Part shown: one piece after another, positions 1-64,000 of the stretch | Layout of the letters: every line of letters begins with the position of its first letter | Numbering within the stretch: position 1 is the first letter of the stretch | NCBI GenBank assembly: GCA_965231015.1 | Contig: OZ246408.1 | Coordinates: forward strand, 793,908 to 857,907 | Reading direction: 5' to 3' | Source: an uncultured Gammaproteobacteria bacterium | Lineage (GTDB): Bacteria; Patescibacteriota; Patescibacteriia; UBA9934; CAZDDW01 | DNA: 64,000 nt | The notes under the pieces: generated by a model | What the model saw: the letters and a program-made list of their open reading frames with translations, nothing else | Database searches by the model: none | What the model was told of the DNA's origin: nothing | Made by a program: the position numbers and the translations under genes

Positions 1-149
1 TTGTTTTTGTTAGACTTGGCTTCATTAAAAATATTATACCATATTGCTATAAGATGCTGTGTAAAAAAATATCGAATTAAACACAGCTGATATTTTAGTA
101 TTGAACGATAAAAAACCATATATTGACCTTGCCTTTTATTAAAGCACTT

Positions 150-470
150 GCTCACCATAGCTCGCAAAGCGACGGTGAAAATAGGAAATCGGACTGGACC
201 GACTGGTTGAAGAGGGGAAGGTGTCCCGAGACGACCTTTGCAAAACGAATCCGACCATACTTGTGGCCGGAGGCTCGCTGATTGCCTCCTCGCGGACATT
301 GGTCTTGAACCGGAAAGAGTTCGATAAAGGAGTGTCCTCCTTTTTTGAAGTAATTAACGTATGGCTTCAAATCTCCGGACTATTTTTTGCCTGCTTAAAG
401 ATTAAGACTGTCTGTCCTCCTCTAACGAAAGCGGACAAAAAAGATCCTAAAACCCTTCCCCCCCACCCCC
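150..470. ncRNA. Unclassified GC-rich, hairpin-rich segment (about 52% GC in an AT-rich background) ending in a + strand terminator-like hairpin (313..337, AAGGAG-tgtc-CTCCTT-TTTT); candidate structured RNA, family not identified
   Basis: Compositional contrast with flanks; multiple stem-loops (GGAGGC-tcgctgatt-GCCTCC); C-rich tract 455..473; no convincing ORF; no match I could make to tmRNA, RNase P or SRP core motifs. Confidence 0.2.
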
Positions 471-480
471 TTTCTTAATT

Positions 481-509
481 AAAAAATAGAAACCATTATC
501 TCGGTTTTT
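481..509. terminator. Hairpin (GAAACC-attatctc-GGTTTT) with T/A tracts on both sides; probable bidirectional terminator downstream of the minus-strand oxidoreductase gene
   Basis: Stem-loop plus flanking A6/T5 runs. Confidence 0.35.
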
Positions 510-609
510 AATTTTTGGCTCAAGGTCGCAGATGATGTTAAAACTATTATTTAAACCAAATAAAAACATATCAATGTACTTTTAATTTAACCGGGTACAC
601 TTGATTGAT

Positions 610-2535
610 TTATAATGCCAGTGTCGCTAACGCGCCCTCTGCCATTGCCTCAGTCACACGGCGGGGATTTACAGCATCGCCAACGATCGTTATTCGTTTG
701 ACTGATTTCTTCAATTCTTTAGCCAAACCATCATTGGGTTGAGACCCCAAACAGAGGACAACCGTTGTGGCCGGTATGGTTTTTATCCCTTGAGTATTTT
801 CAATGGAAACCGTGTCTGAACCAATTTCCATTACTTTTGTATACAATAGCATTTTGACGTTCTTTTTTTGCAAGCGTCCTAACAAAAGCGTTCTATCATC
901 CACGGGAGCATCTAGCGCAATTTCGCCCGAGGCCTCGACAATGGTGACTGGCAACCCCTTGTCAGCAAGGTATTCCGCCGTTTGAGCGCCGGCACAACCC
1001 CCTCCCGCAACCACAACTTTTCCTTTTGCTTTTGCTTTTTTTTCCAAAAGGTCTCTGGCAATTAAAACATGTTTTCTATCTACCCCGGGGATATCAGGCC
1101 GCACCGCAGAGGAACCGGTCGCGATGATAATGGCGTCCGGTTTTATTTTTTTCAAAGTTGATGATGAAAACATGGTTTTCAGCTTCACATTCACCCCCAA
1201 GCTTTTAACATCTCGCACCAATGTTTTCCGCAATTCCTGCCAACCCTCGCGATGTGGGGCGGCGGAGGCGGCGAACAATTGTCCACCAAGACGCGCTGAT
1301 TTTTCATACAAGGTGACTTTATGACCACGCTTTGCCGCAGTACGCGCCGCTTCTAGACCGGCGGGTCCTCCACCAACGACCACGACATTTCTTTTTTTCT
1401 TTGCCGGCTTTAAAAATTGTTGTTCTCTGCTCGTTTCCGGATTAACCGTGCACCAAACATCTTGTTGTGCGAATAATCGAGAGATACAACCTTGATTGCA
1501 AGTAATGCACGGGTTAATTTTGCCTTCCTTTCCGGATAGAACCTTGTTTGGCCAGTCCGGATCAGCCAGCAACGTTCGTCCCAAAGCCACGAAATCAGCT
1601 TGACCGTTCTTCAAGATGCTTTCCGCCATTTTTGGCGTTCGGATTTTCCCAACGGCGATAAGAGGAAGCTTGCTTGCTTTTTTCACTTGAGCCGCCAAAT
1701 CTAGCAATACGCCATCCTTGACAGCCATCGGAGGAATCATTTTTCCCTGCGCGTAGGAGGCATAATTACCGGCTGAAATATGCACGGCGTCAATACCCAA
1801 TCTCTCTAACTCTTTTACAATACGAATAGTGTCTTTAACTTTGAGGCCACCGGGGACGAACTCGTCCGCTGATAAACGAATTGTCATGATAAACTCATCT
1901 CCAACTTCTTTGCGGACAGCCTGAATCACTTCTTTCGCAAACCTAAAACGATTTTCAAAGGATCCTCCGTACTTATCGGTTCTTTTATTTGAAAAAGGAG
2001 AAAGAAATTGTGTAATGAGATAACCGTGGGCACCGTGCAGTTCCACAAAATCACAGCCGGCTTTTTTCGCGCGACCGGCCGCCGCGGCATATTGAGCCAC
2101 TATTTTTTTTATCTCTGCTTGAGTAAGTGCGTGAGGAACTTCATTTATCGTAGGATCGGGAATAGCCGAAGGAGCCAGGGGTTGCTTGCCGGTCGTTTTT
2201 GAAGATGTTTGCCTGCCGGCATGATAAAGCTGGGGTCCTATCACGGCACCTTCTTTATGGGCGACTTTCACTAACTTTTTTAACCCGGGAATCACGGCAT
2301 CCGAATGAATCCCAAGCTCATTAACGAAGCCTTTTCCCCGCGGATCGATAAAGCTCGCTTCAAGAATAAGCATGCCAGCCCCTCCTTTTGCTATTCGCTC
2401 AATATGAGCAAGATAGCGCGATGTAACCAAACCTTTTTTATCCACGTAGTTTCTTACCATCGGCGGCATGACTAAACGATTTTTTATTTTTAGAGAACCG
2501 ATTGTCACCGGTTCAAAAAGTTTCTTGTATTTCAT
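610..2535 (-). CDS. Old Yellow Enzyme-family FMN oxidoreductase fused to an FAD/NAD(P)-binding domain with a 4Fe-4S motif (2,4-dienoyl-CoA reductase FadH / NADH oxidase-like)
   Basis: N-terminal OYE TIM-barrel motifs (HGAHGYLITQFLSP), CxxCxxxC-like CITCNQGCISR, Rossmann GGGPAGLEAA and GGGCAGAQ; ATG at 2535 (MKYKKLF) preferred over the TTG at 2574. Confidence 0.8.
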   Translation of the reverse strand: MKYKKLFEPVTIGSLKIKNRLVMPPMVRNYVDKKGLVTSRYLAHIERIAKGGAGMLILEASFIDPRGKGFVNELGIHSDAVIPGLKKLVKVAHKEGAVIGPQLYHAGRQTSSKTTGKQPLAPSAIPDPTINEVPHALTQAEIKKIVAQYAAAAGRAKKAGCDFVELHGAHGYLITQFLSPFSNKRTDKYGGSFENRFRFAKEVIQAVRKEVGDEFIMTIRLSADEFVPGGLKVKDTIRIVKELERLGIDAVHISAGNYASYAQGKMIPPMAVKDGVLLDLAAQVKKASKLPLIAVGKIRTPKMAESILKNGQADFVALGRTLLADPDWPNKVLSGKEGKINPCITCNQGCISRLFAQQDVWCTVNPETSREQQFLKPAKKKRNVVVVGGGPAGLEAARTAAKRGHKVTLYEKSARLGGQLFAASAAPHREGWQELRKTLVRDVKSLGVNVKLKTMFSSSTLKKIKPDAIIIATGSSAVRPDIPGVDRKHVLIARDLLEKKAKAKGKVVVAGGGCAGAQTAEYLADKGLPVTIVEASGEIALDAPVDDRTLLLGRLQKKNVKMLLYTKVMEIGSDTVSIENTQGIKTIPATTVVLCLGSQPNDGLAKELKKSVKRITIVGDAVNPRRVTEAMAEGALATLAL

Positions 2536-2834
2536 ATTTGCTTTAATGGTTGATGAGCAAAAAAACGGTGCCAAATAGCTCTTTTACAAATATTGTCTTG
2601 AAGTAAATACTTTCACTCTCAGTATACCACTTCTTTGTCATTGAAAAAACCTCCCTAATCACTTACCCGAATATATTTTTCTGCAAAGAGAAAAGCGGGG
2701 CATTAACTCTACTTGGCTCCGAACTCTGAACTAAATTCGAACTTTTTTCAGAGAAAATCCAGAATAAAAATGAGGTGCGTTTCCGCTTTTTTCTGATAAA
2801 GAAAAACAGCCGTTAATACGCCGAACATACAATT

Positions 2835-2909
2835 TGGCTCCCCGGGTTGGACTCGAACCAACAACATCCACGTTAACAGCGTGGCGTTCTGCCTTTGAAC
2901 TACCGGGGA
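2835..2909 (-). tRNA. tRNA-Asn (GTT)
   Basis: Cloverleaf: acceptor TCCCCGG/CCGGGGA, anticodon loop CTGTTAA, T-loop TTCGAGT, encoded CCA. Confidence 0.9.
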
Positions 2910-3089
2910 ATGCTTGTCCACCAAAGCTTTAGCGACGGTGAAAAATAAAACGGCCAGCCCTTTGGCTGGTCGCTTAATCGTTTTTGAATACAACTTAAGC
3001 AATCCAGCCGGGCCGGAAATTAATATTATTTCGATTATTATTGCTGAAAATCATCATATGTGACCTAAATATACACGAATTATACCCTC

Positions 3090-3118
3090 TTGTCAAATAC
3101 CCAAAACTGTGTTAATAT
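3090..3118 (+). promoter_or_regulatory. Sigma70-like promoter for tRNA-Asp (TTGTCA-N17-TAATAT)
   Basis: -35 at 3090..3095 and -10 at 3113..3118, 18 nt upstream of the tRNA 5' end. Confidence 0.5.
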
Positions 3119-3136
3119 TTCGCCACATGAGGTTGT

Positions 3137-3212
3137 GGACCGGTAGTGAAGCGGTTAACACGTCGCCCTGTCACGGCGAAGATCGCGGGTTCGAATCCCG
3201 TCCGGTCCGCCA
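3137..3212 (+). tRNA. tRNA-Asp (GTC)
   Basis: Acceptor GGACCGG/CCGGTCC, anticodon loop CTGTCAC, T-loop TTCGAAT, encoded CCA. Confidence 0.9.
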
Positions 3213-3215
3213 TAA

Positions 3216-3240
3216 GACCCCGAGCAAATTCGGGGTTTTA
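3216..3240 (+). terminator. Rho-independent terminator after tRNA-Asp (CCCCGA-gcaaat-TCGGGG-TTTT)
   Basis: 6-bp GC stem plus T4. Confidence 0.6.
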
Positions 3241-3301
3241 TGATTTGACGAATTTGGCTGATTCTAGCATAATACTTCTAGTTGTTAATAACTCTATTAT
3301 T

Positions 3302-3880
3302 ATGTCAGAAGAAATACAGAAGGTTCCAGAAGAAGCCTTAATGTCTAAACAAGAAGGCACGGAATCAACTCTACCGGAGGACCAAATCGAACGAGGAGGA
3401 GCAAATGATAATGTTCGGAAAATCAGTCCGGAAATGGTAGCCAAGGCTAAACAAGAAGGCTTGGCCGTCGAAAAAGGTAAAACCTCTGATCCCGTTTCCA
3501 AACGAGAAGCACTAAGTGGAGACAAGGACTGGTCCAAAGAAAACGTTGAAATCGGGGCTGATGTTCGGGCGGCGGCCATGGAACTGGCTGCGGAAAGCGA
3601 ATCCTCAGCTGATCTTCGAACCTCAACGATTGATGCCCTGATGAACCAGACAGTAACTTTTGAAGTTAGTGACGGGCTCGGTGCAAAGGGGAAAATACTA
3701 TCTCGTAACGAAGATGGTTCACAGGTAACAATCCGAGTAACCACCAAAAAATCCTGGATGCCGTGGAAAAAAGATGAGATTCAAGACCACACCGTTAGTC
3801 CAGATCAAATCCAGAGCTTTGATGAAATGATGAAACAGAATCAAGCAATTCAAGAAACGGGAACCCAGTCAACCGGCTAA
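3302..3880 (+). CDS. Hypothetical acidic protein (192 aa)
   Basis: Intact ORF; the ORF-track start at 3146 overlaps tRNA-Asp and is rejected, first ATG after the tRNA terminator used; followed by a terminator. Confidence 0.55.
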   Translation: MSEEIQKVPEEALMSKQEGTESTLPEDQIERGGANDNVRKISPEMVAKAKQEGLAVEKGKTSDPVSKREALSGDKDWSKENVEIGADVRAAAMELAAESESSADLRTSTIDALMNQTVTFEVSDGLGAKGKILSRNEDGSQVTIRVTTKKSWMPWKKDEIQDHTVSPDQIQSFDEMMKQNQAIQETGTQSTG

Positions 3881-3894
3881 GTTATCATGATAAC

Positions 3895-3925
3895 AAAACC
3901 CCGGGCATGTGCTCGGGGTTTTTGG
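3895..3925 (+). terminator. Rho-independent terminator (CCCCGGGC-atgt-GCTCGGGG-TTTTT)
   Basis: 8-bp stem with one G.U pair, T5 tract. Confidence 0.6.
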
Positions 3926-3978
3926 TTTATTTTTTCATTTTCACTTTCGTGCGAATATCCCGATGAGATCAATTTGTT

Positions 3979-4008
3979 ATACCCCTTATTCGTACGAATA
4001 AGGGGTAT
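3979..4008. repeat. Perfect 30-bp palindrome ATACCCCTTATTCGT/ACGAATAAGGGGTAT; a member of a recurring palindromic element family (see also 9966..10030, 33834..33870, 52155..52200)
   Basis: Exact reverse-complement symmetry read directly from the sequence; shares TACCCC/GGGGTA arms and a TTCGTAC/GAA core with the other copies. Confidence 0.8.
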
Positions 4009-4041
4009 GGAACTCGAGACAAAAAATTGACCGCCGCAAGA

Positions 4042-4419
4042 TCACTCGGATCCGGCAGCGGTATCGGAAGTAGAGAAGGTATCGATTCCCATCTCGGCCA
4101 TGACTTCCTCGACCTTGATGGCCACTTCTTCGGTGAGCGGGGCGTGATCGTCCTTGATACGGCTCATGTGCTCGGGACTGATACCGATCTTGTCGACCAG
4201 ATCTTTATCCGAGCAACCACGGTCCTGTCCCTGCTTGATGAAGGCGAGCACAGTGGTAAAATCGGAAAACATTAGAGTGTGAACAGCAGATAAAACCGAG
4301 AGTGACTCCACTCTCACTTCCCCTTTCACGTACCGCATCATGTCCTCAAGCATCATCATCAACTTGGTTGGATTGGCTTCATCATCAGCGAGCACCAGAC
4401 GCAACTTGAGCTTGCTCAT
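4042..4419 (-). CDS. Hypothetical protein (125 aa) with a C-terminal HTH-like segment (DLVDKIGISPEHMSRI)
   Basis: Intact ORF in a GC-rich patch; ATGA overlap with the upstream small ORF. Confidence 0.5.
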   Translation of the reverse strand: MSKLKLRLVLADDEANPTKLMMMLEDMMRYVKGEVRVESLSVLSAVHTLMFSDFTTVLAFIKQGQDRGCSDKDLVDKIGISPEHMSRIKDDHAPLTEEVAIKVEEVMAEMGIDTFSTSDTAAGSE

Positions 4420-4613
4420 CGAGCTAATCGTCGCTCTTCTGATTCGAACGCGGCACCCAGATGGACGGGCCGCGAGCCGCCACGACTGCTTAAGCTCATG
4501 ACACCGGGATCATAATAGTTCGAACTCGTACCATTGTCGCCCCAGGTGAACACCCAGTACAGCACCGCGACGATTTCGCAGTAGATCAAGTACGTGATTG
4601 CAAGTGGAATCAT
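4416..4613 (-). CDS. Small predicted membrane protein (65 aa, MIPLAITYLIYCEIVAVLYWVF...)
   Basis: ATG overlapping the stop of the upstream 39-aa ORF (ATGA coupling); one hydrophobic helix. Confidence 0.4.
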   Translation of the reverse strand: MIPLAITYLIYCEIVAVLYWVFTWGDNGTSSNYYDPGVMSLSSRGGSRPVHLGAAFESEERRLAR

Positions 4614-4729
4614 GTGACAATCCGAAACTGTGCCCCAGCCAGAGGCAAGGTGATCCACATCATCACACCGGCCGCACCCATGATGGCGGCCACGATAGCG
4701 ATTCGGGTCAAACTTTTGTGTTTGCTCAC
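4610..4729 (-). CDS. Small hydrophobic peptide (39 aa, MSKHKSLTRIAIVAAIMGAAGVMMWITLPLAGAQFRIVT), GTG start
   Basis: Strong SD GGAGGAG placed 8 nt upstream of the GTG; a TM helix; a different frame from the 106-aa track ORF, which has no RBS spacing. Confidence 0.4.
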   Translation of the reverse strand: MSKHKSLTRIAIVAAIMGAAGVMMWITLPLAGAQFRIVT

Positions 4730-4796
4730 GGTTCACTCCTCCTCTTGGTCAAAGCCAAGACTCGAGGTTTCCCGATTTTTAACTTCTCGTCAACCC

Positions 4797-6176
4797 CTAG
4801 ATTTCAAGGCTTCCATAATGGATCACGAGATAGACTTTATAATTATTTCCGTTTGGTTCAAAGTACATGCCCGTACCGACGGTGTTCCAATCTTCGTGAT
4901 AAATTGAGCGGTAGTGGGCACCGTTGTAACCCTCTTCGGCGAGCATCCAATCAATGGTTTGATCCATCATATCTTTGACCGATTCGGTGGTTCCGGAAAC
5001 ATAATTCCACGAAATATTCTCGGTAAAGTAATTTTCGTTCCATCCATCGGCTGAATACCGCTCGGTCCAATCATAATCCCACTCTTCGATCCACTCGTGC
5101 ATGCTAGAGCCGTCCGGGCGAGTGTGTGTGGAATATCCAACCTCTTCTCCTTCATAGCCGGCCCAATCCGTGGCCGAGTCAATAAAACGTTGATCAAGCA
5201 CCAGCTCGCGAAGTCCTGCTGCCGTGCGCAAATCATTAATCTCATCCAACCAGTACTCGTTTACTTCCATCAAATCAACTCCACTTGGCACCTCTCCGCG
5301 CTGGTACGAACTAATTGTTAGCTCACTACTCGAGCTCGAGCTGGCCGATGAGGCCGTGGTCGAACTTGTAGTTTCATATTCAATATAAACGTCTTCCATG
5401 TCTCCTTCATCAATGGCTGATAAATCTGCATCTGTAATTCCAAGACTCAGGTAGCGCATGATGCTGTAGGCGGCATCTCCGTCACGCATATAAATGCGGC
5501 GGCAAATATCCGGATCAACATACCAGGCTTCACCATGTTGTTCGACTTGGAGCAAGATCTTTCCTTTGAGCCGATCGGCCAGATCATTGCTCGAACAAAT
5601 ACTAGACGATCTATCCATCTCATCCGTATCATCTACTTCCGGAATATCATCAAGGTCAGCGTCAGTAATCCCAAGCCCAAAGGAACGCATCATTTCATAC
5701 GCAGTTGGGCCGTCTTTCATGTAATAACGTAATTTGTCTTCTGGATTCACGTACCAAGCCTCACCGTTTTGCTCAGTCTGTAGCAAGATGTAGCCAACGG
5801 TGCGATCAGTAATGCTTGAAGTATCATAAAGAGTTGGCACTGGATCTTCTTCCTCTGGTTCATCCACTTCGGTAATAGCAGCGTCGGTAAGACTCATTAA
5901 GGCCGATCCGGTCCAACCCTCTACTCCATTCGGCGTAATCACTCGGTACCAACCATCGGTCTCTCCATTGATCTGCACTACAGTTCCGGCAGCCACAGTT
6001 TCGAGCACAGTTGTCCCGTCAACACACGGGTTATCGCGCACAAAAGCGGCAATATCATAAATGCCGTGCCAATCACGCTCATATATCGGATCCTCATAAC
6101 AGGCAAAAGCTAAAACTTGTTGCCCTATCAACATAGAACCGAGCAACATTATTAAACCGATCATCAATTTGTTCAT
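4797..6176 (-). CDS. Secreted protein: signal peptide, SH3b-like segment, two ~63-aa internal tandem repeats, C-terminal CAP/SCP (YkwD-like) domain
   Basis: N-terminal MNKLMIGLIMLLGSMLIGQQVLA; duplicated LLQ(T/V)EQ(N/H)GEAWYV(N/D)P...GLGITDADL repeat; CAP-like HYRSIYHEDWNTVGTG C-terminus. Confidence 0.7.
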   Translation of the reverse strand: MNKLMIGLIMLLGSMLIGQQVLAFACYEDPIYERDWHGIYDIAAFVRDNPCVDGTTVLETVAAGTVVQINGETDGWYRVITPNGVEGWTGSALMSLTDAAITEVDEPEEEDPVPTLYDTSSITDRTVGYILLQTEQNGEAWYVNPEDKLRYYMKDGPTAYEMMRSFGLGITDADLDDIPEVDDTDEMDRSSSICSSNDLADRLKGKILLQVEQHGEAWYVDPDICRRIYMRDGDAAYSIMRYLSLGITDADLSAIDEGDMEDVYIEYETTSSTTASSASSSSSSELTISSYQRGEVPSGVDLMEVNEYWLDEINDLRTAAGLRELVLDQRFIDSATDWAGYEGEEVGYSTHTRPDGSSMHEWIEEWDYDWTERYSADGWNENYFTENISWNYVSGTTESVKDMMDQTIDWMLAEEGYNGAHYRSIYHEDWNTVGTGMYFEPNGNNYKVYLVIHYGSLEI

Positions 6177-6207
6177 AAAAAATTTTTTAATTCTTCTTCC
6201 ATAATGC

Positions 6208-6213
6208 TATAAT
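6208..6213 (+). promoter_or_regulatory. TATAAT -10 box 9 nt upstream of the 6222 ATG (leaderless-type start)
   Basis: Exact TATAAT, no SD between it and the ATG. Confidence 0.3.
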
Positions 6214-6221
6214 TTAACCAC

Positions 6222-6875
6222 ATGAGCAAACCTGGAGGAAAACGGTATAAAAGGACACCGCTCGAGAAAATAAATGGACCTACTCCACAGCTTAAGCCGG
6301 TGGACATTATTTTGGTTCATCATAAACAAAGTTTGTTTCGTTTTTTTCTGCGCATGGTCACGGATTCTTACTGGGATCATGCCGCGCTGGTGATGTACCC
6401 CCGCAGTTCTAAAAACGAAATGCTCTACTCGGTAATTGTTGAGTCAATCCGGCCGGGGTTAGCCGGGCTGGTTGGCTCACGTGGTGTAGCTTTGCACCGA
6501 CTTGATAAATATTTCAACGAACCTCACCGATACGACGTGGGAATTGTCCGGGTTGAAGGTTTATCAAAAGAAGAGCGTGAGGAGGTTCGTTTGTTTATGC
6601 TAACCAATGTTGATGCCCCATACTGGCCGTGGCACTATATTGAAATCCTTCTTGCGGCCATGCTTCCACCTCTACGCTACTGGATTTTGCGTCGACAAAG
6701 ATTTAGCTGTTCTAGCTTGATTCAAAAAGCTTTCTTTGATGCATTGGGTGATAAATACAAATCACGTGTTGTTTTTAAAGAAGGGGTTTGGTCCCCAATT
6801 GAACTAGAAGAGCTGACAAGCCCGGGTGATATTGCTCGCAGTAAAAACATTAAATGGATCTACAATAAACATTAG
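6222..6875 (+). CDS. Putative permuted papain-like (YiiX/NlpC-P60-like, His-then-Cys order) hydrolase, paralog 1
   Basis: Conserved SYWDHAALV ... FSCSSLIQKAF pattern; paralogous to the next gene. Confidence 0.5.
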   Translation: MSKPGGKRYKRTPLEKINGPTPQLKPVDIILVHHKQSLFRFFLRMVTDSYWDHAALVMYPRSSKNEMLYSVIVESIRPGLAGLVGSRGVALHRLDKYFNEPHRYDVGIVRVEGLSKEEREEVRLFMLTNVDAPYWPWHYIEILLAAMLPPLRYWILRRQRFSCSSLIQKAFFDALGDKYKSRVVFKEGVWSPIELEELTSPGDIARSKNIKWIYNKH

Positions 6876-6876
6876 C

Positions 6877-7515
6877 ATGAAACCAGAAACCTTGAAGAAA
6901 AAATGGCCGGTTATTGAAGAACAGTTGGAAACAGCTGACATTTTGTTGTTTCATAAACGAAAGGGTCCAATAACAAAACGGATTCAGGAGGGTACAGGAA
7001 GTTATTGGAATCACATTGCCCTTATCTTTAAACCAAAATCCGAGATGCCAATCGGAGGGCCACTCATTGTTGAAGCAGCCTACAGCGGTATTGAAATTCA
7101 TCAACTAAAAAAATACACTGACCGAACTTTGTTATATGACATTGGAGTGCGTCGTTTTCCAAACTTAACAGAAAAACAAAAACAAGACATTGTCTTGAAT
7201 TTTATTTTAAAAAACTTGGATCAACCGTACGACTACAGTCGATTGGTTGGTCTATTTCTGGCCCCTCTTTTGGTACGTATTTCTCCAAAAATCCTACTCA
7301 AGGCCACGGACTATTTTATTCATGAAAACGCTTTTTTGTGTTCCACCTTTGCCATGAAAGCTTTTCAGCAAATATCAGAAAAACAAAATAAGAGCAAATC
7401 CTTTACCCAACACTTGGGTGTTCAACCCAAGAAAAAACACCGCCAGGAACTTTTTGCACCTGCCGATATTGCTGATTCAGACATGTTTGAGTGGATCTTC
7501 AATGAAAAACATTAA
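6877..7515 (+). CDS. Putative permuted papain-like (YiiX-like) hydrolase, paralog 2
   Basis: SYWNHIALIF ... FLCSTFAMKAF; ATG at 6877 placed 1 nt after the paralog 1 stop (the track start at 6826 is an in-frame extension). Confidence 0.5.
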   Translation: MKPETLKKKWPVIEEQLETADILLFHKRKGPITKRIQEGTGSYWNHIALIFKPKSEMPIGGPLIVEAAYSGIEIHQLKKYTDRTLLYDIGVRRFPNLTEKQKQDIVLNFILKNLDQPYDYSRLVGLFLAPLLVRISPKILLKATDYFIHENAFLCSTFAMKAFQQISEKQNKSKSFTQHLGVQPKKKHRQELFAPADIADSDMFEWIFNEKH

Positions 7516-7534
7516 AAAATACTGCGAATAGACT

Positions 7535-8968
7535 CTATAAAGATTCCACCAAGACCGGTGTGGAACTGATTGGAACCGTAATTGGTCCATTTTCATTTTC
7601 TAAAATTTCAACCTCAAACATTATTTCCTCATCCTCAAAACTGGGAACTGTTTTTATGACTCGAACCTCTGCAAGAGACAGGTCAAGCTCATAGTTGTCC
7701 TCAAACGGACTCCAAAGCACGTAACGATCACCGTCCAAAGTCTTGAACCGATAAACCCACACCCCGGTCTTGGCTTCGTAATCCCCCTCCGAAATCACTT
7801 CAACCTCCTCAAACGGAATTAACTTGCTCGTAAGAAGTTGGTATGAATAGTATGACAGCTTTTCAATTCCGGCATAAGAAAGTAAGCCATAATCACGCCA
7901 CATATTGTCCGGGCTTGGCGGAGAGCTCACGTGGGTGTGCCAGGCTACGAGCTCTGCCCCGGCTCCATAAAGAATAACCAACCTGCGCCAGACATCAGCC
8001 GCCTGCTCCTCCGGTGAATTTGGATAACTGGTTCGGACACTTAACGTTGGATCCGAGGTGACCCCGGTTTCCGTAACCCAGATTCGGGGATCAGATTCAT
8101 ATTCTGACACAACCTCGTAAACCTGATTATATTTATGGGGCAAAGTCCACCATGGACCATAATCATGAAAAGAAAAAACATCAAAAGTACCAGGTTCAGT
8201 TTTTTCAAGTGTTATGGCAAGTTCTGACAGGTTGTAATCACTAACCCCACCAAGTCCGGGATAAATTACCTGTCCGTCCGGGTCCTTCTCATGTACAAAA
8301 TCAGCCACAAATTGTAAAAACAAAACTCGATCTTCAGCAGTATAATCACCATCATCCGGCCCAATAATTCCGGAGGTTAATGGATCTTCAGCGTAACGCC
8401 GCCAATGAGCAAGTTCATTACCCGGCTCCCAATATTCAACGTAATCTTTAAACCGAACAACCGTGTTGTTAAGGTAATCAAGATGATCCTCATTACCCGG
8501 CTCCATCCAAACTTCTGACCAAGGAGGGGTAGCCGAGGCATACTGCAGGTTGTGCAAATCTCCCACATTTACCAGGTTTGACTCTGACTCAAAATATTCA
8601 ATGGTTGGATCAAAAAACCACTTATTGTCATTTGGTTCAATCTGGTCCCAATACATTCCGGAACCAACTATTTGTCGTGACAGTTGGGCCCCAAGCCTTT
8701 TAAGATCTGCCAAAACCCAAGCCACTTCTTCAATCTCGTCCGGTATTGCCGGATCCCCGTGTGTTTTAATGAAATTCAGACCGATCTGTGGCGAATGAGC
8801 AGTGGTGTCGCGCAGAGTGATCAACCTGTCAGATGAATACTTTCCAGAGGTCATGACTACTTCATGATTTGAATCACTAAAACCAAAACAACCGGCACCA
8901 AGTAGGCTCAGGCCGGACAAAAGAAAAAACAGACCAATTATTTTTGTGCGAAATGGTTGTAAACCCAT
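7535..8968 (-). CDS. Clan GH-A (TIM-barrel) glycoside hydrolase lipoprotein
   Basis: Lipobox LLGAGC; catalytic acid/base motif YWEPGNE and nucleophile motif IWVTETG. Confidence 0.7.
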   Translation of the reverse strand: MGLQPFRTKIIGLFFLLSGLSLLGAGCFGFSDSNHEVVMTSGKYSSDRLITLRDTTAHSPQIGLNFIKTHGDPAIPDEIEEVAWVLADLKRLGAQLSRQIVGSGMYWDQIEPNDNKWFFDPTIEYFESESNLVNVGDLHNLQYASATPPWSEVWMEPGNEDHLDYLNNTVVRFKDYVEYWEPGNELAHWRRYAEDPLTSGIIGPDDGDYTAEDRVLFLQFVADFVHEKDPDGQVIYPGLGGVSDYNLSELAITLEKTEPGTFDVFSFHDYGPWWTLPHKYNQVYEVVSEYESDPRIWVTETGVTSDPTLSVRTSYPNSPEEQAADVWRRLVILYGAGAELVAWHTHVSSPPSPDNMWRDYGLLSYAGIEKLSYYSYQLLTSKLIPFEEVEVISEGDYEAKTGVWVYRFKTLDGDRYVLWSPFEDNYELDLSLAEVRVIKTVPSFEDEEIMFEVEILENENGPITVPISSTPVLVESL

Positions 8969-9201
8969 ACAAATATAGCCGCAAAAATCCAAGCATAGAC
9001 AAACGCCTCAACCAAAACAATCGCCACTCCGGCAAAATTAAGACTTTGATAACCAGGGGCAAGAATCTGGATGAACTGGTTGTGATAAGCTCCAAGTTCA
9101 CTTGAACCAAGCACGGCCTGATGAACTAAAATACCGATATTTAAGAGCCCGTAAACAACCACCGAAGCCCAACCGAAGCCTTTTAAAGATAGTTTTTGCA
9201 T
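8938..9201 (-). CDS. Small two-helix membrane protein (87 aa)
   Basis: ATG at 9201; hydrophobic segments; overlaps the start of the GH gene by about 31 nt. Confidence 0.35.
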   Translation of the reverse strand: MQKLSLKGFGWASVVVYGLLNIGILVHQAVLGSSELGAYHNQFIQILAPGYQSLNFAGVAIVLVEAFVYAWIFAAIFVWVYNHFAQK

Positions 9202-9269
9202 ACGAATACATAATAAACTCGGTTGACTGTCTTGGCAAGCCTGAAACAAAATGAGATAATAGGAGCCGT

Positions 9270-9956
9270 ATGAGAATAAATCCCTTGGCAATTTTTTATG
9301 CGGTGGTCGTGATTGCGTGTGCGGTTTTATTGGTTGTAAACCCGGACATGATTATGTATCAAGAATTTTTTCTTGGAGGGGTCATTCTGACAGCTCTCTT
9401 AATTTTCGGGTTTACAATTCAACAAATTGGATGGAGCAAGGCGCTATATATTTTTGTACTGGCCGCTGGGGTTGGTTACGTCATGGAGTATTTGGGGGTC
9501 AATGACGGTCAGGTGTTTAGCAATTATTATTATACAGATTTTCTGGGTTCGAAAATCGGGGGTGTTCCGTACTTGATTCCAATCTCCTGGTTTACGGCCT
9601 TAATGACCGCTTTTTTGGGTGCTCGACTGATCCTTGGATTTGGGAAACGTAAAAGTAAATTAATACTGTTTTCTTCTGCTTCTCTCCTAGCTGTGATTTA
9701 TGATTTACCGATTGAGTATATGGCCAAGCATGTCTGGCAGTCTTGGGTTTGGCTGGACGGAGGGATTTTCCTTGGGGTACCGCTCCTAAACTTTATCGGC
9801 TGGTTTGTGGTGGCCTTTATAGTTTTCGGGCTCGGTGCTGGAGCATGGCGCAGCCTTAGCAAAACCGCCCGCGGTTACCGCGAGCTACAAATTGTTTGCT
9901 TTAGCGCCTTCGGTTTGACTTTATTCCACGTCGTGCTCGACTTGCTGGCTAAATAA
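9270..9956 (+). CDS. Polytopic integral membrane protein (possibly DUF422 / carotenoid-biosynthesis-associated family)
   Basis: SD AGGAG 5 nt upstream; about 6 TM helices; family assignment from memory only. Confidence 0.6.
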   Translation: MRINPLAIFYAVVVIACAVLLVVNPDMIMYQEFFLGGVILTALLIFGFTIQQIGWSKALYIFVLAAGVGYVMEYLGVNDGQVFSNYYYTDFLGSKIGGVPYLIPISWFTALMTAFLGARLILGFGKRKSKLILFSSASLLAVIYDLPIEYMAKHVWQSWVWLDGGIFLGVPLLNFIGWFVVAFIVFGLGAGAWRSLSKTARGYRELQIVCFSAFGLTLFHVVLDLLAK

Positions 9957-9965
9957 TTTACTACG

Positions 9966-10030
9966 ACTTTTTCGTACCTACGAACAAACAATATACCCCG
10001 ATTCGTTCGAATAGAGGGTATATTGTTTGT
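9966..10030. repeat. Palindromic element copy: ACTTTTTCGTACCTACGAACAAACA followed by a 15-bp inverted repeat (ACAAACAATATACCC/GGGTATATTGTTTGT) enclosing an inner ATTCG-tt-CGAAT hairpin
   Basis: Direct reading; 25/25 identical to the core at 33834..33858. Confidence 0.75.
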
Positions 10031-10106
10031 GAATCATTTTCACTTTTCCATCTACGCTAAAGCTTCGGTGGACAGGCGTGCGAAAGACCCCATATAAAAC
10101 AAGAAA

Positions 10107-10137
10107 CCCGCCCGAGTAAAGACCCGGACGGGTTAGT
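10107..10137 (-). terminator. Imperfect hairpin (AACCCGcCCG...CCGGaCGGGTT) followed on the minus strand by a T-rich run; terminator for the doc operon
   Basis: Stem-loop plus T tract in minus orientation. Confidence 0.35.
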
Positions 10138-10145
10138 ATTTTACT

Positions 10146-10174
10146 CTAAATCTCCCGAATCTCCAGCATGTTTA
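10146..10174. repeat. 29-bp direct repeat (left copy) duplicating the last codons and stop of pyk (encodes MLEIREI*)
   Basis: 27/29 identity with 10904..10932; both mismatches are synonymous in the pyk frame. Confidence 0.75.
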
Positions 10175-10175
10175 A

Positions 10176-10592
10176 TTATAGCTCCACTAAATACTTACGC
10201 AAAAATTTCTCTATTCCGAGCACCACCTCATCTTTTAAAGTTGACGGGCTTGAGGCGACCCAAACAGCAAAATTGTAAAACTCAACCTCATCGACCTTGA
10301 TCCATTTTCCGTTTTTATACAAAAAGACCAAAAGTGTGGTCATGGCAAGACGTTTATTACCATTTTGAAACGGGTGATTCTTAACCATTAAATAAAATAA
10401 AATCGATGCCTTGCCAAGCAGACCCCGATAAACAACCCTTTTCTGAAAACGCTGAAATGGTACGGCCAAACATCCTTCGAGCACTCCGGCAAAACGAGTT
10501 CCAAAATCTGGAATGGGTTCATTGAAATTTAAAGCTTCCTTAGCAAAAGTATGTGCCACCTGTTCAACTTCAGCCAGGCTAATGGGTTTCAT
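10176..10592 (-). CDS. doc: Doc-family (Fic-fold) toxin
   Basis: Doc signature HPFQNGNKR (HxFx(D/N)GNKR); 138 aa; 1-nt gap to the upstream HTH gene. Confidence 0.85.
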   Translation of the reverse strand: MKPISLAEVEQVAHTFAKEALNFNEPIPDFGTRFAGVLEGCLAVPFQRFQKRVVYRGLLGKASILFYLMVKNHPFQNGNKRLAMTTLLVFLYKNGKWIKVDEVEFYNFAVWVASSPSTLKDEVVLGIEKFLRKYLVEL

Positions 10593-10593
10593 A

Positions 10594-10845
10594 TTACTCT
10601 GCCCCTAACATTTCAAGCGTCTGACCATATTCACGAACTGTCTTTCGCACGGCCTGTTCAATCATTTTCTTTTCTTTGGCACTTATCTCTTTTCCAACCA
10701 AAATTTTAACTTCACTCTCTGGAATCATAAAAGATCGACCAAGCCGCTTAGCCTTGATCTGTCCGCTGGTAATTTTTTTATTTACTGCAATCCGACTAAT
10801 CCCAAGTAAATCTGCCACTTCTTGAACCGAGTAATATTCCTTCAT
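10594..10845 (-). CDS. HTH (excisionase/MerR-like HTH_17-type) DNA-binding protein, putative antitoxin partner of Doc
   Basis: YYSVQEVADLLGISRIAVNKKITSGQIKAKRLG helix-turn-helix; ATG at 10845 preferred over the TTG at 10878. Confidence 0.7.
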   Translation of the reverse strand: MKEYYSVQEVADLLGISRIAVNKKITSGQIKAKRLGRSFMIPESEVKILVGKEISAKEKKMIEQAVRKTVREYGQTLEMLGAE

Positions 10846-10870
10846 ACTATTGTTAACTTTATTGTTCAAG

Positions 10871-10904
10871 GTTAACAATTGTTAACCTCTTTGTCAATAT
10901 TGAC
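10871..10904. promoter_or_regulatory. Two perfect palindromes in the doc-operon promoter region: GTTAACAATTGTTAAC (10871..10886) and GTCAATATTGAC (10893..10904); putative autoregulatory operators
   Basis: Exact dyad symmetry immediately upstream of the antitoxin start. Confidence 0.5.
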
Positions 10905-10932
10905 TAAATCTCCCGAATTTCGAGCATGTTTA
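10904..10932. repeat. 29-bp direct repeat (right copy) = authentic pyk 3' end
   Basis: See 10146..10174. Confidence 0.75.
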
Positions 10933-12292
10933 CTTTGCGGCCGGCGGGATGGCTCGCAATTACTACGACTTTGTCGCCTGCTCGAACAAGTTTAGCTAGT
11001 TTTAAAAGTCGAGTTGCCCGTTTGATCAAATCATCTGTCTCATAATCCATTTTAAGCGAATACGGCTGCACAGCCCAAGACAGGTTCAGCTGGTGGCGAA
11101 TAAATTCAGTTGAAGCAATAGCCACGATGGGGATTTCAGGGCGGAAGCGGCTGACCATGCGGGCAGTTGCTCCAGAGTTAGTGAGTGCCAGGATCATTTT
11201 TGTTTTCAAAGTTTGAACCATGAGTGAAGCAGCACCGCTCACCGAGTCCTTAACCATCTCGGCCAGCTGTGAGCTTTCTTCGAGCGTAACGTCATCATAG
11301 TGTGACGCTTCAGCTTCCTCGATTATTCGAGTCATGGTTTTTACAGCTTCCACCGGATACTTTCCCGTGGCAGTTTCACCAGAAAGCATAACCGCGTCCG
11401 TATGATCGATCACCGCGTTGGCTACGTCAGAAACTTCGGCGCGTGTTGGTCGTGGATTCCTGATCATTGAATCGAGCATTTGCGTGGCCACAATTACCGG
11501 CTTAGCTGCCGCACGGCACTTGTCAATGAACTCTTTTTGCAAAATCGGCACACCTTCAGCTGCGGTTTCGATTCCTAAGTCTCCTCGGGCTACCATGATC
11601 GCGTCTACTGACTTTAGAATCTCATCGAATCGATCCACGGCTTCGTGTTTTTCGATCTTGGCAATCACCTTGGGCAAGGGTTGATCATCCTTGGCGGCCG
11701 AGCGCAGAATACGCCGCATCTTTTTTACGTCCGCCGGATCTGTGACAAACGACAAGGCTACATAATGCAACTTTTGCTCAACACAAAACTTAGCATCTGA
11801 TTTATCCTTTTCTGTAATGGCCGAGATACTCAAATTGGTTTCCGGAAAGTTGATGCCTTTATGAGAGGTCAAAGTTCCCCCGACCACAACTTTAAATTTC
11901 AAAAATCCCTTTCGCCCACTCACAATCTCCCCTTCCATCAACCCATCGTCAAGCAAAATAGTATGACCCTTTTTCACATCCTTGTATAAATTTTCAAACG
12001 TCACCGGCACCTCAATGGTTTTTCCACGTTGTAGCTTGACTCCCTTTTCAGGCAACTCACCCACCCGAATCTTCGGACCCTGCAAGTCGCCAATAATTGC
12101 CACCGGATGCTTGAGCTCGCGAGCTACGGAGCGAATATTACGGATTAATTTTTTGTGATCAGCGTGTATACCATGCGAAAGATTAAGCCTGGCCACGTTC
12201 ATGCCGGCTCGGACCATTTGCTTGAGTTTAGATGCAGAATGACTGGCCGGACCAATCGTGCACACTATCTTTGTTCTTTTTTTACTGGGCAT
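10904..12292 (-). CDS. pyk: Pyruvate kinase
   Basis: Canonical PK motifs (IVCTIGPAS, MVARGDLGIE); ATG at 12292 (MPSKKRTKIV). Confidence 0.9.
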   Translation of the reverse strand: MPSKKRTKIVCTIGPASHSASKLKQMVRAGMNVARLNLSHGIHADHKKLIRNIRSVARELKHPVAIIGDLQGPKIRVGELPEKGVKLQRGKTIEVPVTFENLYKDVKKGHTILLDDGLMEGEIVSGRKGFLKFKVVVGGTLTSHKGINFPETNLSISAITEKDKSDAKFCVEQKLHYVALSFVTDPADVKKMRRILRSAAKDDQPLPKVIAKIEKHEAVDRFDEILKSVDAIMVARGDLGIETAAEGVPILQKEFIDKCRAAAKPVIVATQMLDSMIRNPRPTRAEVSDVANAVIDHTDAVMLSGETATGKYPVEAVKTMTRIIEEAEASHYDDVTLEESSQLAEMVKDSVSGAASLMVQTLKTKMILALTNSGATARMVSRFRPEIPIVAIASTEFIRHQLNLSWAVQPYSLKMDYETDDLIKRATRLLKLAKLVRAGDKVVVIASHPAGRKVNMLEIREI

Positions 12293-12293
12293 A

Positions 12294-13529
12294 TTAAAGA
12301 TCATCAGGGGTTACTTCTTCTAAGATGGCGGACATTAATATTTCCTCTCCGGCACGCATAACAAGAAGGCTCACAGTATCTCCCGGATCGAACTCATTAA
12401 TGATTTGAGCCAAAGTCTTGTCCGTGTTGACCGCCTGTCCGTTAATAGAAATTATAATATCTCCCTCAACTAACCCGGCGGCTTCAGCCGGTGAACCCGG
12501 CAGGATAGCCGGCTCATTTTCCCCAGTACCAGCCACCACGAGTGCTCCCTCGCTCACGGATAATCCGTTTTCTTCAGCCACAAACTCATCAATCATCAAA
12601 TAACGCACCCCAAGCCATGGCCGTACAATTCGACCGTGCTCCAACACATCACTCACCACTTCCTTGACCGAGTTGACCGGAATAGCAAAGCCGATTCCCT
12701 CACCCGAACCACTAATGGCGGTATTTATCCCGATTACTTCTCCAAGGAGATTAATGAGTGGCCCACCAGAGTTTCCTGGATTAATGGCCGCATCGGTTTG
12801 AATCGCTTGCTCAATTACTTGACTCGAACTAAAGTCACTAGCCAGCACCCGACGACCCAGCCCGGAAACCACCCCCTTGGTAACAGTATTCTGATATTCG
12901 GACAGAGTATTACCAATAGCAATCACGGTCTGACCAACGCGTAAATTGTCCGAGTCACCAAGAATAGCTACTGGAAAACTTTGGCCGTCTGTTTCCTCTT
13001 GATTAATCTGAAGCACGGCCAGATCCAAGAACAAATCTTCAGCCAGCACTGTAACTGCGTATTCCTCTCCGTCATTGGTTAAAATACTGTAAACCGCATC
13101 CGGGTCACTAACCACATGCTTATTGGTTATAAGAAGCCCTTCACTTGAGACAAACACAGCCGTACCACCTCCGACTTCAATAAGCTCACTCTCCAGAGAC
13201 TCTGTGTCCTCAGCTTCAAAATCATAAAAATAATAATCCGAGGCCTCAATAGTAAAAACCTGTTTGCGAACCACCACACTAACCACTGATGGTATGACTT
13301 GATTAACCACGGCAATAGTGGCTGTTTCTTCCTCTATGAGATCCACAATTTTGCGCTCTAAGGCCTCTTCTTCGCTCATGGGTAGAATATCCACTCCAAA
13401 TTGATCTGAAAGCTCCTGAACCAAATTTGAACGTTGAAACATTGAATAACCGGCCAAAGACCCAAAGAAAGCACCAATAACCGCTGAGATAGCAAGGACA
13501 AAAATTAGTAGTCCGGCTCGTTGAGTCAT
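12294..13529 (-). CDS. htrA: HtrA/DegP-family trypsin-like serine protease with a PDZ domain, N-terminal membrane anchor
   Basis: Catalytic GNSGGPL, His (TNKHVV), C-terminal PDZ. Confidence 0.9.
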   Translation of the reverse strand: MTQRAGLLIFVLAISAVIGAFFGSLAGYSMFQRSNLVQELSDQFGVDILPMSEEEALERKIVDLIEEETATIAVVNQVIPSVVSVVVRKQVFTIEASDYYFYDFEAEDTESLESELIEVGGGTAVFVSSEGLLITNKHVVSDPDAVYSILTNDGEEYAVTVLAEDLFLDLAVLQINQEETDGQSFPVAILGDSDNLRVGQTVIAIGNTLSEYQNTVTKGVVSGLGRRVLASDFSSSQVIEQAIQTDAAINPGNSGGPLINLLGEVIGINTAISGSGEGIGFAIPVNSVKEVVSDVLEHGRIVRPWLGVRYLMIDEFVAEENGLSVSEGALVVAGTGENEPAILPGSPAEAAGLVEGDIIISINGQAVNTDKTLAQIINEFDPGDTVSLLVMRAGEEILMSAILEEVTPDDL

Positions 13530-13849
13530 AATTCAATTTTTATTTTGTAAAAATTTATATTTTTTTTGTGTTCAACCTTCACCCCATCAGCGCGGAGAAG
13601 GGCAACTTTTTTGTTCAACCCTTTTTGGTATCCTCCGATTGTTCCGTCCGAGCACACAACTCTATGACACGGGGTTCCAGGCACGTCCGGATTCGCCTTA
13701 AGAGCATTACCGACCGCCCGAGCCGCCCCTGGTGAACCAACTGCTTTTGCAAGATCTTGATGGCTAATCACTCGTCCGCGTGGTACACGTCTCAGGCATT
13801 CATAAACCCAATCAGCAAAACTTTTTCTTTTTACTTTTTTTCGCTCCAT
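13526..13849 (-). CDS. ogt: Methylated-DNA-protein-cysteine methyltransferase (MGMT/Ogt C-terminal domain only, 107 aa)
   Basis: Active-site PCHRVV and HTH (AARAVGNALKANP); ATGA overlap with the htrA start. Confidence 0.75.
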   Translation of the reverse strand: MERKKVKRKSFADWVYECLRRVPRGRVISHQDLAKAVGSPGAARAVGNALKANPDVPGTPCHRVVCSDGTIGGYQKGLNKKVALLRADGVKVEHKKNINFYKIKIEL

Positions 13850-14300
13850 TCTTTCTAAGCAATGACTTTAGTTCCTTTTCAAAAGTTTTTACGTCTTCAA
13901 ACGAGCGGTAGACCGAAGCAAAACGAATGTAAGCCACTTTATCAAAGGTCTTGAGACGCTTCATTACAAAGTCTCCGATTTCTTCCGTGGTTAGCTCACC
14001 GGTTTTTTTCTTTTGAATGTCTCGCTCAATACGGTGTAGCAATTTCTTTAAAGCCTGTTCGGTTACAGGTCGTTTTTCAAGTGCTTTATTGAGCCCCTTA
14101 GTCAACTTTTCGCGCGAATATGCTTCACGCCGTCCGTCCCGCTTGACCACCATAAAACCTAATAATTCGACTTCTTCTAAAGTCGAGAAACGGTACGAAC
14201 ATTTTTCACACTCACGTCGTCGACGAATTCCCATCCCATCTTGGGACACCCTTGAATCAACCACTTTAGTGTCTTTGTACCTACAAACCGGACAATTCAT
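13812..14300 (-). CDS. nrdR: Transcriptional repressor NrdR (zinc ribbon + ATP-cone)
   Basis: MNCPVCRY...CEKC zinc ribbon, ATP-cone; ATG at 14300; 38-nt overlap with ogt. Confidence 0.85.
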   Translation of the reverse strand: MNCPVCRYKDTKVVDSRVSQDGMGIRRRRECEKCSYRFSTLEEVELLGFMVVKRDGRREAYSREKLTKGLNKALEKRPVTEQALKKLLHRIERDIQKKKTGELTTEEIGDFVMKRLKTFDKVAYIRFASVYRSFEDVKTFEKELKSLLRKNGAKKSKKKKFC

Positions 14301-14564
14301 AACGAGGATATTATACCGCATTACTCACCCCCTCTCAAGCGAGGAAATATAATATGACACATTCGAGACCGAGTGTTCTCCACTCCCCTTCAGCGAGGTT
14401 ATTTTTCCTGGAGGAATTTGTGAGCCGACCACAAGACAAACCAAAGACCAAGGATCAATGACCCTTGGTCGACGAAACACCATAACGAGGCTCGGATACC
14501 ATACTTACACTTTCAGCAGATCCAAGGCCGAGTGGTCCTCACAGGGAAATGATCGAGCGCCCCT

Positions 14565-15755
14565 CTACATCATCTTCTTCCGAATAAAGGCCGGGATTTC
14601 CAACTCATCGTCTTCTTCGTCAACTTTTGGTTTGCTTGAAGAGGTTGAAACAGGAACCTGCTCGCGCTCTGACACCTTTGGAGCCTTGGCCTTGATTCGG
14701 CGTGGCTCTTCCCGCTCTTCTTCCTGCACCGGGGCTTGTGGTGCCCATGATCCTTGGGACGGAATTTCCATAGCACCTTGAGCGGTGACAGAACGCCGTT
14801 CTCGCGAATCAAACCCGGTAGCCACTACAGTAATTCTAATGTTATCCTTCATGTCTTCATCAATGTTGGCTCCAAAAATAACCTTGGCGTCCTCATCAGC
14901 TGAACCTGTAATAACCTTGGCCGCTTCAGCCACCTCGTGCATGCCAAGATCTGACCCTCCGGTAACTGTAAAAAGAATACCCTTGGCACCATCAATAGAA
15001 AGTTCCAGCAGCGGACTGGCAATAGCCTGTTTAGCCGCTTCAATAGCCCGATTTTCCCCAGAAGCATTACCGATCCCCATCAAAGCTGAACCAGCGCTTT
15101 CCATAATGGCTTTAACATCAGCAAAGTCAACGTTGATGATTCCAGGAACCGTAATCAATTCAGAAATTCCCTGCACACCTTGTCGCAAAACATCATCCAC
15201 CACAGCGAACGCCTCCATCAGCGAGGTCTTTTTATCTACAATCTGCAAGACTCGATCATTGGGAATACTGATCACAGTATCTACATGTTGGATCAGATTA
15301 TCATATGCTTCATCAGCAATACGTTTTCGCTGTGCACCTTCAAAAGTGAACGGTTTAGTGACAACCGCTATGGTAAGTGCGCCAATATCACGAGCTAACT
15401 TAGCAATTTCTGTTACTGCCCCACTACCGGTTCCACCGCCAAGACCACAAGTCAAGAAAACCATGTCTGAATTACTCAACACTTCACGAACCTCATTTTG
15501 ACTCTCCTCAATAGCCCGACGTCCAATTTCCGGATTCATTCCTGCACCCAGGCCGCGGGTTACAGTTTTCCCAATGCTTACTTTTTTAGAGGCCGGATTT
15601 TGGTGCAAAGCCTGAACATCTGTGTTCACGGCCACGAACTCCACTCCGCGGATCTTTTCTTCGATCATGCGAGTAATAGCCGCACCACCACCCCCACCAA
15701 TGCCAACTACTTTGATCTTGGCAAAGGTCTCAATGTCTGGTTTTACTTCTGCCAT
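14565..15755 (-). CDS. ftsZ: Cell division GTPase FtsZ
   Basis: GGGTGSG tubulin signature; strong SD GGAGG upstream. Confidence 0.95.
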   Translation of the reverse strand: MAEVKPDIETFAKIKVVGIGGGGGAAITRMIEEKIRGVEFVAVNTDVQALHQNPASKKVSIGKTVTRGLGAGMNPEIGRRAIEESQNEVREVLSNSDMVFLTCGLGGGTGSGAVTEIAKLARDIGALTIAVVTKPFTFEGAQRKRIADEAYDNLIQHVDTVISIPNDRVLQIVDKKTSLMEAFAVVDDVLRQGVQGISELITVPGIINVDFADVKAIMESAGSALMGIGNASGENRAIEAAKQAIASPLLELSIDGAKGILFTVTGGSDLGMHEVAEAAKVITGSADEDAKVIFGANIDEDMKDNIRITVVATGFDSRERRSVTAQGAMEIPSQGSWAPQAPVQEEEREEPRRIKAKAPKVSEREQVPVSTSSSKPKVDEEDDELEIPAFIRKKMM

Positions 15756-15920
15756 ATTTTTATTCGTCCTCCTCGAACAATTATTGTGTTAGGAAGTATT
15801 CAACATGAACAAATATTTTATCCATGAATGAATTAAAATTTAACTGATTTCATGAACCACTTTAAGACATGTTTTTCCGGGTGTCAAGACAAAAAAAGTG
15901 TTCAAGAAATACACAGGGGA

Positions 15921-15953
15921 TGAAAAAAGGATGGGAGAACCCATTCCTTTTTC
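15921..15953. terminator. Hairpin AAGGATGGG-agaa-CCCATTCCTT with T tracts on both strands between ftsA and ftsZ (terminator/attenuator)
   Basis: 9-bp stem, T6 following on + and T-run on -. Confidence 0.35.
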
Positions 15954-15980
15954 TGATTTCTAAATTTAAAAGTGCAGTTT

Positions 15981-17237
15981 TTATGGCTTCAAGGATTTGA
16001 TTAATTTTACCAGACCTAAACCTAATTGGTTGACCACCTTGATCTTTCCAAACAGATTTCCAAGACCACCTCCGCGTACTCCACTAATACTGTGTCCCCA
16101 GACAACAAGTCCAATAGAGGTGCTGAAAGCTGGATCATTGGCATAATCAACCACAGAAGTAATTCCGATCGGAGTACCAAGTTCGGCTGGCAAGCGCAAT
16201 TGCCGCTTAGCTACATCAATCATGCTTGGCATCTTTGATCCTCCACCGGTTAAAACCACGCCGGCTGGCAACATCCCAGATCTGTCTATCTTCGCTAGTT
16301 CTTGGTCTACTTTTTCATAAATTTCCTCAATCCTGGCTTCAGCTATTTCAGACACAAATTTTGCAGATGTTTTTTCTCCTTCGCTTCCTCCAAACTCTTC
16401 TAAATAAATATCCTCTTTTCGAGAAACCTCACTCGGCAAAGCCACGGCATGCCGCAGTTTAACCTCTTCGGCCACATCAATCGAGGTACGCAAACCAATG
16501 GCAATGTCAGAGGTGATATGACCAGCTCCAACAGGAATAACGGCCGTATGCAAGACATCACCCTCCTCATAAACCACCACGCTGGTGGTACTGGAGCCGA
16601 TATTTACCACAGCTACTCCAAGTTCTTTTTGACGATTACTGACCACAGCTTCCGCACTAGCCAATACAGAAAAAACCAGGTCGTCAATCTCCAGCCCGGT
16701 TCGATAAACACACTTGGTTAGATTCTTAATTTGAGTGGTCAAACCTTGGATTATAAGAGCATCTACCTCAAGCCGGATTCCGTTCATACCCACAGGATCC
16801 TTAATCCCCCGCTGACCATCAACTGTAAAGCTTTTTGGAATCACGTGTAAAATCTCATAATTTGCTGGAGTAGCTACGGTTCGAGCCGCCTCAATAGCTC
16901 GTTCCACATCCTCTTCCTTAATTTCACCATCACTTCTAGCTACTCCTATCACTCCTTTACTTTCTTCGGTGATTATGTGACTTCCGGAAATACCAACCCA
17001 GGCTGTGTTCACCGGAAACCCAGTTAACCGTTCGGCCATTTCCAGAGCCTTGGAGGTACTAGCGGTAGCGTCTTCAATCGAGGTAATTGTTCCTTTATTA
17101 ACTCCCTCGGACGGCATTTCGACAGCCCCAATAATGTGCACCTGTTCTTTGTCGTTTTCTCCTGGCATGGATTGCCCAACAGCCACGCGAATAGCGTGGG
17201 AACCGATATCTAATCCAGCAATAATATTTTCTGCCAT
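15981..17237 (-). CDS. ftsA: Cell division protein FtsA (actin-like ATPase)
   Basis: N-terminal IIAGLDIGS, FtsA-type domain order, C-terminal amphipathic tail. Confidence 0.9.
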   Translation of the reverse strand: MAENIIAGLDIGSHAIRVAVGQSMPGENDKEQVHIIGAVEMPSEGVNKGTITSIEDATASTSKALEMAERLTGFPVNTAWVGISGSHIITEESKGVIGVARSDGEIKEEDVERAIEAARTVATPANYEILHVIPKSFTVDGQRGIKDPVGMNGIRLEVDALIIQGLTTQIKNLTKCVYRTGLEIDDLVFSVLASAEAVVSNRQKELGVAVVNIGSSTTSVVVYEEGDVLHTAVIPVGAGHITSDIAIGLRTSIDVAEEVKLRHAVALPSEVSRKEDIYLEEFGGSEGEKTSAKFVSEIAEARIEEIYEKVDQELAKIDRSGMLPAGVVLTGGGSKMPSMIDVAKRQLRLPAELGTPIGITSVVDYANDPAFSTSIGLVVWGHSISGVRGGGLGNLFGKIKVVNQLGLGLVKLIKSLKP

Positions 17238-17249
17238 AGTCTCAACAGT

Positions 17250-17627
17250 TTAACTGATTTTAGATAAAAAATCCAGTAAATGAGGTCCTAAAATAAATAA
17301 CCCAATCACTGCCGCTAACACAGATGAAAGCAGGACTGTTCCGGCCATAATATCTTTAATTTCAGCCACAATAGGATTCAATCTTGGTTTAAATCCATCA
17401 GCCATGCGCTCAAATGTACTATTAATAAGCTCTAAGATTAAGACCATGCCCACTAGAAGCATGATTAAAATGTGCTCCCAAGTCTCAAGTGGCCAAACAA
17501 AAGCCAAGACAATCACCAGGGTGCCAATTATTACCTGAATCCGGAAGCTCTGCTCACTAACAAACACGCTCTTGATTCCTCTCAAGGCGTGAGAAAAACT
17601 CTTAAACAATTTTTTCACACTTATCAT
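17250..17627 (-). CDS. dgkA: Prokaryotic diacylglycerol/undecaprenol kinase family membrane protein
   Basis: Alignable to DgkA (ILELINSTFERMAD vs VEILNSAIEAVVD); 3 TM helices; ATGA overlap with ybeY. Confidence 0.8.
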   Translation of the reverse strand: MISVKKLFKSFSHALRGIKSVFVSEQSFRIQVIIGTLVIVLAFVWPLETWEHILIMLLVGMVLILELINSTFERMADGFKPRLNPIVAEIKDIMAGTVLLSSVLAAVIGLFILGPHLLDFLSKIS

Positions 17628-18049
17628 ATTTTTACTTTGGACAATATTACTTCCTGCAGAGCGAACATCTCTTCGGCTTCCTTTTTCTTAACATGATCAT
17701 AACCCATTAAATGCAGTACTCCGTGAACCAACAAGCGTAACACCTCTTCTCGAGCCCGCACACCCTGTTTTTTTGCCTGTTGTTGGGCAATCGGGTAGCA
17801 GATTAGCACCTCTCCAAGCACCCCGTCCTCGGCATGTGTGAATGACAAAACGTCGGTAGGCATATTTTTACCACGGTATGCCTGGTTTATCTTTTTGATT
17901 TCCGGCTTTGTTAAAAATGCTACAGATACCTGCCAATCATCGCTTTTGGGAAATAAATGCATTAAAATCCGACTAACCGAATTAAAGGAGCTTTTTGGTA
18001 CTCGTGCTCCTCCGCGGAGCTTTCCGTAATTCACATCAAACCTGATCAT
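17624..18049 (-). CDS. ybeY: rRNA maturation endoribonuclease YbeY
   Basis: Zinc motif HGVLHLMGYDH. Confidence 0.9.
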   Translation of the reverse strand: MIRFDVNYGKLRGGARVPKSSFNSVSRILMHLFPKSDDWQVSVAFLTKPEIKKINQAYRGKNMPTDVLSFTHAEDGVLGEVLICYPIAQQQAKKQGVRAREEVLRLLVHGVLHLMGYDHVKKKEAEEMFALQEVILSKVKI

Positions 18050-19095
18050 TACCTTATCACCATACTATTTAACATCATCTGAAAAGTTTGCAAATAATCA
18101 ACCGTGGTTTTATTACCAACGTTGTAGCTGATGATAAAAACCCGATCTCCATCATCAAGATAAGCGGTCAGCCTGTCCGGACTCATAATTCCGGACAACC
18201 CTTCTTTTGTTTCCACCATTAACAAATCGTCTACACTAGCCTGTAAGTCCTGGGCTAAAAACCAGTCTGTAATAGAGGTCTCTGTTGATTTGGCATTCAT
18301 TAAAACCTGGATTATCTCTCCTGATTCAGCCGTAAATACTACTTGCTCGGTGGGTCCGCCAATCGCACGCACGTTCCAAAGCGATGGATATGTCAGGGTA
18401 TAACTAAACGAAGCCTCATCAAACAAACGCACCAGTCCGGATTCAACCAGCGATGCCGGAGCGGTTCCGTTCGGGTTGTACCGATGAAAGACCTCGTTTC
18501 CGTCCAAGAAACCGTCTTCATCACTGTCCGGTAGGTTGGCCTTAGTTCCATACAACGTTTCCTCCACGTCAGTTAGTCCATCCGAATCTGAATCTGTTCC
18601 GGGAATTAAATCTTCAGCAAATGGACTGACTTGTTCATCCTCATCTTCAATCTCTTCAGGTTCATCCTCGTCCTCGATGTCAGAATCTTCATCATCAGCG
18701 GTTATATCATCAGTTACCGGGGGTTCATCGTCAGGTATTTCAATTTCCGGAACCGATTCTGGCTGTTGTAGGGTGTTTAAAACTATCAAAGCCGCGGCCA
18801 CAAACAAGGCAATCACAATTATCCCTATCACCACCAGCTTGACCGGGAAGCCTTTTTTCTTGGAAGGCTTGGAAGGCTTGGAAGGCTGAGAGGGCTTTGA
18901 AGGCTCTGGAGCTTTCGCAGCGGGAGGTGGCACCGGCTTTGGTTTTGCCGGCTCTTTTGGTTCAGTTCGTTTTACCGGCGTCTCATTGAGGGCAGTTCGT
19001 CGATACTTCTCTGGCATAGCCTGAATCAAGGGCTCGTTTTCTTTGGCCTTGTTTCCTGCTGGCTGTTCGATTTTTGTTTGGTCAGCCTTTGCCAT
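18049..19095 (-). CDS. Single-pass membrane protein: Pro/Lys-rich N-terminal cytoplasmic region, TM, acidic linker, two TSP3-type Ca-binding repeats (DSDSDGLTD, DSDEDGFLDGNE), conserved (F/N)xYxPNG motif, extra C-terminal domain
   Basis: Direct motif reading; paralog of the two upstream genes; shares 1 nt with the ybeY start. Confidence 0.7.
   Translation of the reverse strand: MAKADQTKIEQPAGNKAKENEPLIQAMPEKYRRTALNETPVKRTEPKEPAKPKPVPPPAAKAPEPSKPSQPSKPSKPSKKKGFPVKLVVIGIIVIALFVAAALIVLNTLQQPESVPEIEIPDDEPPVTDDITADDEDSDIEDEDEPEEIEDEDEQVSPFAEDLIPGTDSDSDGLTDVEETLYGTKANLPDSDEDGFLDGNEVFHRYNPNGTAPASLVESGLVRLFDEASFSYTLTYPSLWNVRAIGGPTEQVVFTAESGEIIQVLMNAKSTETSITDWFLAQDLQASVDDLLMVETKEGLSGIMSPDRLTAYLDDGDRVFIISYNVGNKTTVDYLQTFQMMLNSMVIR
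18859..18903. repeat. Intragenic 9-bp tandem repeat (CTTGGAAGG x3 perfect plus degenerate copies) encoding a PSKPS-rich tract
   Basis: Direct reading. Confidence 0.8.
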
Positions 19096-19097
19096 AA

Positions 19098-19787
19098 TTA
19101 TTCAGTTGTGGGCAAATCAGTTAATTTTCCTGATCCATTCGGATCATAACCGTTGGACACCTCATCACCATCAAGATACGTATCTCCGTCCGTGTCAGGA
19201 TCAAGCGGATCTGTCTTCCACGTTTTTACCTCCTCATAATCACTTAACCCGTCAGCATCAGTATCACTAATGCGCGGACTAGTTCCATATTCTCCGGTCT
19301 CTTGAACATCACTTAATCCGTCACGGTCGGTATCAAATGAGTCTGACGGTTCTGGGGCTGGCTCTGGAACTTCTTCTTCCTCCTCTTCCACCACTACATC
19401 ATCATCCATCATGGTGTCTTCTTCCATAATTTCATTTGGATCCACTTGAATATCATCTGCTGGAGCACGGTTCAAAAGAAAATATGAAATCAGCCCGGCC
19501 GCCACAATTACTAAAACCACTATAACCACAATTAAAATGATCTTTAAGGTACGCCCTGTACCCTTGAGCGCGGAAGGTGGGGCTGATTTTGCTTCAGTCA
19601 ACGGTGGAGTCTGCATGGGTGTTGCCGGAGCCCCGGGTGATGGTTTGGGTTTTTCCGAACTCATGGCCGGCATAGGACCACTCGTTGGAGCCTCAGGTCG
19701 CGGTGGCGGAGTCGGGGCTTCACCCCCCTTGTCCGTGTCCGCAAAAATATCTTCAGGCTCATTCTTTTTTTTCACGTCATCAAACAT
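19098..19787 (-). CDS. Single-pass membrane protein with Pro-rich N-terminus, acidic linker, three TSP3-type Ca-binding repeats and C-terminal NGYDPNGSGKL motif
   Basis: DTDRDGLSD, DTDADGLSDYEE, DPDTDGDTYLDGDE repeats. Confidence 0.7.
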   Translation of the reverse strand: MFDDVKKKNEPEDIFADTDKGGEAPTPPPRPEAPTSGPMPAMSSEKPKPSPGAPATPMQTPPLTEAKSAPPSALKGTGRTLKIILIVVIVVLVIVAAGLISYFLLNRAPADDIQVDPNEIMEEDTMMDDDVVVEEEEEEVPEPAPEPSDSFDTDRDGLSDVQETGEYGTSPRISDTDADGLSDYEEVKTWKTDPLDPDTDGDTYLDGDEVSNGYDPNGSGKLTDLPTTE

Positions 19788-19818
19788 AAAAAATATTCAA
19801 TTTACATTTTTACAATTT

Positions 19819-20808
19819 TCAATTTAAGGTACCTGAACCGACCGGGTCATATCCAGAGTTAACCTCATCACCGTCCGCATATCCATCCCCGTCTGTATCT
19901 ACGACAAGCGGAGAACTGCCATATACTTCTACCTCTTCCCCGTCAGTCAAGCCGTCACCATCGGTATCCGGATTGAACGGATCTGTATCAAGATCCAATT
20001 CTTCCCCATCCATTAAACCGTCTCCGTCAAGATCAGGATTAGTATCGTCCATGCCAAGTTCAGCCTCCCGGTCACTACTAACCCCGTCTAAATCAAGATC
20101 AGCTGGACCCACGCGATCGTAACAACCCTCAATCAATTCTTCCGGTAAAACATCACACAAACTTGGGTCACGCACCGTGATAGCGTTTTGGATCGTGATT
20201 TCAGCTTTGCAATAACTTTCATTGACACCGTTCTCTGCACACGTTCCTGCGCGCATGATGGTTGGTAAAATTTGAGCCTGGCAAGAGGCCACCCATTCCG
20301 GATCAGTTAATTCTTCCTCACACCGGGCGTAATCTTTTTCTGCCACAATAAGTGGTAATAAAATGTGATCATAACAGGCCTCACGAGTTTCTTTATCAGT
20401 AATTGCATCGCAGTCTTCCGGATTACCCTTTTCCCGAGCCACCGTTTCCACACAGGCCACAAATGATTCTCCTTCTAGCATTTCACACACAGCGAGTGCC
20501 GAGGTCTTGGAAGCCTCCCGAGTAATAGTTCGCGCCTCACAAGCGGCCGGATCTTTTGCTTCAGCACATTCAGACAACTGACCGGCTAATCGTTTTTCAG
20601 TTTCTATTAAAGTTTGTTCATTCATCTGTCGCTCGTCAATATTGTGCGAGATGTTTCGTACAATAACCACTGCCACAATGATAATAATGACAGCCAAAAG
20701 AACCGAGCCGATGATAATAGCAATGGTTCGAACCGAAAGACCTCCGGATGGTTCCTGTCCTTCACCTTCCGGAACATACTCGTAAAGTTGTGGTTCTTGT
20801 TCAGCCAT
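19819..20808 (-). CDS. Single-pass membrane protein with Cys-rich central region, four TSP3-type repeats and C-terminal [12 protein letters not shown] motif
   Basis: [36 protein letters not shown] repeats; about 18 Cys in the middle section. Confidence 0.7.
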
Positions 20809-20811
20809 ACT

Positions 20812-23800
20812 TTAGAACGGACAGTAATTCATTTCAATATTTGTTAGATTCACGGTTCCCGTGCCTGGGAAACTAATTCTAAACGGCACAGTAAACTCTT
20901 CGTCTGATTCCGGACACTCGAAACCGATTGGGAATAGCAACGGCTGACTATTCCCTTCGTTCATAGTTCCGCTTGAAGTTCCGGCATCAGTGGTATAAGT
21001 GATATGTTTTCCAATAATGGATTCCACAATAGCCTCGTACATATCACGTAAATCTTCGGCGGTTTCACTTGAATAAGCATATTCGATTCCATTGTTTGAA
21101 GGTGAACAATTATCCGCATCAGAAATATCATCCGGTTCATCTCCTGAACAAACATCCGGCATAATTCCGGCTCGTTCACAAACATCACTCGACCAGTGGG
21201 CCATATAACCCTTAAGACTGCTTGATCCGGTCAGGGCAGCAGTATACAAATCCAAAGTTCCGGTTTGCCCCTCACAATCGCGTTTCAAACGCCGAGCCCA
21301 TTCGTCTACCGTGTTTTCACCATCTCCGGCTGTCGGGCTACCATCACTTAATAATACCACCACCTGAACCGTGTCTTCCGGAGCCGGATTTTCCAGCTCA
21401 TTATAAACCGCCTCCAGACCCTCTTCCGGGTAAGTGCTTCCGGATGCGCTGTAAGCATTTACTGTATTGATAAGTGAATATTCATCTTCAGAGGTAGACA
21501 AATTATAATCGATATTACCGGTACCAGGGCTACTAAAGCTAGCTAATCCAATTTCAATGGTTCCATCTTCAAAGGAATCAAACAGTTCTCCAATAGCATC
21601 AATGGTCGCTTCTTTAGCAACATCGAGCCTAGAATCTGAACCATCGAGTAATTCATTCATACTGGTTGACAAATCCATAATAAAGAACACTTGAACGTAT
21701 GGTGGAGTGACTCCAGCGAATGACACATCTGCAGTTAAACTGGATCCAACCCGACAGGCTGGGAAGTACATTAAAGCGGTGTCAGGTGAATCACCGGAGC
21801 CGAAACTATACAGGTCAACTGAATCTGTTTTTAGTGAACCCTCTTCTTCGGCCTCAACCTGGACGGACACACTGGAGAGTGAAAACGGACAACCGGACGA
21901 ACAGTTATCATTACACTCAGGAGCTACACAGGTACCAAGAGAAGTGGTCGGGGGAAACGAGAACGGATTCTGTCCACAATTATCATCGTAGTCGGCAATT
22001 CCAGCGTTGACATCACACGGAACTCCGTTGAAATCTTTTAACTCATCATCAATTGTTCTGTACCCACCATTACAATAACCGGCCGGAGCACACTCGTATA
22101 CTTTATCAGCTATTCCATCCCCATCGTCATCACACAAATCATTGTTATCACACAAATCCTGACAATCTAGAAAACTGTCACAGGCGCCGGAAATATCTCG
22201 CCGGTCAGGGTCTTCATCTTTTAAAATACAATAATTGATTGGCATATCCGTGCCATCACAAAACTCACTTCCGTTAACCTGATCGTCACCACAGTAACCA
22301 CCGCTCATGGTTTGGTACTGACAACTGGCCGTACAGTAGTTACAGCTTCCGCCGTACGGCGCTTCACACGGCACGGCGTTCCCGGCACCCCAGTCACAGG
22401 CTTCAATTCCATCATAACGCTTACCGTCTCCACAAACATTAAACAAGCAGGAAGTAGTGCACTCATCATTGTTATCATCATTTCCATCATCACACTCCTC
22501 TGTTCCTTCTGTTACCCCGTTTCCACAATACCCAGTTCCAATACAGCTCTCACCACCAATTTCGTCCCAACCACCCACAAAATGGCTTGAGTCAGCCTCT
22601 GGCCAAAAACAACCTGTACCAGCAGCGATGTCAGAGTCACACACACGGGTACGCATAGTTTCAAATTCAAAAGTTGAGCATGTGCCATTGGCACATTCTC
22701 CGTCCGTCTGACACGGCTTACCAATTTCGTCTCCGGTATCACACAACTGTGAAGATTCACAGGCTTCATAACCACTGACATTACCACACGTTCCACCCTC
22801 ACAATCATCATCAATTTCACATGGCTCTCCCTCAAGTGACCCTGACGAACAAATCGCGCCGTCCCAAGTCTCTGACTCACCATCACACTCTTCTGATCCG
22901 TTTACTACTCCATCGCCACAGCTTGGTGGATCTCCGGCACAATTAAAGGCACAGCCCTCATCTGGGTCGTATGAATAAATTCCGTTTACGTACTGACAAC
23001 TATTGGCCACGGCCCAAGCACCACTCGTACGAAAATCTTCGTTGTAACCACAGTCACACACTTCACTTCCGGCCAAAGTTCCGTCTCCACAAAAAATTGC
23101 TCCATCAACGTCACAGTCGAGTCCACAATATCCGTACTGACCATTGAAAGCTCCATCATCACACTCTTCTCCATCATCAACAACTCCGTTTCCACAAAGG
23201 TATGGAGTACAAGACGAAGCAGAGTCAGCCGCTTCTTGATATGCGGAACAGTCTGCACTACCACTTACAGCACAGTTTCCACTGTAACAACAAGTGACGG
23301 TTTTTTGACCTTCTATATATGTACAGGTTCCTCCTCCGCAATCAATTGAGTCATTACACGGGTCACCGTTTGAACAAACCCCACTGGCACACTCACCATC
23401 TGCTCCACAGGTGGCAACTACGTCTCCGGCCGGATCACAAACGGTTCCATAATAACTTGATTCAACATCATTAAAACAGATATATACTTCACCCGGATCA
23501 CAATCCACGGTTTGTGTGTCTCCAATTTCACAGGTCTCATTTTCACCCACCACTCCATCGCCACACTCTTCGGAAAGACCAAGTTCGGTTCCATCACAGA
23601 AAAGAGAAGTAGTAAATCCATCCGGATTAGATTCAGACGCATTACCAACGGTAATTTCAGCCCAATCTGTGGTGTCCTGGTCTAGATCATAAGCCCAAGG
23701 AGCGCCATTATATTCTAAATCAACAAACAACTCGTAAGCTTCCCCGGCTATGGAGCGGAAGCCATAGACATGTGAGCCTTCATTGCAAACAAACTGCGAA

Positions 23801-26800
23801 GCGTCCCCGTTCCAACAACTGGTTTCATCATAGCCCTCCGGACAATCGGCTAAATTATTAAGTGGGTCCGTTGGCAAAGCGGCACCCAAATTATTTCCCA
23901 GCTGAGCCTGCCAACTTGGCCAAGCACTATAACTGCGGGAACGTAAAAAACTTCCCACTTGCAATTCCGGTACGGTCTGCACACAAGTTTCACCCCCCGG
24001 ACAGTTATCGTCCACAAAACAGGCCATGGTTTTTGTCACTGAACAACGGCTATTGGTGCTACCGTAGGTATCAATCTGTCCGTACATGCTGCGCAAATCT
24101 GACAAGCGTATAGTGTCACGCTGCAACATTTGTTTTTGTGCTCCACAAACCGCATCGGCTCCGTACTCAAAACACTCGGCGTCATAACTACATTCAGCTA
24201 ACTGTAAACCGTCCGTAGCATTATCAGTATCGATCGGGTTTGCGTAGGCGTCGGTTTCATAACAAAACTCATCATCAAGCAAAACATCATTGGCATTGAA
24301 TGCCCAGCTATCAAGCACTTGCTCAAACACTTCCAAAGTTTCATCCTCTGCCCCTTCATTGTAGGCAATGGCATAAATATTAGAGTAAATGTCCCCGGTC
24401 TGATTGGCCGCATTAACATAAACCGTACGACCGTCCTGAACCGCTTCGTAACCATCCACATCATCGGTTGAAGAATAAGATCCGTCAAAGTTGGCATCGT
24501 ACCAATCACCTGGCGAGTAATAATCCTCGTTGCCAGCAATCCTGACACCAACCGCATCGGTGTAATCATCCCCATCAATCATAAACAGTAACTCACGGAA
24601 TACTCCGGAAGTGGTTTGTGGATTTGGTGCCTCGACCACCCTCATGTTTGGTAGATCATCGCTCGTATCAGCCGCGTCTCCGGCGTCCCGACAATAATAG
24701 AAAGAGAAATTAGAATATGGGAACGGACTGCCAAGATCGGTTCGTACGGACGGACCAAAATCTCCAAGCCCCAGACCCTCAAAGGCGGTATCATATTCTT
24801 CAGTATCAGAAAAAGGGAACGTGCCCACTTGTGGCCATGGATTTTCACACAAGAAGACCATCTCTTCAACCGAACCACTGATTACCTCTCCGGTAGTGCT
24901 TGGATCGTTAAACGAGTCGGATGTCACTGTAGCAGAAGCCACAATATCCTCTTCACCGTTTTTAGATTCAGCAACCGCGTCATTGAGGTCAGTTGTCGCG
25001 GCCGGGTCAGATAAATTTAAAACTGATCCATCTCCGGTTATACCCCAGCTCCAGGTCCAATCATAATAACCGGCAATTGGCGTAATTTCTTCCCGAACGT
25101 TATTACGGATTGTATATGCCGCAGCTTCGAGGTCATGACTTTCAGCCGCTTCAGTAAAGAGTCCTGGACTTGAAGACTTGTCTTCCACTAACACGTCTTC
25201 AAGCTCACAAACCTCAGTTCCGGTCTTGAAACTTGAAGCTAAAAGTTGATTTGCCTCAAAACCATAAAGAGCGTCAGTGATAGTCGGTCGGATAGTGATG
25301 CCGTACTGTGTGGTTACTCCAATGTTGTAAGCAGCCTCGGTATTATCATCCTGCAAATCCTGATCACCTACCACCACCAACCGGTACAAAGAATTCTCTT
25401 CAAGTGGTTGTGAGTAGGTAAAAGTGACCTCGGTACTGCTTTCAGATAAATCATTAGACAGGGTGCCCTCCATGTAACAGACAACGGGATCCTGGGCATA
25501 CACCTCGCGACCGAACAAGCCAGCCACCTTATTAGCCACAAAACGCCAAGCCCGGACGTACCACGGACGATCACCTTCATGTAAAGCAACCAAACTTTCT
25601 TCATAACCGGACGGACAATCACCGGTTTCAAGATCAGCGTCAGGCTGTGCTTCACCGTCCACCAACACTCCTGAACCAAGATAAATTAAGAAAATGTTGT
25701 CCACGGTTTCATTACCAACCTGGACGCGGAAAGACTCAGTATCCATTAAGGAATCAAACTCAGCACTAACCGAGGCGTTACGACACACGTCTTCCCGAGC
25801 ATCTGGAGCAAAAGTGGCGGTTGGTCGATCAGCACAACAACCACCAAAACCACAACCGATCGTAGTATAAGTCGCGACGCCACAATCAAGATCTTCCTCA
25901 CAAGAACAATTGACACCAACTTCAGCTTCTCCGGTAGCTCCGGTGCCGGTTTGACTGTCCGTTCCTTCAGCTCGCAGATCCGTCATGATTGGATTTTCAT
26001 CCAAGACAACCGACGCTTCGATCGCCCCCTCAGATATTTCAGCCACCTGGAACGGATCAATTAAACCGTCCCCGCCGGCCAAAGCGGCTTCACATTCTTC
26101 ACCTGTTCCATAATTGCCATCACCACAAAAAGATGGAGTTGAGTATTCGTGATTTGATCCCTCAAAAAGACCGTCATCAGAACAACCTTCATCAGCTGGA
26201 TCACACTCACCGCTCTCATTCAAACACCGCGAACTGCAACCATCTCCATTCGTTCCATTTCCATCATCACAGTCTTCCCCGTCCTCCCGAGTGCCGTTAC
26301 CACAGACAGCTGTAATTTCGGTTGCATCAAGCGAACCCTCATTTAAACAAATATTGGAACAACCGTCTCCGGAACTATTATTTCCATCATCACACTCCTC
26401 ACCCCCTATAGCATCATTGTGCAAAATAATTCCGTCTCCACAAACTGTGCCAGCGTAACCTGAACCCTCGTTTGTACAAACACTGGAACATCCGTCTAAA
26501 TCATCATTGTTGCCGTCATCACATTCTTCAAAACCATCCATTGATCCGTTTCCGCAAGTTCCGCCATCAGCCACAGCGGCAGTTCCCTCGGTCGTACAGG
26601 TAGCACTACAACCGTCTCCGTCCAGTGGTAAACCAGGGCCGTCATCACAGTCTTCACCAAATTCTTCTACTCCGTTACCGCAAACCGATACTCCGTAATC
26701 ACTTCCCTCGTTCAAACAAAGGCTGGAACATCCGTCCGGAAGTTCACGAGTGGTATCAAGGTTTGCTGGGGTAAAGAAAGCAATCTCGTAATTGTCTGGA

Positions 26801-29800
26801 ACCGTATTATCAATCTCCCAGTTCCAAGCATAGTCATACGCGTCAAGCCGTTGACCGGATGGTGAACACTCGTCCGGTCCGCCGTAAGCAGTGGCTTCGT
26901 AGGCTTGTTGAGCCCCGATTCGATCCAATACTTCACGTTCAGGATTTACTTCAACACGTTCAATACCACACGGAGCAGAATCGGCTTTAGTTTTAAAAAT
27001 CCACTCTTCATCTCCGGAAAGCCCGGTACCACTAAGACTCAACACCCCTTCTACCTGATCAGTTGTTGATGGATCATCACCGGAAATCCGCACCAAATAG
27101 TAAGTATCTTCTTCCAAATCACTTGGCGGACTCAAAGAGATTGACCAATCCCCGGCGTTGTAATTCAGTGTTCCGCCCACCACTTCCGTAGTTCCCAAAT
27201 TACAAAGCGCGTCGGAACACTCATACAGCCGAACATTGCCGTTGAAGCTGGACGAATCCATATCCAAATTAAAGGTCGCGCCAACCACAGCGTTGACACA
27301 AGCCTCTTCACACTCAGGCCATCGGTCTTCTACCCGAGGATCTTCAAAATTGACCTGAATGTCAGAGCTATCTCGTAAATTTTCATCCGTGATCTCGGCA
27401 GTGAGCTCAACCACATGACCGGGTTCAGTTTCAGATTCTGCCTCAACATTATAGGTATCAAAATCAAGCGAGACTAAATCAATAATGTCATCCCAGTCAG
27501 TGTTACCTGTATGCTCAGCATACCAGGTCCACACATCTCCCGGGGTATACAACACCTGACATCCTCCGGCTCCGATTGCGGAAGCATCAAAGTCGCTGTT
27601 TTCTTCAACGAAGGTGTAACTCTTTTCCGGAGGCAACAATAGCACACTCTCTATTTCACAGTCTGAGGTATCAGTCCTGGTCTGAAACTGCCACTCGTAA
27701 TCCGTTTCTAAGGGTTCTCCATCAGGACTTGTAATGCCTCCGATTCCACCAACGAGCGTCACCTGGTACCAAGTACTTGGATCAAAGACGGTACCGGCCG
27801 GCGATGAAATCCACTGGAAAGTGGTGTCAAACTTATCATCAAATTCTCCGTCAACAGTTTCTAAATCAGAACAAGGATCATCCGGATCCAGCCCGACACA
27901 TTTTTCTACAATGACGGTGCTCGTGGTGATACTTGCAAGCTCCACTCCGGGATCAGTTTCAAAAGAACCCTGCACCATTGAATTTACACAAACTTCCTCA
28001 CCGTTCGGCCAGGCTGTGTATGGCGTTGGGCTAATCCAATCATCAGAACATTCAACAATGAGTTGTGGAGCGTCCGGAATTTCTCCGGTAGAAAAACGCC
28101 AAAGGTATTCTGATTCCGGGATAGTTTCACTTGGACAAGTGGCTCGACACGCTCCATCATCACAACAAGTTTCACCTTGTGCGCACTCCGCTCCCCCATC
28201 AAGACAACTAGCCACTTCAAAATTAATCGTGTTTGAGGCAGTACCACCATTATCATAAAGTGTGACCGGTCCGGTGGTAGCTCCGGAAGGCACTTCTACT
28301 CGAACCTGTTCGCCATCACCTCCCCAATAATCAATGTTGGTTACGGCTACCCCATCATAAAAATCAACCGAGCCCTGCACGCTTCCAAACCGTTCACCAT
28401 AAAGATCAACCAACAGGCCCTCCGGACCGTTAGTCGGATCAATGGCACAAATGCTTGGCCCCGGACTGCCACTTGTTACCGTAAACTCGGCCTCATTACT
28501 TTCAGCACCATCATCACGCTCAATCCAAATTGCGGCTGAGCCTCCATCAGCCCATTCCGGTACCTTCATTATAATATTGTCATCCGCCCACCAATTGCTG
28601 GCACAGGCGTCTGGAAAATCAACATCAGCAACATCTGTTGCTCCGGTGGAATCCCTAAACCAAACAATGCCACCCGGCGGATCGTCGTCAAAATTTTCTC
28701 CGTAAATTGTTACGTATTGTCCAATAGGTCCGGTGTCTCCATAGTCTTCACAGGCACCAAAATTACATGGCGTATCATCACCTATTGTACAACCGGTCAC
28801 TGTTGGATCATTGGAACAATAATTTGGTACGTCCAAAGTACAGGTTCCAGCACAATCACTGTCAGCACTACAAGCTAAATCCGTGTTGTCGGCACAATAA
28901 TCAAGACCGGAATCAACATAACTGATGACCGGAGTCTCTTGTTCCGTCTCTGAGCTAACCGTAAACTGAACCGTGTTTGAACCATTCCCTTCTACAAAAA
29001 CCTGAACCTGATAATTACGAGCTGATACTTGAGGAACCGGGAAGCTAATACTTTCATCATTCCAATTTTGATACTCACTTGGTTCGTATCCGGTATTTCC
29101 GTAAAGAAGGTAAAGATTGTCCTCGGTCGTACCGAAATTTTTACCCGTGGCTACCACAATATCGTCCGGCAAACCACTTTCCGGATTAACGTCACACATA
29201 CTTGGTCGCACAGTACCATCTTCCGTGAAATCAATAATGACTGGGCCACGGTCATAATCATCGGTTCGGTCAGACAAAGGACCGTCAGCTTCAGCCGGCT
29301 CAGTCACAATTATGATCGGCCCGTCAACAAACCCGTTTGGTACCTCTACCACCACCTGAGTGCTGGTCCACGGATCAGCACAGTCAGCCACTAATGCCTG
29401 TACGTCATCATCATCTCCTTCTTCATCACCGTCCCCGTCCGTATCCGCTCCTAAAAACCAAACTTCTCCTTCTGCGTCATTAAAATATTCTCCTGAAATT
29501 GTAATGTAGTTTCCTGAGGTACCCTGGGTTGGTGAAACATAAGTTATTTCCGGATACCCAACACAAGTTCCCTCCTCACAAATTCCACTGGCACAATCAC
29601 CGTTTTCCGTACAAGATTCACCATCACAAGATAGACAATCATCTCCACCACAATCTACTCCGCTTTCGTCTTCGTCCTGCACACCGTTGGTACAGTGAGC
29701 AACCAAAGCGCTCACTGTAATGGAATCCGATAAAGTAGAGCGGCCGGAACAGTCATAGGCACGCGTACTCAAATTGTGTGAACCAAGAGAGGGCTCCGTC

Positions 29801-30798
29801 CAGTTGGCACTGTAGAGATCTGGCTCGCCAAGATTCAAAACCACTCCGTTGTCTTCAAATGAACTGTCAACGTAAAACTTAACCCGGTTGATTCCACCGT
29901 CGTCTGTGGCAATTGATTGCATAAGTGCCAGTTCTCCTACCGGAACTGAACCCCCATCATCCGGGTACGTCATCTCAACGGATGGGTCAGAGGTATCAAT
30001 TAAGTCCCCGGTGGTAAAAGTTGATTGACAGTCTTCACCCGGTGAACCACAGGTAATTAGCTCGCCACCGGTTTCTTTTAGACCGGCTCCGATTTGAACC
30101 GTGTAAGTAGTATTGGCATCAAAACAAAATTCAGCAGGGTCTTCCGGACAAACCGCTGACGGGGTAAACATAACCTCATCATCTTCAGTGTCAAAAGTTC
30201 CATCCACCGGATCACCAAGCGGATCCTGAATCTGGATGTTGCTGGCAATCGTAGAGGTGTCAACAGAATTATTAAATAAAATAGTGACCACTACATTTTT
30301 ATTTGGTAGATCACCGGTAGCACAACCATAACTCTCAATAATAAATTCATCATAAATCGGTGGGTTATCACCCGGATCCCAAGGGTCATCCCCCTCCTCC
30401 CCGGTTCCGGTGCCACCACCTACCGCGTCTACTAAAGAAGAAATAACAAATGTGGTAATGGCCCAGGCAGACATGATGATAACCATGCCAATTACAGCAT
30501 TCACCAACACCTTTTTAGCTTTACTGATTTTTTCCGCCTGACCACCTGAAGTCATCCACAAAAATCCGCCATAAATAATTAGGCCAAGCAAAACCACGCC
30601 GGCAAAACTGAGAGCGGTACGGATGAGTCGCGCCACTACAACCCGAATGTCAGCCTGAGCGAACCCGGCCTGTTCGGCAAACTGCTGAAACGCTGTTTCA
30701 TCAACCGGACCTTGAGCCAAGGCCTCGGTTCCAACAACCAAACCAAAGAGCGTAAGCCCGATGATCATGATCCAATAATTTTGGCGGATATATTTCAT
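20812..30798 (-). CDS. Giant (3328 aa) cell-surface protein: N-terminal pilin-like hydrophobic domain, Ig-like/IPT-TIG domains, myxococcus-type Cys-rich repeats (CGNG..ECDDGN), C-terminal von Willebrand factor A domain
   Basis: Uninterrupted 9987-nt ORF; IPT-like [22 protein letters not shown]; at least 4 CxxGxxExGExCDDGN repeats; vWA MIDAS DLSTSM...LLSDGSPT. Confidence 0.85.
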
Positions 30799-30799
30799 T

Positions 30800-32734
30800 T
30801 TATTCAGGTATTACACTACAGTCCCCTCCTCGACTTACCTCAGCGTCGCCACGACAACAACTCGGACTTGAGCTATCCACGTTACAATCCGGAGGAATCA
30901 CATCTTGAGCAGGATTAGCACTGCCCGGTCCATGCGCTGGGTAATAACAAATCTGGTACGAGCTTTTAATTCCGTGACTCAACCATGGTTCATAGTACCA
31001 AGTCAGCGTGTCAGTTGATTCTAAGAACAAGCCGTGGTCAATCACAACACGAGTGGCAGTTGGTTCAGCATCAGCCTGCGGTGGAGTTTCAGAATATCCC
31101 TCGTACAAGTTTTCCTTTTCAATTCGGTATGACAATTCATGGGTCGTAAAGTCACTTGATACCGGAACCAATCCAATGTTGTTGCTGTTCAAACTAGAAC
31201 TCATGAGCGTGACACCCGGCCCGGGTGGAGATACCCCGTCATCCTCAATAAACGTGGCAGATATTTCTGCGTCCAGTTCTACTTCTTCAGCCTCAAGATC
31301 AGGTCGCAATTCATAAATCGACGGGATCACATCATTGACTTCGTTCGTAGTTTCAAAGGCCCAAACATAGTTGTCCGTGGTTGGTCCATCAGCTGTACCG
31401 TCCAGGTTGGTAGAGGCTCCAACGTCCGGATTGTGGTTATTGTTTCCTCCATCAAGAGAATTGCCGGTCACATCCACCGCACCATCGTACGGATAGCCCA
31501 CAGCTTCCGGGGCACTATCCCCGACTGTCGCCGCAGTTACCGTAGTGTTGATCACAGACTCGCCCGGCAAACAGTAAATAGTGTCGCCACACGGATCCTC
31601 AGCACAAGCATCATCTGAAACAAACTCGATTGTCCGATATCCGTTCGAAATCGTCCAAGTTCCGGTCACGGTTCCTGAATTAAACGGATCCTGAAATTCA
31701 GCCAAAACATTTGAAAAGAAACTGTCTACGCCGTTATAGGTGCCGCTCACGGCAGTCGGATCCATAGCCTCGTTAAAATTGATCTGAATCACCACGTTGC
31801 GGTCTTTTTCTGTAGCGTGTCCAGGATAAACACTCTGCACGTATGGAGGCTCCAGATCAACCTCTGTCGAAACTTCAAAGGTCCATTCATAACCACCGTT
31901 AAAATTACCACTAAAAGCCTCGGTGCCATCTTCTTTTAAGATACCGTCCTGCAAACTAACCGTGTAGTTCATCGAATCAATCGCACTACCAAGGAGCTCA
32001 ACCGGATCAAAAACCCAGCTTAGATTATCTGCGGTTCGGTTCACAAGCACAGCTTCACTTGTTAAAGCCGATCCCTCCCCTTCGGAATTTGGATAAATTA
32101 AAACTAAACCATCGTTTAAAAAGTACGTATCATCAGTTTCGTCACCCGGAGTTCCGTTGTCGGAATATACACCATTGGTTAGTGAATCTAAGTTAATAGG
32201 TTCTTTAAAAGTGATGATTACCTTAGTGTTCCGTGGGATGTCATTGGCATTGCGTAGTGGCCAATGGTCTTGAATGATTCCCGCACCAAGCGGACCGGAA
32301 AGCGGTTCCACCCCGACCGGTGGTTCTGAACCAAACCCGCCAAAAATTCCTCCTTGACCGAGTAAGGCATTGAGAATAAATGAAACTATGCTATACGAAG
32401 CAAGTACAATAAAAGCGCCAATCACAGCATTGCGCATGATGAGCTTGGCCTTCTTGACCTTTTCAGCGTCTCCGGCTGAAGTCATCCAAAGGTAACCCGC
32501 GTACACAATGAGAGATAAAAATATTATGCCAATCAGACCGATGGCATAACGAATAATAATGGCCACAACCACACGAATATCAGTTTCAGGAAGACCGGCC
32601 GCTTGTCCAACCATTTCAAGTTGATCCTCTTGAGCCATGGCTTCCGGAGCAAAATAAAACAATAATCCCGCCACCACTACGACAAGGGTGGCGATGCAAT
32701 ATGTTCGCCATCTATTTTGCACTGCTTCAAGCAT
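30800..32734 (-). CDS. 644-aa surface protein sharing the pilin-like N-terminal domain with the giant protein, Ig-like beta-rich body, Cys-rich C-terminus containing RGD
   Basis: N-terminus DIRVVVAxIIRxAI...YxGxLWMTSxGxxEKxKKAK alignable to the giant protein; 1-nt spacing to the giant gene. Confidence 0.8.
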   Translation of the reverse strand: MLEAVQNRWRTYCIATLVVVVAGLLFYFAPEAMAQEDQLEMVGQAAGLPETDIRVVVAIIIRYAIGLIGIIFLSLIVYAGYLWMTSAGDAEKVKKAKLIMRNAVIGAFIVLASYSIVSFILNALLGQGGIFGGFGSEPPVGVEPLSGPLGAGIIQDHWPLRNANDIPRNTKVIITFKEPINLDSLTNGVYSDNGTPGDETDDTYFLNDGLVLIYPNSEGEGSALTSEAVLVNRTADNLSWVFDPVELLGSAIDSMNYTVSLQDGILKEDGTEAFSGNFNGGYEWTFEVSTEVDLEPPYVQSVYPGHATEKDRNVVIQINFNEAMDPTAVSGTYNGVDSFFSNVLAEFQDPFNSGTVTGTWTISNGYRTIEFVSDDACAEDPCGDTIYCLPGESVINTTVTAATVGDSAPEAVGYPYDGAVDVTGNSLDGGNNNHNPDVGASTNLDGTADGPTTDNYVWAFETTNEVNDVIPSIYELRPDLEAEEVELDAEISATFIEDDGVSPPGPGVTLMSSSLNSNNIGLVPVSSDFTTHELSYRIEKENLYEGYSETPPQADAEPTATRVVIDHGLFLESTDTLTWYYEPWLSHGIKSSYQICYYPAHGPGSANPAQDVIPPDCNVDSSSPSCCRGDAEVSRGGDCSVIPE

Positions 32735-33021
32735 GAAGCGTTCTTAATTTACTAGCTTATTATACCTTAATTTAGTTGAGAAGCGAAGTGTGGATAAGGC
32801 TAAAGCAAGTGAGTTGAATCCAAACCATATATATTTAAGTCTAGACTTTTGCAACACGGTTTCAAAAAAGATACGGTCGGCCACTTTTTGCAACCACTTT
32901 AAGCATAAACTGGTTCCACTTTAGGGCCGGCCGGACCCTTTTTGGAACCACATAGAAATTACACAATCGTCTGAAATCGGTGTGTAATCAGATCCCTTGC
33001 CCTAATTTTAGCCAATTAGTA

Positions 33022-33051
33022 TTGACAAAAAGGACTAAATAATATCATAAT
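33022..33051 (+). promoter_or_regulatory. Sigma70-like promoter (TTGACA-N18-CATAAT) upstream of the 33115 gene
   Basis: -35 at 33022..33027, -10 at 33046..33051. Confidence 0.4.
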
Positions 33052-33114
33052 ATGTCTTCACTTCACTGATCTAGGTGGAGCGCACACTGACAACTTCCAG
33101 TTAGGGAAAAGGAA

Positions 33115-33405
33115 ATGGACTACCTGTTCTACGTCTTCACCTGTCTCTTTGTGATTCTAGGCACCACAGCAAAGGTCTGGGCAGATGTCTGGGGCGAAGG
33201 TGCCGAAGGTCAACACGGGGGTAATCTCGTAATTGTGCTCGGAGTTTCAATGGCTCTCACTGGCACTATCAACGGCGTGGTTCAAACGAAGACCGAGTAC
33301 ATCATCGCCTTCCCAATCTGTGTCGTCGCTCTTATGTTGAGCCTGGTGATCAACGTCGTCATCAAGAAAATGCGAACCCTTCACCTCAAGAGGAAAGCAT
33401 CATGA
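33115..33405 (+). CDS. Small membrane protein (96 aa) in a GC-rich island
   Basis: Intact ORF, 3 hydrophobic segments, local GC clearly above the window average. Confidence 0.5.
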   Translation: MDYLFYVFTCLFVILGTTAKVWADVWGEGAEGQHGGNLVIVLGVSMALTGTINGVVQTKTEYIIAFPICVVALMLSLVINVVIKKMRTLHLKRKAS

Positions 33406-33697
33406 CCAAGGCAGTCCGCTTCTACTGGGAAGAGATGGGATTCGGCCTTGTCCCCTGAGGCATCGGGCTGAGCCTGATGTTCGCTCTCACAGTGGTCATG
33501 CAGCTGGAGCTCGGACCTGTACGGCCCCTTTCGCCATCGCCTACGTGGCCGTTCTGATGTGGAGCGTCTTCGACACGGGTATCCTGTGTTCGGTCTTCCA
33601 TGATCGTGATCAAAAAGCCACCATGCTCATCACCGCCGCTCTTTTTCTCACCTTCATGTTCTTTTACACCTGGTCGCTGCACAGCCTCCCGTCGTAA
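33402..33697 (+). pseudogene. GC-rich stretch with a fragmented reading frame: an 18-codon ORF (ATGA-coupled to the upstream gene) ends at an in-frame TGA at 33456; a downstream membrane-protein-like frame (...APFAIAYVAVLMWSVFDTGILCSVFHDRDQKATMLITAALFLTFMFFYTWSLHSLPS*) lies in another frame
   Basis: Hand translation of all three frames; no single intact ORF of 60 aa or more. Confidence 0.3.
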
Positions 33698-33833
33698 GAC
33701 CAGGCGAGATCCGCCGCCCTCACCCCCCCCCGATCAACCACAAGATCGTCTCGGGTGTAGGCGGTCTTGTTTTTATTCTCCTATTCGATCGAATTAAAAA
33801 CCACTTGCTTGCTTCGTAAAATTAACAAGTACC

Positions 33834-33870
33834 ACTTTTTCGTACCTACGAACAAACACCGTACCCCCCC
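33834..33870. repeat. Palindromic-element family copy: ACTTTTTCGTACCTACGAACAAACA + CCGTACCCCCCC (25/25 identical core to 9966..9990)
   Basis: Direct reading. Confidence 0.75.
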
Positions 33871-33880
33871 TCCTTAACCA

Positions 33881-33904
33881 AAAAGACCGTGCTATTGCAC
33901 GGTC
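33881..33904 (-). terminator. Rho-independent terminator for yqeY (GACCGTGC-tatt-GCACGGTC with T4 on the minus strand)
   Basis: 8-bp perfect stem. Confidence 0.55.
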
Positions 33905-33926
33905 CTAAAACTTTATACTTTATACT

Positions 33927-34385
33927 TTATCCTTGATCATCCGAGCCCAGCTCCTCTTCTACAGCCTTTTTCACATCTCCACCATCAACCTTTCCTTTAA
34001 CCTTTCCCATGATTGCTCCCATAACTTTTCCCATATCCTGCTTACCTTGGGCCCCAACTTCGGCAATGGTTTCCTTCACGATCTTTTTAAGCTCCTCAAA
34101 ATCCATTTGCTTGGGGCTATACTTGGCTAAAAGCTCAATTTCCTCGCGAGCTTTAGCGGCTAAATCCTCTCTGGCTCCTTCTGTAAACGATTCTAAGGAG
34201 TCTTTGAGCTGTTTAACTTGAGACTTAACTACAGCTAAAACTTCTTCCTCTTCAAGGTCACGTTTAAGCTCAATCGCCTTATTTTTTAAGGCCGCCTGTA
34301 ACATTCGAAGCGTAGAAAGAGTCTGTTCATTCCGTTCTTTCATGGCTAGCTTAAGGTCGTCCTTGATTTGGTCGATTAAGGCCAT
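33927..34385 (-). CDS. yqeY: GatB/YqeY-domain protein
   Basis: YqeY-like helical protein; classic rpsU-yqeY linkage. Confidence 0.8.
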   Translation of the reverse strand: MALIDQIKDDLKLAMKERNEQTLSTLRMLQAALKNKAIELKRDLEEEEVLAVVKSQVKQLKDSLESFTEGAREDLAAKAREEIELLAKYSPKQMDFEELKKIVKETIAEVGAQGKQDMGKVMGAIMGKVKGKVDGGDVKKAVEEELGSDDQG

Positions 34386-34405
34386 ATTTGGCTGATTAAA
34401 GCTAA

Positions 34406-34648
34406 TTATCGGCGTCTACCTCGACGTTTTGGTTCAGGTAACTGTCCAATACGATCCAGATACTCGCGTTTTTCAGCGATTTGCATGCGTCGAAGCGCAG
34501 AACTCTTTTGTGCGTTCTTGTTCTTTTTTGGCTCGTTAAAGCGAATTTTTCTAGCTTGAAGCATGCGGCCACTCTGCTGTACGCGGCGGCTAAAACGTCG
34601 GAGCATGCTCTCGAAACTTTCACCTTTTTTTCGTTTAACTTCTGGCAT
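34406..34648 (-). CDS. rpsU: 30S ribosomal protein bS21
   Basis: MPEVKRKKGESFESMLRRFSRRV similar to S21; basic C-terminus. Confidence 0.85.
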   Translation of the reverse strand: MPEVKRKKGESFESMLRRFSRRVQQSGRMLQARKIRFNEPKKNKNAQKSSALRRMQIAEKREYLDRIGQLPEPKRRGRRR

Positions 34649-34714
34649 AATATTCACCTCGCTTTCAAAAAAAGCTCGCCCGGATATTACCTTTTAATGA
34701 TTAATCTGTCAACT

Positions 34715-36103
34715 CTATTCACCGGAACCATTGGCCTCTTTTTCTTTGTTCGCAGCCAATTTCTTAGAAATAAGACTAACAACTTTTTTAGCATCCACTA
34801 TTTCTTGGGAGCCAGAGTCCATGTCCCGAATGATAATTGTGTCATCCAAAACCTCTTTTTGTCCAAGGATTATGGTGAAATCCACTCCCAATTTATTAGA
34901 CAGCTCTAATTGCGAAGTCAAGGCCCCTTTACCAAAAGCTTCAGCCACCTTGATTCCGGCACCACGGAATTCTTCAAATAATTTCAGACCCCGGCGCCTT
35001 GCTGCATCCCCGAGTTGAGCAAAAAAAATGTCTGGCTCATCTTCACGAGTAACCTCTACTTCCTTATCTTTCATGGCATTAACAATTCTCTCCACACCAC
35101 AAGCAAAACCACAACCCGGCGTTCCTTCCCGGCCGCCCAACAGCTCGATCAGTCCATCATAACGACCGCCGCCACCCAAGGCACTCTGAGCTTTACCTTC
35201 TTCTTCATCAGCTAAATAAACCTCAAACACGGTACGGTTATAATAATCCAAACCGCGCACCAACTGTGGATCCAAAACGTACGGCACCTCAATCTCATCT
35301 AAAAACTCAAGCACCTGCATAAAGTGATTCTTGCTGTCCTCGTCCAACCAATCCACAATCTGTGGAGCCTCATCTTTTAATGAGGCACACTCCTCTTCTT
35401 TGCAATCCAATAAGCGTAAAGGATTTTTGGTTAACCGTTTCTTGCAGTCATCGCACAACTTGGAGCGGTGCTGACGGTAATAAGCCACCAGTTCAACTTT
35501 ATATTCCTGACGAGTTTCCTGAGTTCCGATCGAGTTGACCCGCATCACGGTATCTAGTCCCAACTCTTTAAACAAGGAATGTAATATAACCATCAGTTGC
35601 GCATCTATTATTGCCTCGTCTGAACCAAAAACCTCAAAATTTAACTGATGGAACTGTCGATAACGTCCAGCCTGTGGTCGATCGTGCCGAAAAAGCGGAC
35701 CAAGGTCCCACAATTTAACCGGTTGGGGCTGATTAAGCATGCCGTGATTAATGTAAGCACGAGCAAACCCAGCTGTGAACTCTGGACGCAAAGCGGCCTT
35801 TTCGCCGCCCAGAAGCTCAAACTTGTAAAGTTCCTTTTCTACAATATCGGTTTGCTTTCCCACTGTTCGAACAAACAAATTTTCCTCCTCAAGAACCGGA
35901 GTTATTAAACGTTTAAAACTGTAAGAATTGGCAATTTCTCGAACCTTGGAACGTACTGCGTCCCAATACTTTTGTTCTTCAGGCAAAATATCTCGAAACC
36001 CTCGCAATAATTCCGGAGTTTTTATTTTTCTCTTCGGTGTTTCCTTTTCCTCCTTGACCGACTTTTTTACCGGAGCTTTTTTGGTAGCAGCTTTCTTAGG
36101 CAT
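34715..36103 (-). CDS. hisS: Histidyl-tRNA synthetase with a 35-aa Lys-rich N-terminal extension
   Basis: Class II motifs (ALRPEFTAGFARAY, GGGGRYDGL) and HisRS anticodon-binding C-terminus. Confidence 0.9.
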   Translation of the reverse strand: MPKKAATKKAPVKKSVKEEKETPKRKIKTPELLRGFRDILPEEQKYWDAVRSKVREIANSYSFKRLITPVLEEENLFVRTVGKQTDIVEKELYKFELLGGEKAALRPEFTAGFARAYINHGMLNQPQPVKLWDLGPLFRHDRPQAGRYRQFHQLNFEVFGSDEAIIDAQLMVILHSLFKELGLDTVMRVNSIGTQETRQEYKVELVAYYRQHRSKLCDDCKKRLTKNPLRLLDCKEEECASLKDEAPQIVDWLDEDSKNHFMQVLEFLDEIEVPYVLDPQLVRGLDYYNRTVFEVYLADEEEGKAQSALGGGGRYDGLIELLGGREGTPGCGFACGVERIVNAMKDKEVEVTREDEPDIFFAQLGDAARRRGLKLFEEFRGAGIKVAEAFGKGALTSQLELSNKLGVDFTIILGQKEVLDDTIIIRDMDSGSQEIVDAKKVVSLISKKLAANKEKEANGSGE

Positions 36104-36114
36104 ATATATTATCT

Positions 36115-36720
36115 TTAGAGGTTGTAGTCAGGTAATTCAAAGGTGCCGATTCGTGAAATTGGTAAACCGCGAACCCAAACACGACCAACAATATCGCCCC
36201 GACGAATTGGTCCGAAACGGCGCGAGTCCAGACTTTCATCTCGGTTATCACCGAGCACGTAATACTCATCTTCATTCAGAGCGACCCGGATTCTACCGTA
36301 CGTCCGTGCAGTGTCAAGATATGGTTCATCTAGTACAGTTCCATTTGGATACTGACTGTTATAAATAGTAATTAAGCCGTCATTTATTTCCACGGTTTCC
36401 CCGGGAAGACCAACCACCCGTTTGATAAAAAACTCAGATGGATTGTCCGGATTTCTAAATACAATAATTTCTCCACGTTCAGCTTCACGGAAACGGTAAC
36501 TAATTTCATCAATAATCAAATATTCATGATCATAATAATTCGGTTCCATTGAAGCACCTTTAACATAAAACGGCTGGATCAAAAAATAGCGAATTGGAAT
36601 AATAATGGCCGCAGAGATAATCACAATCTGCACCACTTCTAAAATAAACATGGCTAAAGCCCCTAAGGTAGGCCCGAGCTTCCGATGCCAAAAAGTGTCA
36701 TCTTTTTTCTTTAAAATCAT
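36115..36720 (-). CDS. lepB: Signal peptidase I
   Basis: GASMEP Ser box, GDNRDESLDSR Lys box. Confidence 0.9.
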   Translation of the reverse strand: MILKKKDDTFWHRKLGPTLGALAMFILEVVQIVIISAAIIIPIRYFLIQPFYVKGASMEPNYYDHEYLIIDEISYRFREAERGEIIVFRNPDNPSEFFIKRVVGLPGETVEINDGLITIYNSQYPNGTVLDEPYLDTARTYGRIRVALNEDEYYVLGDNRDESLDSRRFGPIRRGDIVGRVWVRGLPISRIGTFELPDYNL

Positions 36721-36813
36721 ATCTTTGTTTTGATACCCCCTTTCAGATAAAAGAGTTACCCCCAGTTTAGCACAAATTCGTGATAAATCAAGGGGTAACC
36801 CTAAATGCTTGTA

Positions 36814-38511
36814 TTAAGCCGCAGTAGCCTGTTTTTCGTAGTATTCATCCTTAGCCTCAGCTGTTTCAAGCCCGAGCTCAGCATCTTTCTTGGCAATTAT
36901 TTTTTCAAGCCGCTGAACTACGTTGCGCATAGCATACTGTTTCATCTCATCACTCATTTCTTCTGTGTTTGAACTCATCTCAAAGAGAAGATCCGCAAAC
37001 TCTTTATCGCTAACGTTGGGAAACCTGGCTTCAAAGGCAGGATTATTTTCTGGATACTTTCGAACAAAATCACCCTGACTTTTCATCCACATAATTGTAA
37101 ACGGGCTAACACCGCTGTCCTCTTGACTGTCCTCTTGCATTAATTCTTTTTTCATCCGAAATGAAGAAGTAAGCGATCCAAAAGTCACCCCTAAACCGTG
37201 AACATCCATTAGCGGATCACTGGCTCTGCCGGCAATTGCTTCCGGAGACATATACTTTGGAGTGCCGCTAATCTCATGTCTGAACTCTTCTTGAGGAGGC
37301 AGATCATCCATTCTTATCTCATCACCGGTCACTTCATTCAAATAATCAAGAAGTTCTTGTAAAACCATTTCGGCTCGTTCTTTATCTGCGGAATTGCGAA
37401 CCTTACTATAATGGAGAGCTTTTTCCTCAAATTCATCATACTGCTCTTCTAAAATTCTTTTTCTAGCCTTACGCACAGACTCATCATCTTCCCTATCTTC
37501 AATGCTGTCTTTTTCCTCCTGATAGTACTCCCACATCAAATTTTCTATTTCTACATGCCGTTTTTCCATATCCCGGTACTCCTCCATTTGCAGAGCGGCC
37601 TGCTCCAACAGCGCATCGCGACTTATTCCAAGATCAATTAATTTGGCCTGGTCAGGATGTTCAGGACTGCCCATGATATTATCCGGCTTAACATCCCGAT
37701 GAATAATGCCTCGGTCATGCATTTCAAGCAAAGTCTTGGCCGTGCTCATCATCATTTCCATAGCTACCTTTGAGTCAAGCGGCCCTTTTTCCGTACGCAA
37801 AGTTTTTAAATCCTTACCTTCAATCTTTTCCAAAACAGTTGCAAAAAACGTTTCGTTATCATGAGCACCTTCAAAACGAGCCGCCCCCACAAAGGCTGGC
37901 AGATTTTCAATTGTTTCAGTGTCCCGAGTGCCCAAATATTCCTCTCGCATTTTTTGTGATATTCCCGGTTCAACCACTTTTTCCGGATGCAAAGCCGCGT
38001 GCATGCCAATTTCAGACAAACGATCTTTGCGAACTACCGCGTCTGCTCTATCAGTAGCCAGTTTTACCACCACAGACTCCCGTCCACTAATCGGTCGCCC
38101 ATCTTTGGTCACAGGATGTGCTTCAGCAACCGCTCCCTGATTCCCTGCTCCAAGCACTTGATCGATCTCATAATATATTTCTTCTTCGTTGTTCAACCAA
38201 CGTTCTTCCACCTCTTCTTGAGTGTGTGTAGTGAATCGCTTTGGTACTTCAAAGCTACCGGCTTCCGTCTCGGTAGTAATTTTTATCGTCTCACCAAAAT
38301 CTTCGTGTTCAACCGTCTTTGGCATCCAGCGTTCCACCTGGGCAATATTAATATAATCAAAATTTGACTCAACAGGCTCAACGTCTCGCTCGGCTTGTTC
38401 CTGCTGAACCTGCTCCATAGCTACCCTTCTTTGCTCCTCAAAACTCTCTGGTTTCTTTGGTTTTTCCCTCTCACCTCCATTAAACCACTTAGAAATAAAT
38501 TCAAATGCCAT
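36814..38511 (-). CDS. Hanks-type Ser/Thr protein kinase with a ~100-aa charged insertion in the activation segment
   Basis: LGAGNQGAV glycine loop, VVVK, HRDVKPDN catalytic loop, DLG, GTPKYMSPE; about 125 aa between DLG and SPE. Confidence 0.85.
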   Translation of the reverse strand: MAFEFISKWFNGGEREKPKKPESFEEQRRVAMEQVQQEQAERDVEPVESNFDYINIAQVERWMPKTVEHEDFGETIKITTETEAGSFEVPKRFTTHTQEEVEERWLNNEEEIYYEIDQVLGAGNQGAVAEAHPVTKDGRPISGRESVVVKLATDRADAVVRKDRLSEIGMHAALHPEKVVEPGISQKMREEYLGTRDTETIENLPAFVGAARFEGAHDNETFFATVLEKIEGKDLKTLRTEKGPLDSKVAMEMMMSTAKTLLEMHDRGIIHRDVKPDNIMGSPEHPDQAKLIDLGISRDALLEQAALQMEEYRDMEKRHVEIENLMWEYYQEEKDSIEDREDDESVRKARKRILEEQYDEFEEKALHYSKVRNSADKERAEMVLQELLDYLNEVTGDEIRMDDLPPQEEFRHEISGTPKYMSPEAIAGRASDPLMDVHGLGVTFGSLTSSFRMKKELMQEDSQEDSGVSPFTIMWMKSQGDFVRKYPENNPAFEARFPNVSDKEFADLLFEMSSNTEEMSDEMKQYAMRNVVQRLEKIIAKKDAELGLETAEAKDEYYEKQATAA

Positions 38512-38517
38512 ACTTTT

Positions 38518-38805
38518 TTATGCAACTTTTCGTTGTTTAGATTGTATTTTATAAATAGCGTCGTAAATCTTGCTCACGTCACCGCGTGGTGCTGTAGCTG
38601 CCGCAAAGGCTTGCTTTAGTGATTCATAATCAGGATGATCCGAGCCCAAAGCTTCTAGGAGACGATCCTCCCACTGCTCCAAGTGATGGGCACGTGGTCC
38701 TCCGGCATTATCCGTCTTATCCATGGCCGAGTAAAACTCTTCCAGCTCATTTTCAAAATTGGGTCGGTAGTTAAATTCAAGCTGATCTGGTCTGGATTTT
38801 TCCAT
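38518..38805 (-). CDS. Hypothetical protein (95 aa) immediately upstream of the kinase gene
   Basis: ORF with ATG at 38805 (MEKSRPDQ); 6-nt spacing to the kinase start. Confidence 0.4.
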   Translation of the reverse strand: MEKSRPDQLEFNYRPNFENELEEFYSAMDKTDNAGGPRAHHLEQWEDRLLEALGSDHPDYESLKQAFAAATAPRGDVSKIYDAIYKIQSKQRKVA

Positions 38806-38903
38806 ATGTGAATACTTTATCTTAAGCAAAAAAGATACACAAGTCCTCACACTTAACAAATCCACTAAAATAGGCTATCATACGCGTGAACCTTGTGGGG
38901 TTT

Positions 38904-40370
38904 ATGTCCAAAGACAGTATTGATTTATTGAAAGAAAAATATCAGCTTGAGGAAGCAAGACCAAAGCGCCGGTCCATTCCGTTTGTGGGACGGGTATTTT
39001 TGTTTGTTGTGATTGCCTCAGCCTTGGCTGCCGGGGCTCTTAGTTATCAAGTGACAATCAGTGGTGAAGACGGTGGAACCATGGGAATTTTTTCCACCCT
39101 ACGCAACCTGGTTAGCTCACAGGACAAGCTTTTGGTTGGTGAAGGATCTGATCGAATCAATATTTTAATGCTCGGGATCGGTGGTGAAGGTCATGATGGT
39201 CCGGAGCTGACTGACACCATTATTTTTGCCAGTTACCGACCATCAACTGATGAAGTCGGTATGCTTTCTATCCCGCGCGACATGACGGTCGAGATTCCAG
39301 GCTATGGCTGGCGCAAGGTCAATCATGCCAACGCTTTTGGGGAAATCGGGGAAAAAGGAACCGGTCCTGAATTGGCCGCAGAAGTGATCGGTGACACTTT
39401 GAATCAAGACATTCACTACTACGTCAAGGTAGACTTTGCCGGGTTTGCTGATCTGATTGATGACCTGGGAGGAGTGGATATTTATGTTGAGAATACCTTC
39501 ACTGACTATCAATACCCAACTGACGATTATTTGGTTGAAACGATTCACTTTGATGAGGGGTGGATGCACATGGATGGTGAGACAGCCTTAAAATATGTAC
39601 GCTCACGTCATGGTAATAACGGAGAGGGGTCAGACTTTGCTCGTGCTCGCCGACAGCAACAGCTACTGATGGCGGTTAAAGAAAAATCAATGTCTGCCGG
39701 AACCATTTTAAACCCAAGTAAAATCAGCAACATTCTCACAACTTTGTCTGACCATATTGAAACCAATTTGTCCGCCTGGGAGATTATCCGTCTGGCAACA
39801 CTTGGTCGCGATATTGATCCAGAAAAAATTCAAAACCATGTCCTCGACAACTCAGCGGACAGTCCGCTTTATGCCACCTCCCTAAACGGGGCTTATGTCT
39901 TGCTTCCAAAAAATGATGACTGGGGACCAATCGAACGCATGGCCGCTAATGTTTTTTCAGAAGGAGACGAAACCTACCAAATTGAAGCTCCACCTGAAGA
40001 AGCACCCACTTTTGTCAAAATGGAAATCCAAAACGGAACTAATATTGAGGGTTATGCTTTTCGTACTTCACAACTGTTAGAAGGTCAGGGATTTGAAATT
40101 GTTAAAATTGGCAACGCGGCAGAACGCGGTTACGAACACACGGTCATTTATGACCTGACCGGTGGTGCCCGGCCGGATGAACTTAAACTGGTTCAGGATT
40201 TTTTGGAGGCTGATGTAGCCATGACCGCAGCCGGATGGATTTATACAAACGAAGTTGTTCCACAAGAAATAACGGTTTCTCCGGAAAATCCGGACGCCGA
40301 GCCAACAGAGGAAAACATTGACTTTTTAGTGATTTTAGGAGAAGCTAGTGCTAATCTCGTAATGCGATAA
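38904..40370 (+). CDS. LytR-CpsA-Psr (LCP) family cell-envelope phosphotransferase with a C-terminal LytR_C-like domain
   Basis: N-terminal TM, LCP core (NILMLGIGGEG...DTIIFAS...LSIPRDM); ATG at 38904 preferred over the GTG at 38886. Confidence 0.85.
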   Translation: MSKDSIDLLKEKYQLEEARPKRRSIPFVGRVFLFVVIASALAAGALSYQVTISGEDGGTMGIFSTLRNLVSSQDKLLVGEGSDRINILMLGIGGEGHDGPELTDTIIFASYRPSTDEVGMLSIPRDMTVEIPGYGWRKVNHANAFGEIGEKGTGPELAAEVIGDTLNQDIHYYVKVDFAGFADLIDDLGGVDIYVENTFTDYQYPTDDYLVETIHFDEGWMHMDGETALKYVRSRHGNNGEGSDFARARRQQQLLMAVKEKSMSAGTILNPSKISNILTTLSDHIETNLSAWEIIRLATLGRDIDPEKIQNHVLDNSADSPLYATSLNGAYVLLPKNDDWGPIERMAANVFSEGDETYQIEAPPEEAPTFVKMEIQNGTNIEGYAFRTSQLLEGQGFEIVKIGNAAERGYEHTVIYDLTGGARPDELKLVQDFLEADVAMTAAGWIYTNEVVPQEITVSPENPDAEPTEENIDFLVILGEASANLVMR

Positions 40371-40441
40371 ACCCGAAATTCGAAGATCGAAATTCAAAAT
40401 GTTTCGGATTTCGTGCTTCGAGCTTCGGATTTTTTCTTACT

Positions 40442-41773
40442 ATGATTCCAAAAATTGCTATCATTGGCCGAGCCAATGTTGGAAAATCAACTCTCTTTAA
40501 TCGTCTGGTAGAACGCCAGAAAGCTTTAGTTTCCAAAATCCCCGGCACCACTAGAGATCGAAACGAAGCTGATTGTTTATGGCGCGGTAAAATTATTCGT
40601 ATAATTGATACCGGGGGCATGGATGTGGATTGGAAAAATGAAATTGAACAAAAAATCGTAGCGCAAGCTCGCAAAGCCATGGATGAAGCGGACGTGATTT
40701 TATTCCTGGTTGATGCCAGAGCCGGACTAATGCCACTTGATGAAACCCTAGCCAAAGAACTAGCAAAAAGTACCAAGCCAGTCATTCCGGTTGTGAACAA
40801 GATTGATGGGGTTAAGAAACTGCCGGAATGGAAATGGCCTCTTTCTGATCCATGCGCAATTTCCGCAGCTAAAGGAAACGGGGTCGGTGATTTGCTAGAT
40901 GAAATCTATGAAACACTCAAAAAATTAAAGAAGCATCCCGCTGATATTACTGAGGTCACTTCCAGTCACATTGCCGTGATCGGAAAACCAAACGTGGGTA
41001 AATCTTCGTTTATTAATAAAGTACTTGGCGAAGAACGGTTTATTGTTTCTGGGACCGCTCACACTACCCGTGAACCAAACGACACTGAAGTGGAAGTTGG
41101 TGGTAAGAAGTACGTATTGATTGACACAGCCGGGATTAGAAAGCTGGCCAAAGTTAAAAAGGCACGCACGCTGGAAACTGCTAGTGTACGACGTAGTCTT
41201 GATACTCTAAAAAAAGCCGATGTGGCTCTTTTTGTGATCGACATCAGCAAACCCATTACCGCACAAGACAAAATTTTGGCCGGACTTATTATTGACGCTC
41301 GAGTAGGCACTGTGATTGTGGCTAATAAGTGGGACTTGATTGAAGATAAGGAAACCAACATCAACCAAAAATTCAATAAAAAAATCCACAATACTTTCCC
41401 CTACTTTACTTGGGCACCGATCATTTATACCTCGGCCAAGTCCGGACAGCGAGTTAAAAAAGTTTTTGAATTGGTTGATGAAGTTCAGCAGGCTCGCTAC
41501 AAAGAAATCTCTCAAGAGGAACTTGATACATTTTTAGCGCGAGCCATGCGCAAACAAAAACCTCTACGCGGAAAAGGGGCCGGTTTTCCAAAAATTGTTG
41601 GCTTTTCTCAAATTGGTATTGCCCCCCCAAGATTCCAACTGGTGGTCAAGGGTAAATATACCGAGGCTTTAAATAAAGCTTACGTTCGATACCTGGAAAA
41701 CAGTCTTCGCGAACATTTTAAATTGATCGGAACTCCTGTTAAAATAAGCGTAAGAGCTAGTAAAAAAGTATGA
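40442..41773 (+). CDS. der: Ribosome-biogenesis GTPase Der/EngA (two GTPase domains + KH-like)
   Basis: Two G1 boxes (GRANVGKST, GKPNVGKSS). Confidence 0.95.
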   Translation: MIPKIAIIGRANVGKSTLFNRLVERQKALVSKIPGTTRDRNEADCLWRGKIIRIIDTGGMDVDWKNEIEQKIVAQARKAMDEADVILFLVDARAGLMPLDETLAKELAKSTKPVIPVVNKIDGVKKLPEWKWPLSDPCAISAAKGNGVGDLLDEIYETLKKLKKHPADITEVTSSHIAVIGKPNVGKSSFINKVLGEERFIVSGTAHTTREPNDTEVEVGGKKYVLIDTAGIRKLAKVKKARTLETASVRRSLDTLKKADVALFVIDISKPITAQDKILAGLIIDARVGTVIVANKWDLIEDKETNINQKFNKKIHNTFPYFTWAPIIYTSAKSGQRVKKVFELVDEVQQARYKEISQEELDTFLARAMRKQKPLRGKGAGFPKIVGFSQIGIAPPRFQLVVKGKYTEALNKAYVRYLENSLREHFKLIGTPVKISVRASKKV

Positions 41774-42303
41774 TCTTAGTTGTCGGACTGGGAAACCCTG
41801 GCAAAAAGTACGAAGACACACGTCACAACGTGGGCATGATTGTGGTAGATCGATTAGCAGAAAAAAATGGAGCCAATTGGAAAAATAAGTCGCGTTGGAA
41901 GGCTGAGGTTGCTGAAACCGAGCTCGAAAACCACAAGGTTCTGCTGATAAAACCCCAAACCTTCATGAACAATTCCGGCCAAGCTGTACAGGCGGCTCGA
42001 GGCTGGTTTAAAAAGGTGCCAGTTGATCAAATCGTGGTTGTACACGATGAGGCTGATTTGCCGTTTGGAGAAGTTCGGGTTAAGCAAGGTGGTGGTTCAG
42101 CCGGACACAATGGAATTAAGTCGATTGAGCAACACCTGGGCAGCCCGGAATTCTGGCGTGTGCGCGTTGGCGTGGGCAAACCCGAGCATCCGCATGTGCC
42201 GCTCGACCAATGGGTGTTAGGTGAGTTTAGTAAGGACGAAAAAGATCAACTCGATTCGATTGCCGAAGAGGCAATAATCAAAATTCACGAAACCCTGAAC
42301 TAA
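41770..42303 (+). CDS. pth: Peptidyl-tRNA hydrolase
   Basis: GLGNPG, HNGIKS motifs; ATGA overlap with der. Confidence 0.95.
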   Translation: MILVVGLGNPGKKYEDTRHNVGMIVVDRLAEKNGANWKNKSRWKAEVAETELENHKVLLIKPQTFMNNSGQAVQAARGWFKKVPVDQIVVVHDEADLPFGEVRVKQGGGSAGHNGIKSIEQHLGSPEFWRVRVGVGKPEHPHVPLDQWVLGEFSKDEKDQLDSIAEEAIIKIHETLN

Positions 42304-42367
42304 TATCCACACAGACAGCATTGACAAAACCATTTTTTCGTGGTAAAAACGAGATACTAATAAAAAG

Positions 42368-42397
42368 ACTCCCCATTTCTGCGGGAGTTTTGTTTTT
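42368..42397 (+). terminator. Hairpin (ACTCCC-catttctgc-GGGAGT) + T-rich run after pth, immediately before the dprA ATG
   Basis: 6-bp stem, TTTTGTTTTT. Confidence 0.3.
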
Positions 42398-43483
42398 ATG
42401 AACAATGATCTTAAATATTTAATCGCCTTATTGCGATTTAGAAAGTTCGGAGCCAAGCGCACAGCTTACTTGCGCAATTTTTTTGATTCTTGGCAGAACG
42501 CGTTCCAAGCCTCGCTCTCTGAACTCATTGAGGCTGGGATCGATTCAAAAGTAGCCGAGGAGTTTGTGACCCAACATCGTTCGATTGAACCGGATCGCGA
42601 GCTCGAGCTGATGAACCAACACAAAATCAACTTGATTCCTTTTGGCGACTCGGCCTACCCCAAGCGTTTAGCCACGATCTACGATCCGCCGGCTGCTCTA
42701 TTTATTCGCGGTACCCTGTCCGAACCTGAAGTACAATATTTTTCAGTCGTAGGAACCAGAAAACTTACGCGTTACGGCGAACAAGCCGTGTATGAAATTG
42801 TGCCAAACTTGGCTAAAGCAGGACTTGTGATTACGAGTGGACTGGCGCTCGGAATTGATACTCTTGCTCACAAAGCTACGCTCATAGCCGGTGGCAAAAC
42901 CGTGGCTGTGTTACCCGGGGGAATTGATGACGAGTCAATCGTCCCTAAACAAAATCGAAATCTGGCCAGCGAAATCATTAATTCCGGTGGAGCCATAATC
43001 AGTGAATTTCCACCCGGCACTGGTTCATTTAAGGGTAGTTTTCCTTTCCGTAACCGCATTATTTCCGGTTTGTCCAACGGAACGTTAGTCATCGAGGCCG
43101 CAGAGCGCTCCGGAAGTCTGATCACAGCCAAAACAGCCCTGGAACAAAATCGAGATGTTTTTGCCGTGCCTGGCCCCATCACCTCGCCCACTTCTCTCGG
43201 CCCCAACAACCTCATCAAAATGGGTGCCACCCCCACCACAGAACCGGCTGATATCCTAGGTCATTATGACATCAACGGACACGTAATAAATTTACCCATA
43301 GTCGAACCAACTGATGAAATCGAGTTGTTAATATTTGAAAATCTTTCTAAAGAGCCTACACACATTAACCTCATTGTCTCGACCACCAAACTAGACGCCG
43401 CTAAGGTCGCGGGGGCTCTGACCTTAATGGAGATGAAAGGTATGATTCGCCATCTTGGAGGCATGAATTTCGTAAGGCGGTAA
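42398..43483 (+). CDS. dprA: DNA processing protein DprA/Smf
   Basis: Rossmann-like DprA core (VVGTRK...GLALGIDTLAH...ERSGSLITA). Confidence 0.9.
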   Translation: MNNDLKYLIALLRFRKFGAKRTAYLRNFFDSWQNAFQASLSELIEAGIDSKVAEEFVTQHRSIEPDRELELMNQHKINLIPFGDSAYPKRLATIYDPPAALFIRGTLSEPEVQYFSVVGTRKLTRYGEQAVYEIVPNLAKAGLVITSGLALGIDTLAHKATLIAGGKTVAVLPGGIDDESIVPKQNRNLASEIINSGGAIISEFPPGTGSFKGSFPFRNRIISGLSNGTLVIEAAERSGSLITAKTALEQNRDVFAVPGPITSPTSLGPNNLIKMGATPTTEPADILGHYDINGHVINLPIVEPTDEIELLIFENLSKEPTHINLIVSTTKLDAAKVAGALTLMEMKGMIRHLGGMNFVRR

Positions 43484-43534
43484 ATGACTTCATGTATGCA
43501 TTTATACATGTATGCATTTTTTCATTTAATAAAT

Positions 43535-43903
43535 ATGAATCAACAAGATCTGAAATTCAAAACACTTAATTTTAGCAAACAAACGATTCAGCTCTGCCGG
43601 GCTCTGTCGTCGGACACCATCTCAAAACCGATAATAAATCAATTGATCCGTTCGGCAACAAGTGTTGGAGCTAATTATCGTGAAGCTTGTGCTGCCTGTT
43701 CAGCACTCGATTTCAGACATAAAATTTATATATGTCGGAAAGAAGCCGAGGAAAGTGAATATTGGATACAACTGCTTTTTAACTGTTTTCCTAACCAAAA
43801 CAACCAAATTCAGGAACTCTTCGATGAATGTAAAGAAGTAAAAAAGATTTTCTGTGCCAGCACAATGACAATAGAAAAGTCACGAAAACTTAACAATGAA
43901 TAA
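43535..43903 (+). CDS. Four-helix-bundle protein of the 23S rRNA-intervening-sequence protein family
   Basis: SVGANYREA...DFRHKIYICRKEAEESEYWIQL signature; 122 aa from MNQQD. Confidence 0.65.
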   Translation: MNQQDLKFKTLNFSKQTIQLCRALSSDTISKPIINQLIRSATSVGANYREACAACSALDFRHKIYICRKEAEESEYWIQLLFNCFPNQNNQIQELFDECKEVKKIFCASTMTIEKSRKLNNE

Positions 43904-43947
43904 TTGTATAAATTAATAGATGGATAGATAAATGTATTTCCTCAGAC

Positions 43948-43980
43948 TTGACATAAGTAGGTCATATACATTATCTTATA
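43948..43980 (+). promoter_or_regulatory. TTGACA -35 with an AT-rich TATCTTATA -10 region ending about 5 nt before the topA ATG (leaderless-type)
   Basis: TTGACA at 43948..43953. Confidence 0.3.
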
Positions 43981-43984
43981 GGCC

Positions 43985-46207
43985 ATGTCACGTTTAGTAA
44001 TCGTTGAGTCACCAACGAAAGCCAAAACCATTTCTAAATTTCTAGGGAAAGGATACAACGTCCTCTCCTCTTTTGGTCATATCAGGGATTTACCGAAAAG
44101 TACCACCGGGGTTGATGTTGAGAATGATTTTAAACCAAAATTTGTTATCCCAACGGCCAAACGAAAAACCGTGACCGCTTTAAAAAAGGCGGCTGAAAAG
44201 GCTGATGAAATTTTGTTCGCTACTGATGAAGACCGAGAGGGAGAAGCTATCAGCTGGCATTTGGCAGAAATTTTAGATGTGCCGGCTGAAAAAATTAAAC
44301 GAATTGTTTTTCACGAAATTACCAAGGACGCGATTAATGAGGCCTTGAAAAACCCGCGGCCAATCGACATGAAGCTTGTCGATGCACAACAAGCACGTCG
44401 CATCCTAGATCGATTGGTAGGTTATGAACTAAGTCCGTTTTTGTGGCACAAAATCCGCCGTGGACTTTCTGCTGGTCGAGTTCAATCAGTGGCCGTACGA
44501 TTAATTGTTGAGCGCGAGCGCGAACGAGATGCTTTTGAAAGCGAAGAGTACTGGTCAATAGAAAGTATTCTGAAAAAAGACAACACAGAATTCGAAACTA
44601 AGCTCACTGCAGAAGATGGAAAAAAGCTCGACAAGCTGGAGATCAAGAACGAAGCTCAGGCCAGTAAAATTCTTGATGAACTCAAAGGTACAGACTGGAA
44701 AGTTGCCAGCGTTAAGAAGACAGAGAAAAAACGCAAATCCCCTACCCCATTTACAACTTCAAAGCTGCAACAGGCAGCCAACAATAAACTCGGTTTCTCA
44801 GCCAAGAAAACCATGATGATTGCTCAGCAACTTTATGAAGGTATTGATGTTGGCAGTGAAGGATCGGTTGGTTTAATCACTTACATGCGTACTGACTCGC
44901 TCAATCTTTCAGATAAATTTCTCACTGATGCGGAAAACCACATCAAAGATAACCTTGGAGCAGAATTCCATCAGCGTCAGGTTTATAAAACCAAAAGTAA
45001 GGGGGCCCAAGAAGCGCACGAAGCCATTCGTCCAACCGAAGCTTTCCGACACCCAGACAAAATCAAGGACTCATTGAGCTCAGATCAATTCAAGTTATAT
45101 GACTTAATCTGGCGGCGCTCCATTGCCAGCCAAATGCCAGAAGCGATCTTTGACTCAACTTCGGTAGACATTAATGCTTCGCGCTACACCTTCCATGCTA
45201 CTGGATCAGTGATTAAGTTTGAGGGATTCTTAAAAGTATATAAAGAAAAGAGAAAAGAAACCATCCTGCCTGAAATGAATGAAGGTGATGCGCTCGACCT
45301 CGTTAAACTGGAACCAAAACAACACTTCACTGAACCACCGGCCCGCTACACCGACGCTTCTCTTGTCAAAGCTTTGGAAGAGCATGAAATCGGACGACCT
45401 TCAACTTATGCTCCTACCATTGCCACAATTATTGACCGAGGCTATGTTGAACGAGATGAAAAGAAACATCTATTCCCGGATGATATTGCCTATACCGTCA
45501 ACGATATGCTAGTGGAACATTTTCCTGACATTGTTGATTTAAAGTTTACTGCCAAAATGGAAAAAAATCTGGATGAAGTAGCTGAAGGAGATATTGAGTG
45601 GGTTCCACTTCTTAGTACCTTTTATCATCCGTTTCACGAAAACCTGGAAAAGAAAGAAAAGGAAGTTAAAAAAATTAAAAAAGAAGACGTACAAACTGAC
45701 ATCGAATGTGACAAGTGTGGCAAAACAATGGTAATAAAGGATGGGCGTTTCGGTAAATTCCTGGCCTGTTCTGGATTTCCTGATTGTAAAAACACTAAGC
45801 CGGTCAAAGAAAACGGAGATGGAGAACCGGAAGTCGATGAAGAAACAACGGACGAAAAGTGTCCCAAGTGTGGCGGCGACATGGTAGTTAAACATGGGCG
45901 TTTCGGTAAATTCCTGTCTTGTTCAAATTATCCGGAATGTAAGAGCATTAAATCAATTGCCAAAGGAACCGGAGTCAGCTGTCCGCAATGCCAAAAAGGT
46001 GAACTGTCTGAAAAAAGAACCCGGCGTGGAAAAACTTTTTACGGTTGTGACCAATATCCAGATTGTGACTTTGCACTGTGGAGCAAACCGACCGGAGCTA
46101 AATGCCCGGAATGTAAATCATTGGTGGTCTTTGGAGCCAAAGACACGGTGAGATGTTCAAGTAAAGAATGTAAATGGAAAGACAAAGCTCCAACCAAATC
46201 AGAATAA
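43985..46207 (+). CDS. topA: DNA topoisomerase I with C-terminal zinc ribbons
   Basis: Toprim LVIVESPTKAKTI, active-site GLITYMRTDS, 3 C4 zinc ribbons. Confidence 0.95.
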   Translation: MSRLVIVESPTKAKTISKFLGKGYNVLSSFGHIRDLPKSTTGVDVENDFKPKFVIPTAKRKTVTALKKAAEKADEILFATDEDREGEAISWHLAEILDVPAEKIKRIVFHEITKDAINEALKNPRPIDMKLVDAQQARRILDRLVGYELSPFLWHKIRRGLSAGRVQSVAVRLIVERERERDAFESEEYWSIESILKKDNTEFETKLTAEDGKKLDKLEIKNEAQASKILDELKGTDWKVASVKKTEKKRKSPTPFTTSKLQQAANNKLGFSAKKTMMIAQQLYEGIDVGSEGSVGLITYMRTDSLNLSDKFLTDAENHIKDNLGAEFHQRQVYKTKSKGAQEAHEAIRPTEAFRHPDKIKDSLSSDQFKLYDLIWRRSIASQMPEAIFDSTSVDINASRYTFHATGSVIKFEGFLKVYKEKRKETILPEMNEGDALDLVKLEPKQHFTEPPARYTDASLVKALEEHEIGRPSTYAPTIATIIDRGYVERDEKKHLFPDDIAYTVNDMLVEHFPDIVDLKFTAKMEKNLDEVAEGDIEWVPLLSTFYHPFHENLEKKEKEVKKIKKEDVQTDIECDKCGKTMVIKDGRFGKFLACSGFPDCKNTKPVKENGDGEPEVDEETTDEKCPKCGGDMVVKHGRFGKFLSCSNYPECKSIKSIAKGTGVSCPQCQKGELSEKRTRRGKTFYGCDQYPDCDFALWSKPTGAKCPECKSLVVFGAKDTVRCSSKECKWKDKAPTKSE

Positions 46208-46210
46208 ACC

Positions 46211-46236
46211 AAAACCCCGCATAATCGCGGGGTTTT
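46211..46236. terminator. Bidirectional rho-independent terminator AAAA-CCCCGC-ataatc-GCGGGG-TTTT
   Basis: Perfect 6-bp GC stem flanked by A4/T4. Confidence 0.7.
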
Positions 46237-46240
46237 AAAA

Positions 46241-46900
46241 TTATTTTTTCTTATCTTTCTTTTTATCTTTTTCCTTCTTCTTTTCCTTTTCCTCTTTTTC
46301 CCATGGTGGCTCTGGCACATCTTCCTTCAAAATCTTTTTAAAATGATCCTTGTGCTTTTCACCCCACTTAAGATCAATCTTTTTCCCAGAACTACCAAAC
46401 GCCAAAATTAAATTTACCGTTCCCTCTGTTAACTTGGCCAATCCACCTAATACTTCCCCGGTAATTCCAGAGTAGGCCGCCCGAAACGATCGAAAGCCCC
46501 ATTTTTCAACCCGCCACATGGTGTTGCGGAACTTGTTTCTAACACCACCAAACACAAATCGTCCGGCTTCCCAGACAGGGACTCCGACTGCTGCCCCGGC
46601 TGCGGCAGGATATTTCAACCACTGATTCTTGATCGGCGTTCCATACTCATCCTCCTCTTCCGGTTGTGACTCCGGCTTTGTTTCTTCTTCTAAGTCACCC
46701 TCCGCTTCCAGAGCCGCCTGTTCAGCATTCAGGCGTGCTTGTTCAACCAGGTGAGTCCGTTCAGCTTCAGAAATTGGCACCCCGCGTTCACGCTGCCGTT
46801 TTATTTCTTCTTGTATACTTTGAACCGCTGTTTCAACTCTTCGTCGTATAAGCTCGTCACGGTTTCGATCCGGAGTTGAGCCTGTTTCTGGTGAGGTCAT
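46241..46900 (-). CDS. Hypothetical protein with a Lys/Glu-rich C-terminal tail
   Basis: Intact ORF converging on the topA terminator. Confidence 0.55.
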   Translation of the reverse strand: MTSPETGSTPDRNRDELIRRRVETAVQSIQEEIKRQRERGVPISEAERTHLVEQARLNAEQAALEAEGDLEEETKPESQPEEEDEYGTPIKNQWLKYPAAAGAAVGVPVWEAGRFVFGGVRNKFRNTMWRVEKWGFRSFRAAYSGITGEVLGGLAKLTEGTVNLILAFGSSGKKIDLKWGEKHKDHFKKILKEDVPEPPWEKEEKEKKKEKDKKKDKKK

Positions 46901-46982
46901 ATTTTTATCTTAATTAACCCTATGCTATCAAACAAAAACCGACTTTACAAGAAGCTAATTTAAGCGTAGGCTTATAGGTATT

Positions 46983-48464
46983 ATGGACCCTATCGCTCCA
47001 ACCTACGAAGACCTGGAACGAATCATCTTGGAAAATTATGAAGAGCCGAATTTAGAACTGGTTCGTAAAGCTTATGATTACGCGGCCGAGATTCATGGCG
47101 ACAGTAAAAGAGACAGTGGGCATCTTTACATCACGCACCCCATAGCCACCGCCTGCAAACTGGCTCAGATGAAACTTGGCATGACCGTGATTGCCGCTGG
47201 TCTTTTACATGACGTCATGGAAGACGGTGAAATTGAAAAACAAGAAATCTCTTCTAAGTTCGGTCAGGAAATTGCCGAACTCGTTGATGCAGAAACCAAA
47301 CTGCGTAAAGTATATTATCAGGGCGCGGAACGGTATATTGAAAACCTACGCCGCATGTTTTTAGCTATGGCCACGGATGTTCGTGTGGTCTTTATTAAAT
47401 TTGCTGACCGGTTGCACAATCTGAAAACTCTTTATGCCCGCCCTTTACACAAACAGATCCGAACCTCAACCGAAACCTTAGAAATTTATGCACCTATTGC
47501 CAGCCGATTGGGAATGGGAGAAATGAAGGGTGAACTGGAAGACACCGCCTTTGCCTATGCCCACCCGGATGACTACTTGCGAACACTGGAACTGTACGAA
47601 CAACATGTGTCTCCCCGAAAACCCGAGGTTAAACAAATCATTAATGATGCTCAAGAGCTGCTAAGTGCACATAACATTATTCCAGTTTCCGTACACGGCC
47701 GCGCGAAACGCATCTATTCCCTTTATAAAAAGCTACAACGTTACAATAATAATATTGAAAAAATATACGACCTGGTGGCGGTACGAATTGTGGTTAACGA
47801 TGTAGCCGAGTGCTACACTTCACTTGGTATTTTGCATGGTAAATGGCGACCTTTACCGGGCAGGATCAAGGATTATATTTCCCAGCCAAAACCAAATGGA
47901 TATCAGTCGCTGCACACGACGGTCTTTTGTGCCGAGGGAAACATCATCGAGTTTCAGATTCGCACTGAAGAAATGCACGAACTGGCTGAATTTGGTGTGG
48001 CGGCACATTGGCGTTATGAAGAAACCGGCTCCAGAAAAAATAAAAATATCCAATGGATGGAAGAACTTTCCGCACTAAATAAAGAAATCAGCAGTCATAA
48101 GGATTATTTGGCCAAGTTGGAGGCCTTAAAAATTGATCTTTTCCGCGACCGAATTTTTGTCTTTACTCCCAAGGGTGACGTAATTGACCTTCCGGAAAAA
48201 GCCACCCCAATTGACTTTGCCTATTCCATTCACACAGAAATCGGCCATAAGGCCACTTCAGCCAGAATTAATGATAAGATTGCAAACTTGGATACAGAAC
48301 TTCGTTCCGGAGATATTTGTGAAATCATAGTTGATAAAAACCGGAAAGGGCCAAATCCGGACTGGTTGAAATATGCGAAAACCAACCAAGCCAGAAACAA
48401 AATAAAAGCAGCCACTAAGAAAACTGTCAAAGGATGGCTGCGTAATCTTACTAATCAAACTTAA
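46983..48464 (+). CDS. rel: Bifunctional (p)ppGpp synthetase/hydrolase Rel (HD + synthetase + TGS; no ACT domain)
   Basis: HD motif (HDVMED), synthetase (RAKRIYSLYKKL, GYQSLHTTV), TGS (IFVFTPKGDVIDLP). Confidence 0.9.
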   Translation: MDPIAPTYEDLERIILENYEEPNLELVRKAYDYAAEIHGDSKRDSGHLYITHPIATACKLAQMKLGMTVIAAGLLHDVMEDGEIEKQEISSKFGQEIAELVDAETKLRKVYYQGAERYIENLRRMFLAMATDVRVVFIKFADRLHNLKTLYARPLHKQIRTSTETLEIYAPIASRLGMGEMKGELEDTAFAYAHPDDYLRTLELYEQHVSPRKPEVKQIINDAQELLSAHNIIPVSVHGRAKRIYSLYKKLQRYNNNIEKIYDLVAVRIVVNDVAECYTSLGILHGKWRPLPGRIKDYISQPKPNGYQSLHTTVFCAEGNIIEFQIRTEEMHELAEFGVAAHWRYEETGSRKNKNIQWMEELSALNKEISSHKDYLAKLEALKIDLFRDRIFVFTPKGDVIDLPEKATPIDFAYSIHTEIGHKATSARINDKIANLDTELRSGDICEIIVDKNRKGPNPDWLKYAKTNQARNKIKAATKKTVKGWLRNLTNQT

Positions 48465-49330
48465 CCACGAAACTTTTCAATTAATTTTCGAAGGTCTTCC
48501 TTGGAATAAAAGTCTAATATAACTTTTCCCCGACCCTCACGCTCTTGAATCTTAACCTTCGTCCCTAAAGACTGTTCCAACTCCGTTTCTAAAGCCACCA
48601 AATTCGGATCTTGCCCGGTTTTTTTGCGAGCCCGCTTGGCGCTTCCGGCTCGTGCCTCCACCTGACGAACAGTCACCCCTCCTCCCAAGATTTTTTCAAA
48701 TAACTCCCGTCTCTTTTTCTCATCTTCTTCAGAAAGCAGACTGCGAGCGTGAGAACGTGAAATTTTTCCGCCAGCTAAAGCCTCTTGCATGTCACTAGAC
48801 AATTCAAGCAAACGCATGGTATTTGTGACTGCTGACCGACTCTTTCCGACCTGGTCAGCTATTTGTTTTTGAGTCAGACCAAACTCATCCCGTAGGGCCT
48901 TATAAGCCATCGCCTCTTCAACAGCATTCAAGTCTTGCCGTTGAATATTTTCAATCAAAGCCAGTTCCAACTTTTCCTGATCATTCACCGTACGCGAAAC
49001 AATGGGCACCCTTTCAAGTCCTAGTTCTTTGGCCGCTCGCAGACGACGTTCCCCAGCAATCAGCTCGTACTCGCCATCTTCACGAACCGATACTACTAAC
49101 GGTTGTAAAATCCCGTGTTTGCCAATTGATGAAACCAGGTCGTGTAAATCTTCGGTAACAAACTCCTTGCGAGGTTGGCGCGGATTATGACACACCCGCT
49201 CGATCGGCACCTCCAAAACTGTTCCTGGCTCTTTTACTTCTCCATCAGCCGGGGGCGCAATTACTTTTTCATCGTCTTTTTGTGGGATGAGCGAGGAAAG
49301 CCCACGCCCAAGTCCAGAATTTTTTGCCAT
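48461..49330 (-). CDS. parB: Chromosome partitioning protein ParB/Spo0J
   Basis: ParB box GERRLRAAK, HTH. Confidence 0.9.
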   Translation of the reverse strand: MAKNSGLGRGLSSLIPQKDDEKVIAPPADGEVKEPGTVLEVPIERVCHNPRQPRKEFVTEDLHDLVSSIGKHGILQPLVVSVREDGEYELIAGERRLRAAKELGLERVPIVSRTVNDQEKLELALIENIQRQDLNAVEEAMAYKALRDEFGLTQKQIADQVGKSRSAVTNTMRLLELSSDMQEALAGGKISRSHARSLLSEEDEKKRRELFEKILGGGVTVRQVEARAGSAKRARKKTGQDPNLVALETELEQSLGTKVKIQEREGRGKVILDFYSKEDLRKLIEKFRG

Positions 49331-49334
49331 ATAT

Positions 49335-50108
49335 TTATAGTAGACCGTCTTGTTTCATAATAAACTCGCGCGCCAAACGCTCGTAAGCTTTAGAGGCTTT
49401 CGAATTACGGTCATAGCCAATAATTGTTTTGCCAAATGATGGCGCCTCGGCCAGCCTTACACTACGTGGAATTACTGAACGAAAAATCCGGTTGGGAAAG
49501 TGTTGATACAATTCTTCAAGCACTTCACCGGAAAGCTTGGTTCGTGAATCAAACATGGTAATTACCGCTCCCATCACTTCTAGGTCCGGCTTAAGATTGT
49601 CTTTAACTAAACCAACAGTATTCAACAATTGCCCGAGCCCTTCTAAAGCAAAATACTCAGCCTGAACCGGAATCAAGACCGAATCGGCCGCGACCAATCC
49701 ATTCAAAGTCAATATTCCAAGAGACGGTGGATTATCAACGATCACAAAATCGTAATCATCACGCACGTCTGAAAGGGCCTTATGTAAAAACCATTCCCGA
49801 TTTTCTGAATCAACCAGTTCAATATTAGCCCCAGCTAAATTTCCATGCGCCGGCACTACTCTTAGTTGGTTGTGTTCGGTCGCATGAACCAAGTCTTGCA
49901 CCTTCATGTTGCCAATCATGCCCTCATAAATACTGGCTTCAAGCACCCGGTGGTCAATTCCGAGTCCGGAGGTGGCGTTGGCTTGAGGATCCAAATCAAT
50001 AAGCAAAACAAATTTACCGAGCTCGGCGAGCCAAGCGGATAGATTGAGCGCGGTTGTTGTTTTCCCCACACCACCTTTCTGATTTACGACCGAAATAATG
50101 TGTGCCAT
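49335..50108 (-). CDS. parA: Chromosome partitioning ATPase ParA/Soj
   Basis: Deviant Walker A KGGVGKTT. Confidence 0.9.
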   Translation of the reverse strand: MAHIISVVNQKGGVGKTTTALNLSAWLAELGKFVLLIDLDPQANATSGLGIDHRVLEASIYEGMIGNMKVQDLVHATEHNQLRVVPAHGNLAGANIELVDSENREWFLHKALSDVRDDYDFVIVDNPPSLGILTLNGLVAADSVLIPVQAEYFALEGLGQLLNTVGLVKDNLKPDLEVMGAVITMFDSRTKLSGEVLEELYQHFPNRIFRSVIPRSVRLAEAPSFGKTIIGYDRNSKASKAYERLAREFIMKQDGLL

Positions 50109-50193
50109 ATCTGGGGTTATTATACTAGTTTGACCTAAAAAAATCCAGCCATTTAACTGTGTAAAAAGAAACGACGCCCGGGCGAGAAGCTGC

Positions 50194-51045
50194 CTAGGCG
50201 TCAGGGTCGGACGATATTTTTGTTTTGGTGTACTGCTCGTCCATCTGGGCGATGATCGAACGCACCAAACTCAACGTGCTGGGGTGGAACCGCAACCGGT
50301 TGTTCTGATACGAAAGATGGGCCCACCTGGGAAACTCTCGGTTGGTCGAGGCCTGAAGCTTGGATTCCAGTCTCCCACCTTGGTCAAGCAGGTGCGCTAT
50401 TGTGCCAATGTTCGAAATGGGGGCATCCGTTTTCATGGAATTGCCCATCAGCGACACGATCGGCAACATGGCACCGCCACGCACGGCCATCCAGAACTGG
50501 GGCAAGGGCTTGCGTACGCCGATCCATCCGGATGAGTACTTTCGATCGAAGTAGTGACCGATATTGAAGTGGTTCAGGATGTTGGTCATGCGACTGGAAC
50601 TCGAATTTGTGGTCAAGGCGATCACAAACTCATCCCGCAGGATCATCAACTCATCCAAAGCTTGCTTCGTGTCACTGGTCAATTGGAACCGATTGGGGTT
50701 AGTCCCGGTGAAGATTCGGTGCACTTCGTTGGCTCTTTCACGGGCGTCCTTCTTGCCCAATTGAGGAGCCAAGCACTTGCCAACCTTGAGATTGATCTGC
50801 ATCCAGAACGGGACCAACTGCTTGGTGACCGATCTCTCGTTCTCATCTCGACGAATGCGGTTGAGGTAGGCAGGAAGTTCTTGAATACGAGGGTCACTCA
50901 TGGAAACCTCGTACACTTCCGCGTACACGGACTTGGTTGCCCAGTCAGGATCTGTGACCCCTTCCGGTACCCTGAGTTCAACCAGGGTTTTGAACAGGTC
51001 GACGCACACCACGCCGACCCTGCCATTCCTTGCTGGAACAGGCAT
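50194..51045 (-). CDS. Putative HAD-superfamily (haloacid-dehalogenase-like) hydrolase, divergent; GC-rich
   Basis: Motif I-like VVCVDLFKTLV (cf. L-2-HAD FDLYGTL), motif II ALTTNSS, motif IV-like GNSMKTD; start at the internal ATG (MPVPARNG) is uncertain. Confidence 0.45.
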   Translation of the reverse strand: MPVPARNGRVGVVCVDLFKTLVELRVPEGVTDPDWATKSVYAEVYEVSMSDPRIQELPAYLNRIRRDENERSVTKQLVPFWMQINLKVGKCLAPQLGKKDARERANEVHRIFTGTNPNRFQLTSDTKQALDELMILRDEFVIALTTNSSSSRMTNILNHFNIGHYFDRKYSSGWIGVRKPLPQFWMAVRGGAMLPIVSLMGNSMKTDAPISNIGTIAHLLDQGGRLESKLQASTNREFPRWAHLSYQNNRLRFHPSTLSLVRSIIAQMDEQYTKTKISSDPDA

Positions 51046-51300
51046 GGATACCTCCGGCGTAGTTTTGACAGTGCATCTTGCTGTTGGCCCCCGCTTTCCA
51101 GCCCGCACAAATGCGAGCAAAGCCTTTTACCAATTGTCTATTAACCTTCAATCTTTGAAAGTAAAAATAAAGAACCACTGTTTTTATACCAAAGCTAGCC
51201 AAAAAAGTCAATACATAGTACCTATTGACAAATTAGGTAAACTCGCCTTAAATGAATAAATGGACCTTATACCAGAAACCCAAAGAAGGGGGGCGGCACA

Positions 51301-52140
51301 TTGCCCGGTATTCAAATAGTGCGGGTCAGTAGCGGAGAAGAAGCAGCAAAGATTATCCTAAGCTCGCCAGATAATTGCTTGATTACAAGACCGGGAACGG
51401 ATCTTAATCAGTTGTTCAGAGTTCTTGAATTCATGGCCGCTGACTTCGACGGCACGACAATCCAGGGTGGGAGCCTTTGGAAAAAAACAGACCGACGTCT
51501 TCCTGAACATATCCGGAATGAGGTCAAGGAACAGTTTGCTCGTTATCACGAGGAGCAAGAGACCACAAGCCTTGACGTACCCATGAATCTGTTTCGCCAC
51601 ATTCGTTTCGCAGTCGAAAAGTATGTGGAGGCCGGGTTTGCCAAAAGTGACCTGCATGAAATTGCTGAAGAACTGGAAATACGTCCCGGCTTTCGCAGGC
51701 TTCATGCCCTCATGGAAAAAACTTGTATTGTTTCGGTTGGGTTTGCCGAAACGATTCAACATCTGGTCGAGCACCGCCACTTGCCCTGCGAGGTGATGGG
51801 AACCATGATCGCTTTTGACGACAACGGGTGCGCTTGCGGGTATAAATCAAACCAGATCATGGTTGACACCACCAAGGGTCATGCTGTTCTGGAATTCATG
51901 CTCCGACGCACCAAGAGCATGCACTTCAGGAAACTGCTCGTTATTGGTGACACTATCAATGACCGAGCCATGATGTTCCCAGGTGCGGTCAACATCTTGC
52001 TGGTTGATCCAACAGGTAAAGTGTTGCCGAACCGAGGACCCGGCTACATCAACACCATGTGGGACAACCTGACCTGTATCCTCTACCACGACAATTTCGA
52101 ACCTTTGGTCGAGCTCATCGAAAACGCTCGCCACACGTGA
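51301..52140 (+). CDS. HAD-superfamily hydrolase; GC-rich
   Basis: Motif I AADFDGTT, motif II SVGF, motif IV VIGDTINDRAMM; the track start is a TTG and the true start may be further in. Confidence 0.6.
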   Translation: MPGIQIVRVSSGEEAAKIILSSPDNCLITRPGTDLNQLFRVLEFMAADFDGTTIQGGSLWKKTDRRLPEHIRNEVKEQFARYHEEQETTSLDVPMNLFRHIRFAVEKYVEAGFAKSDLHEIAEELEIRPGFRRLHALMEKTCIVSVGFAETIQHLVEHRHLPCEVMGTMIAFDDNGCACGYKSNQIMVDTTKGHAVLEFMLRRTKSMHFRKLLVIGDTINDRAMMFPGAVNILLVDPTGKVLPNRGPGYINTMWDNLTCILYHDNFEPLVELIENARHT

Positions 52141-52154
52141 GACCTGCTCCAGGT

Positions 52155-52200
52155 CTCTTTTTCGTACAAAAAATCCCCTCGGATTAACGAGAGGGCTTTT
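52155..52200. repeat. Palindromic-element family copy (CTCTTTTTCGTAC + CCCTC-ggattaacga-GAGGG-CTTTT hairpin) immediately 3' of the HAD gene
   Basis: Shares the cTTTTTCGTAC core with 9966.. and 33834..; also probably serves as a terminator. Confidence 0.6.
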
Positions 52201-52296
52201 GGCCTGCCAACCGAAGACAGACAGAGTCCCCCTTCGCTAAAGCTTCGGGGACAACCAACCTTCGACCATAATCATCAATCAATTACAGGCGAAGGT

Positions 52297-52373
52297 TGGT
52301 TGCGGGAGCCGGATTTGAACCGGCGACCTTCGGGTTATGAGCCCGACGAGCTGCCTGACTGCTCTATCCCGCG
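52297..52373 (-). tRNA. Initiator tRNA-fMet (CAT)
   Basis: C1xA72 mismatch, three G-C pairs closing the anticodon stem (GGG/CCC), near-identity to E. coli tRNA-fMet over long stretches. Confidence 0.9.
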
Positions 52374-52453
52374 ATGTATGGTGCTTAGTCTAGCCAAACT
52401 TACCCAATCTGTCAAGGGTGGCCTGCCAGCCGTAGCTCCAACGGAGCGAAGGC

Positions 52454-52540
52454 TGGTGCCGGGAGAGGGACTCGAACCCTCACGGTATTGCTACCACGGG
52501 ATTTTGAGTCCCGCGCGTCTGCCAGTTCCGCCACCCCGGC
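52454..52540 (-). tRNA. tRNA-Leu (CAA)
   Basis: 87 nt, long variable arm, anticodon loop CTCAAAA, GCCGGGGTGGCGGAA 5' end. Confidence 0.9.
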
Positions 52541-52623
52541 TCTTGGTCATATTATGGTTTTGTGTGCGAAGATAATAGCACAGTCTTGCCAAATGATCAA
52601 GATTATGTTATATTTCAGCTCAC

Positions 52624-52700
52624 AAAATAGCTTGGCGGGGTAGCTCAGTCGGTTAGAGCGTGGGACTCATAAGCCCGAGGTCGTGGGTTCGATCCCCACC
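52624..52700 (+). tRNA. tRNA with CAT anticodon (elongator Met or lysidine-modified Ile2)
   Basis: Cloverleaf with GTAGCTCAGT D-arm, anticodon loop CTCATAA, encoded CCA; A31.G39 mismatch noted. Confidence 0.8.
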
Positions 52701-52705
52701 CCCGC

Positions 52706-52735
52706 TACCACAAAAATGTCCACTGTATTAGTGGA
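52706..52735 (+). terminator. Rho-independent terminator (GTCCAC-tgtatta-GTGGAC-GTTTTGTGTTT)
   Basis: 6-bp stem + T-rich tail. Confidence 0.55.
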
Positions 52736-52770
52736 CGTTTTGTGTTTATAAGAGTATAATTTTTACTATT

Positions 52771-53235
52771 ATGACACTCACCACTCACGCCACGGTTGGA
52801 ACTCTGATCGGTTATTCCATCGGCGACCCGGTCGCCGGTTTTGTCTTAGGACTAATTTCTCACCTTCTTCTTGACATGATTCCACATGGGGACCATGACA
52901 TGAACATTAACTTCAGAGTCAATAAAACCCGCATGAAGCGGATTTTTGCTTACGGAACCGTTGACGCCATTGCTGCAATATTCCTGGTTTTGATTATTAT
53001 CAACTGGAAAGATCTGGTTCCAATTAATACCATATCCTGGGCTATTGCCGGATCAATTCTTCCTGACCTGTTAATTGGTTTACACGACCTAACCAAATGG
53101 AAGTGGTTGGATTCGTTCAACAAATTACATTTTTATTTCCATGATTTCTTTGTAAAAAAACGCGGTGATGTTCGCCTGCGCTATTCCCTGATCGGCCAAG
53201 CTCTCTTAATCATCTTTTTGATTAATCTGCTCTAA
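52771..53235 (+). CDS. Membrane-embedded metal-dependent hydrolase-like protein (YdjM/DUF457-like)
   Basis: HLLLDMIPHGDHD His cluster, 4 hydrophobic segments; TATAAT 11 nt upstream. Confidence 0.5.
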   Translation: MTLTTHATVGTLIGYSIGDPVAGFVLGLISHLLLDMIPHGDHDMNINFRVNKTRMKRIFAYGTVDAIAAIFLVLIIINWKDLVPINTISWAIAGSILPDLLIGLHDLTKWKWLDSFNKLHFYFHDFFVKKRGDVRLRYSLIGQALLIIFLINLL

Positions 53236-54387
53236 GGTTCGTTCAGCGGTTTGTTCCCAGTTAAATTGTTTGGCTCGCTCCAGTCCGGCTAGGGCGATTT
53301 TTTTATTGTACTCAAGATCGATTAACTGTTCGAGGTGGGTGGCAATTTCTTGAGGTTCATCTGGATTTGCATAAAGTACAACTTCACCCCCAACTTCCGG
53401 GATTGAAGTCATTCTGGAAGTTATTACCGGCACCCCAATTCCCATGGCTTCAAGCACCGGCAGACCAAAACCTTCATAATAAGACGGATAGATAAAGGCC
53501 AGGGTGTTGGCCATTAAGGCCCATTTTTCATCACTTGAAACGTACCCCACATAACGCACCACATCAGTTCCGGCGTGCTCCTGCCATTTTTTATTAACCT
53601 TATCAATGGCAGCAAAAATTTTATCATGTTTCCATCCCATTTTCCCTGCTACCACCAAACGCAGATCCTTGGCTCGAGATGGGAAGCGATCTAAAAAATG
53701 ATCAAAACCAAGCACTGTGCCTTGAATATTTTTCCGCGGCTCCAAAGTACACAGGGTCAAATAATACTGTCCGGGCACACCCCACTTGTCCCGCATTTTT
53801 TCTGTCAATTCATGACGACAATCAAAGTGTCGCTCGGCTCCATGAAGAACAATGGCTGTTTTTTGTTCTGAACCAGGAAAAAATTTAGCTAAATCTTCTT
53901 TAGTAGCTTCACTTGGAACAATGATCCGATCCGCCTTGCTAATTTGGCGAGGCAGGAGCAATCGAGTAGAAATCATCCGACGATGCCAAGAAGAAGGAAA
54001 CCATTCCGGGTGAGCTAGAATTGCCAGGTCGTGGACAAAAATTACGGTCCGACCTTTATAACAAAGCGGTAACTCGTGGGTTGGAACAAATAATACATCA
54101 GGACGAACTCGGGCAATGGTTCTACCAATCAGGGCATGAGAGTAAACGAATGGCAAAAACTTTTTACATTTCAAACAAGGAAAATATTTTATTCGAACCC
54201 CTACTCGCGAACCAATTAACTCGTCAATCACTCCATGCGGAACTCCTCTATTTAAAAACAGAACATAATCGTTCTGCTGGTCTATGGCCAAGAGACCTTT
54301 AACAATCTCGAAAGTATAGTGTCCCACTCCGGCAGCCTCACCGGACGCGGGATTAAGAATACTTCGACAATCAATGGCAATTTTCAT
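53206..54387 (-). CDS. GT4-family (GT-B fold) glycosyltransferase
   Basis: EX7E motif YEGFGLPVLEAM. Confidence 0.85.
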   Translation of the reverse strand: MKIAIDCRSILNPASGEAAGVGHYTFEIVKGLLAIDQQNDYVLFLNRGVPHGVIDELIGSRVGVRIKYFPCLKCKKFLPFVYSHALIGRTIARVRPDVLFVPTHELPLCYKGRTVIFVHDLAILAHPEWFPSSWHRRMISTRLLLPRQISKADRIIVPSEATKEDLAKFFPGSEQKTAIVLHGAERHFDCRHELTEKMRDKWGVPGQYYLTLCTLEPRKNIQGTVLGFDHFLDRFPSRAKDLRLVVAGKMGWKHDKIFAAIDKVNKKWQEHAGTDVVRYVGYVSSDEKWALMANTLAFIYPSYYEGFGLPVLEAMGIGVPVITSRMTSIPEVGGEVVLYANPDEPQEIATHLEQLIDLEYNKKIALAGLERAKQFNWEQTAERTLEQINQKDD

Positions 54388-54388
54388 A

Positions 54389-54889
54389 TTATTTCATGCT
54401 TCCGATGACCCCTTCTGCACCAAGCGTTAAGGATAAGACAATAATCCCGGCCACCACCATGCCACCAAGAATGGCTGGCAGTGATTTTTTCGGGTCAATA
54501 TTAAAAACCACGGAAGCTACACTGGCCGTCCATACTCCGGTCAAAGGAAAAGGGACAGCGGTTAACAAAAACAGGGCAACCAATCCATATTTTTCATACT
54601 TTCCTCTGGTTACTCGATCCGTTCTTTTTTCCACCCGAGTGATTATTCGATGCGCCCACCGCCAGTGCCGATCAGCCCAATTACGCCCCCAATCCAAGCC
54701 ATACACAATCATCAAGGCCGGTATTGCGTTACCAAGACAAGAAACAAAAAAGGACTGCAAGGGTCGCAAACCAAATACCTCAATACCCACCGGAAGAGCC
54801 AGCCGCAACTCCCCTACCGGAATCATAGCCAAAAGACCGGTAGCTAAATCAGGTGGAAACTGAGCAATGAAATTTATTAAATTATTCAT
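54389..54889 (-). CDS. Small polytopic membrane protein (possibly small multidrug-export-like family)
   Basis: 4 TM helices; 1-nt spacing to the GT4 gene. Confidence 0.55.
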   Translation of the reverse strand: MNNLINFIAQFPPDLATGLLAMIPVGELRLALPVGIEVFGLRPLQSFFVSCLGNAIPALMIVYGLDWGRNWADRHWRWAHRIITRVEKRTDRVTRGKYEKYGLVALFLLTAVPFPLTGVWTASVASVVFNIDPKKSLPAILGGMVVAGIIVLSLTLGAEGVIGSMK

Positions 54890-55869
54890 AATTCATCCGG
54901 CCAAACATAAGTGTCATAGGCCCAAACAGCCAATCCTTTTACTTCTGCAAAACGAGACTCCAGACTGTCTGAGCCTAAAACAATCACATACAAATCATGC
55001 TTACTATTTTCTTGCACTCGAACAGCCAAACAATATCCGGCCGCCGGTAAATATCCGGTTTTGCCTCCGATGATTTTATACGGTTCTTCGTTAAGGAAAC
55101 TGGTGAGTAAATCGTCCGTGGTCGGAATAGTATAGTTGCGACCCGAGGTTGAGGTGAATTGAATTTCAGGCTTTGTAACTGCTCCATAAATTTCCGGCTC
55201 TTCAAGAACCGCTTCTAATAAACGGATAATATCGTGGGTGTTTGATCGATTGTCTTGACTTAGGCCGGTTGGGTCAGCAAAAGCTGATTCAGTCATCCCT
55301 AATTCCCCGGCCTTGTTGTTCATACCGGCCACAAAATCATCAAGGGAAAGACCGGTCAGGCGCACTAAAGCCATGGTGGCCGAATTATCCGAACCAATCA
55401 GACTCGCGTGCAATAAATCTCGCACCTTCACCTCATCGTTGATCACTAAGTAATCATGCCCACCAAGTCGAACATCGATGTCACGCACCGCTGCTTCAGC
55501 CTCAAGATCAAGCCCATTTTGCAAGGCAACATAGGCGGTCATTAATTTTGTAATACTGCCAATGGAGCGCACCTGCAGTGGATCTTTGGCGTAGAGTGTG
55601 GTCCCACTAGCCTTGTCAAACACAATAGCACTTTGTGCTGAAGTTACTATTCCTAAACTATTCATGCGTGTCTTGGTCGGAGCCACCGCAGTAATTTCGT
55701 GTACCGGAAGCTCATTATCAAGAACATGCCGGGTCAACTCAATCGATGATGGCACCCGTCCTCCGGCTATCGGTAATCCTGCATTTGCCTCAATTTGAGT
55801 AGCATCAACCGGCATGAAGTTTACCATGCTGGCCGTAAGAACAATTTGTAACAAAGCGCGGTAAATCAT
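54886..55869 (-). CDS. D-alanyl-D-alanine carboxypeptidase (peptidase S11, PBP5-like)
   Basis: SITK, SDN, KTG motifs. Confidence 0.85.
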   Translation of the reverse strand: MIYRALLQIVLTASMVNFMPVDATQIEANAGLPIAGGRVPSSIELTRHVLDNELPVHEITAVAPTKTRMNSLGIVTSAQSAIVFDKASGTTLYAKDPLQVRSIGSITKLMTAYVALQNGLDLEAEAAVRDIDVRLGGHDYLVINDEVKVRDLLHASLIGSDNSATMALVRLTGLSLDDFVAGMNNKAGELGMTESAFADPTGLSQDNRSNTHDIIRLLEAVLEEPEIYGAVTKPEIQFTSTSGRNYTIPTTDDLLTSFLNEEPYKIIGGKTGYLPAAGYCLAVRVQENSKHDLYVIVLGSDSLESRFAEVKGLAVWAYDTYVWPDEL

Positions 55870-55871
55870 AA

Positions 55872-56411
55872 TTATTCGGTTCCGTCCAAAACCTGTTCAA
55901 GGCTTTCATGGACTGATAATTCTTCAAAGTCCGGCAACTCCTCAACTGAACCAAGTCCCAGATGCCGAATAAAATCATTGGTAAGGGTATAGACCGGTTG
56001 AAGACGGGTGGCATCATCTCGCTGTTCAATAAGTCCTCTCATTAATAAATTACGGATTATCACAGAACAATTAATTCCGCGGATCTGTTCAATCTCGGGT
56101 TTGGTGATTGGCCCTCGGTAAGCAATAATAGTCAGGGTCTCAAGCGACGGTCTAGTCAGCTCGCCGGTTACCTCTTCTTTGGTCAGGCTTTCAGCCAGAT
56201 CACCATACTTCGAATTGCTAACCAGCTGATACTTGTTTTCGTTAACAATCAAACCTAGTCCGGATTCATCTTTTGTGTAACGTGCGGTCAATTGCTCAAG
56301 AGCCTGTTTCACTTCATCTGTTTCGGCTTCTACCAGTTTGGCCAGCTTATTAAGATCAATTGGCCGGGTTGCTAAAAATAAAACGGTTTCAATTTTTCCA
56401 ATCAGGGACAT
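55872..56411 (-). CDS. scpB: Segregation and condensation protein B
   Basis: Winged-helix ScpB motifs; ATG at 56411 (MSLIGKIETVLF). Confidence 0.85.
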   Translation of the reverse strand: MSLIGKIETVLFLATRPIDLNKLAKLVEAETDEVKQALEQLTARYTKDESGLGLIVNENKYQLVSNSKYGDLAESLTKEEVTGELTRPSLETLTIIAYRGPITKPEIEQIRGINCSVIIRNLLMRGLIEQRDDATRLQPVYTLTNDFIRHLGLGSVEELPDFEELSVHESLEQVLDGTE

Positions 56412-56412
56412 A

Positions 56413-57105
56413 TTATTCAACTCGTTTAATGGTAATGTCAGAAAAAGCATCGCTTTGCGCCACAGATATCACGCGTTGCTTCATCAATTCAAGTAAAGCC
56501 AAAAAATTCACCACCACGTCAACTTTATTTCCACCACTAGAAATCTCGCTAAAGCTCAGGTGGGCCCGATTGATGAGCACGTCATGAATGTTGCGAATCC
56601 GATCCTGAACCGAAACCACCTTGCGCATACTGGCTTCCTTGAGCGCCAAAAACGGTTCTAATCGTTTAATGACCGAGCGCATGGCTTCGGAAAAAGCACT
56701 TGCCTCTAATTTTTGTGGTGGGGCAAATTCAGTCTTGGCTACCTTCAACGGCTTTGAACGAGCAAAACTGACTTCTTTATTTTGATATACAGCGTATAGT
56801 TTAGCCGAAGCCTCGACAAATTTGCGGTACATCTTAAGCTGTTCAGCCAAATTCCCTTCTTCCTCTTCTTCAAAATCTACGTCCGGTAAAATCGCTTTGG
56901 ACTTTATATAAAGAAGACGCGAGGCTACCACTAAAAAATCTGCCAACTCTTCCGGAGGCACCTCCTGAGCGTTCACGTACTCCAAATAATCGTCCGCTAC
57001 ACGCGCAAGTGAGACTTCCGTAATGGACAGCTCCTCGGCTTCGATCAACTCGAGCAATAAGTGAAGCGGGCCGGAAAAAGCTTCTGATTTGAATTCAAAC
57101 CCCAT
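56413..57105 (-). CDS. scpA: Segregation and condensation protein A
   Basis: FSGPLHLLLELIEAEELSITEVSLARVADDYLEY. Confidence 0.85.
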   Translation of the reverse strand: MGFEFKSEAFSGPLHLLLELIEAEELSITEVSLARVADDYLEYVNAQEVPPEELADFLVVASRLLYIKSKAILPDVDFEEEEEGNLAEQLKMYRKFVEASAKLYAVYQNKEVSFARSKPLKVAKTEFAPPQKLEASAFSEAMRSVIKRLEPFLALKEASMRKVVSVQDRIRNIHDVLINRAHLSFSEISSGGNKVDVVVNFLALLELMKQRVISVAQSDAFSDITIKRVE

Positions 57106-57113
57106 GGTTTACT

Positions 57114-58514
57114 TTATCCTTTATCCTTTATTACTTGAATGTGAACTTCTGATAATTGATCTTCATCAAGCTCGGTCGGCGCTCCGGTCATTGATTCCAC
57201 TCCTTCACTATTCTTTGGAAAAGCCATTACTTCGCGAATGTTGTCTTCCCCTTCCAAGATCATAAGCAAGCGATCAACCCCCGGAGCCAGCCCACCGTGT
57301 GGTGGGGCGCCATACTTGAACGCCTCAAGCATGTGACCAAACTTTTCTTCAACCACGTCCTTACCGTATCCAGCAATCTCGAACGCCTTGTACATAATTT
57401 CCGGATCATGATTACGGATTGCCCCTGAACACATTTCGTATCCATTACAAACCATGTCGAACTGATTAGCCAAGATACTAAACGGGTCAGCCGAGTTCAA
57501 GGCTTCCATACCGCCTTGTGGCATGGAAAACGGATTGTGTCCAAAATCAACTTTCCCATCATCGTCTTTTTCATAAAATGGAAAGTCTACAATCCAAGCA
57601 AAAGCCAGTTCATTTGGATCATTTTTATCATTACGCAGATCCGGTTTGTCAGTTCCGTACTTTTCCATGGCTTCCTTGTACGGAATACTCGGCCATGGAC
57701 TTTCAGTAATAGTTTTTTCAGGATAGAGCTCGTTCACCATTTTAGTAACCATCTGTTCTGTGAATTCTAGCAACTGGTCTTGGTCAACAAACGACATTTC
57801 CATGTCGAGCTGGGTGTGTTCCGGCTGTCTGTCCCCGCGAGCATCTTCATCACGCAAACAGCGTGCCACTTGAAAATACTTTTCCATTCCGGCCACCATT
57901 AATAACTGCTTGTACTGTTGTGGAGCCTGTGGCAAAGCATAAAACTTTCCCGGGTGCATGCGCGACGGTACAACATAGTCGCGAGCTCCTTCAGGAGAAC
58001 TAACCGTCAAGAGCGGAGTTTCGATCTCAATAAAGTCCTGTTCGTGCAAATAATTTCGGAACCAGTGGACCAATCGATCACGCTGACGGATATTTTTGTT
58101 CATGCGCTCGGTGCGTAGATCTAGATATCGATGTTTCAGGCGAAGTTCTTCATTCACTGGCTTAGAATCTTTATCAATCTCAAACGGTGGAGTTTCACAC
58201 TTCCCCAAAATTTCAATAGATTTAGCCAAAATTTCAACGTTTCCAGTGGCCATGTCCGGGTTCTTTTGCTTTTCTCCACGCTCTTGGACAACACCCGTGA
58301 TTCCGAGCACAAACTCAGGACGAATCTCATCTACGAGTTCCTTGGACGCATCGTCCAATTCATTTGGCACCACCACGACCTGCACAATTCCGGTACGGTC
58401 GCGCATGTCCAAAAACACGATCTTACCCATGTTACGGCGGGCGTTCACCCAACCATCAATGGTCACGGTTTCGTTAATCAACTTTGAGGTTTCAACGTTT
58501 AGATTACGAGACAT
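57114..58514 (-). CDS. aspS: Aspartyl-tRNA synthetase, bacterial-type core but lacking the GAD insertion domain (466 aa)
   Basis: OB fold, LRDEDARGDRQPEHTQLD, motif 3 GGLAPGVDRLLM; DKPDLRN is followed directly by WIVDFP where bacterial AspRS carries about 130 aa. Confidence 0.9.
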   Translation of the reverse strand: MSRNLNVETSKLINETVTIDGWVNARRNMGKIVFLDMRDRTGIVQVVVVPNELDDASKELVDEIRPEFVLGITGVVQERGEKQKNPDMATGNVEILAKSIEILGKCETPPFEIDKDSKPVNEELRLKHRYLDLRTERMNKNIRQRDRLVHWFRNYLHEQDFIEIETPLLTVSSPEGARDYVVPSRMHPGKFYALPQAPQQYKQLLMVAGMEKYFQVARCLRDEDARGDRQPEHTQLDMEMSFVDQDQLLEFTEQMVTKMVNELYPEKTITESPWPSIPYKEAMEKYGTDKPDLRNDKNDPNELAFAWIVDFPFYEKDDDGKVDFGHNPFSMPQGGMEALNSADPFSILANQFDMVCNGYEMCSGAIRNHDPEIMYKAFEIAGYGKDVVEEKFGHMLEAFKYGAPPHGGLAPGVDRLLMILEGEDNIREVMAFPKNSEGVESMTGAPTELDEDQLSEVHIQVIKDKG

Positions 58515-58515
58515 A

Positions 58516-59805
58516 TTACGGTCTGATTCTGTTTATTAATCGTGGGAACGGGATTGTTTCGCGCACATGCTCTATGCCCGAGATCCAGGTTATGATCCGT
58601 TCTAAGCCGTAACCAAATCCCGAGTGCGGAACCGAGCCATACTTGCGTAGATCCAAGTACCACTTAAAGTCACCTACCGGCAAGTTATGTTCCTTGATAC
58701 GCTCGAGCAGAGTATCGTAATCGTCTTCACGTTGACTGCCGCCGATTATTTCGCCGTATCCTTCGGGTGCCAGTAAATCAGCGCAAAGCGCACGTGACGG
58801 ATCAGCCGGATCACGCTTCATATAAAAAGCCTTTACCTCGGCCGGATACTTTTCAATAAAAATCGGTTTATCAAATTCTTTAGTCAACCTTGTTTCATCG
58901 TCTGCACCCAGGTCATCGTTTTCTTTTATATCTGAACCAAGCTCATGCAACTTGGCCACTGCTTCGGCATGGGTCATACGCACAAACGGAGCTTGAACTT
59001 TTTTCAAAGCTTCGATATCTCGATCAAGAATCTTTAACTCTGGTTCATTGATCTCGAGAACCTTGGCCACGATGTGACAGATCAGTTCTTCCTGAATCTT
59101 TATGTTTTCATCATGTTCAACAAAAGCGGTTTCAACATCCATCATCCAAAACTCAGTTAAATGTCGGCGAGTCTTAGATTTTTCAGCCCGGAACACCGGA
59201 CCAAAATCAAAACATTTTCCAAAACTCATAATCGCGGCCTCGAGATACAGTTGACCGGATTGTGAGAGATAGGCGTTGCCTTCGTCAAAATACTCGAGTC
59301 CAAAAAGTTCAGTTGTTCCCTCGCAAGCTGATGGAGTAAGAATTGGTGAGTCGATCTTTATATAACCGTTGTTATTCAAGTACTCATAGGTTGCGTTGAT
59401 AACGGTGTTGCGAATCCGCTGAATTGCCCACTGCTTTTTACTACGCAACCAAAGATGCCGGTTCTCTAACAAGAAATCCGGACCGTGTTCTTTTTTGCTG
59501 ATCGGATAGTCGTCTGTAGCAAGTTGAACGATCTCAATTCCTGTACCATCAAGTTCAACACCGGACGGAGCTCGCGGTTCTTCTTTAACCGTTCCTTCAA
59601 CGATTACAGATGATTCGTTCCTGAGACTTTGCAGTGCTTCCCACTTCTCTGGACTCACGGAATCTTTGGTGTAAACAACCTGAACCCGGCCGCTTCCATC
59701 ACGGAATTGCAAAAAGAAAATCTTCCCGCTGGAACGGAAATTATAGACCCACCCTTTCAGGGTGACTTTTTGGCTAATTTTAGCGCTAATTTCTGATACA
59801 TTCAT
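58516..59805 (-). CDS. asnS: Asparaginyl-tRNA synthetase
   Basis: FRAEKSKTRRHLTEFWM, class IIb motifs; ATG at 59805. Confidence 0.9.
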   Translation of the reverse strand: MNVSEISAKISQKVTLKGWVYNFRSSGKIFFLQFRDGSGRVQVVYTKDSVSPEKWEALQSLRNESSVIVEGTVKEEPRAPSGVELDGTGIEIVQLATDDYPISKKEHGPDFLLENRHLWLRSKKQWAIQRIRNTVINATYEYLNNNGYIKIDSPILTPSACEGTTELFGLEYFDEGNAYLSQSGQLYLEAAIMSFGKCFDFGPVFRAEKSKTRRHLTEFWMMDVETAFVEHDENIKIQEELICHIVAKVLEINEPELKILDRDIEALKKVQAPFVRMTHAEAVAKLHELGSDIKENDDLGADDETRLTKEFDKPIFIEKYPAEVKAFYMKRDPADPSRALCADLLAPEGYGEIIGGSQREDDYDTLLERIKEHNLPVGDFKWYLDLRKYGSVPHSGFGYGLERIITWISGIEHVRETIPFPRLINRIRP

Positions 59806-59826
59806 AAACAATAACTAGCGCTATTT

Positions 59827-59853
59827 TAGCTTATTTTAGAGGGATTTGCAAAT
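59827..59853. promoter_or_regulatory. 27-nt conserved element TAGCTTATTTTAGAGGGATTTGCAAAT (contains the 10-bp palindrome ATTTGCAAAT) in the asnS 5' region
   Basis: 26/27 identical to 61526..61552, also just upstream of a minus-strand gene. Confidence 0.5.
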
Positions 59854-59928
59854 CCACTTACCAACAGATCAAGCTCTTCCAAAATTAGGCCTAATGTCCT
59901 ATAATGACTACGATAAGATAAAAGAACT

Positions 59929-60108
59929 ATGAAAACAAAGGAAGAGATCCAATACAAGAAAAAGCTTAAAGAAATTGAGGTTCAGCTCAAAAAATTGCAA
60001 ACCCAATTTAATAACATTAGAAAACGAGCTCGGGATTCGAAAGCCAAAGCAATATCAACTGATGATGCCGGTAAAATTGCCAAAATCAGGAAACAACTTG
60101 GACTATAG
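59929..60108 (+). CDS. Small basic protein (59 aa, MKTKEEIQYKKKLKEIEVQLKKLQTQFNNIRKRARDSKAKAISTDDAGKIAKIRKQLGL)
   Basis: ATG at 59929 preceded by a TATAAT (59900..59905); the stop lies inside the 25-bp stem hairpin. Confidence 0.35.
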   Translation: MKTKEEIQYKKKLKEIEVQLKKLQTQFNNIRKRARDSKAKAISTDDAGKIAKIRKQLGL

Positions 60109-60156
60109 TGACACAAAAACACCTCGCGTAAGCGAGGTGTTTTTGTGTCACTATAG
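60103..60156. terminator. Perfect inverted repeat with 25-bp stem (CTATAGTGACACAAAAACACCTCGC / GCGAGGTGTTTTTGTGTCACTATAG) and GTAA (GNRA) tetraloop; bidirectional terminator or structured RNA element
   Basis: Exact reverse complementarity over 25 nt read from the sequence; lies between convergent genes. Confidence 0.8.
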
Positions 60157-60165
60157 TTGAAATGA

Positions 60166-61491
60166 TTATGTTTCTGTTTGCCTTTTGTTCTCTTGAGCAG
60201 AAGCGTATTGCTTGATTTGTTCACCTAAATTTTCTTGTATTTGTTGAACAGCGTTAATAACTTGCTGTCGATCTTCGGATGCTTCTGCTTTTCGTAGTTC
60301 TGTTTTATAAATTATTGCTTCACGCATAAGAGTGTCGGCCATATCTGTTTTCACTTCATCTTTTATTTCACTGACTCTGTCTGCCCATTCATCAATTTTA
60401 TCAACCATTTCCTTCTGACCGGGTACAGATTCGGCTACGCTATAACCAAATGACATCCCGCTCTTTAGTGCGTCTTCTGTTGATCCTCCATGTTTCTCAT
60501 CAAAATCCTTAATACTCACCCCATCTGCCTCGAAAATCTTTTTTCTTTGATCAAATATTTGCTTTCGTGTTGCCTCATCAATATTTGGGTCATTAAGGTT
60601 TGCCTCTGCTAGTTTCTTTTTAAATACTTTTCGTTCTCGTCCAGCAGGGATATTCTCTAGAATCTGATCCATCACTTGAGCTGCTTTGGGTTTTTCACTT
60701 TCTATTCGTTTATCTGCTTCTGCTTTAAATGCTTCTAATGTAACATCAACTAAATCTTTTGCGTCTTCTTTACCGCTTATTGCTGCAGTTTGTTCAATTG
60801 TACCTGAACCTGCTATATCCTCAATATTTCGTCTAGATTGTTCTCCGCGCGAAGAAATAAACTCACTAGGTTGTGTTTTACTTTCCCATCTTGACTTAGA
60901 TAACGCACTACTCCAATCTTCGTCAGGATTTTGCACCCCGTCCTTTAATGCAACAAGATGCTGTCGAAAACTATCAGGAATGTTTGTTGCCGGATCATCT
61001 AAAACGTCTTGCAACCCATTGGTGATATTATCTATAGAGTCTTGTAACCCAGAAGCTTCTTGTGTCTCTGCAGCAGGCTCTTCTGTTTCCCCTGCTTCTT
61101 CTGTCTCCTCAGATTCTTCAGCAACCTCAATATCCTCATCTTCTTCAAGAGCCTTAATCTCGGCATCAATCCTGACTACCTCAACTTGTAATGCTTCAAA
61201 TTTTTGAGTGGCTTCTGTAGCCTCAGTTTTAATAGCATCAATCTCGGCAGCAGCTTCGGGATCAAGGTTCTCTCCCATTTCTTTTGCGAACGCTTCTGCT
61301 TCGGCAATAGCTTCACTAGCTTCTGCTGCTCTGGCTTCTACCTTCATAAGCTCCGCTTCAACAGCTTCACGTTCGGCCTGAAGTTCTCCTCGCTCTTCAG
61401 CTTTGGCTTGTTCAGCAGCCGCCTCTGCCTTTCTGGAGTCCCCAGCCTCCTGTTTGGCTCGCATAGCTGCGAGTCTTTCTTTCATACTCAT
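60166..61491 (-). CDS. Acidic coiled-coil protein (441 aa, Ala/Glu-rich N-terminus)
   Basis: Intact ORF; no TM; heptad-like AEA/EEA runs. Confidence 0.65.
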   Translation of the reverse strand: MSMKERLAAMRAKQEAGDSRKAEAAAEQAKAEERGELQAEREAVEAELMKVEARAAEASEAIAEAEAFAKEMGENLDPEAAAEIDAIKTEATEATQKFEALQVEVVRIDAEIKALEEDEDIEVAEESEETEEAGETEEPAAETQEASGLQDSIDNITNGLQDVLDDPATNIPDSFRQHLVALKDGVQNPDEDWSSALSKSRWESKTQPSEFISSRGEQSRRNIEDIAGSGTIEQTAAISGKEDAKDLVDVTLEAFKAEADKRIESEKPKAAQVMDQILENIPAGRERKVFKKKLAEANLNDPNIDEATRKQIFDQRKKIFEADGVSIKDFDEKHGGSTEDALKSGMSFGYSVAESVPGQKEMVDKIDEWADRVSEIKDEVKTDMADTLMREAIIYKTELRKAEASEDRQQVINAVQQIQENLGEQIKQYASAQENKRQTET

Positions 61492-61525
61492 ATAACCGAA
61501 AAAAAAATATTTTATAGGATCAGCT

Positions 61526-61552
61526 TAGCTTATTTTAGACGGATTTGCAAAT
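61526..61552. promoter_or_regulatory. Second copy of the 27-nt element (TAGCTTATTTTAGACGGATTTGCAAAT) in the 5' region of the coiled-coil gene
   Basis: See 59827..59853. Confidence 0.5.
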
Positions 61553-61692
61553 ATACTTTGGGGACTCTTCACTCCAGCCAACTTGTTGGCGTGCGCCATC
61601 GGATCGAACTCAACCCCTGACCCCGATTTTACCTGTTTAACCTTTAGCGTTAAAATTTATTCGCGGTTACACTCATCCCTCCCATCCATAAC

Positions 61693-64000
61693 TCACTGTT
61701 TAACTACTTCCTTACGTACATGACTATACATCCGCTCTCCAAAGAACGTTTTCAACTCCGGATTCTTATCAAGCTTTTTATAAAAATCCATTTTTTGCTT
61801 AAACATGTTAATCAACTCATTCTGTAACACCTGATCAAATTTAATTTTAGCAGCATCCACAGAATTATTCTTAATTGCTCCCTGTACAGAAATATCACTT
61901 ACTAATTTCTCTGCAATGCGACCGATATCAACAATATCCTCAGCTGTAAACTCAGTTCCAAACCGGTCATTCATCTCTTTAACGATCGCTGACAAAGACT
62001 CTTTTTCTTCAATCTTCTTTTTTGTATCCCCATTGTTCATTGGTTCAAGTTGACCATCTTCTGAATCCAACTGGATTGTACCCTTGATTTGTTCCAATAA
62101 TTTATATGATTCAATATCCACACTTTCCAGAATTTCTGTAGGAAGTTCTTCTTTCACCTTGGGCAACTTCTTGGCGAGTAACTTGGTAAACATAAACAGT
62201 TTCTCCAACTCACTACTCTCATATGGAATGATCTGTGCTGCAAAAGCAAATCGACGCACGAATTCTTTACACTTCTTTTTGAAATCATCCCGCAATTCAT
62301 CAGTCTCATCCTCGAAACGCTCAACAACAATGTCCAGAGCAGCATTTATCTTATCCGGACCTTGATTCTTTAATAAATCATCAACCAAACCGGACACTTC
62401 ATGTTCGGTAAATAATTTGAAAGCGTACAAATCGCGCTCAAGATCATGCAATAAGTTCGGATCTGTACCTTCAGAAAGAACAGTGGTGATATAGTACGGC
62501 TGAAACGCCTCTTTAATTTCATCCATCTCATTCACAAAATCTAAAACAAAAACCTCTTCTTTGCCGGCCCGACAACGGTTTAATCTTCCCAGAGCCTGAA
62601 CTGCCCCTACACCACTCAATTTCTTATCAACGTACATTACATCTAACAATGGCTGATCAAAACCGGTTTGAAATTTTTCAGCCACAATCAAGAACTTATT
62701 ACTATTCTTCTTAAATTCCTCGGCTGTTGCTTGGTCAGGTACGCCATTCATTTGAGCTTCCGTGTATTCGGCACCACCATCTCTTACTGTTCCAGAAAAA
62801 GCAACCAGTGCTTTAAAAGGATAATTATGCTCAGCAAGATATTTATCAAAAGCCTGCTTGTATCGAACGGCATGCAGCCGTGACTTTGTTACTACCATCG
62901 CCTTAGCCTTACCATGAATCTGTTTGGCAATTCGATTATTAAAATGCTCAATCATTACCTCGGTTTTCTTTCCAATGGCATGTTCGTGCTTCTCGACATA
63001 CCCAATTAAAAGTCGTTGTGCTTTGCTCTTCTCAAACTCTGGATCATCTTCAATAGACTTCATTAAATTAAAGTACGCCTTATAGGTTGTGTAGTTTTTT
63101 AGAACATCCAAAATAAAGCCTTCCTCAATCGCTTGTTTCATTGAATACAAGCTAAACGGATAGTATTTTCCGTCTAGTGGATTCTTTGTCCCGAACAACT
63201 CCAGTGTCCGTTGCTTTGATGTAGCTGTAAAGGCAAAAAAGCTAATATTTGGGGTCTTTACTTTACGTGACCGCAGCTTCTTAATCACTTTGTCTTCCGT
63301 TGTCTCAGGGGCAAATGACTCTTCCTGATTTTCCGCTTCATCCAAACTATCAGTCTGCAACACCTCGCGCAGCTGAGCCGCCTGATCTCCGGATTGCGAA
63401 GAATGAGCTTCGTCAATCAATACCGCAAAATTCCTTCCGGGAATATTTTCAATCGTGTCGATAATAAACGGGAACTTCTGAAGCGTGGTAATAATAATCT
63501 GCTCACCGGATTCCAATGCTTCCTTTAGTTCGGTTGAATTTTCTGTGATCGCTTTTACCACACCTTGAACCTGCTCATACTGTTTGATTATATCTCTAAG
63601 CTGTTTATCAAGCACTCGTCGATCAGTAATAACAAGGATGGTATCAAAAATTCTTATATTGTCCTCGTTGTAGAGCTCGGATAACTGATGAGCCGTCCAA
63701 GCGATAGTGTTACTTTTCCCACTGCCGGCACTATGTTGGATCAAATAATTCTGGCCTGACTCATTTTCCTGAGCATCACTAATAAGCCTTTGAACCGTGT
63801 CGCGTTGATGATAACGTGGAAAAATTAGAGTTTCTGTCTTGTATTTTTTCCCTTTGTCGTCTTCCTTTTCTTCAATTTGGATCGTAATATACTTTTTTAT
63901 CAACTCTAAAACACTATCGCGTGTCCAAACATCCTCCCATAAGTATGAGGTTTTATAACCATTTTCAACCGGTGGATTACCCGCGCCGTTTTGATAACCT
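61693..64000 (-). CDS. hsdR: Type I restriction enzyme R subunit (HsdR), helicase and C-terminal parts; N-terminal part runs off the window edge
   Basis: SF2 motifs I (HSAGSGKSNT) and II (VLIDEAHSS); the track's TTG at 63903 is not the start, as the frame stays open to position 64000. Confidence 0.8.
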   Translation of the reverse strand, partial: GYQNGAGNPPVENGYKTSYLWEDVWTRDSVLELIKKYITIQIEEKEDDKGKKYKTETLIFPRYHQRDTVQRLISDAQENESGQNYLIQHSAGSGKSNTIAWTAHQLSELYNEDNIRIFDTILVITDRRVLDKQLRDIIKQYEQVQGVVKAITENSTELKEALESGEQIIITTLQKFPFIIDTIENIPGRNFAVLIDEAHSSQSGDQAAQLREVLQTDSLDEAENQEESFAPETTEDKVIKKLRSRKVKTPNISFFAFTATSKQRTLELFGTKNPLDGKYYPFSLYSMKQAIEEGFILDVLKNYTTYKAYFNLMKSIEDDPEFEKSKAQRLLIGYVEKHEHAIGKKTEVMIEHFNNRIAKQIHGKAKAMVVTKSRLHAVRYKQAFDKYLAEHNYPFKALVAFSGTVRDGGAEYTEAQMNGVPDQATAEEFKKNSNKFLIVAEKFQTGFDQPLLDVMYVDKKLSGVGAVQALGRLNRCRAGKEEVFVLDFVNEMDEIKEAFQPYYITTVLSEGTDPNLLHDLERDLYAFKLFTEHEVSGLVDDLLKNQGPDKINAALDIVVERFEDETDELRDDFKKKCKEFVRRFAFAAQIIPYESSELEKLFMFTKLLAKKLPKVKEELPTEILESVDIESYKLLEQIKGTIQLDSEDGQLEPMNNGDTKKKIEEKESLSAIVKEMNDRFGTEFTAEDIVDIGRIAEKLVSDISVQGAIKNNSVDAAKIKFDQVLQNELINMFKQKMDFYKKLDKNPELKTFFGERMYSHVRKEVVKQ

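Follow-up and report, generated by a model that had tools for sequence, protein, structure and literature searches.

Small regulators of the XRE/Cro-C1 type (HTH_3, PF01381), such as SinR, ClgR, the C-proteins of restriction-modification systems and HigA, share a four- to five-helix fold. In HigBA and MqsRA, the toxin gene comes first and is followed by that of an XRE antitoxin extended at its N-terminus. Bacterial upstream ORFs (uORFs) that act via translational coupling have been documented, for instance in Sinorhizobium (PMC13285730). Such ORFs hold the only good Shine-Dalgarno (SD) sequence and overlap the start of the main ORF. The locus analysed here, in a 64-kb stretch of DNA (the window) from the genome of a tiny uncultured bacterium of the Patescibacteria, forms the end of a conserved pair of genes, a CAP/SH3 gene followed by a small XRE-type regulator gene, and it bears some likeness to each of these systems. 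The XRE fold recurs in the C-terminal half of the 125-aa regulator; unlike in those regulators, the helix-turn-helix (HTH) is C-terminal here, behind a domain of about 55 residues without detectable relatives. With HigBA and MqsRA the locus shares the gene order, the stop/start overlap, a small XRE protein with an N-terminal segment and a patchy occurrence among close relatives. However, its upstream products are hydrophobic peptides and not RelE-fold nucleases, the family thresholds of HigA and MqsA are not reached, the N-terminal domain of the regulator has no zinc-binding Cys motif, and the regulator occurs alone in two other lineages. No gene for a RelE/HigB-fold toxin was found adjacent to the regulator with Pfam, NCBIfam or PADLOC (E<=1).

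The likeness to the Sinorhizobium uORFs lies in the translational layout, with an upstream ORF that has its own ribosome-binding site (GGAGGAG, 6 nt, GTG) and ATGA overlaps at 4613-4610 and 4419-4416, such that synthesis of the main ORF would likewise be expected to need upstream translation. The difference is that two serial ORFs are present, of 39 and 65 aa and thus long enough for membrane proteins, and that a single lineage-specific block parts a pre-existing SD from its gene. The 39-aa product also recalls type I toxins (Hok, Fst, TisB, BsrG) in its length, its one hydrophobic helix and its charged ends, but sequence similarity to them is absent, and its ORF is the first cistron of a protein-coding operon, not a tightly repressed monocistron. 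Signs of an antisense RNA were also lacking, with no Rfam match and with promoter-like sites on the opposite strand at the shuffle expectation, the sole one (4235-4262) lying within the HTH gene. As to receptors of RRNPP peptides (Phr, AimP, PapR, SHP), the regulator has no TPR match, and its 125 aa leave no room for one.

The cluster comprises three ORFs on the minus strand, encoding 39 aa (4729..4610), 65 aa (4613..4416) and 125 aa (4419..4042). At the first of the two ATGA junctions, the ATG at 4613-4611 overlaps the TGA at 4612-4610; at the second, the ATG at 4419-4417 overlaps the TGA at 4418-4416. This chain, with its GTG start and its GGAGGAG motif, had been described in an earlier note on this DNA and is read directly in the sequence. 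The raised GC content stated there also holds, at 53.4% for positions 4042-4736 against 45.1% for the whole window, which is the 99th percentile among windows of equal size; three equally GC-rich patches lie elsewhere in the window (at about 33.1, 50.1-50.5 and 51.8-52.1 kb). GC is similar in the three ORFs. The co-directional upstream neighbour (4797..6176, minus strand) encodes a secreted protein of 459 aa with SH3 and CAP domains (Pfam CAP, 1.7e-9; SH3_3, 1.9e-7), and is a conserved partner, found directly upstream of the HTH gene in the relatives L001 and L002 too and 70% identical to the L001 copy. Standard gene callers leave a 377-bp 'intergenic' gap at this place, which probably holds two genes. 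A reading of TGA as a sense codon, as seen in some candidate phyla, was rejected: ORFs of table 11 tile the window, one of them 3332 aa long, and TGA is the stop of 11 of the 54 such ORFs of at least 150 codons in the window.

The regulator (4042..4419, minus strand, ATG start) combines the N-terminal domain, of no known fold, with an XRE/Cro-C1-type HTH at about residues 55-110. Against Pfam, the window's regulator reaches only 17.6 bits for HTH_26 (cut-off 22) and has no HTH_3 match, while its ortholog P0002 (67% identical) matches HTH_3 with 30 bits (cut-off 23) over residues 66-106; altogether, two of the three members of the family match HTH_3. AlphaFold predicts helices at 52-66, 71-78, 82-91 and 97-110 with pLDDT of 70-83, and the model, compared with Foldseek, displays the four- to five-helix HTH bundle. 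The top matches in the PDB are C.Esp1396I, SinR, ClgR, HigA, HipB and lambda repressor, with probabilities of 0.9-0.99 at E of about 0.07-0.3 (best 0.067; none E<=0.001). The ortholog match, the predicted helices and the structural matches bear out the HTH-like C-terminus that had been proposed. The best NCBIfam match is HigA (TIGR02607), below its equivalog cut-off of 47.7 bits (19.7 bits for P0001 and 23.5 for P0002). The family comprises only 3 clusters among 5.8 billion proteins, and the dN/dS of 0.17 relative to L001 indicates purifying selection, so that translation of the regulator must be maintained. The 125-aa product is an ordinary XRE-type HTH regulator of a very small family.

Comparison with the relatives reveals where this species departs from them. 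In L001, a same-genus-like relative with neighbouring proteins 79-89% identical to those of the window, the regulator likewise follows the CAP/SH3 gene, at the corresponding position, and its GC is equally raised. In both L001 and L002, an identical CCAAGAGGAGGAG is followed by ATCG and then by the regulator ATG, the small ORFs being absent. The distant third homologue L084 (39-42% identity) has AGGAG, 7 nt and ATG directly before the regulator, again with the peptides absent. In the window, 316 nt (4420..4735, minus strand; GC 55%) take the place of the 4 nt of the relative, a net difference of 312 nt. This segment sits exactly between the ancestral SD of the regulator and its ATG, is wholly filled by the two small ORFs, and occurs in this species only, among the homologous loci found. 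Because the alignment shows it to be absent from the closest known relative, the small ORFs form a lineage-specific, compositionally atypical piece. Since L084 also lacks the peptides, gain in this lineage is favoured over loss in the relative; we consider it somewhat the more probable of the two, the direction of the indel being polarised by a single distant outgroup on a 665-bp contig. A profile search gave this one further distant homologue, and when the regulator alignment was run against GTDB genomes and JGI metagenomes, no more relatives emerged. With the CAP protein as the query, a genome scan yielded only distant Patescibacteria loci that have a repeat domain in common with it, the regulator and the segment being absent from all of them.

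The SD itself (GGAGGAG, 4736..4742, minus strand) serves the 39-aa ORF here, 6 nt before its GTG at 4729, and serves the regulator gene in the relatives. It adjoins a conserved 60-nt leader (4737..4796, minus strand) that extends from the CAP gene to the first small ORF and includes a TTGACG at 4793..4788; a canonical sigma-70 promoter was looked for in this leader and none was called. L001 shares two blocks with it letter for letter, CCTCGAGTCTTGGCTTT (17 nt) and CCAAGAGGAGGAG (13 nt), while the synonymous sites of the adjacent gene differ by 59%. In the two species, the dG of a hairpin at 4767..4738, whose 3' arm pairs with the GAGG at 4741..4738 within the SD, comes to -12.4 and -13.4 kcal/mol (z of about -0.9, alone not significant). 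Upstream of the regulator ATG, only AGAAGAG is now found, 14 nt distant.

No second copy of the segment was found within the window or in 83 fetched loci, and neither terminal inverted repeats at its ends nor other repeats were found. TGAGCAA occurs at both junctions (13 nt, 2 mismatches), a likeness reached by 91 of 500 shuffles and thus not significant. A MITE or IS remnant was rejected on these grounds. No match to plasmids or phages was accepted in blastn and tblastn searches with the segment and the peptides (sole tblastn match, E=0.9), and in JGI metagenomes and IMG/VR, scans with back-translated DNA were likewise without a match. A structured RNA or riboswitch was likewise rejected, with no Rfam match at E<=1 and a fold z-score of -1.08.

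Small ORF 1 (4610..4729, minus strand; MSKHKSLTRIAIVAAIMGAAGVMMWITLPLAGAQFRIVT) encodes a product in which a basic N-terminus precedes a single hydrophobic helix; the TGA that ends this ORF overlaps the next ATG. Small ORF 2 (4416..4613, minus strand; MIPLAITYLIYCEIVAVLYWVFTWGDNG...EERRLAR) begins at that ATG, which lies within a longer 106-aa frame, and encodes an N-terminal hydrophobic helix followed by a polar Arg-rich tail; its own TGA overlaps the regulator ATG. The hydrophobic character ascribed to both products in the earlier note is supported by their maximal Kyte-Doolittle 19-residue windows of 2.24 and 1.97, reached by 3 and 29 of 5000 dinucleotide shuffles (p=6e-4 and 6e-3, respectively). 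GC per codon position is 0.50/0.50/0.65 in the 39-aa ORF, and GC peaks at position 3 in both proposed frames (0.65 and 0.61), the HTH gene showing the same pattern (0.65). Under the codon usage of the window, these two frames obtain the best scores; the usage of the 65-aa ORF is not native-like (-10.3 bits). About 6.5% of shuffles contain a chain of two ORFs that connects an SD-linked GTG with the HTH ATG, which makes the chain only suggestive. An overlapping start codon results whenever A, G or T precedes a TGA stop.

Database searches returned no relatives of the peptides. The 39-aa ORF has no homologue in 5.8 billion clustered proteins, JGI metagenomes or IMG/VR, and the products of 39, 65 and 106 aa have no match in Pfam, NCBIfam or PADLOC at E<=1. 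A concatenated query of 39+65 aa found nothing among the 5.8 billion proteins, itself included; since the peptide sequences are thus absent from this set, no pipeline has ever called these ORFs. The sole match to the 65-aa ORF in a full HMMER search of 1.84 billion representatives (P0004) was rejected as an artefact of a five-fold repeat that shares a 'FTWG.NGTS' motif. All available copies are 100% identical, which makes a dN/dS or conservation test of the peptides impossible.

Besides the 39-aa and 125-aa ORFs, the listing of ORFs gives a merged ORF of 106 aa with a GTG at 4736 (4416..4736, minus strand). That this is one real protein is highly improbable, even though 110 codons of the frame are open (p=0.015 for 104 codons or more). 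The GTG falls on the SD itself, with zero spacing, which leaves the start without usable spacing. For the 41 additional residues at the N-terminus, AlphaFold predicts no structure (pLDDT 46-58), and they have no homologue and no Pfam match. In codon usage, these residues score worse than the overlapping 39-aa frame, which leads by 9 bits (+4.1 versus -4.9). Given a real 65-aa ORF, about 45 further open codons would also be unremarkable (estimated at about 0.13). The sole confident element of the 106-aa AlphaFold model is a helix at 42-65, which corresponds to residues 1-24 of the 65-aa ORF and begins at its Met (block means of pLDDT 75-92). The SD spacing, the codon score and the model agree with the earlier call of 39 and 65 aa, and no sign emerged that the 106-aa ORF is a single conserved protein.

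Our preferred reading, to which we give about an even chance, is that the segment encodes two single-pass membrane micro-proteins, specific to this lineage, which take over the old SD of the regulator and hand the ribosomes on. Ribosomes would load at this SD, begin the 39-aa peptide at the GTG that follows 6 nt later, terminate at the TGA that overlaps the 65-aa ATG, and terminate a second time at the TGA that overlaps the regulator ATG. The regulator would then be made by termination-reinitiation, in a translational relay on which it would depend since it now has no SD of its own. On the other hand, an SD-like motif is carried by only 18 of the 48 long ORFs in the window, so translation of the regulator could need neither an SD nor coupling. 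The peptides would be co-expressed with the regulator and possibly under its control. Our leading guess is that they may be a membrane-active or immunity-type pair governed by the XRE protein; roles as toxins, bacteriocins or signals are guesses as well. If the peptides are real, the locus would be a clean natural example of new micro-protein genes entering a streamlined genome, in which an orphan segment borrows an existing ribosome-binding site and the old gene is kept alive via stop-start overlaps. We regard it as a neat but unproven case of small-gene gain and not as a recognisable toxin or bacteriocin system, and nothing points to a new mechanism beyond small-gene gain.

The segment could instead be incidental DNA, captured from a foreign source or left as a decaying remnant, with functionless peptides and ORFs that are untranslated or, as pure uORFs or spacer, tolerated only for passing ribosomes along to the regulator. 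We consider this unlikely, while giving it some weight: the segment is wholly orphan and neither of the other two homologous loci has it, the codon usage of the 65-aa ORF is non-native, the chain statistic is only p of about 0.065, and pipelines on record call no gene at the segment. Against it, two independent, strongly hydrophobic helices with flanking charges would be improbable in random DNA of such composition, GC3 is enriched in frame, and the ancestral SD is ideally spaced from the start codon, so that at least the first ORF should be translated. A further possibility is one ancestral membrane-hairpin gene of about 104 aa with two helices, which a frameshift of 1 nt where the ATGA now lies (4613-4610) would have broken into a fresh pseudogene or split gene. 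Merely about 10 residues separate the two helices, and a single restored base (ACA TGN ATT) would put them in one frame. This explanation nevertheless seems a long shot, for an ATG is unlikely to land exactly on a stop by accident, ATGA is the commonest gene-overlap motif in bacteria, and the concatenated query found no unsplit homologue of about 104 aa among the 5.8 billion proteins. We give very little credence to the 39-aa product as a secreted signalling pro-peptide (Phr/AimP/SHP-like) that would be cut after A-G-A to release QFRIVT for sensing by the HTH regulator. Read by eye, the product shows a hydrophobic core preceded by a basic n-region (K3, K5, R9), an AXA at 31-33 and a 6-residue C-terminal remainder, and an HTH regulator adjoins the ORF, but a core of about 21 residues suits a membrane anchor equally, the regulator has no TPR or other peptide-binding domain, and it occurs without the peptide in two other lineages.

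The earlier note had suggested a horizontally acquired small-peptide module next to tRNA-Asp, possibly a membrane-peptide toxin or bacteriocin-like system with a regulator. In the fullest form of this reading, the upstream peptides would be the toxin, the HigA-like XRE protein would be both antitoxin and repressor, and the relative would keep only an orphan antitoxin. The gene order recalls HigBA and MqsRA, where an N-terminally extended XRE antitoxin follows the toxin, the best NCBIfam match is HigA, losing a toxin while keeping its antitoxin is the viable decay route, and the three ORFs are alike in GC. Conserved Xre-membrane protein pairs have also been noted as possible unexplored toxin-antitoxin systems, but the same authors left them out because no type II membrane toxin was known then (PMC2701414). 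The module has only a small chance of being correct, as the HigA scores stay below 47.7 bits, neither peptide matches a toxin, bacteriocin or defence family in Pfam, NCBIfam, PHROGs or PADLOC, the outgroup L084 also lacks the peptides, and in the relative the regulator shares its synteny with a neighbourhood of housekeeping-like character. The toxin or bacteriocin identity is thereby left without a family match for either peptide. A tRNA-linked island was rejected: the search for a repeat of the tRNA 3' end gave only a 13-nt match at chance level (26871-26883, within the 3332-aa ORF, E=0.05). The placement next to the tRNA was loose, 830 nt and a 192-aa ORF (3302-3880) separating tRNA-Asp (3137-3212) from the cluster. 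In L001, whose tRNA side is unassembled, the regulator and the CAP-side genes are syntenic and only the 312-nt segment is absent. The three genes therefore do not form one acquired block. The small-ORF segment is lineage-specific and atypical, and the regulator is the only part that relatives carry with matching composition; being syntenic, equally GC-rich and under purifying selection, it is not part of a fresh tRNA-linked island. Similarly improbable is a recently assembled, type II-style system in which a toxin, or a toxin and a helper, would act in the membrane and be neutralised or repressed by the HigA-like protein. A toxin cassette would then have been inserted between the ribosome-binding site and the start codon of an existing regulator, a position that would lock the synthesis of toxin and antidote stoichiometrically through two ATGA reinitiation steps.

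The palindrome reported to flank the cluster is present at 3979..4008, 34 nt past the regulator stop and between convergent genes, as a perfect 15+15 repeat of 30 bp that occurs once in the window. It has no T-run behind it, and a separate terminator (3895-3922) belongs to the convergent 192-aa ORF. The palindrome is probably a terminator-type hairpin and not the end of a mobile element.

Three minus-strand ORFs in the 4042-4736 patch are chained by ATGA at both junctions, as the earlier note described and as the sequence and the ORF listing confirm. The first, of 39 aa (4729..4610), starts, also as proposed, with GTG behind a GGAGGAG Shine-Dalgarno (SD) motif, which lies at 4742..4736 with a spacing of 6 nt; the second, of 65 aa, starts at ATG 4613, and the third, of 125 aa (4419..4042, ATG start), encodes the regulator. 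A single-frame reading merges the small ORFs into one of 106 aa (4736..4416, minus strand), which includes the 65-aa frame. Its GTG start overlaps the GGAGGAG and therefore has no usable SD spacing. The patch is indeed GC-rich (53.4% versus 45.1% for the window, 99th percentile of equal-sized windows), and three other patches in the window equal it. These lie at about 33.05-33.9 kb, 50.1-51.1 kb and 51.75-52.8 kb (at least 52% in 695-nt windows), the latter two flanking HAD-like hydrolase genes and a tRNA-Met/Leu/Met cluster (52.3-52.7 kb).

The tRNA-Asp (3137-3212), previously described as adjoining the cluster, is 830 nt away with a convergent ORF in between, so that "next to" is loose wording, and we consider the tRNA irrelevant. 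The intervening acidic 192-aa ORF (3302-3880, plus strand) has a good terminator of its own (3895-3922); it has no Pfam, NCBIfam or PADLOC match and only weak PHROGs matches (E 0.016-0.054). The flanking palindrome at 3979-4008 is real, with perfect 15+15 nt arms (ATACCCCTTATTCGT/ACGAATAAGGGGTAT), and is single-copy in the window. It lies between the convergent regulator gene and 192-aa ORF, has no T-run, and is replaced by a different sequence at the equivalent place in the relative.

The 125-aa protein belongs to a family of only three clusters among 5.8 billion proteins: its own (P0001), a 67% identical ortholog (P0002) and a distant homologue (P0005, 39-42% identical). P0002 passes the Pfam HTH_3 cut-off (30 bits versus 23, residues 66-106); the window's protein has only a sub-threshold HTH_26 match in Pfam, and its best NCBIfam match, HigA, is far under the cut-off. 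AlphaFold, run on a two-sequence alignment (mean pLDDT 60), predicts four helices within residues 52-110 (pLDDT 70-83) and resolves no fold for the first 50 residues. Foldseek against the PDB retrieves the XRE proteins C.Esp1396I, SinR, ClgR, HigA, HipB and lambda repressor, which bears out the HTH-like C-terminus noticed earlier. Comparison with the ortholog gives a dN/dS of 0.17 at a dS of about 1.15. The gene product is a genuine XRE-type regulator under constraint, whose N-terminal domain matches nothing named.

P0002 is encoded on two Logan contigs of a relative, L001 and L002, both of which stop at the same base about 156 nt past the regulator gene. L001 is collinear with the window through a carotenoid-synthesis-like gene, a 477-aa ORF, two Peptidase_C92 genes, the CAP/SH3 gene and the regulator, with proteins 70-89% identical, which shows that the regulator did not arrive recently. 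The distance from the CAP stop to the regulator ATG is 68 nt in L001 and L002 versus 377 nt in the window. In the alignment, the two sequences run together as far as CCAAGAGGAGGAG, after which the relative has ATCG and then the regulator ATG, while the window has 316 nt (net 312 nt). This segment (4420..4735, minus strand) contains both small ORFs and is located exactly between the ancestral SD of the regulator and its start codon; if inserted, its placement precisely between a ribosome-binding site and the corresponding start codon is the notable detail. The third homologue lies on a 665-bp ENA contig (L084, ERZ24794656), where the small ORFs have no room before the regulator: AGGAG, 7 nt and ATG are found immediately 5' of the aligned start, with a promoter-like TTGACT-17-TAATGT about 60 nt upstream. 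As called, this regulator carries a 19-residue N-terminal extension, the aligned start being an internal ATG at 120; because of the AGGAG 7 nt upstream of this ATG, the gene as deposited probably extends too far in the 5' direction.

Since two of the three lineages, outgroup included, lack the segment, the sequence comparison favours gain by the window's lineage. A shared origin with the regulator gene and later deletion in the relative is nonetheless a serious alternative: the outgroup is distant, its genomic context is not visible on the contig, and the segment (55% GC, in-frame GC3 0.61-0.65) resembles the regulator gene (52%, GC3 0.65) and not the genome (GC3 0.43 ± 0.07). The regulator gene of L001 has 51% GC and a GC3 of 0.60, versus 45% GC overall. 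A TGAGCAA microhomology at the junction is not significant and is compatible with insertion or deletion alike. The idea of an acquired module is favoured for the small ORFs, carried by a lineage-specific, compositionally atypical segment that L001, L002 and L084 lack, and falls for the regulator, which these contigs carry and which L001 synteny places at the site ancestrally.

Neither the window nor the 83 loci that were fetched contain a second copy of the segment, and its ends carry no terminal inverted repeats. Rfam gave no match to it at E<=1, its RNA folding is not unusual (z = -1.08), and no similarity was detected in plasmids, phages, IMG/VR or JGI metagenomes. The concatenated small peptides matched nothing among 5.8 billion proteins, not even themselves, which agrees with L003 and L004, identical contigs on which no gene was called in this gap. 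A full HMMER search of 1.84 billion representatives with the 65-aa ORF gave a single match, dropped as a five-fold repetitive junk ORF.

TGA is a sense codon in some candidate phyla and is the stop of all three cluster ORFs, so the genetic code was checked. The window is tiled by table 11 ORFs, and TGA ends 11 of the 54 that have at least 150 codons, which rules out its reading as sense; the standard code applies. Every available copy of the small ORFs is identical, and the coding evidence consists of intrinsic signals. The strongest is hydrophobicity: each ORF encodes one strongly hydrophobic stretch with charged residues on either side, the best 19-residue Kyte-Doolittle windows (2.24 for the 39-aa and 1.97 for the 65-aa ORF) being reached by 3 and 29 of 5000 dinucleotide-preserving shuffles, respectively. 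Like the regulator gene, the small ORFs read in the proposed frames have their GC maximum at codon position 3. A codon-usage model trained on 31 genes of the window ranks the proposed frame first among same-strand frames for all three ORFs and puts the 39-aa frame 9 bits ahead of the 106-aa frame that overlaps it. The 65-aa ORF has a negative score (-10 bits), so that it does not look native. A two-ORF overlapping chain from an SD-linked GTG to the regulator ATG arises in about 6.5% of shuffles and is less striking than it looks, because a TGA preceded by A, G or T always creates an overlapping start. For the 106-aa reading, AlphaFold gives a single confident element, a helix at residues 42-65 starting at the methionine of the 65-aa ORF, and no structure for the 41 residues that only the merged ORF has. 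Combined, these signals clearly favour 39 + 65 aa over the 106-aa reading, in keeping with the earlier doubts about the merged frame, and tip the balance towards real membrane peptides.

It is now the 39-aa ORF that sits behind the ancestral SD. The gene of the regulator is intact and under purifying selection; it has no SD in the normal range, the nearest being AGAAGAG 14 nt upstream. After loading at 4729, ribosomes would terminate and restart first at 4613 and then at 4419, a two-step relay that would yield the regulator alongside two single-pass membrane peptides. Bacteria are known to couple the translation of main ORFs to that of upstream ORFs (PMC13285730). Translation of the regulator may also start at its ATG independently of an SD, as SD-like motifs precede only 18 of the 48 long ORFs in the window. 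The leader (4737-4796, minus strand; L001 5932-6000) is well kept, with 17-nt and 13-nt blocks identical to L001, whereas 59% of synonymous sites differ in the adjacent gene. It contains a CTCGAG palindrome, and its blocks could fold into a hairpin (4767..4738), no more stable than shuffles, in which the GAGG (4741..4738) of the SD is covered by the 3' arm. The leader may be an operator bound by the regulator or a translational control site.

Sequence searches give the small peptides no name. A toxin-antitoxin module is attractive, the gene order resembling HigBA and MqsRA with the XRE protein as antidote, and the state of the relative would be explained if it had lost the toxin and kept the antitoxin. 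However, the regulator misses the HigA threshold, there is no RelE-fold partner, and the outgroup also lacks the peptides; moreover, pairs of an Xre and a membrane protein were left out by Makarova et al., to whom no type II system with a membrane toxin was known (PMC2701414). The toxin or bacteriocin-like identity proposed earlier is not borne out. An n-region, an h-region and an AXA pattern, discerned by eye only, would fit a signalling pro-peptide for the 39-aa product, but the regulator has no peptide-binding domain. A frameshifted two-helix protein is possible, although no unsplit homologue was found. Ahead of these three readings, the peptides are most likely lineage-specific membrane micro-proteins co-translated with the regulator. 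The cluster is a new, orphan example of a well-known arrangement, in which an XRE regulator is preceded by small ORFs with putative translational coupling to it.

The tandem Peptidase_C92 (permuted papain-like amidase) genes (6222-6875 and 6826/6877-7515, plus strand) adjoin the gene of the secreted SH3/CAP protein (4797..6176, minus strand), and may form with it a cell-wall-acting group controlled by the XRE regulator. The relative has all three as well, at 88-89% identity for the amidases and 70% for the CAP/SH3 protein. When GTDB genomes were scanned with the latter, most of the records obtained belonged to Patescibacteria (candidate phyla radiation), and some were labelled Gammaproteobacteria or plain "bacterium". 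Ordinary small-genome genes nearby encode pyruvate kinase, FtsA, an HtrA-like protease, topoisomerase I, YbeY and diacylglycerol kinase. A 3332-aa ORF (20812-30810, minus strand) with a T4SS-pilin-like N-terminus, Ig-like/TIG domains and a C-terminal VWA domain is a giant surface protein typical of Patescibacteria; it lies immediately downstream, on the same strand, of a 644-aa ORF (30800-32734) with the same pilin-like N-terminus.

Follow-up and report, generated by a model that had tools for sequence, protein, structure and literature searches.

In the 64-kb stretch of DNA analysed here (the window), whose host genome is Candidatus Uhrbacteria-like (Patescibacteria), a two-gene HTH_17-Doc cassette lies directly behind the pyruvate kinase gene pyk and is bracketed by two 29-bp copies of the pyk terminus. 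On balance, we think it somewhat probable that this 29-bp repeat is a later scar, produced when a cassette-bearing pyk allele recombined with a cassette-free one, the exchange being anchored by homology on one side and joined illegitimately at the motif TAAAC on the other. The features of the locus are as follows.

10904 to 12304, minus strand: pyk, pyruvate kinase of 466 aa ending in NMLEIREI* (open reading frame; PF00224 at 371 bits and PF02887; synteny).
10904 to 10932, minus strand: right 29-mer, the functional end of pyk with its TAG stop codon and two derived synonymous states (CTC GAA).
10846 to 10903, minus strand: putative promoter/operator region of the cassette (sequence reading and repeat search).
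10594 to 10845, minus strand: antitoxin candidate of 83 aa (HTH_17/excisionase-family profile matches).
10176 to 10592, minus strand: predicted Doc (death-on-curing, Fic-fold) toxin of 138 aa (profile matches, motif HPFQNGNKR).
10170 to 10174, minus strand: TAAAC microhomology at the joint (5 nt that open the left 29-mer and at the same time form the motif conserved behind the Doc stop codon).
10146 to 10174, minus strand: left 29-mer, the native pyk terminus in a displaced and untranslated copy that keeps the ancestral codons CTG GAG.
10138 to 10145, minus strand: AGTAAAAT, native post-stop flank of the cassette-free pyk allele (L009 and L018 have TAG-AGCAAAAT at the equivalent position).
10095 to 10134, minus strand: intrinsic terminator with a 13-bp stem and a T-run (terminator prediction).

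The left (CTAAATCTCCCGAATCTCCAGCATGTTTA) and right (CTAAATCTCCCGAATTTCGAGCATGTTTA) 29-mers are identical at 27/29 positions with a spacing of 758 nt, and the repeat search lengthens the pair to 32 nt at 91% identity. In minus-strand reading, pyk genuinely ends with the right copy (...NMLEIREI*) and the left copy would give the same NMLEIREI*, while the two differences, CTC/CTG and GAA/GAG, are both synonymous. This bears out what a preliminary description had read directly from the letters, namely 29-bp direct repeats around an HTH/Doc pair, a right copy that is the real pyk end, and a left copy that encodes MLEIREI* with two synonymous changes. With three or fewer mismatches allowed, the 29-mer matches only these two sites in the whole window, and shuffled sequences give 0/100; in the targeted scan of cassette flanks, the pair scores 23 against 13 for the best of 300 shuffles. 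The 29-mer is not a common terminator motif, a possibility that the same description had raised against itself. The only genes between the two copies are those of the HTH_17/excisionase-family protein and the Fic/Doc protein, in an insert of 0.73 kb. Both junctions are found base for base in L001 (SRR7048221), an independent Logan assembly, which makes an assembly artefact unlikely; the L001 contig is 100% identical to the window and so adds no comparative information. Another candidate repeat nearby, 9958-9987 against 10960-10989 (77%, 30 nt), would have pointed to nested insertions and was rejected as a dispersed motif: positions 9966-9990 are a 25-nt motif found exactly at 33834-33858 as well, and the match in pyk is just a 13-mer (E = 0.79).

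Judged by its profile matches and gene order, the cassette is a type II toxin-antitoxin (TA) operon of a known TA family, with predicted toxicity and neutralisation. The Doc protein matches TIGR01550 (DOC_P1) with 47.8 bits (cut-off 38.65) and PF02661 with 32 bits (cut-off 24), and carries the Doc-type Fic motif HxFx(D/N)(A/G)NKR as HPFQNGNKR; residues H73, P74, F75, N77, G78, N79, K80 and R81 are invariant across 16 homologues. In total 5819 homologues were found, many of them named death-on-curing toxin by NCBI. The antitoxin candidate matches PF12728 with 37.9 bits (cut-off 27) and TIGR01764 with 41.1 bits (cut-off 28.8), has a weak PDB match to 4j2n (an Xis), and is composed of an N-terminal HTH_17/excisionase-family DNA-binding domain and a C-terminal tail of ~35 aa; these two are its only profile matches, and a Phd/YefM fold was not found in it. 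The HTH gene stands directly upstream of the Doc homologue in 8/8 loci examined, and in the window Doc starts 1 nt past the antitoxin stop codon. The promoter region has a -35-like TTGACA at 10897-10892, a perfect 20-nt palindrome (AGGTTAACAATTGTTAACCT) at 10869-10888 overlapping the promoter-like site, and a third GTTAACAA half-site at 10849-10857, and the GTTAAC operator motif is kept in L012, L015 and L021. The HTH_17 protein probably acts as antitoxin and repressor, binding the GTTAAC palindromes over its own promoter in an autoregulatory manner. Always paired with Doc and with a palindromic operator, it appears in the arrangement of an antitoxin, unlike a recombination directionality factor.

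The known TA system closest to this pair is Phd-Doc of phage P1, in which Doc arrests translation by phosphorylation of EF-Tu. By analogy, the window's Doc, being a Fic-fold toxin, would be expected to stop translation in the same way. The two systems share the TIGR01550 and PF02661 matches, the motif HPFQNGNKR, a toxin of ~138 aa, an antitoxin gene directly upstream (at 1 nt here) and a palindromic operator over the promoter. However, the antitoxin here is of the HTH_17/excisionase family, not Phd/YefM, and the P1 pair sits on a plasmid-prophage while the window's pair is chromosomal in uncultivated Patescibacteria. In addition, the identity of the window's Doc to solved Doc proteins is low (weak PDB matches to 9vzc and 3k33, E = 1e-4 to 4e-3), and its activity is predicted. 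There is no second copy of Doc or HTH in the 64-kb window. Homologues of the cassette were found neither in IMG/VR viral contigs nor in INPHARED phages, and plasmids have Doc genes at 34% identity only, hence these searches gave no evidence for a phage or plasmid vehicle. The Rfam scan of 9800-11100 returned nothing meaningful, every match being far under the gathering threshold. The literature searches brought up neither an HTH_17-Doc pair nor a TA cassette bracketed by duplicated gene termini.

Comparison with relatives supports the view that the cassette is an insertion relative to the outgroup. The synteny htrA-pyk-Caroten_synth is kept in L002, L009, L010 and L012. The outgroup L009, L018 and L020, whose pyk is 90% identical in amino acids, has pyk with a single terminus followed by TAG-AGCAAAAT and lacks Doc/HTH, as the preliminary description had predicted for cassette-free relatives, and in the more distant L002 and L010 pyk adjoins Caroten_synth, again with no cassette. 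The left 29-mer has the outgroup codon states (xTG GAG), the two variable positions being G in both L009 and L012, and the flank after its stop codon is outgroup-like as well (AGTAAAAT vs AGCAAAAT) and leads into the conserved terminator; the functional pyk copy, unlike the left one, is followed by TCAATATTGACA. Since the outgroup has one pyk end and no cassette, the left copy together with its flank and terminator is to be read as the displaced original end of pyk, and the left 29-mer is a non-functional relic. A homologous hairpin (CCCGGGTCTTCACTCGGG) adjoins Caroten_synth in L009 and L012, and the terminator at 10095-10134 was originally that of pyk and is now the end of the pyk-HTH-Doc transcript. 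The nearest relative in the collections searched is at 90% pyk amino acid identity, with none closer; an exact look-up of the window's pyk protein gave no match, and a metagenome scan with the degenerate pyk terminus recovered L009-type contigs only and no closer relatives. As a side observation, ORF73 of L009 and ORF139 of L012 have no match in Pfam, NCBIfam or PADLOC.

The distribution of the two differences is informative. Both derived changes sit in the 29-mer attached to pyk, and the displaced, neutral copy retains the outgroup states, as expected if the replacement end came linked to the cassette. Under duplication followed by drift, both differences would fall in the functional copy with a chance of ~0.02; for two random changes, the chance of both being synonymous is ~0.03. 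Two synonymous differences in the functional copy would fit two pyk alleles, each under selection.

The age of the repeat can be judged from L012, which is the sister of the window's lineage (htrA 81% and car 80% nt identity, vs 72-75% to L009). In both, the cassette begins a few nt from the pyk stop codon, at the same junction. The p-distances at 4-fold sites between the window and L012 are 0.60 for pyk, 0.54 for car, 0.59 for doc and 0.46 for hth, with a synonymous divergence of ~1 substitution per site, and thus the cassette has diverged like its flanking genes. By these comparisons, it has been at the pyk junction since before the split from the L012 lineage. The two 29-mers of the window differ at 2/29 positions, while the pyk termini of the window and L012 differ at 8/27. 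With neutral sites close to saturation, a repeat dating from the first arrival of the cassette could not remain 27/29 identical. Moreover, no repeat is found in L012 (best score 9, inside the shuffle range), where Doc-TAA-GTAAAC is all that is present before unrelated sequence. An orthologous cassette of matched divergence lacking the repeat shows the repeat to be far younger than the residence of the cassette at pyk, and as the cassette was already at the junction in the common ancestor with L012, insertion and duplication are separate events.

The joint itself is marked by TAAAC. The motif follows the Doc stop codon in four cassettes of different lineages, as TAA-T-TAAAC in the window, TAA-G-TAAAC in L012, TAATTTATCTTAAAC in L035 and TAATTTTTTAAAC in L046. 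The same 5 nt occur in pyk, as G-TAAAC-ATG, 24 nt before the stop codon. Since the repeat starts at TAAAC and TAAAC is part of the cassette 3' end in L012, L035 and L046, the joint is of the microhomology type.

We infer from these observations a two-allele origin, in which either allele may have been the donor, and a route of DNA entry, in the following way. A cassette-bearing pyk allele would have recombined with a close relative's allele that lacked the cassette (pyk-TAG-AGTAAAAT-terminator). Ordinary homologous recombination, either in pyk or on the terminator/Caroten_synth side, would have settled one side; the other would have been joined illegitimately at the 5-nt TAAAC, which stands just behind the Doc stop codon and again in pyk, 24 nt short of its own stop codon. 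The product would then read, in order, pyk with the cassette-linked terminus (CTC GAA), the cassette, TAAAC, the last 24 nt of the other allele (CTG GAG), the native flank and the terminator, and an element-encoded recombinase would be unnecessary. The pattern of the joint matches homology-facilitated illegitimate recombination (HFIR), in which the illegitimate joint falls on a few nt of microhomology, here TAAAC in the cassette 3' end and in pyk. HFIR and single-crossover insertions that duplicate part of a homologous locus are documented outcomes (PMC3240628). Natural transformation is a plausible route of DNA entry, given the natural competence of Saccharibacteria (PMC10633639), competence in Uhrbacteria being an assumption carried over from that group. 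Several points weigh against the HFIR model: the donor tract in pyk or car is unseen, as the nearest relative is at 90% pyk amino acid identity and comparison with L012 and L009 is saturated at neutral sites; recipient DNA is usually replaced in such events, and the 24-nt duplication needs an illegitimate joint inside the anchor region; and a microhomology of 5 nt is short and maybe coincidental, though exactly placed.

Cassettes at other sites give further comparison. The seven TA insertion sites considered comprise six Doc-cassette sites and the HicA-type pair of L045. The cassette of L015, L016 and L017, whose Doc is 79% identical, is bracketed by a 35-nt repeat, 83% identical, with a 19-nt exact core and a score of 20 against a shuffle maximum of 14. 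This repeat is the 5' end of the downstream HAD-hydrolase gene; the displaced copy matches the HAD start of a relative at 31/32 positions, and the gene-attached copy differs at 4 positions. L015 shows the same pattern at the HAD-hydrolase 5' end, as an independent second case. The repeat of L021, at the LytR_C stop codon, is borderline. The repeats are imperfect and their lengths vary by site (29, 35 and 9-16 nt), and the window 29-mer has no common core with those of L015 and L021, which are unrelated sequences. Flanking repeats are absent at 4/7 independent TA insertion sites (L012, L025/L027, L035 and L045), and L046 has no significant repeat; the generality of the stranded-terminus pattern is thus unproven. 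L025 and L027 were at one point taken as two different upstream contexts, which was rejected because they are the same locus. For L015, the sign of a pyk-terminus relic ahead of the cassette is suggestive only (p = 0.04 and 0.0095 in 2/4 comparisons) and is not relied on.

Besides recombination between two alleles, a Campbell-type single crossover has to be considered, though we regard it as rather unlikely. Here a circle of ~758 bp, containing the cassette and one pyk terminus, would be excised between the two TAAAC motifs of a cassette-bearing genome and inserted into a cassette-free pyk terminus through short homology, by RecA or a host recombinase acting in trans. The 29-mer would thereby be duplicated, the junction expected in the circle being Doc-TAAT/TAAACATGCTCGAA...TAG-TCAATATTGACA. 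On this reading the cassette would move as a non-autonomous unit that bears a replacement gene end. The topology is identical, with an imported gene-attached copy and a native displaced copy, and single-crossover integration duplicating the homologous segment is the main outcome in the E. coli HFIR assay (PMC3240628). L015 has a like architecture at another gene end, and the relic of a pyk terminus that it may carry ahead of its promoter (p = 0.01-0.04) would agree if the cassette travels with a piece of its neighbour. However, two rare steps are needed, illegitimate excision and then recombination over 24-29 bp of imperfect homology; the circular form is putative, and no route is known by which a 758-bp circle would pass between cells. 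The absence of the cassette from viral contigs and phages, the distant plasmid Doc homologues (34% identical) and the repeat-free cassette of L012 also speak against it. A more far-reaching reading, to which we give little credence, is that HTH_17-Doc cassettes are minimal recombinase-less mobile units in Patescibacteria that spread with a short portable terminus of a conserved neighbouring gene as homology arm or attachment site, the pyk 3' end in the window and the HAD-hydrolase 5' end in L015. If true, they would enter by short-homology crossover, toxin addiction would resist allelic removal, and displaced native gene ends would be their diagnostic footprint.

It is improbable, too, that the cassette was inserted in one step with templated duplication of the target, by fill-in of a staggered break or MMBIR/FoSTeS-like switching, giving identical copies that then drifted. 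Template switching typically re-enters at a microhomology such as TAAAC, and the varied repeat lengths (29, 35, 9-16 nt) fit a mechanism that is not site-specific. But both changes in the window and 4 of the differences in L015 lie in the selected copy while the neutral copy is ancestral (p ~0.02 for the window), the cassette was already at the junction in the ancestor shared with L012, and the AGTAAAAT after the left copy must derive from a cassette-free arrangement.

The preliminary description had taken the locus for the footprint of an integrative element that landed in the pyk end, as tRNA-targeting islands do, and carried a replacement end with it. Of this, the insertion, the displaced native end and the cassette-linked terminus are supported, and the landing footprint itself is not, given the repeat-free L012, the young repeat and the TAAAC joint. 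We consider it very doubtful that the cassette is a minimal or decayed site-specific element with the pyk 3' end as its attachment site and a tyrosine or serine recombinase lost or located elsewhere. Direct repeats do bracket the insert, the target gene end is rebuilt, the outgroup has single-copy empty sites, and the antitoxin has an excisionase-family HTH. Yet no recombinase lies between the repeats, and no recombinase domain was found in the 16 neighbouring ORFs of >=110 aa within ~10 kb on either side, in agreement with the earlier remark that an integrase is missing. Furthermore, L012 lacks the repeat at its orthologous insertion, and the window's repeat is far younger than the stay of the cassette; the repeats of L015 (HAD 5' end) and L021 (LytR_C stop codon) provide no shared att core; and the HTH protein, always paired with Doc over a palindromic operator, is antitoxin-like. 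With neither integrase, terminal inverted repeats nor shared core, the earlier notion of a minimal, possibly decayed mobile TA cassette of integrative type is not sustained. Other classes of element fare similarly: the cassette ends have no terminal inverted repeats, there is no transposase, and a fixed-length, initially identical target-site duplication, as expected of an IS or transposon, is not seen. By sequence and repeat reading, Doc is followed only by TAAT, the pyk relic and the terminator, with no attC-like imperfect palindrome, and there is no integron integrase near the cassette. Finally, chance similarity or an assembly chimera of co-existing strains is scarcely credible, for although MAG-type data can merge strains, the shuffles (0/100; score 23 vs null maximum 13) and the identical junctions of the independent Logan assembly oppose it, and a 5-nt overlap cannot make a de Bruijn join, so that the Doc-TAAT-TAAACATGCTGG junction must be in the reads.

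Returning to recombination between two pyk alleles, the closest precedents are HFIR and single-crossover insertions (PMC3240628 and work cited there), in which foreign DNA enters beside an anchor gene with the second joint at a microhomology, no element-encoded recombinase takes part, and part of the homologous locus may be duplicated. Those cases are experimental, whereas the present one is inferred from a natural genome, its duplicate is very short (24 nt plus the 5-nt microhomology), and its anchor tract is unseen for want of close relatives. Islands and prophages at the 3' ends of tRNA, tmRNA and protein genes likewise have direct repeats, an imported end that keeps the gene intact and a native end displaced to the far side; but the insert here is only 0.73 kb, has no integrase and no att core conserved across sites, and its repeat is younger than the insert, the orthologous insertion of the sister lineage having none. 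The nearest published TA case comes from Microcystis aeruginosa PCC 7806, in which a ParE/ParD-like pair behind MaOC1 lies between identical 152-bp direct repeats that contain inverted repeats and are placed in intergenic DNA (PMC7935541). The pair is likewise a two-gene TA module directly downstream of a host gene and bracketed by direct repeats, while in the window an imperfect 29-nt repeat reproduces the coding end of the adjacent gene.

Taken by itself, the locus neatly illustrates processes already known rather than a new mechanism: the TA family is a known one, and so is the type of recombination scar. That L015, another genome, has the like architecture at another gene suggests that the process recurs. 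Both the gap between pyk and its terminator and the 5' flank of HAD act as hot spots, with different small cargo from lineage to lineage. How chromosomal TA cassettes move with no mobility genes is loosely understood, and this locus records one route, in a group of uncultivated, ultra-small and possibly competent bacteria: the cassette stays tied to the end of a conserved housekeeping gene, and a 5-nt joint strands the native end downstream. If the pattern holds broadly, stranded gene termini could be a simple marker of recent cassette gain or failed removal.

The pyk homologues assign the window to a Candidatus Uhrbacteria-like Patescibacteria, and the local order FtsA-FtsZ-NrdR-MGMT-HtrA-pyk, followed by a convergent Caroten_synth-like gene (car), is kept in its relatives, none of which exceeds 90% amino acid identity in pyk in the collections searched. 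A two-gene cassette lies between pyk and its terminator, with the following features.

10904-10932, minus strand: right 29-mer, the end of the 466-aa pyruvate kinase, ...NMLEIREI*
10594-10845, minus strand: HTH_17/excisionase-family protein, 83 aa, from family profile matches
10176-10592, minus strand: Doc/Fic protein, 138 aa, with motif HPFQNGNKR, from family profile matches
10146-10174, minus strand: left 29-mer, which would encode the same peptide as the pyk end, NMLEIREI*
10134-10105, minus strand: strong intrinsic terminator beyond the left 29-mer

By family membership the pair would be a toxin-antitoxin (TA) system of type II, the antitoxin being an HTH_17 protein and not Phd, with 1 nt between the antitoxin stop and the Doc start. 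5' of the genes there is a TTGACA box together with a perfectly palindromic 20-nt sequence, AGGTTAACAATTGTTAACCT, and the G+C content is 37-42% in the cassette versus 46-52% in pyk. Because the cassette sits between the pyk stop codon and the sole terminator, it probably has two sources of transcription, its own putative operator-controlled promoter and read-through from pyk. The Doc family is already annotated and very large, with 5,819 homologues (64-87% identity among the best 120 listed) spanning Patescibacteria, Aminicenantes and Acidobacteriota, and such conservation across phyla argues for frequent horizontal transfer. Elsewhere, the window encodes a pair of neighbouring Peptidase_C92 (YaeF/YiiX-like amidase) paralogues whose reading frames overlap a little (6222-6875 and 6826-7515, plus strand). 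One 3,328-aa ORF (20812-30798, minus strand) follows downstream of the gene for a TSP3-repeat protein (19819-20808), and its product is presumably a giant surface protein of the kind that is typical in CPR genomes.

The preliminary description had bracketed the cassette with nearly identical 29-bp direct repeats differing only synonymously, and direct reading and shuffle tests bear this out. The two copies are 27/29 identical with a spacing of 758 nt, and are the sole matches in the window at up to three mismatches, while 0 of 100 shuffles gave any; in a test aimed at the flanks of the cassette the pair scores 23 against a shuffle maximum of 13 (n = 300). Every junction is reproduced in an independent Logan assembly. 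Both differences (CTC/CTG and GAA/GAG) are synonymous, for which the chance with two random changes is about 3%, and both sit in the functional copy with none in the neutral one, a polarity with a chance of about 0.02 under duplication and drift. Given this polarity and synonymy, the simplest reading is that the two 29-mers descend from two different functional pyk alleles. The left 29-mer is without evident function, and its in-frame position after the Doc stop codon is regarded as coincidence. Close to the stop codon of Caroten_synth, what seems to be another repeat resembling pyk is explained by a 25-nt exact dispersed motif ACTTTTTCGTACCTACGAACAAACA (9966-9990 and 33834-33858, both intergenic; none expected by chance). 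This motif includes the palindrome TTCGTACCTACGAA and may represent an operator or else a small repeat element.

Cassette-free relatives were available as an outgroup of three loci (L009, L018 and L020; htrA with 72-74% nucleotide identity to the window). As an empty site predicts, they carry one pyk terminus, ...NMLEIREI* TAG-AGCAAAAT; a hairpin/promoter and then an unrelated 73-aa ORF follow, and the homologous terminator adjoins Caroten_synth, with no Doc or HTH gene in the pyk-Caroten_synth interval. Relative to them the cassette is an insertion. Since L009 has AGCAAAAT at the position where the window's left copy has AGTAAAAT, and both comparison sequences have G, like the left copy, at each of the two variable sites, the left 29-mer with AGTAAAAT and the terminator would be the native end belonging to a pyk allele that lacked the cassette. 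In the sister lineage (L012, L013 and L014; nucleotide identity 81% in htrA and 80% in car), the same cassette starts immediately 3' of the pyk stop codon, and Doc is followed by TAA-GTAAAC and a promoter-like stretch that L009 also has, then by an unrelated 139-aa ORF and the terminator; flank comparison with shuffles found no second pyk terminus there. The divergence between the window and L012 at 4-fold sites is 0.59 for doc, 0.46 for hth, 0.60 for pyk and 0.54 for car, about one substitution per neutral site. As doc and hth have diverged as much as pyk and car, the cassette is old at the pyk site. The repeat is young, its copies differing at 2/29 positions versus 8/27 between the pyk termini of the window and L012, and a neutral relic from their common ancestor would now be unrecognisable; a repeat so young is therefore not the footprint of the cassette's first arrival.

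The gap before the terminator differs in cargo by lineage, with the 73-aa ORF in the outgroup (L009 2536-2963), the 139-aa ORF in L012 (3418-4068) and only the pyk relic in the window (10095-10175). The two ORFs are mutually unrelated and have no family matches, and both are preceded by a shared TTGACAAGRCCGTG...TATRAT. The gap looks like an insertion hot spot for small genes.

The repeat starts exactly at TAAAC. This pentamer also follows the Doc stop codon in three other cassette loci (L012, L035 and L046) with nothing pyk-like beyond, and it would thus belong to the cassette; pyk contains G-TAAAC-ATG 24 nt before its own stop codon, and the repeat start would be a microhomology joint. We propose that a cassette-bearing and a cassette-free pyk allele of closely related strains recombined, with a homologous anchor on one side and an illegitimate joint at TAAAC on the other, that is, by homology-facilitated illegitimate recombination as defined in PMC3240628. 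The cassette may have come in together with the pyk end of the donor, with pyk as the anchor, or a cassette-free downstream segment may have been imported with the anchor on the terminator/car side, as an allelic replacement attempt stopping short of removing the addictive cassette; both directions would yield the observed product, and the locus fits either. Natural competence is demonstrated in Saccharibacteria (PMC10633639) but is not known for Uhrbacteria. A related alternative, in which a small circle bearing the cassette and the 29-mer integrates by a single crossover, would give the same product, and single-crossover duplications are the commonest class in an E. coli assay (PMC3240628), but it requires more rare steps.

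Six further independent TA sites, five with Doc cassettes and one with a HicA-type pair (L045), were analysed with the same flank-comparison script and shuffles. In three Uhrbacteria loci (L015, L016 and L017; Doc 79% identical) the cassette has a 96-aa ORF on one side and a HAD hydrolase on the other, and is flanked by a 35-nt repeat whose copies are 83% identical and share an exact core of 19 nt (score 20 versus a null maximum of 14); the repeat consists of the HAD start codon and first nine codons. Compared with the HAD start of the relative L045, the displaced upstream copy in L015 (ATGAACTACAAAGCC...) is identical at 31/32 positions, whereas the gene-attached copy (ATGCCTTACCAAGCC...) has four differences, the same polarity as in the window. 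At L021, with a Roizmanbacteria-type cassette, two places (1660-1684 and 2420-2449) carry TTAAGTAAT and, following an indel of 5 nt, CTACTTT; they lie at the upstream LytR_C stop codon and directly after the Doc stop codon. With its borderline score, this repeat may be a third scar duplicating a gene terminus. No significant repeat was found by this procedure at L012, L025/L027, L035, L046 or the HicA-type pair. The scar thus appears recurrent, not universal, which would fit an occasional illegitimate event and not an obligatory integration mechanism. Upstream of the L015 cassette promoter, 2652-2700 translates to ...GKTKLEIKEVEI* (KLEIKEVEI*), which resembles pyk C-termini; the statistics are weak (shuffle p 0.04 against the window, 0.0095 against L009), and the likeness would faintly suggest that this cassette was once linked to pyk and brought a piece of that flank along when it moved.

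The HAD 5' flank is a second TA hot spot, as orthologous flanks of two Uhrbacteria genomes hold the Doc cassette (L015 2617-3444) and the HicA-type pair (L045 2995-3500; 92-aa and 62-aa ORFs, without flanking repeat). Other Fic-domain genes cluster near two loci. Upstream of the L015 cassette (252-2566) are genes for a 318-aa Fic protein and a 244-aa HTH_17/MerR protein, as well as the 96-aa ORF; at L010 (7480-9389), 2 kb past Caroten_synth, a RhuM/Fic gene is accompanied by an HTH_3 gene and a type III RM methylase.

The preliminary description had taken the cassette for an integrative element landed in the pyk end. The insertion, the displaced native end and the imported replacement end agree with the outgroup empty site and the codon states; the integrase-type footprint does not hold. 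A site-specific element is disfavoured, as a recombinase was found neither inside the insert nor in the 10 kb or so around it, terminal inverted repeats are lacking, the orthologous L012 insertion has no repeat, the repeats at other sites share no common core, and the repeat is younger than the cassette. That cassettes lacking a recombinase take a gene terminus along and rely on it as their portable homology arm seems to us quite unlikely.

Under the preferred reading, recombination between two pyk alleles, the scar falls into a class of recombination products already known. Mildly new are a clean instance from nature, in a CPR genome, and the likeness of the window and L015, in both of which the native terminus would be the displaced copy and the derived one attached to the gene.

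Follow-up and report, generated by a model that had tools for sequence, protein, structure and literature searches.

The locus described here raises the question of what kind of protein partners a Doc toxin whose upstream neighbour is not a Phd, and how such a pair would be controlled. Two genes on the minus strand of the window (the whole 64,000-nucleotide stretch of DNA that was analysed) form a compact cassette, in which an HTH_17/excisionase-type gene encoding 83 aa is followed, after a 1-nt gap, by a doc gene encoding 138 aa. The best joint explanation of our results, which we consider likely, is that this cassette is a chromosomal type II toxin-antitoxin module with a Doc toxin and an HTH_17-type antitoxin. 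It lies among housekeeping genes, for pyruvate kinase and an HtrA-like protease, and is laid out as follows:

10904 to 12304, minus strand: pyruvate kinase (pyk) gene.
10594 to 10845, minus strand: putative antitoxin/autorepressor gene, 83 aa, with an HTH_17 domain and a C-terminal helix.
10708 to 10836, minus strand: winged-helix HTH_17/excisionase-like DNA-binding domain, residues 4-46 (Pfam, NCBIfam, AF2, Foldseek).
10603 to 10680, minus strand: long C-terminal helix, residues 56-81, ...IEQAVRKTVREYGQTLEMLG, the putative Doc-binding element (conservation, AF2).
10176 to 10592, minus strand: Doc-family toxin gene, 138 aa, starting at ATG 10592.
10350 to 10376, minus strand: Doc catalytic motif HPFQNGNKR, residues 73-81.
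10105 to 10134, minus strand: intrinsic terminator with a 13-bp stem, 8 G-C pairs and a T-tract, probably the original pyk terminator that now closes the cassette transcript.

The product of the downstream gene is a Doc protein. It matches PF02661 (Fic; 32 bits, cutoff 24), TIGR01550 DOC_P1 (47.8 bits, cutoff 38.65) and PHROG 577, 'Doc-like toxin' (1.6e-16), and with its 138 aa, a single domain and a fold resembling that of solved Doc proteins, it falls within the Doc size of about 125-140 aa. The Doc-type motif is HxFx(D/N)(A/G)NKR, where K replaces the second G of the AMPylating Fic proteins (PMC13034048). HPFQNGNKR conforms to this motif: across 50 homologues H73, P74, F75, N77, G78, N79, K80 and R81 do not vary, and Q76 shows at least 90% conservation. 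The nearest solved proteins by sequence are the Doc of E. faecalis (9VZC, E = 1.4e-4) and that of P1 (3K33), and the AF2 model (pLDDT 75.3, with low confidence for residues 23-50) has P1 Doc structures as its top Foldseek matches (3k33_A and 3dd7_A; probability 1.00, TM about 0.5). The Doc subfamily comprises 5,819 clusters at 90% identity.

An earlier reading of this DNA, made without database searches (the sequence-only reading), had proposed that the partner of Doc is an HTH_17/excisionase-like protein with a C-terminal extension instead of a Phd, and our searches confirm this. Residues 4-47 of the upstream protein match Pfam HTH_17 (2.1e-9, 37.9 bits, cutoff 27) and TIGR01764 'excise' (1.7e-10, 41.1 bits, cutoff 28.8), the latter being its best NCBIfam match, and a Pfam search gave no match to the Phd/YefM fold PF02604. 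The AF2 model of the N-terminal domain is a winged helix that Foldseek aligns with Xis (4j2n), BldC (6ama), RacA (5i44) and the MerR family, Pukovnik Xis 4j2n being the best PDB match of the protein both by sequence and by fold. The open reading frame runs from the ATG at 10845 to the stop codon at 10594-10596; its homologues begin about 2 residues before this ATG, ahead of which no clear Shine-Dalgarno sequence was found. A database gene call of 94 aa, starting at TTG 10878, was rejected as too long, because this TTG lies inside a palindrome and upstream of the predicted -10 box, and homologues do not reach that far.

The association of this protein with Doc, as the same reading supposed, is not accidental. 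A homology search showed that Doc is encoded directly downstream, on the same strand, at 151 of the 152 homologous loci with enough downstream sequence, and the two genes mostly overlap or nearly touch (the commonest gaps are -1, -4 and +1). These loci belong to Patescibacteria, Omnitrophota, Planctomycetota, Elusimicrobiota, Nitrospirota, Aminicenantes and other phyla. Scans of species-representative genomes recovered at least 223 loci and scans of metagenomes more than 509, and the HTH-Doc family is found almost wholly in uncultured lineages, streamlined Patescibacteria included. Plasmid, phage and viral collections gave marginal HTH-only matches or none, so that the cassette does not correspond to any known module of plasmids or phages.

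The DNA between the pyk and antitoxin genes contains two exact dyads, both of which had been put forward as operators. The exactness of both stands, and the first also holds up as a predicted operator: GTTAACAATTGTTAAC (10871-10886, 16 bp) is the core of a larger, 20-bp palindrome, is conserved in homologous cassettes of many phyla and overlaps the promoter. The second, discussed below, is not an operator. The elements concerned are:

10869 to 10888: 20-bp perfect palindrome AGGTTAACAATTGTTAACCT, the putative main operator, with GTTAAC sites 1 (10881-10886) and 2 (10871-10876) placed 10 bp apart.
10852 to 10857: third GTTAAC site, 19 bp past site 2 and 7 nt ahead of the start codon.
10892 to 10897, minus strand: predicted -35 hexamer TTGACA (consensus and family promoters).
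10869 to 10877, minus strand: predicted extended -10, TGT-TAACCT (TGTTAACCT), within GTTAAC site 2.
10893 to 10904: 12-bp perfect palindrome GTCAATATTGAC, which overlaps the pyk stop codon and whose TTGACA half is the predicted -35 box.

The third GTTAAC half-site had not been part of the earlier reading. Perfect palindromes with arms of at least 10 occur twice in the window, against 0.03 expected from shuffles, which is well above chance. Upstream of the antitoxin genes of the family, GTTAAC is enriched about 200-fold, with 19.8 sites per kb in the 150 nt before the genes; in the flanking DNA, 774 kb in all, the density is 0.096 per kb. At least two sites are present at 129 of 137 unique loci, and the exact arrangement GTTAAC-N4-GTTAAC, found at 87 of the 137, occurs nowhere else in the 774 kb of flanks. 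The spacings are quantised at 19, 10 and 29 bp across the family, the dominant layouts being 19-10-19 (43 loci), 19-10 (15) and 10-19 (15, including the cassette of the window). The promoter, which is placed by consensus and conservation without transcript mapping, is conserved along with these sites: promoters of the TTGACA-N17-TGTTAACCT type precede 62 of the 137 unique loci versus 1 of 137 when shuffled, with TGT ahead of the -10 in 56 of the 62 and TAACCT as the commonest -10, and the operator therefore overlaps the -10. The promoter/operator layout of the window is common to two other loci of the family (L003 and L091). A different promoter proposed by a consensus scanner, TTAACA-18-TAAAGT, was rejected in favour of TTGACA-17-TGT-TAACCT, the latter being conserved across the family. 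The GTTAAC array is missing upstream of tail genes that lack the HTH_17 domain, including one in which the tail is paired with Doc (L183), and the motif thus travels with the HTH domain. Its conservation, its overlap with a conserved promoter and its co-occurrence with HTH_17 make the array the predicted autoregulatory operator of the cassette. With so unusually clear a grammar (GTTAAC at 19-10-19 over an extended -10), the family is a tractable case for multi-site operator reading by small Xis/MerR-like winged helices.

The second dyad, GTCAATATTGAC, does not share these properties. It is absent from all 136 other unique upstream regions, including that of the closest relative (L172), which is inserted at the same pyk site, and palindromes of its size are not beyond chance, with 25 perfect palindromes with arms of at least 6 in the window versus 16 +/- 3.8 in shuffles. 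Its first G is also the one that closes the stop codon of the pyruvate kinase gene, and the -35 hexamer TTGACA together with a chance inverted copy explains the dyad. It is not an operator and has no role in the mechanism beyond supplying the -35 box.

How far does this cassette depart from known Doc modules? The sequence-only reading began by taking Phd/YefM proteins as the normal partners of Doc. This is correct in that Phd is a partner but too narrow, as AbrB, Xre, YhfG, PanA and an AbrB-like 'Phd' have also been published (PMC2701414, PMC10440598, PMC13034048). Fic/Doc toxins combine with several antitoxin classes, including AbrB, Xre and YhfG, and MerR-like winged helices (truncated MerR) are antitoxins for PIN toxins (Makarova et al. 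2009; PMC2701414). The lists in that study contain no HTH_17/excisionase-type partner of Doc, unlike the cassette described here; a literature search for an HTH_17/excisionase-Doc pair found no paper describing one, and the few mentions of HTH_17 'antitoxins' concern partners other than Doc. The antitoxin type seen here for Doc, an excisionase-like DNA-binding domain with a conserved C-terminal helix, is thus an undescribed variant of a known system. It adds to the Doc family a large uncharacterised antitoxin class that combines an HTH_17 winged helix with a distinctive conserved helix.

Among the closest known systems is Phd-Doc of bacteriophage P1/E. coli (3K33, 3DD7). It shares with our cassette a small toxin of the Doc kinase type that carries HxFx(D/N)(A/G)NKR, and an antitoxin that is encoded upstream, is translationally coupled to the toxin and joins a DNA-binding N-terminal portion to a helical C-terminal one. 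Both also have palindromic operators in their own promoters, predicted ones in our case. The antitoxin N-domain here, in contrast, is an HTH_17 winged helix and not a Phd/YefM fold, the predicted operator array consists of 3-4 GTTAAC hexamers spaced by 10/19 bp, and the Doc proteins are only about 20% identical. The tails have no detectable sequence similarity either (an hhalign comparison of the tail profile with P1 Phd gave a probability of 0.1%): a C-terminal segment homologous to Phd residues about 52-73 is absent, and its only counterpart is an analogous helix, predicted to have a similar length. By sequence, the nearest Doc of known structure belongs to the E. faecalis 'Phd'-Doc pair (9VZC), whose antitoxin neutralises Doc with a bent C-terminal helix of ~28 residues and recognises a palindrome through an AbrB-like DNA-binding domain (PMC13034048). 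That domain is a beta-sheet fold, whereas ours is a winged helix, the tail sequences are unrelated, and a single operator is found there versus the GTTAAC array here. In the NetFlax pair PanA(Phd-C)-Doc, from Corynebacterium doosanense, the element that neutralises Doc is a C-terminal module, portable between unrelated N-termini (PMC10440598). The tail of our antitoxin likewise behaves as a portable module; PanA(Phd-C), however, has a Panacea domain at its N-terminus where ours has a DNA-binding HTH, and the two are unrelated in sequence. Two solved complexes and a predicted, truncation-tested PanA complex have a C-terminal helix of 20-30 residues, carried by otherwise unrelated antitoxins, that binds Doc (PMC13034048, PMC10440598).

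The tail (residues 56-81) is a single long helix in the AF2 prediction and belongs to the best-conserved regions of the antitoxin when homologues are compared. It also occurs as a module on other N-termini. In one protein (P0218), which is followed by Doc, the same tail is attached to a different N-terminus; another (P0204) carries the tail at its C-terminus and is followed by a remnant of the Doc C-terminus. Comparison of the tail profile with all PDB chains found no similarity. In an analysis of antitoxin-Doc covariation (mutual information, APC; 124 pairs, Neff 83), tail positions were not enriched, taking part in 18 of the 50 top pairs with 22 expected; both partners are too conserved for this comparison to be informative. 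Conservation, the predicted helix and the analogy with characterised Doc antitoxins suggest that the tail neutralises Doc. As a portable element it offers a clean test of the model in which antitoxins evolve as a linear neutralising module plus an exchangeable DNA-binding domain.

We propose a mechanism in which the 83-aa antitoxin, encoded upstream and translationally coupled to doc, would act through both of its parts. Its HTH_17 winged helix would bind the GTTAAC array, two hexamers of which lie in the 20-bp palindrome and the third 19 bp downstream. The array extends over the spacer of the cassette promoter, its extended -10 and its short leader, and binding would therefore repress the operon. 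The C-terminal helix of ~26 residues would dock on Doc and hold it inactive, in parallel with the C-terminal helices of P1 Phd, the E. faecalis AbrB-like 'Phd' and PanA(Phd-C). Doc itself, as a Doc-type Fic-fold kinase, would by homology arrest translation via phosphorylation of EF-Tu.

The same parts could also serve in phage defence, with Doc released on infection as an abortive-infection toxin rather than acting in addiction or stress. The Doc domain is similar to the C-terminal domain of PDC-S23, a defence candidate in PADLOC (8e-16), and to other candidates. At L175/L176, a 318-aa Fic protein and a MerR/HTH_17 protein are encoded close to the cassette. The similarity is at the level of the domain only, however, and in the window no defence-island context was found, the neighbours being the housekeeping genes already mentioned. 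We consider a defence function unlikely.

A second alternative bears on the tail, and would make the HTH protein a transcriptional repressor of doc only, with Doc controlled by its expression or by another factor. The long helix that follows the winged helix in proteins of the MerR type forms a coiled coil for dimerisation, and the tail might accordingly do no more than dimerise the repressor, or oligomerise it for occupancy of the GTTAAC array. MerR regulators with such a helix are among the Foldseek matches of the antitoxin, and an operator array with several sites at fixed spacing calls for protein-protein contacts. Xis, BldC and RacA, the small MerR-like winged helices that best match the N-terminal domain structurally, bind several closely spaced repeats cooperatively, as multimers; they are not antitoxins, however, and have neither the conserved tail nor a coupled toxin gene. 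Besides lacking similarity to Phd, the tail is common in mini-proteins of 47-53 aa that consist of little else (P0032, P0036, P0029 and P0027), with no Doc within about 2.5 kb, and two further tail fusions (P0304 and P0177) have no Doc downstream; the tail may therefore have a role independent of Doc. Against this, coupling as tight as that seen at 151 of 152 loci, where the genes overlap, typifies a toxin encoded together with its direct antidote, and every Doc antitoxin characterised so far neutralises through a C-terminal helix. The tail is moreover found before Doc in a protein whose N-terminus is not an HTH and whose gene lacks an upstream GTTAAC array, where a helix that purely oligomerised a DNA-binding protein would have no reason to be. 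These observations make a repressor-only function quite improbable and favour a tail that acts on Doc.

The toxin-antitoxin module proposed here also bears marks of its insertion into the chromosome. The two copies of a 32-nt direct repeat bracket the cassette in the window:

10904 to 10935: upstream copy, the functional pyk 3' end with its stop codon (91% identity to 10146-10177).
10146 to 10177: downstream copy, a remnant of the pyk 3' end that encodes NMLEIREI and a stop codon and begins at the doc stop codon.

The repeat has an alignment score of 24.5 versus a shuffle maximum of 12.5, and the differences between its copies are synonymous. Flanking repeats of 25-120 nt were found at 15 of 113 cassettes versus 6 of 624 controls of the same geometry (Fisher p = 6e-9). 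The flanking repeat at one locus (L052) was rejected as a duplication, being two different tRNA-Ser genes. These repeats, the TIGR01764 match and the phage Xis as the nearest solved fold would fit a mainly mobile cassette, in which the excisionase-family protein is a recombination directionality or architectural factor for inserting and excising a unit of ~0.75-0.95 kb and Doc provides the addiction function, but we hold this to be very unlikely, because no integrase gene was called beside the cassette (in the window, at L172 or at L175/L176), the insertion targets vary between loci and thus share no att site, the GTTAAC sites lie on the promoter rather than at the cassette ends, and the family is absent from the viral, phage and plasmid collections.

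A broader and speculative proposal, which we regard as distinctly doubtful, would have the promoter-HTH-Doc unit (about 0.75-0.95 kb) as a minimal mobile cassette that enters chromosomal genes or gene ends, makes a target duplication of 25-120 bp and supplies a replacement for the gene end it interrupts (that of pyk here), with the Xis-like antitoxin doubling as an architectural/directionality factor and the widespread tail-only mini-proteins serving as anti-addiction decoys that neutralise an incoming Doc. If true, this would be a toxin-antitoxin pair able to spread by means of its own although it has no recombinase gene.

Cassettes of the family often lie between insertion-site duplications of 25-120 bp, in the window those of the pyk 3' end, and such target-site duplications may reveal how these cassettes spread between small genomes.

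Our analysis showed that the pairing of the 83-aa HTH_17/excisionase-type protein with a Doc toxin is a real and well-supported conserved toxin-antitoxin variant. In the window, the two genes are arranged as follows:

10904-12304, minus strand: pyruvate kinase gene (pyk), ending in TAG at 10906-10904
ATG at 10845, stop codon at 10596-10594, minus strand: 83-aa ORF, starting 58 nt downstream of pyk
ATG at 10592, stop codon at 10178-10176, minus strand: 138-aa ORF, beginning 1 nt past the 83-aa ORF
10134-10105, minus strand: strong intrinsic terminator, 3' of the 138-aa ORF

Residues 4-47 of the 83-aa protein match Pfam HTH_17 (2.1e-9) and the NCBIfam model TIGR01764, 'excisionase family DNA-binding protein' (1.7e-10); residues 48-83, the tail, have no match in Pfam or NCBIfam. 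For the 138-aa protein, Pfam Fic and TIGR01550 DOC_P1 both score above their curated cutoffs, and its motif HPFQNGNKR is the Fic motif in its Doc form, defined as HxFx(D/N)(A/G)NKR (PMC13034048). Among solved structures it is closest to E. faecalis Doc (9VZC) and P1 Doc (3K33), and P1 Doc chains are the first structural matches of its AF2 model (pLDDT 75). Residues 23-50 (window 10443-10526; NEPIPDF.TRF...LE.CLA.PFQ) rank with the best-conserved segments of the Doc subfamily, yet are modelled with a pLDDT below 50; this segment may fold only upon partner binding. The window Doc (10176-10592) also matches, at 8e-16, roughly the last 110 residues of PDC-S23, a PADLOC candidate for phage defence whose proteins are 312-331 aa long, which suggests that related Doc domains exist as fusions to longer N-terminal regions as well.

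A word-indexed protein search returned only 12 relatives of the HTH protein, and pattern scans combined with alignment gave 223 confirmed loci in bacterial and archaeal contigs (one genome per species) and more than 509 in metagenomes. The HTH-Doc loci are spread over Patescibacteria, Omnitrophota, Planctomycetota, Elusimicrobiota, Nitrospirota, Aminicenantes and other phyla, and the family is essentially absent from the plasmid, phage and viral collections searched. The pairing was assessed in 160 scan-fetched loci plus the window's own copy, 152 of which extend 430 nt or more beyond the 3' end of the HTH gene. A Doc homologue lies directly 3' on the same strand in 151 of these 152, most commonly with a gap of -1, -4 or +1. 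This bears out the sequence-only reading, which had named the HTH protein as the upstream partner of Doc, and the full-length protein is therefore not widely found without Doc. The sole exception (L005, 3962-4891), where the HTH-tail ORF is fused in frame to unrelated enzyme-like sequence in a 309-aa ORF, looks like a deletion or fusion that took out doc. The Doc subfamily itself comprises 5,819 clusters at 90% identity (E <= 1e-3) and already bears the NCBI name 'type II toxin-antitoxin system death-on-curing family toxin'. A non-Phd partner is unsurprising in itself, because Phd, AbrB, Xre and YhfG (PMC2701414), PanA (PMC10440598) and an AbrB-like 'Phd' (PMC13034048) have all been reported as partners of Fic/Doc proteins, and MerR-like winged helices as antitoxins of PIN toxins (PMC2701414). 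We found no description in the literature of an HTH_17/excisionase-type Doc antitoxin, its tail or a GTTAAC operator array.

Two palindromic operators had been proposed upstream of the antitoxin gene, and only the first is supported as a likely operator. GTTAACAATTGTTAAC is an exact dyad inside a 20-bp perfect palindrome at 10869-10888, and GTCAATATTGAC is an exact palindrome at 10893-10904. The window contains two perfect palindromes with arms of at least 10 (0.03 expected) and 25 with arms of at least 6 (16 +/- 4 expected), so that only the first stands out statistically. The GTTAAC dyad of the first is kept across the family: the hexamer occurs at 19.8 per kb in the 150 nt 5' of the antitoxin gene versus 0.096 per kb across the other 774 kb of these loci, with at least two upstream copies in 129 and at least three in 104 of 137 unique loci. 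Exact GTTAAC-N4-GTTAAC is found upstream in 87 of the 137 and nowhere else in the same loci, the commonest spacers being ATAT, AATT and ATAG. Consecutive hexamers are almost exclusively 19, 10 or 29 bp apart, the main layouts being 19-10-19 (43 loci), 19-10 (15) and 10-19 (15, among them the window, with its third copy at 10852-10857). A promoter of the form TTGACA-N17-TGT-TAACCT, in which the extended -10 coincides with one GTTAAC site, is present in 62/137 loci versus 1/137 when shuffled. The window layout, common to L003 and L091 (two homologous loci), is:

10897-10892, minus strand: inferred -35, TTGACA
within the 17-nt -35/-10 spacer: GTTAAC site 1
10877-10869, minus strand: GTTAAC site 2, which is the inferred -10, TGTTAACCT
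between the inferred start point and the ATG: GTTAAC site 3

As an operator, GTCAATATTGAC can be ruled out: palindromes of its kind occur at chance level, and neither it nor any GTCAA-N0-4-TTGAC is found in another cassette, including the 86-87% identical one at the same pyk site of L172, where the 20-bp palindrome and the -35 are both retained. GTCAATATTGAC thus consists of the -35 box and an inverted copy that arose by chance and overlaps the pyk stop codon.

The AF2 model of the 83-aa protein (12-sequence alignment, pLDDT 77.5) shows a winged helix (strand 4-6, helices 7-14 and 18-26, hairpin 33-42) followed by a short helix (43-51) and a single long one (56-81). Its best Foldseek matches are mycobacteriophage Pukovnik Xis, BldC, RacA and MerR-family regulators, small winged helices that typically act on several adjacent sites. 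Where the tail occurs without an HTH_17 domain, no GTTAAC array precedes the gene, even in one case with Doc downstream. Motif and HTH_17 domain therefore go together, and this is the strongest indirect evidence at hand that the domain binds GTTAAC.

That the tail neutralises Doc is the most likely reading, with reasonable rather than full confidence, by analogy with known systems. The segment AVRKTVREYGQTLEMLG (family consensus AVKKTVKEYGETLKLLG) is as conserved as the recognition-helix region, among the highest in the protein, and the tail matches known Doc-binding C-terminal helices in length and position. In the two solved complexes, P1 Phd-Doc and E. faecalis AbrB-like 'Phd'-Doc, a C-terminal helix of ~20-30 residues, on otherwise unrelated antitoxins, inserts into Doc (PMC13034048), and the predicted, truncation-tested PanA(Phd-C)-Doc complex has the same arrangement (PMC10440598). 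No sequence similarity of the tail to Phd or to any PDB chain was found. The main rival is that the tail is a MerR-like dimerisation helix. A tail-only profile retrieved 333 cluster representatives among 1.84 billion proteins: HTH-tail proteins of ~85 aa, many tail-only proteins of 45-60 aa, and a few with the tail fused to other N-termini or placed N-terminally. P0218 (112 aa; L183, 2001-2554) joins the tail to an unrelated N-terminus and has directly after it a Doc homologue (E = 1e-34) whose start overlaps its gene, and P0204 (217 aa, C-terminal tail; L177, 1405-2200) has a Doc C-terminus remnant downstream and a 300-aa canonical Fic protein upstream. No Doc lies within the fetched flanks of the fusions P0304 and P0177, or within about 2.5 kb of fetched flanks of the tail-only P0032, P0036, P0029 and P0027 (L162-L171, L179-L180). 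The latter, of 47-53 aa and hardly more than the tail (...KKTIKEYGETLKLLGRE), lack an HTH domain and a GTTAAC array, and could act as orphan 'anti-addiction' antitoxins or serve some other purpose. The P0032 and P0036 genes lie directly past a release-factor gene.

These orphan tails and the signs of cassette mobility are the observations most likely to repay further work. The last 32 nt of pyk (10904-10935) recur as an imperfect direct repeat (91% identity) at 10146-10177, where the downstream copy begins at the doc stop codon and is followed by the terminator; both copies encode NMLEIREI*, with only synonymous differences in that coding part. Because the copies bracket the cassette, the inserted unit is limited to 10178-10903 (726 bp), that is, promoter, antitoxin and doc only, without a terminator of its own. 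Flanking repeats of 25-120 nt occur at 15/113 cassettes versus 6/624 control placements of matching geometry within these loci (Fisher p = 6e-9). They measure 50-120 nt in L028, L075, L072, L150, L143 and L024 and 25-35 nt in L135, L004, L106 and L069, with repeat units (start to start) of 817-960 bp in these ten loci; in L175 a 37-nt repeat derives from the 5' end of a HAD-hydrolase gene. Insertion targets vary between loci, and no integrase was called among the neighbouring genes in the window, L172 or L175/L176. One possible origin of these target-site duplications is Campbell-type integration, by single crossover, of a circular copy carrying a piece of the target. L172, the closest relative, has no flanking repeat, and carries an extra 139-aa ORF with no function assigned (3548-3967) between doc and the next gene. 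Elsewhere in the window, the longest perfect palindrome, ATACCCCTTATTCGTACGAATAAGGGGTAT (30 bp, 3979-4008), separates two convergent ORFs and probably forms a hairpin resembling a bidirectional terminator.
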